Positions 1 to 33,810 of a DNA stretch of 33,810 bases are shown in pieces. Position 1 is the first letter of the stretch; each line of letters opens with the position of its first letter. The stretch covers positions 1-33,810 of the forward strand of contig NW_021836242.1 in the NCBI RefSeq assembly GCF_006345805.1, given 5' to 3'. The position numbers and the translations under genes were made by a program. Below the pieces are notes generated by a model. That model saw nothing but the letters and a program-made list of their open reading frames with translations. It had not been told where the DNA came from and searched no databases. Source of the stretch: Octopus sinensis (taxonomy: Eukaryota).

Positions 1-11215: not shown

Positions 11216-11789
11216 ATTTAACCTAAATTTGAGACACCAGCAAAAGAAGAAATAAAGATAGACTTTTTTCTGTTCCAAAGATAAACGATTTTATTCACAC
11301 AAATATGCAACCGAAGAGTTTAAAGTACCAGTAATGATAAAGCTGTTGATTGGGAGAACACAAACATGGTTTAAACAGTAAGCTTGGCAGGAAAGAAACA
11401 TGCCTTTAAGCAGTACAAAAACAACAAAATATGGAAGGTGCAGTTACGTACAGGTTGACGGAAGAAAAGCAGGACAAAAACGACTTTATCGATCGCATTC
11501 TCACCTGGAATCGATTTTTGTAATTTTTTCAAGACTTATACATGCCCTGATACCGTCGGTATCTACATATCAAATTTGAGCGCAGGTTATATATACAGGT
11601 TATCAGATAAGCTGTATAAGAATATTTAAATGGATGAATGAATTATCCTTTGTTTACCGTTAACATGGAAAATTCAATAAACAGTTACCAGGGTAGCAAA
11701 ATTCACGCAAGTAACACGGATGAAGCGACCTATTCAAAGGTAGAAATTCCGGGTTAATGTGCAGTAATTTGTGTATTATAAGTAAATAA

Positions 11790-12366
11790 ATGGAGTTGAA
11801 CGAAGATGTTATTAAGTTTCTTTTACTTTACCTCCAAAACATTTCAAATCAAAAAATACAGAAGATTAAGAATAGATTAGTGAGGTGTTTTTTTAGTAGA
11901 ATGGGCTTTCACATCGTTTTTCACGATGAGTTAACTAAAGCTAACTTCATAGACATTACTCTCAATTTACAAAATAACTCGTACTTCCCCATACCATAAA
12001 CCTTCCACAAATCTCAAATATATTAGTCCTTACAGTAATCACGCTAGGGCAATTACTAAGAATTTAGTTAAAAACATTTCACTTAGATTATCTAAATTAC
12101 CCGTCATTGTTGACATTTTTAACGAAAAGGCAGAATTCTATAACGTTGCCTTGGTTAAAAGTCGCTATAAAAAGAAAGTGACATACATTGATTCTGCTCA
12201 ATCTAGTCTTTATCGCAAGAAAAAAAAATCTAGTTGTAATAATAAGAGTAATTTTAATTCTAATATTGTAAACAACGCAATACCTAATATAAATCCTTTA
12301 CGGAGTAAGGGAGGCAAGCGTTATTTAAGCTCAAATTTTCACTCAAGTAATGTGTGTGTGTGTTTG

Positions 12367-12414
<48 letters not shown>

Positions 12415-12975
12415 GTCGTGTGTGTACATATGTGTATGCATACTTTTGCAAAGCACACATATACATACATACCCAAACCACACACACACCCATACACAGA
12501 TAGCAATGCGTTTATTATTGCGGATACGTAGAGGGGGGGGACAAACTTCAGTTTCATGTTCATATATACTGTTATATATGCATACGAGTAAACGCAGTTA
12601 TCCCCACTTGCTTTCCTTCTATATAACATAAAATATCAGTCTGTAGTCGAATGTATACATATATGTGTATTTATTGAAAATAATACATACATATACATGT
12701 GTGTGTGTGCGTGTGTGTGTGTGTGTGTGTATAAGTACATATAGAAATATATACATAAAAAATATATCTGTATGTATGTGCATTCATATATGTATTGCTT
12801 GACGCTACTAACAGAAAGCAGTCGCCATATTTTTTCCAAACCCGACATCCCTGAGGAGTATGTGCATAGGATAAATGTCCGTTATCTGACAACCGGTGCG
12901 AAACCGATTGCTAAGATATATTACTCTAATATCCTCCTTTATTAACAAATATACGAGAGCCTAAATTTTCTGATT
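11790..12975 (+). mobile_element. Decayed Penelope-like retroelement: C-terminal RT/thumb fragment plus 3' region with a degenerate hammerhead
   Basis: ...ELTKANFIDITLNLQNNSYFP, then (frameshift) YHKP..NLKYISPYSNHARAITKNLVKNISLRLSKL....DIFNEKAEFYNVALVKSRY, matching the FLD-YxKP-SNH pattern of PLE RTs. Boundaries approximate. Confidence 0.8.
12847..12917 (+). ncRNA. Degenerate type-I hammerhead ribozyme motif with long stem II
   Basis: ATCC-CTGAGGA(12851-12857)-GTAT...GGATAA...TTATCT...GTGC-GAAAC(12900-12904)-CGATTGCTAAGAT. Canonical CUGANGA and GAAA boxes; stem III and cleavage triplet decayed. Confidence 0.55.
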
Positions 12976-12995
12976 GATGGATTCTTAGACTACAT

Positions 12996-13036
<41 letters not shown>

Positions 13037-13046
13037 CGGAAATATA

Positions 13047-13440
13047 CTAGCAGTATCGCCCGGCGTTGCTCGGATTTGTAAGGGAAATAACTATATAAGC
13101 ATTTTTAGAGAGTTATAGCCCCAAAATAGCAAAAAAATGCATTAAAAATGGAAAAAAAATTATGGTAAATTTTTTTTTAAATCGTTGACTCATCGTAGAC
13201 ATTTTTAGAGAGTTACTTCCCTTATATAATAGCGAAAAAATGCATTAAAATGGAAAAAATGTTGGTAATTTTTTTTTAATCGTAGACTCATCGTAGACGC
13301 GCGCTAATACCCAGAAGGGCTCGATATGAATCACGTCTATAAGATACCCGGTTTTGGTTAAACTGCACCGCAAAATGTGGAAGTAGTTAGGAATCTAAAT
13401 CGTAGGAGACAGACACACAACCTCTCTTTAATATATAAGA
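13047..13440 (-). mobile_element. Short non-autonomous Helitron with a ~100-bp internal tandem duplication
   Basis: A|TC...CTAG|T ends on the minus strand; hairpin region CCCGGCGTTGCTCGG nearly identical to the 7172 element; 13101-13200 repeated at 13201-13298. Confidence 0.85.
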
Positions 13441-13457
13441 TATATATATATATATAT

Positions 13458-13528
<71 letters not shown>

Positions 13529-13535
13529 TAGATAT
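13441..13535. repeat. (TA)n(GATA)n microsatellite
   Basis: Direct reading. Confidence 0.95.
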
Positions 13536-13562
13536 ACACGAACATTTATGTATACACATATA

Positions 13563-13835
13563 TACTTGTTTCAGTTATGAGATGGTGGTCATACTGGGAC
13601 ATTACCGTGAATTTTTTTCTGTTTTCTTTTTTCGTCGAACGAACCAACCTCATTACTCTTTTAACCGAGGAATATATTCTCCTTTCACTTTTACCGAACC
13701 GCTAAGGTACGGGGAGGTAAACACACTAACACCGGTTGTCAAGCGGTGGAGGGGTACAAAAACACACATACACATATATATTATATGTATGCGTGTTTGT
13801 GTGTGAGCGAGTGTGTGTGAGACAGAGTGAGAAAG

Positions 13836-13882
<47 letters not shown>

Positions 13883-14070
13883 TGTGTGTGAGTATGGGTA
13901 GACGATGGGTTTTTTTTTCAGTTTCCGACTACCAAATCCACTCACGAGGTTCTGGTCCACCCGAAGCTAGAGGCTACAGTAGAAGACACTTGGCCAAGAT
14001 ACCATGCAGTAGGACTGAACCTGGAACCGTATAGTTGGGAAGCAAGCTTCTTACCACACAACATCCCCAC
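13563..14070 (-). mobile_element. Old diverged SINE family C copy
   Basis: TACTTGTTTCAGT..., CCGAACCGCTAAG, CAGTTTCCG..ACCAAATCCACTCAC, AGAAGACACTTG, GGACTGAACC match the reverse complement of family C. Confidence 0.8.
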
Positions 14071-14358
14071 CTCGCTCAAACACACACACACACATAAAAT
14101 GCATACACAGCAAACCCGTTGGAACGTATTAAACCTGATCATAAAACCGATTCATATCAATAACAAATATGTTACTGCAAAGACATATGCACCGGAAAGA
14201 GATTCTGTGGAACAAATCGACTGCGCGAAACTTGGAAAAGGTGCGAAACTGTGCAAGAACTTTACTTTTGTAGTATACAATAGGCGCATTATTCTGCATT
14301 ATTGGCTGGAGATTATGATCAATATAGTGCTGTAAAGCAGAGTTTTTCAGCCACCTGT

Positions 14359-14951
14359 TCTGGGCCCGGTTGATATCTGGGCCATGGATCATTTCTGAGC
14401 CGCCGGTCAATCCTGGGCCGCCGGTCACTTCTGGGCTGCCGGTCACTTCTGGGCTACCGGTCACTTCTGGGCCACCGGTCACTTCTGGGACGCCGGTCAC
14501 TTCTGGGCGGCTGGTCACTTCTGGGCTGCCGATCACTTCTGGGTCATCGATCATTTCTGGGTCATCGATCATTTCTGGGCCTTCGGTCATTTCTAGGCCA
14601 CCAATCATTTCTGGGCCGCCAATCATTTCTGAGCCGCCGATCATTTCTGAGCCGCTGATCATTTCTGAGCCGCCGATCATTTCTGGGCCACCGGTCACTT
14701 CTGGGCGGCCGGTCACTTCTGGGTCATCGATCATTTCTGGGCCTTCGGTCATTTCTGGGCCGCCAATCAATTCTGGGCCATCGATCATTTCTGGGACGCC
14801 GATTATTTCTGGGCCGCCGATCATTTCTGGGCCGCCGATTATTTCTGGGTCACCGATCATTTCTGGGCCGCCGATCATTTCTGGGCCGCCGACCATTTCC
14901 CGGCCGCCGATCATTTCTGGGTCACTGATTATTTCTGGGCCGCCGACCATT
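14359..14951 (+). repeat. 18-bp minisatellite (GATCATTTCTGGGCCGCC consensus), ~32 units
   Basis: Direct reading; gives the GPEMIG / ISGPPI hexapeptide ORFs. Confidence 0.95.
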
Positions 14952-15085
14952 TGTTACCGAACTGCACGAGAAAAATAGATTTTTATACATTACCTTCAAT
15001 TTTACTGACTATCGCAGTCCACAGGGTGATTTCCCAGAGAGAGAGAGAGTGAGTGAGTGTGTGTGTGTGTGGTGTGTGTGTGTGT

Positions 15086-15133
<48 letters not shown>

Positions 15134-15510
15134 CATATGAGCGAAGGTGCATGGCCCGTTCTGTGATGCGTGGGTGAGTGCACAAAGGCTGCGCGTCGCA
15201 GGTTCCTCGAAGCGAACTCGGGAAGTAATTACCGTTAACGATTTACCATAGAAGTGCTTCAAATATCCGCAGAGTGTTGAAGAAACGCTAAGGCACCAGG
15301 TCCAGGTTGCATCGATGCCATAATCTGGAAGGGTCCACTTTTCCCCACAAAAATCAGCTGGGCCTGATCATAAAACCGATTCATGCCAACGGCAGATAAG
15401 TTACTTCAAGAACTTGAGTACCGGACAGAGATTTTGTGGAACGAATCGACTGCGCAAAACTAGTAGAAGTTGCTAAACTAGTCAAGAATTTTACTGATGT
15501 AGTACACAAT

Positions 15511-16178
15511 GTGGAGGCGCAATGGCCCAGTGGTTAGGGCAGCGGACACACGGTCGTAGGATCGCGGTTTCGATTCCCAGACCGGGCATTGTGAGTGTTT
15601 ATTGAGCGAAAACACCTAAAAGCTCCACGAGGCTCCGGCAGGGGATGGTGGTGATCCCTGCTGTACTCTTTCACCACAACTTACTCTCACTCTTACTTCC
15701 TGTTTCTGTTGTACCTGTATTTCAAAGGGCCGGCCTTGTCACTCTCTGTGTCACGCTGAATATCCCCGAGAACTACGTTAAGGGTACACATGCCTGTGGA
15801 GTGCTCAGCCACTTACACGTTAATTTCACGAGCAGGCTGTTCCGTTGATTCGGATCAACCGGAACCCTCGTCGTCGTAACCGACTGAGTGCTTCCATCTG
15901 AGGCTCCGGCAGAGGATGGTGGTGATCCCTGCTGTACTCTTTCACCACAACTTTCTCACACTCTTACTTCCTGTTTCTGTTGTACCTGTATTTCAAAGGG
16001 CCGGCCTTGTCACTCTCTGTGTCACGCTGAATATCCCCGAGAACTACGTTAAGGGTACACGTGTCTGTGGAGTGCTCAGCCACTTACACGTTAATTTCAC
16101 GAGCAGGCTGTTCCGTTGATTCGGATCAACCGGAACACTCATCGTCGCAACCGACGGAGTGCTTCCAATCCCAATTCC
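15511..16178 (+). mobile_element. SINE family B with a 271-bp duplication of its body
   Basis: 10-bp TSD AGTACACAAT (15501-15510, 16179-16188); GAGGCTCCGGC restarts at 15629 and 15900. Confidence 0.92.
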
Positions 16179-16699
16179 AGTACACAATACGTGCATTATT
16201 CTACATTACTGGCTTGAGATTATGAACTGTACTCATGCATATCAGGGGTCTCCAACCACCAATTCTGGGCCGCGGATCATTTGTTAACGAACCGCACTGA
16301 AGGAACAGATCTTTAAATGTTGTCTTCTATTTTACTGATTATTGTAGTCTGTAGGGTGCTTTTGCATTGTGTATATGTGTGTATGTAGGTATGTGTGCAT
16401 GAAAGCGCCTGGCTTGTTCTGGGAAGCGTGGATGAGAACACAAAAGCGGCGTATGGCAGGTTTCTCGAATTGGATCCAGGAAGGAACGACCATGAAGGCT
16501 TCACCATGAAAGTGCTTCAGAAATCCCCAAAATGTTGAGGAAGCGTTAAGATACCAGGTCCAGACAGCATCGATGTCATCATCTGGATGAGTTCACACCC
16601 CACCCTCCCAAACATCTGCTGGACTTCTGTAGCAGGACCTCTAAAGGAAGCGAACCATACTCGACCCCAAAGTTTTCAAAAATTCTACTTCCAAAGAAA

Positions 16700-17571
16700 G
16701 GTTTTAGATCTACAAAGGAATGTAAGCGTTCAAAGAGTGTCACCATCTTTCCAAACCCTGCTGCATTTCACAGGGAATTTTTGCTCGTCTTTTTGTGGCT
16801 GTAAATTTTTATCTGTAAACTTCGACTTGCAAGCCAGAAAATACTGTAGGTAATCATTATATACATGCTACAAAACACATACACACATTTATACGCATAC
16901 GGTGTTTTCCGGTATATAAGTTGACGTGAATATAGTACAAAAATACGTAGTGTAAACATTTAAACGTCATCGATATCTTTCCAAATCTAGCTGCATTTAA
17001 CATAGAATTATTGGCCCTGCGAAGTTGTCTTGGTATATTAGTTGACCTATCTTATTTGGCTGTAAATTTTGATCTCAAAATTTCAACTTGCATACCAAAA
17101 AATGTGGGGGGGTGCGTGGCTTAGTGGTTAGGGTGTTGATCTCATGATCGTAAGGTCGTAGTTTCGATTCCTGAACCGGGTGATGCGTTGTGTTCTTGAG
17201 CAAAACACTTCAATTTCACGTTGCTCCAGTCCACTCAGCTGGCAAAAATGAGTAACGCTGCGATGGACTGGTGTCCTGTCCAGCTGGGGAACACATACGC
17301 CATTGAAACCGGGAAACCGGGCCCATGAGCCTGGTAGTTATTCATCTGCCTCTCTCTCTCTCTCTCTCTCTCTTTTATACAAACCCACATTGTATATAAT
17401 GTAAACATGTAGCGTAAACATGAAAATATTGTCATTATCTTTCCCAAATCCTGTTGCATCTTACAATTAATTTTCGGTCCCCCGAAGCTGTCTCGATATA
17501 TAAGTCAAGCACCTTATCTTGGGCTCTAAATTTTGGTCAGAAAAATTCGATATGTATGAGGGAAAACGCGG
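16700..17571 (+). mobile_element. Three adjacent, strongly diverged copies of a ~200-bp Tc2/pogo-type MITE
   Basis: Left TIR TA|CGGTGTTTTCCGGTATATAAGTTGAC (16898). Right-TIR-like TCGACTTGCAAGCCAGAAAATACTG|TA (16822-16848), with counterparts at ~17083-17107 and 17547-17571. Shared internal ATCTTTCC.AA.C...TGCAT and GGCT.TAAATTTT blocks. Confidence 0.6.
17107..17335 (+). mobile_element. tRNA-derived SINE family D
   Basis: A box TGGCTTAGTGG, B box GTTTCGATTCC, CORE-like TTGAGCAAAACACTT, GCGATGGACTGG.GTCC.GTCCAG, 3' GAAACCGGG repeats. Confidence 0.8.
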
Positions 17572-17734
17572 TCAACTACCTTTTTTTATCCACCATGTAA
17601 ATAATTATTTGTTTCCGACGTTTAGTTACCAGGATATGTAGGAAATTATATCAGCTATTATCGATTAGCTATACCGATTCTTTTTCACGTAATGTTTGAC
17701 AAACTGACGTGCAGAAAGCATTATATAAATATAT

Positions 17735-17879
17735 GGCGATCCTTCGGTATTGGTCTCCGGAGTGACGGTGTTAAGAGACGATGTCATTCACTTTCGTTTT
17801 CAGCCTAGCCTCTTTATCTGTGTCATAAGGAAAGGTCATATGGGTGAGCGACGTCGTGTACCAACATCGAAGGATTTCA
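17735..17879. mobile_element. ~145-bp MITE-like element
   Basis: Inverted repeat ATCCTTCGGTATTGGT (17739-17754) / ACCAACATCGAAGGAT (17860-17875), 14/16 match, AT-rich flanks. Confidence 0.5.
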
Positions 17880-17942
17880 AATATATCAGTACAGAAGTAC
17901 AGACACACACACACACACACACAAATATATGTGTATATATAT

Positions 17943-18148
17943 AACTAAAAATAAGGGTGTCTGAGAGACACCACCATGTGGAAATAGCAGTCAAAACCCT
18001 GACTTTAAAAACCACGTTAAATGTTCATATCGTACCATGAGATAAGACTCTCATGGTACGATATGAACATTTAACGTGGTTCTTAAAGTCAGGGTTTTGA
18101 CTGCTATTTCGAAATGGTGGTGTCTCTCAGACACCCTTATTTTTAGTT
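17943..18148. repeat. Foldback palindrome 1: 100-bp arms, 6-nt loop
   Basis: 17943-18042 is the reverse complement of 18049-18148 with 3 mismatches by eye; loop TAAGAC. Confidence 0.97.
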
Positions 18149-18256
18149 GTAAAAAAATTATTACTTTTGTACGGTATTTTTTCCCATGCTGGCCACTTGA
18201 TAATGTTGATATTATCCTTATTTATAAATGTATATATATATATATATGTGATCTCT

Positions 18257-18449
18257 TGAGCACCACCAGCAAAAATATTTTTTTCCTCTGTCTTCCCTTC
18301 TCGGGATCTTTCCTTCTCCTTTTTTCCGACGAAGAGCTCCGCTCGAAACGTTAAACCCTCCTTCCCTTCTTTCCTGAGCGTCAAATAATACTTTAATTGT
18401 TCCACGTCCTCACGTTGCTGTGTTTTTTACTGTGTTTTTTTGTTTGGAT

Positions 18450-18453
<4 letters not shown>
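18257..18453 (+). mobile_element. Hammerhead-like module, direct-repeat copy 1
   Basis: About 6 differences from 18729-18924. TTT-CCGACGA(18326-18332)-A-GAGC-TCC-GCTC-GAAA-CG-TT-AAA. Confidence 0.7.
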
Positions 18454-18492
<39 letters not shown>

Positions 18493-18506
18493 ATATTCGT
18501 ATTTCA

Positions 18507-18709
18507 AAATAGAAAATTACCCTTTAACAGGTAATCTTACATGCTAGAAATAGCGGCCAACACGGGCCAAAAACCACAATTTTATAGCAAATTTCGAAGA
18601 TTTTTATTTTTCATTTACTTCGAAATTTGCTATAAAATTGTGGTTTTTGGCCGTGTTGGCTGCTATTTCTAGCATGTAAAATTACCTGTTAAAGGGTAAT
18701 TTTCTATTT
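18507..18709. repeat. Foldback palindrome 2: 93/92-bp arms, 18-nt AT-rich loop
   Basis: 18507-18599 vs 18618-18709, 2 mismatches and 1 indel by eye. Confidence 0.97.
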
Positions 18710-18728
18710 ATATATATATATATATATA

Positions 18729-18920
18729 TGAGCACCACCAGCAAAAATATTTTTTTCCTCTGTCTTCCCTTCTCGGGATCTTTCCTTCTCCTTGTTTCCG
18801 ACGAAGAGCTCCGCTCGAAACGTCAAACCCTCCTTCCCTTCTTTCCTGAGCGTCAAATAATACTTTAATTGTTCCACGTCCTCGCGTGCTGTGTTTTTTT
18901 CTGTGTTTTCTTGTTTGGAT

Positions 18921-18924
<4 letters not shown>
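18729..18924 (+). mobile_element. Hammerhead-like module, direct-repeat copy 2
   Basis: Direct repeat of 18257-18453 at offset 472, flanked by (TA)n. Confidence 0.7.
18794..18828 (+). ncRNA. Minimal (short stem III) type-I hammerhead ribozyme candidate with U4C core variant
   Basis: GTTT-CCGACGA-A-GAGC-TCC-GCTC-GAAA-CG-TC-AAAC: stem I GTTT/AAAC, stem II GAGC/GCTC, palindromic ACGT, GUC cleavage triplet. Confidence 0.65.
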
Positions 18925-18988
<64 letters not shown>

Positions 18989-19054
18989 CTAGCTAGGAAA
19001 CATATGTAGCCTAAATTTCACCAGCTGGATATCCTCGAAATTTTATAATCTTAA

Positions 19055-19269
19055 CCCATTAAGTCCCATTAAGACACTAAATGAGAATATTAAATAAGCT
19101 ATATCACATTGCCTCAGTGTCCTATTTATAGGACACCGAGTATTTCCATTTCTATTTGAAGTAAAGGAGTTTTAATAATTATTTTTTAAAAATTTTAACC
19201 TATTTTCAATCATCTGTAAAAAGTTTAAAAGTAATATTCAGAAATTTAAGTACTCTGGGATTTAATGGG
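19055..19269. mobile_element. piggyBac-type MITE
   Basis: TTAA|CCCATTAAGTCCCA ... TGGGATTTAATGGG|TTAA: TTAA TSD (19051-54, 19270-73), 13/14-bp TIR starting CCC. Confidence 0.85.
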
Positions 19270-19725
19270 TTAACTACGGAAAGCGGCTTTACCCCACGGC
19301 TTTGAATAAAAACCCACCCTTGTAACGCGAGAAACTGTGACACACTCTTCGTAGTGTCACTTCTTACAAGAAGCTATTTTGCCATTTAAAATTTTTTTCA
19401 CATATTCTACCAAATATTTCAGAGCAAGAATGAAATACTTTTAGCGGTGGATATGAAAAGCGTACCCACAAGAGGTACAATGCAAAAAATAGTAAAAGCA
19501 GAAAATATCAATTACATTTTTTTTTTTCAGCGGATAATTAACATCATTACGGAAATTACCATGGAAATTAATTACGCAGTCAAAAAAGTTAAAACATGAA
19601 TTTTTTTTTTTTTTTTTGATAGAACAAACTGAAGCAAAAAGATTAAACACTTACCTTGAAAATTTCTAAAAATTCCATAAAACCAGCTAATTCTTCGGAA
19701 AATTTGCCAAAAATCCAAATTGTTC

Positions 19726-19760
<35 letters not shown>

Positions 19761-19814
19761 GTATAAAAGACGTTGTCATCTTACTCAGTTAACAAATTCG
19801 ACAGTTTGAGCGAT

Positions 19815-20233
19815 TCTCTCTTTTACTCTCTTTATTCTTTTACTTGTTTCAGTCATTTGACTGCGGCCATGCTGGAGCACCGCCTTTGATCGAGCAACTC
19901 GACCTCGGGACTTATTCTTCTGTAAGCCCAGTACTTATTCTATCGGTCTCTTTTGCCGGACCGCTAAGTGACAGGGACATAAACACACCAGCATCGGTTG
20001 TTAAGCAATACTAGAGGGACAAACACAGACACACAAACACACACACACATATATATATATACATATATACGACAGGCTTCTTTTCAGTTTCCGTCTACCA
20101 AATCCACTCACAAGGCATTGTTCGGCCCGAGGCTATAGCAGAAGACACTTGCCCAAGATGCCACGCAGTGGGACTGAACCCGGAACCATGTGGTTGGTAA
20201 GCAAGCTACTTACCACACAGCCACTCCTGCGCC
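19815..20233 (-). mobile_element. SINE family C, full length
   Basis: Reverse complement of 2086-2492. Confidence 0.92.
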
Positions 20234-20242
20234 TATTCTGTT

Positions 20243-20254
20243 TATTATTATTAC

Positions 20255-20318
<64 letters not shown>

Positions 20319-20430
20319 ATTATTACTATTATCATTATTAACAAAATGAAGTCGATTGAGATGATTACTTTGAAATTGTGGACGACACACGAAGTGTCGA
20401 AATATTGTTCATTCGATAACAATCTCACTC

Positions 20431-20474
<44 letters not shown>
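20243..20474. repeat. Two (TTA)n tracts (20243-20340, 20431-20474)
   Basis: Direct reading. Confidence 0.95.
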
Positions 20475-20661
20475 GTCGCCAGAGCTGGACGTGTATTTCG
20501 GAGTTCCGTAAGAGTGTGTCTTTTTTACCTCTAAAAAAAATTGTTATTGTTACATTTCATTGTGATAACTTGTGGCTAAGTTAATCCAGCTTACTAAATA
20601 TTGTAATTTTTTCGGATGTGTTCGTTTTAAGCATTAAGATTATAATTCCGAAAAAATAAAT

Positions 20662-21347
20662 GGATCTTTTCGGTTTGAACGGCAGTTTTTAACATAATTT
20701 CTAGGTAACTAAAAAGTTTTAAACTTCGTATACTGGTAGAATGTGTTTATAAAACATCTTTTTCTCTTGGCTTTATTGAGAAAATTCTATAGTTTGTAAG
20801 ATATTTGTTGTTTTTTTTTCTTCAATTTCTGCAATTTCAACCAATCAATGACGTCCATTGAGGTAAAAAAAAAACATTCTGTGCCGTATGAATATGTCCC
20901 TCGTTTAAGAAGCAGATTCGGTTTAGGATCTTTTCGGTTTGAACGGCAGTTTTTAACATAATTTCTAGGTAACTAAAAAATTTTAAACTTCGTATACTGG
21001 TAGAATGTGTTTATAAAACATCTTTTTTCTCTTGGCTTTATTGAGAAAATTCTATGGTTTGTAAGATATTTGTTGTTTTTTTTTCTTCAATTTCTGCAAT
21101 TTCAACCAATCAATGACGTCCATTGAGGTAAAAAAAAAACATTCTGTGCCGTATGAAAATGTCCCTCGTTTAAGAAACAGATTGGGTTTATTTACATTTG
21201 TGAAGAAAAAAAGATACCCTTCCCACACCCCTAACCCTAACCCTAAAAGCGATTGAAATGCAATAGATCGATTCTAGGGTCATAATTATGGGTGACAATT
21301 TCATATGACACCGCTAGAAAAAACTGCCGTTCAAACCGAAAAGATAC
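20662..21347. mobile_element. Non-autonomous DNA transposon with ~29-bp GG-start TIRs (Merlin-like?) and a duplicated 264-bp left end
   Basis: GGATCTTTTCGGTTTGAACGGCAGTTTTT at 20662 and 20926; reverse complement at 21319-21347; possible degenerate 8-bp TSD AAATAAAT/AGATGAAT; (CCCTAA)3 at 21229-21246. Superfamily is tentative. Confidence 0.8.
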
Positions 21348-21584
21348 AGATGAATAAACGAAATAACCTACCTGTAAATTTTCAGTTTCGAATCATTTCG
21401 ACGAAATTTCTTTCTTTTTCTTCTTTTCTTTCTTCTTTTTTTTCTTTTTCTTCTTTTCTTTCTTTTCTTTTTTTAAAGAAAATGTAATATTTTGGGGATA
21501 TTTGTAAGAATCTTAATCTCAGAAGTCTAATAATATACGTCTGAAAAAGAAAAAAAAAAAAAGGAAAACGTTTTTCAGAAGTAG

Positions 21585-33810: not shown

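Follow-up and report, generated by a model that had tools for sequence, protein, structure and literature searches.

Putative Penelope-type stubs of three repeat families share one (TA)n repeat in the genome of Octopus sinensis

The window analysed here is the entire 33.8-kb contig NW_021836242.1 of Octopus sinensis (33,810 nucleotides), while searches covered the 2.72-Gb genome. Two palindromes and two copies of a short module alternate at 17943–18924, with (TA)n between all units of the cassette; the coordinates and sequence of these elements and of both hammerhead-like motifs were confirmed in the window. Palindrome 1 has its arms at 17940–18151 (the 100-bp arms 17943–18042 and 18049–18148 are 97% complementary). 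It consists of an inverted arm of a repeat family designated B, on the minus strand at 17940–18048 with an untailed 3' end (+46 to +155 from B's predicted cut), and a forward arm plus 3' tail on the plus strand at 18051–18232 (+54 to about +232), which starts downstream of the B hammerhead. The tail of this element, at about 18152–18232, had previously been described as a spacer. Beyond a (TA)n target tract (18233–18245) lies copy 1 of the module, a solo pseudo-LTR (pLTR) of family A on the plus strand at 18246–18453. Its start has been shifted from 18257 to about 18246 as a refinement, and its 5' end coincides with the most frequent boundary, which lies about 108 nt before the predicted cut. 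It carries a minimal type-I hammerhead motif with a U4C core (18322–18356, plus strand), a 3-bp stem I and a predicted cut after 18352 (GUU).

A (TA)18 tract (18454–18489) is followed by palindrome 2 (arms 18507–18709, 93 bp, 96.8%), composed of an inverted arm of family C without the distal tail (18490–18599, minus strand, +42 to +153 from C's predicted cut) and a forward arm, likewise untailed, that starts downstream of the C hammerhead (18601–18709, plus strand, +25 to +136). A further (TA)n tract (18710–18728) leads to copy 2 of the family A pLTR (18729–18924, plus strand), the 5' end of which is about 12 nt shorter than that of copy 1, and a (TA)32 tract (18925–18988) closes the series. 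Copy 2 contains the same kind of motif (18794–18828, plus strand; U4C core, 4-bp stem I), with the predicted cut after 18824 (GUC). The modules, compared over 18257–18453 and 18729–18924, are 97% identical, and their core motifs (18326–18352 and 18798–18824) are 472 nt apart. GUC at 18824 is a private change in copy 2, the family A norm being GUU.

A 33-nt module motif has 378 exact matches in the genome and the palindrome motifs have 97 and 183, while reversed controls have none, so that chance sequence can be excluded for modules and palindromes alike. An assembly artefact was also ruled out, as the arms differ at three positions each and many loci have the same architecture. The stretch comprises four short fragments from three repeat families within one TA repeat, and the insertions were probably independent.

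In each module the preliminary description had seen a Penelope-type minimal type-I hammerhead whose stem III is the palindrome ACGU, and the motif anatomy agrees with this: the extra nucleotide 9a, the G10.1-C11.1 pair, the palindromic 15.2-16.2 and the short stem I are all present, stem II has 4 bp and stem III amounts to ACGU and nothing more. In pLTRs of Penelope-like elements (PLEs), minimal hammerheads with one additional base behind A9 and palindromic 15.2-16.2 are described as the norm, and such pLTRs as mostly solo, truncated copies (PMC4209133). The core reads CCGACGA in both window copies, as in 105 of 137 A-like motifs, and U4C is thus family-wide; the canonical CUGANGA is absent from both copies and from most of family A. 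U4C is reported to lower activity considerably in vitro, yet still to have supported a viroid in vivo (PMC3088659). An Rfam scan of the stretch returned no hammerhead match at E<=1, only microsatellite-driven miRNA noise, and no covariation was found in the hammerhead stems within family A. Between A and its sister families there is one compensatory stem-I pair (G-C 112, C-G 12), stem II being partly fixed by the search pattern. Among 40 family A copies the hammerhead accumulated 0.026 substitutions per site compared with 0.032 and 0.012 in the flanks, and it is therefore no better conserved than its surroundings.

The 196-bp module is the pLTR of an autonomous EN+ PLE (family A): it is found on both sides of an ORF encoding a reverse transcriptase (RT) and a GIY-YIG endonuclease (EN). 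In one long copy, L082, this frame lies about 4 kb upstream of the module, with (CA/CATA)n between. When the matches of a genome search with the L082 endonuclease DNA were fetched, 14 of 20 stretches (two of which overlap) had the module 3' of the ORF and on its strand, and in all three copies checked further upstream it also lay 5', directly before the 5'UTR/ORF. DKG and YIDD motifs are present in the ORF, where a C-x4-C-x2-C linker precedes the C-terminal GIY-YIG. Pfam recognised RVT_1 and GIY-YIG, each with an E-value of 0.0018 and under the curated cut-offs; every copy read is frameshifted, and the first of them gave no RT match in Pfam. Among 8000 candidates scored, 60 homologues of 785–1339 aa were found at E<=0.001, the best 54% identical, with RVT_1 in most and GIY-YIG in many. 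A CX2-5CxxC linker between RT and EN is reported for the Neptune clade (PMC8557442), and by its linker family A may belong to this clade.

Copies of family A end almost uniformly, 65 of 69 having their 3' end within +1 to +9 of one site, and no inverted copy occurs in samples of 69 and 70. The 5' ends have a strong mode 106–116 nt upstream of the predicted cut, maybe a transcription start or a microhomology hot spot; 39 of 69 copies begin 101–120 nt upstream and run through the site uncut. Several variants were seen in passing. The (CA/CATA)n-rich tract between ORF and pLTR, 1.5–6 kb long, accompanies the element and differs greatly in length among copies (L123–L142). L216 (G000:C2:21507500-21511000) is an internally deleted A element (pLTR, 1.8 kb of 5'UTR/ORF, pLTR) and possibly a non-autonomous derivative. 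Direct module-module tandems without a palindrome occur at L173 and L193; the two copies at L193 have an identical 5' junction, making duplication at the DNA level likely.

The palindromes recur elsewhere in the genome, both as single arms and as foldbacks whose centres vary. They are 5'-truncated inverted copies of two ORF-less, hammerhead-bearing families, B and C. Longer copies extend upstream into a type-I hammerhead of their own with a 6-bp stem I, a long stem II and a palindromic stem III of 8–9 nt. The window palindromes start 25–54 nt downstream of the predicted B and C cuts and therefore lack this hammerhead. The C core is canonical in all 23 motifs (the pattern required C-Y-G-A-N-G-A; all have U4), and stem II contains a compensatory pair (A-U 15, G-C 6). 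Among 22 B motifs, position 4 is U in 10 and C in 12, a compensatory pair is C-G in 14 and U-A in 7, and 17 have a C-A mismatch at the base of stem II. Natural B and C units measure 471 and 483 bp (range about 470–485 bp), with 34–35% GC and no long frames, the longest stop-free frames across a unit pair being 100 and 54 codons.

Units of both families are joined tail to head. In 20 of 28 C loci the tail of a previous unit stands before the start of the unit (found with a query lacking the tail; two pairs are the same or duplicated loci), and nothing other than tail, (TA)n or an inverted arm stands there in any of the 28. Most B loci also have a previous tail upstream, a proportion biased by a query that spanned the junction. 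For each family there is one dimer with two complete hammerheads, spaced 483 and 461 nt apart. B and C thus agree with the definition of non-LTR retrozymes by sequence in bioRxiv 10.64898/2026.07.22.740005, resemble those of PMC7229834 and may be called retrozyme-like elements. A tblastn search of 121 fetched loci, mostly of B and C, gave hits in only three, and the unit alignments do not extend into them. RT/EN fragments near three one-armed B or C copies were treated as separate insertions, as (TA)n tracts intervene. The fetched loci (about 1.17 Mb) also contain 54 variants of the hammerhead motif; these represent a dozen families or more, and stem III is palindromic in almost all of them. 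Several of them have a long stem II and may be further retrozyme-like units.

The alternation of modules and palindromes had suggested that the cassette itself is a mobile retrozyme-like unit. This is not what the genome holds. A module DNA search (2208 candidates, 40 scored) found neither palindrome within 1.5 kb of any of the 29 other best-scoring copies fetched. Exact-motif searches with 378 and 924 matches provided two samples ordered by position. In the first, 68 of 70 loci contributed 69 copies (the slightly shifted anchor was missing from two loci, and five places among the top copies were skipped); one module has a family C arm within 650 nt, and none has a family B arm. The second, of 70 copies with one duplicate place skipped and partly overlapping the first, has a B copy of 84% identity within 520 nt of one module. 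In the reverse direction, a module-like match lies within 1.5 kb in one of 30 C loci and three of 30 B loci, all of them sister families at 73–84%. These samples of 24–70 copies come from families with hundreds to thousands of members. By exact-match search, the junction between palindrome 2 and the module occurs once in the genome, here. A search for a module end within 30 nt of palindrome 2 gave no matches, a weak result given that the window's own tract is 36 nt. The two window modules differ in their 5' ends and have four and two private differences from the column majority, none shared. Four contig-level sequencing runs contain no contig spanning the cassette and, as contigs cannot show ends, support no conclusion. 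The association of modules with palindromes, which the preliminary description had itself named as decisive, is missing. Its Penelope-like context holds for the module as a PLE pLTR, while the palindromes belong to two separate hammerhead-bearing families. The retrozyme idea fits these parents rather than the module pair, and the cassette is a commonplace group of PLE-type stubs that have a (TA)n target in common; its parts are of known kinds and it is not a mobile unit. That the two A hammerheads lie 472 nt apart is probably a coincidence arising from target preference.

The foldbacks mostly follow a simple rule. In all 30 B loci the 3' end is at one of two sites about 87 nt apart, and C mostly uses two sites about 75 nt apart. 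Once second hits on the same insertion had been removed, 15 of 24 B insertions had two arms of at least 30 nt, and each of these 15 pairs a tailed with an untailed arm. Among C insertions 15 of 28 are inverted, 12 of these keep the rule and in three the second arm ends elsewhere. Palindrome 1 keeps it; palindrome 2 breaks it, neither arm being tailed (+136/+153). Reported PLE insertions include an inverted copy that is truncated 5', and a tail at one of the ends (PMC8557442, PMC3846280), their bias towards (TA)n is published (PMC8557442, PMC3846280, PMC11167929), and a purified PLE enzyme is described as cutting both strands of AT-rich DNA and initiating at two positions inside the RNA, one on either side of the tail (PMC11167929).

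We favour a process, with a probability of roughly 0.87, in which the four fragments of A, B and C were put independently into (TA)n by Penelope-like target-primed reverse transcription. The enzyme would nick (TA)n and start reverse transcription within the RNA, at fixed AU-rich sites. In family A such priming would yield a direct stub. For B and C, two primings would take place on opposite target strands, one at the tail end and one 70–90 nt upstream, which would explain why only one arm of a foldback is tailed; the two cDNAs would then be joined head-to-head at their truncated ends. The stem III duplex is weak in A (-1.7 kcal/mol) compared with B (-7.6) and C (-11.2), and its coincidence with the lack of inverted A copies hints at a connection, a lead drawn from three families. 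We infer the order and independence of the four events; (TA)n permits no reading of target-site duplications. Local duplication of one module, followed by mutation, is still conceivable as an alternative to independent module insertion.

Three other explanations were weighed against target-primed insertion. That module, hairpin and module constitute a retrozyme-like unit, with its pair of hammerheads cleaving as a dimer in cis to give a 472-nt circle copied in trans, appears very improbable to us. Both motifs have the minimal-hammerhead anatomy, the nested geometry is possible, dimeric minimal hammerheads show low but detectable cleavage (PMC4209133), and the 5' ends of A cluster 3' of the cut (12 against 1). 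Against this, there is no sign of amplification, with a single period and no second hairpin copy; the core is U4C, reported to be considerably less active in vitro (PMC3088659); the outer stem I has three A-U pairs; and the A hammerhead shows neither better conservation than its flanks nor within-family covariation. Folding does not discriminate: a constrained cis dimer costs 19.7 kcal/mol relative to the free ensemble (19.9–26.8 with shuffled spacers), and genuine B and C dimers cost 12.1 and 18.9 as well. Cis-cleavage of a read-through transcript at this locus, with its U4C core, is conceivable but has no support.

It is even harder to believe that the palindromes are MITEs, derived from TA-targeting DNA transposons, beside modules that are unrelated retro-stubs. 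Foldbacks of about 200 bp, TA-flanked and multi-copy, would fit that description. Their centres, however, vary by copy, many copies have a single arm, the 70–90 nt tail is on one arm, and longer copies reach the hammerhead and then the previous unit's tail. The palindrome copies lack the fixed, symmetric terminal inverted repeats of a MITE, and a cut-and-paste element with such repeats would not show this variation. An unlikely reading, although one we take more seriously, is that B and C are pLTRs of undetected autonomous PLEs, their tail-to-head arrangement arising from self-insertion and the foldbacks from self-priming. Partial tandems are reported for PLEs, which may also nick their own pLTR (PMC11167929), head-to-head palindromes have been ascribed in a published proposal to self-priming from an antisense template (PMC3846280), and the biased B junction query leaves this reading some room. 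It is opposed by the 28 of 28 C loci without other sequence before the unit start, where by contrast 16 of 70 A copies extend more than 300 nt upstream, and by tblastn hits confined to 3 of 121 loci, with unit alignments stopping short of them.

Whether the hammerheads cut can be approached through 5' ends. Near the predicted cut, A has 12 ends in 0 to +39 and one in -40 to -1; within 40 nt downstream and upstream, B has 10 and 2 (p 0.039) and C has 13 and 1 (p 0.002). This excess hints at cleavage or at RT stalling. As stalling at the folded motif, together with microhomology to (TA)n, could produce the same picture, it is a hint of cleavage only. In family A, the U4C core, the 39 of 69 copies running through the cut and the unremarkable conservation of the motif speak against cutting, and for a published PLE hammerhead cleavage is reported not to be required for insertion. 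We tentatively entertain a bolder possibility, that B and C are circular-RNA retrozymes caught integrating Penelope-style. A dimeric PLE enzyme would use the two strands at a (TA)n nick to prime one RNA each, starting at the tail of the first RNA and at the internal site of the second; the two RNAs might be joined by their palindromic stem III, and the 5'-end pile-up in A, B and C would be the footprint of cleavage in vivo even with U4C.

Family A resembles the EN+ PLEs of the Neptune type, as described in PMC4209133 and PMC8557442, in its pLTR-ORF-pLTR order, its RT with DKG and YIDD, its C-x4-C-x2-C and C-terminal GIY-YIG, its minimal type-I hammerhead (extra base after A9, G10.1-C11.1, palindromic ACGU) and its mostly solo, truncated copies in (TA)n. 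It differs from these descriptions in the family-wide U4C, the 4-bp stem II, the (CA/CATA)n-rich 3' region of 1.5–6 kb, an essentially single 3' end and the lack of inverted copies among the 69 and 70 sampled. The B and C foldbacks share with the inverted pLTR-plus-tail insertions of PLEs, as reported in PMC3846280, PMC8557442 and PMC11167929, a head-to-head, 5'-truncated structure, a tail on one arm and AT-rich targets. Their tails are longer (70–90 nt against a published 30–40), the inserted RNA has no ORF and most copies are only an inverted stub. With the metazoan non-LTR retrozymes, as characterised in PMC7229834 and bioRxiv 10.64898/2026.07.22.740005, B and C have in common ORF-less tail-to-head units of 34–35% GC with one type-I hammerhead each. 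In contrast to these, they are 470–485 bp long (150–450 bp is quoted), are dispersed as stubs of one or two units or as foldbacks rather than in long arrays, have a long stem II and a palindromic stem III of 8–9 nt, and are known here from genomic sequence. The window cassette, neither repeated nor tandem nor multi-copy, is not such a unit. No description of families A, B or C was found in the literature searched, where the supplements of PMC4209133 and of the bioRxiv study may list related invertebrate families; the main text of a 2026 octopus repeat annotation (PMC13282606) contains neither "hammerhead" nor "ribozyme".

The literature consulted leaves open how animal retrozymes enter genomes and whether the hammerheads of PLEs cleave in vivo. 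Both questions become testable with B and C, whose natural insertion products number in the hundreds and show two fixed 3' start sites, copies longer than one unit and foldbacks tailed on one arm. The two families are also a warning: in such genomes a short palindrome flanked by TA can be wrongly annotated as a MITE.

Three other features of the window lie outside the cassette. At 7230–7685 on the minus strand there is a 152-codon frame which we take to resemble the C-terminus of a PIF1/Helitron helicase, and for which Pfam gave no hit. Two fragments of module sister families, with related minimal hammerhead motifs, are located on the minus strand at about 2821–2918 and 4169–4266. Finally, an 18-bp tandem repeat in 33 copies (14132–14950, minus strand) has an open frame rich in Gly-Gly-Pro-Glu.
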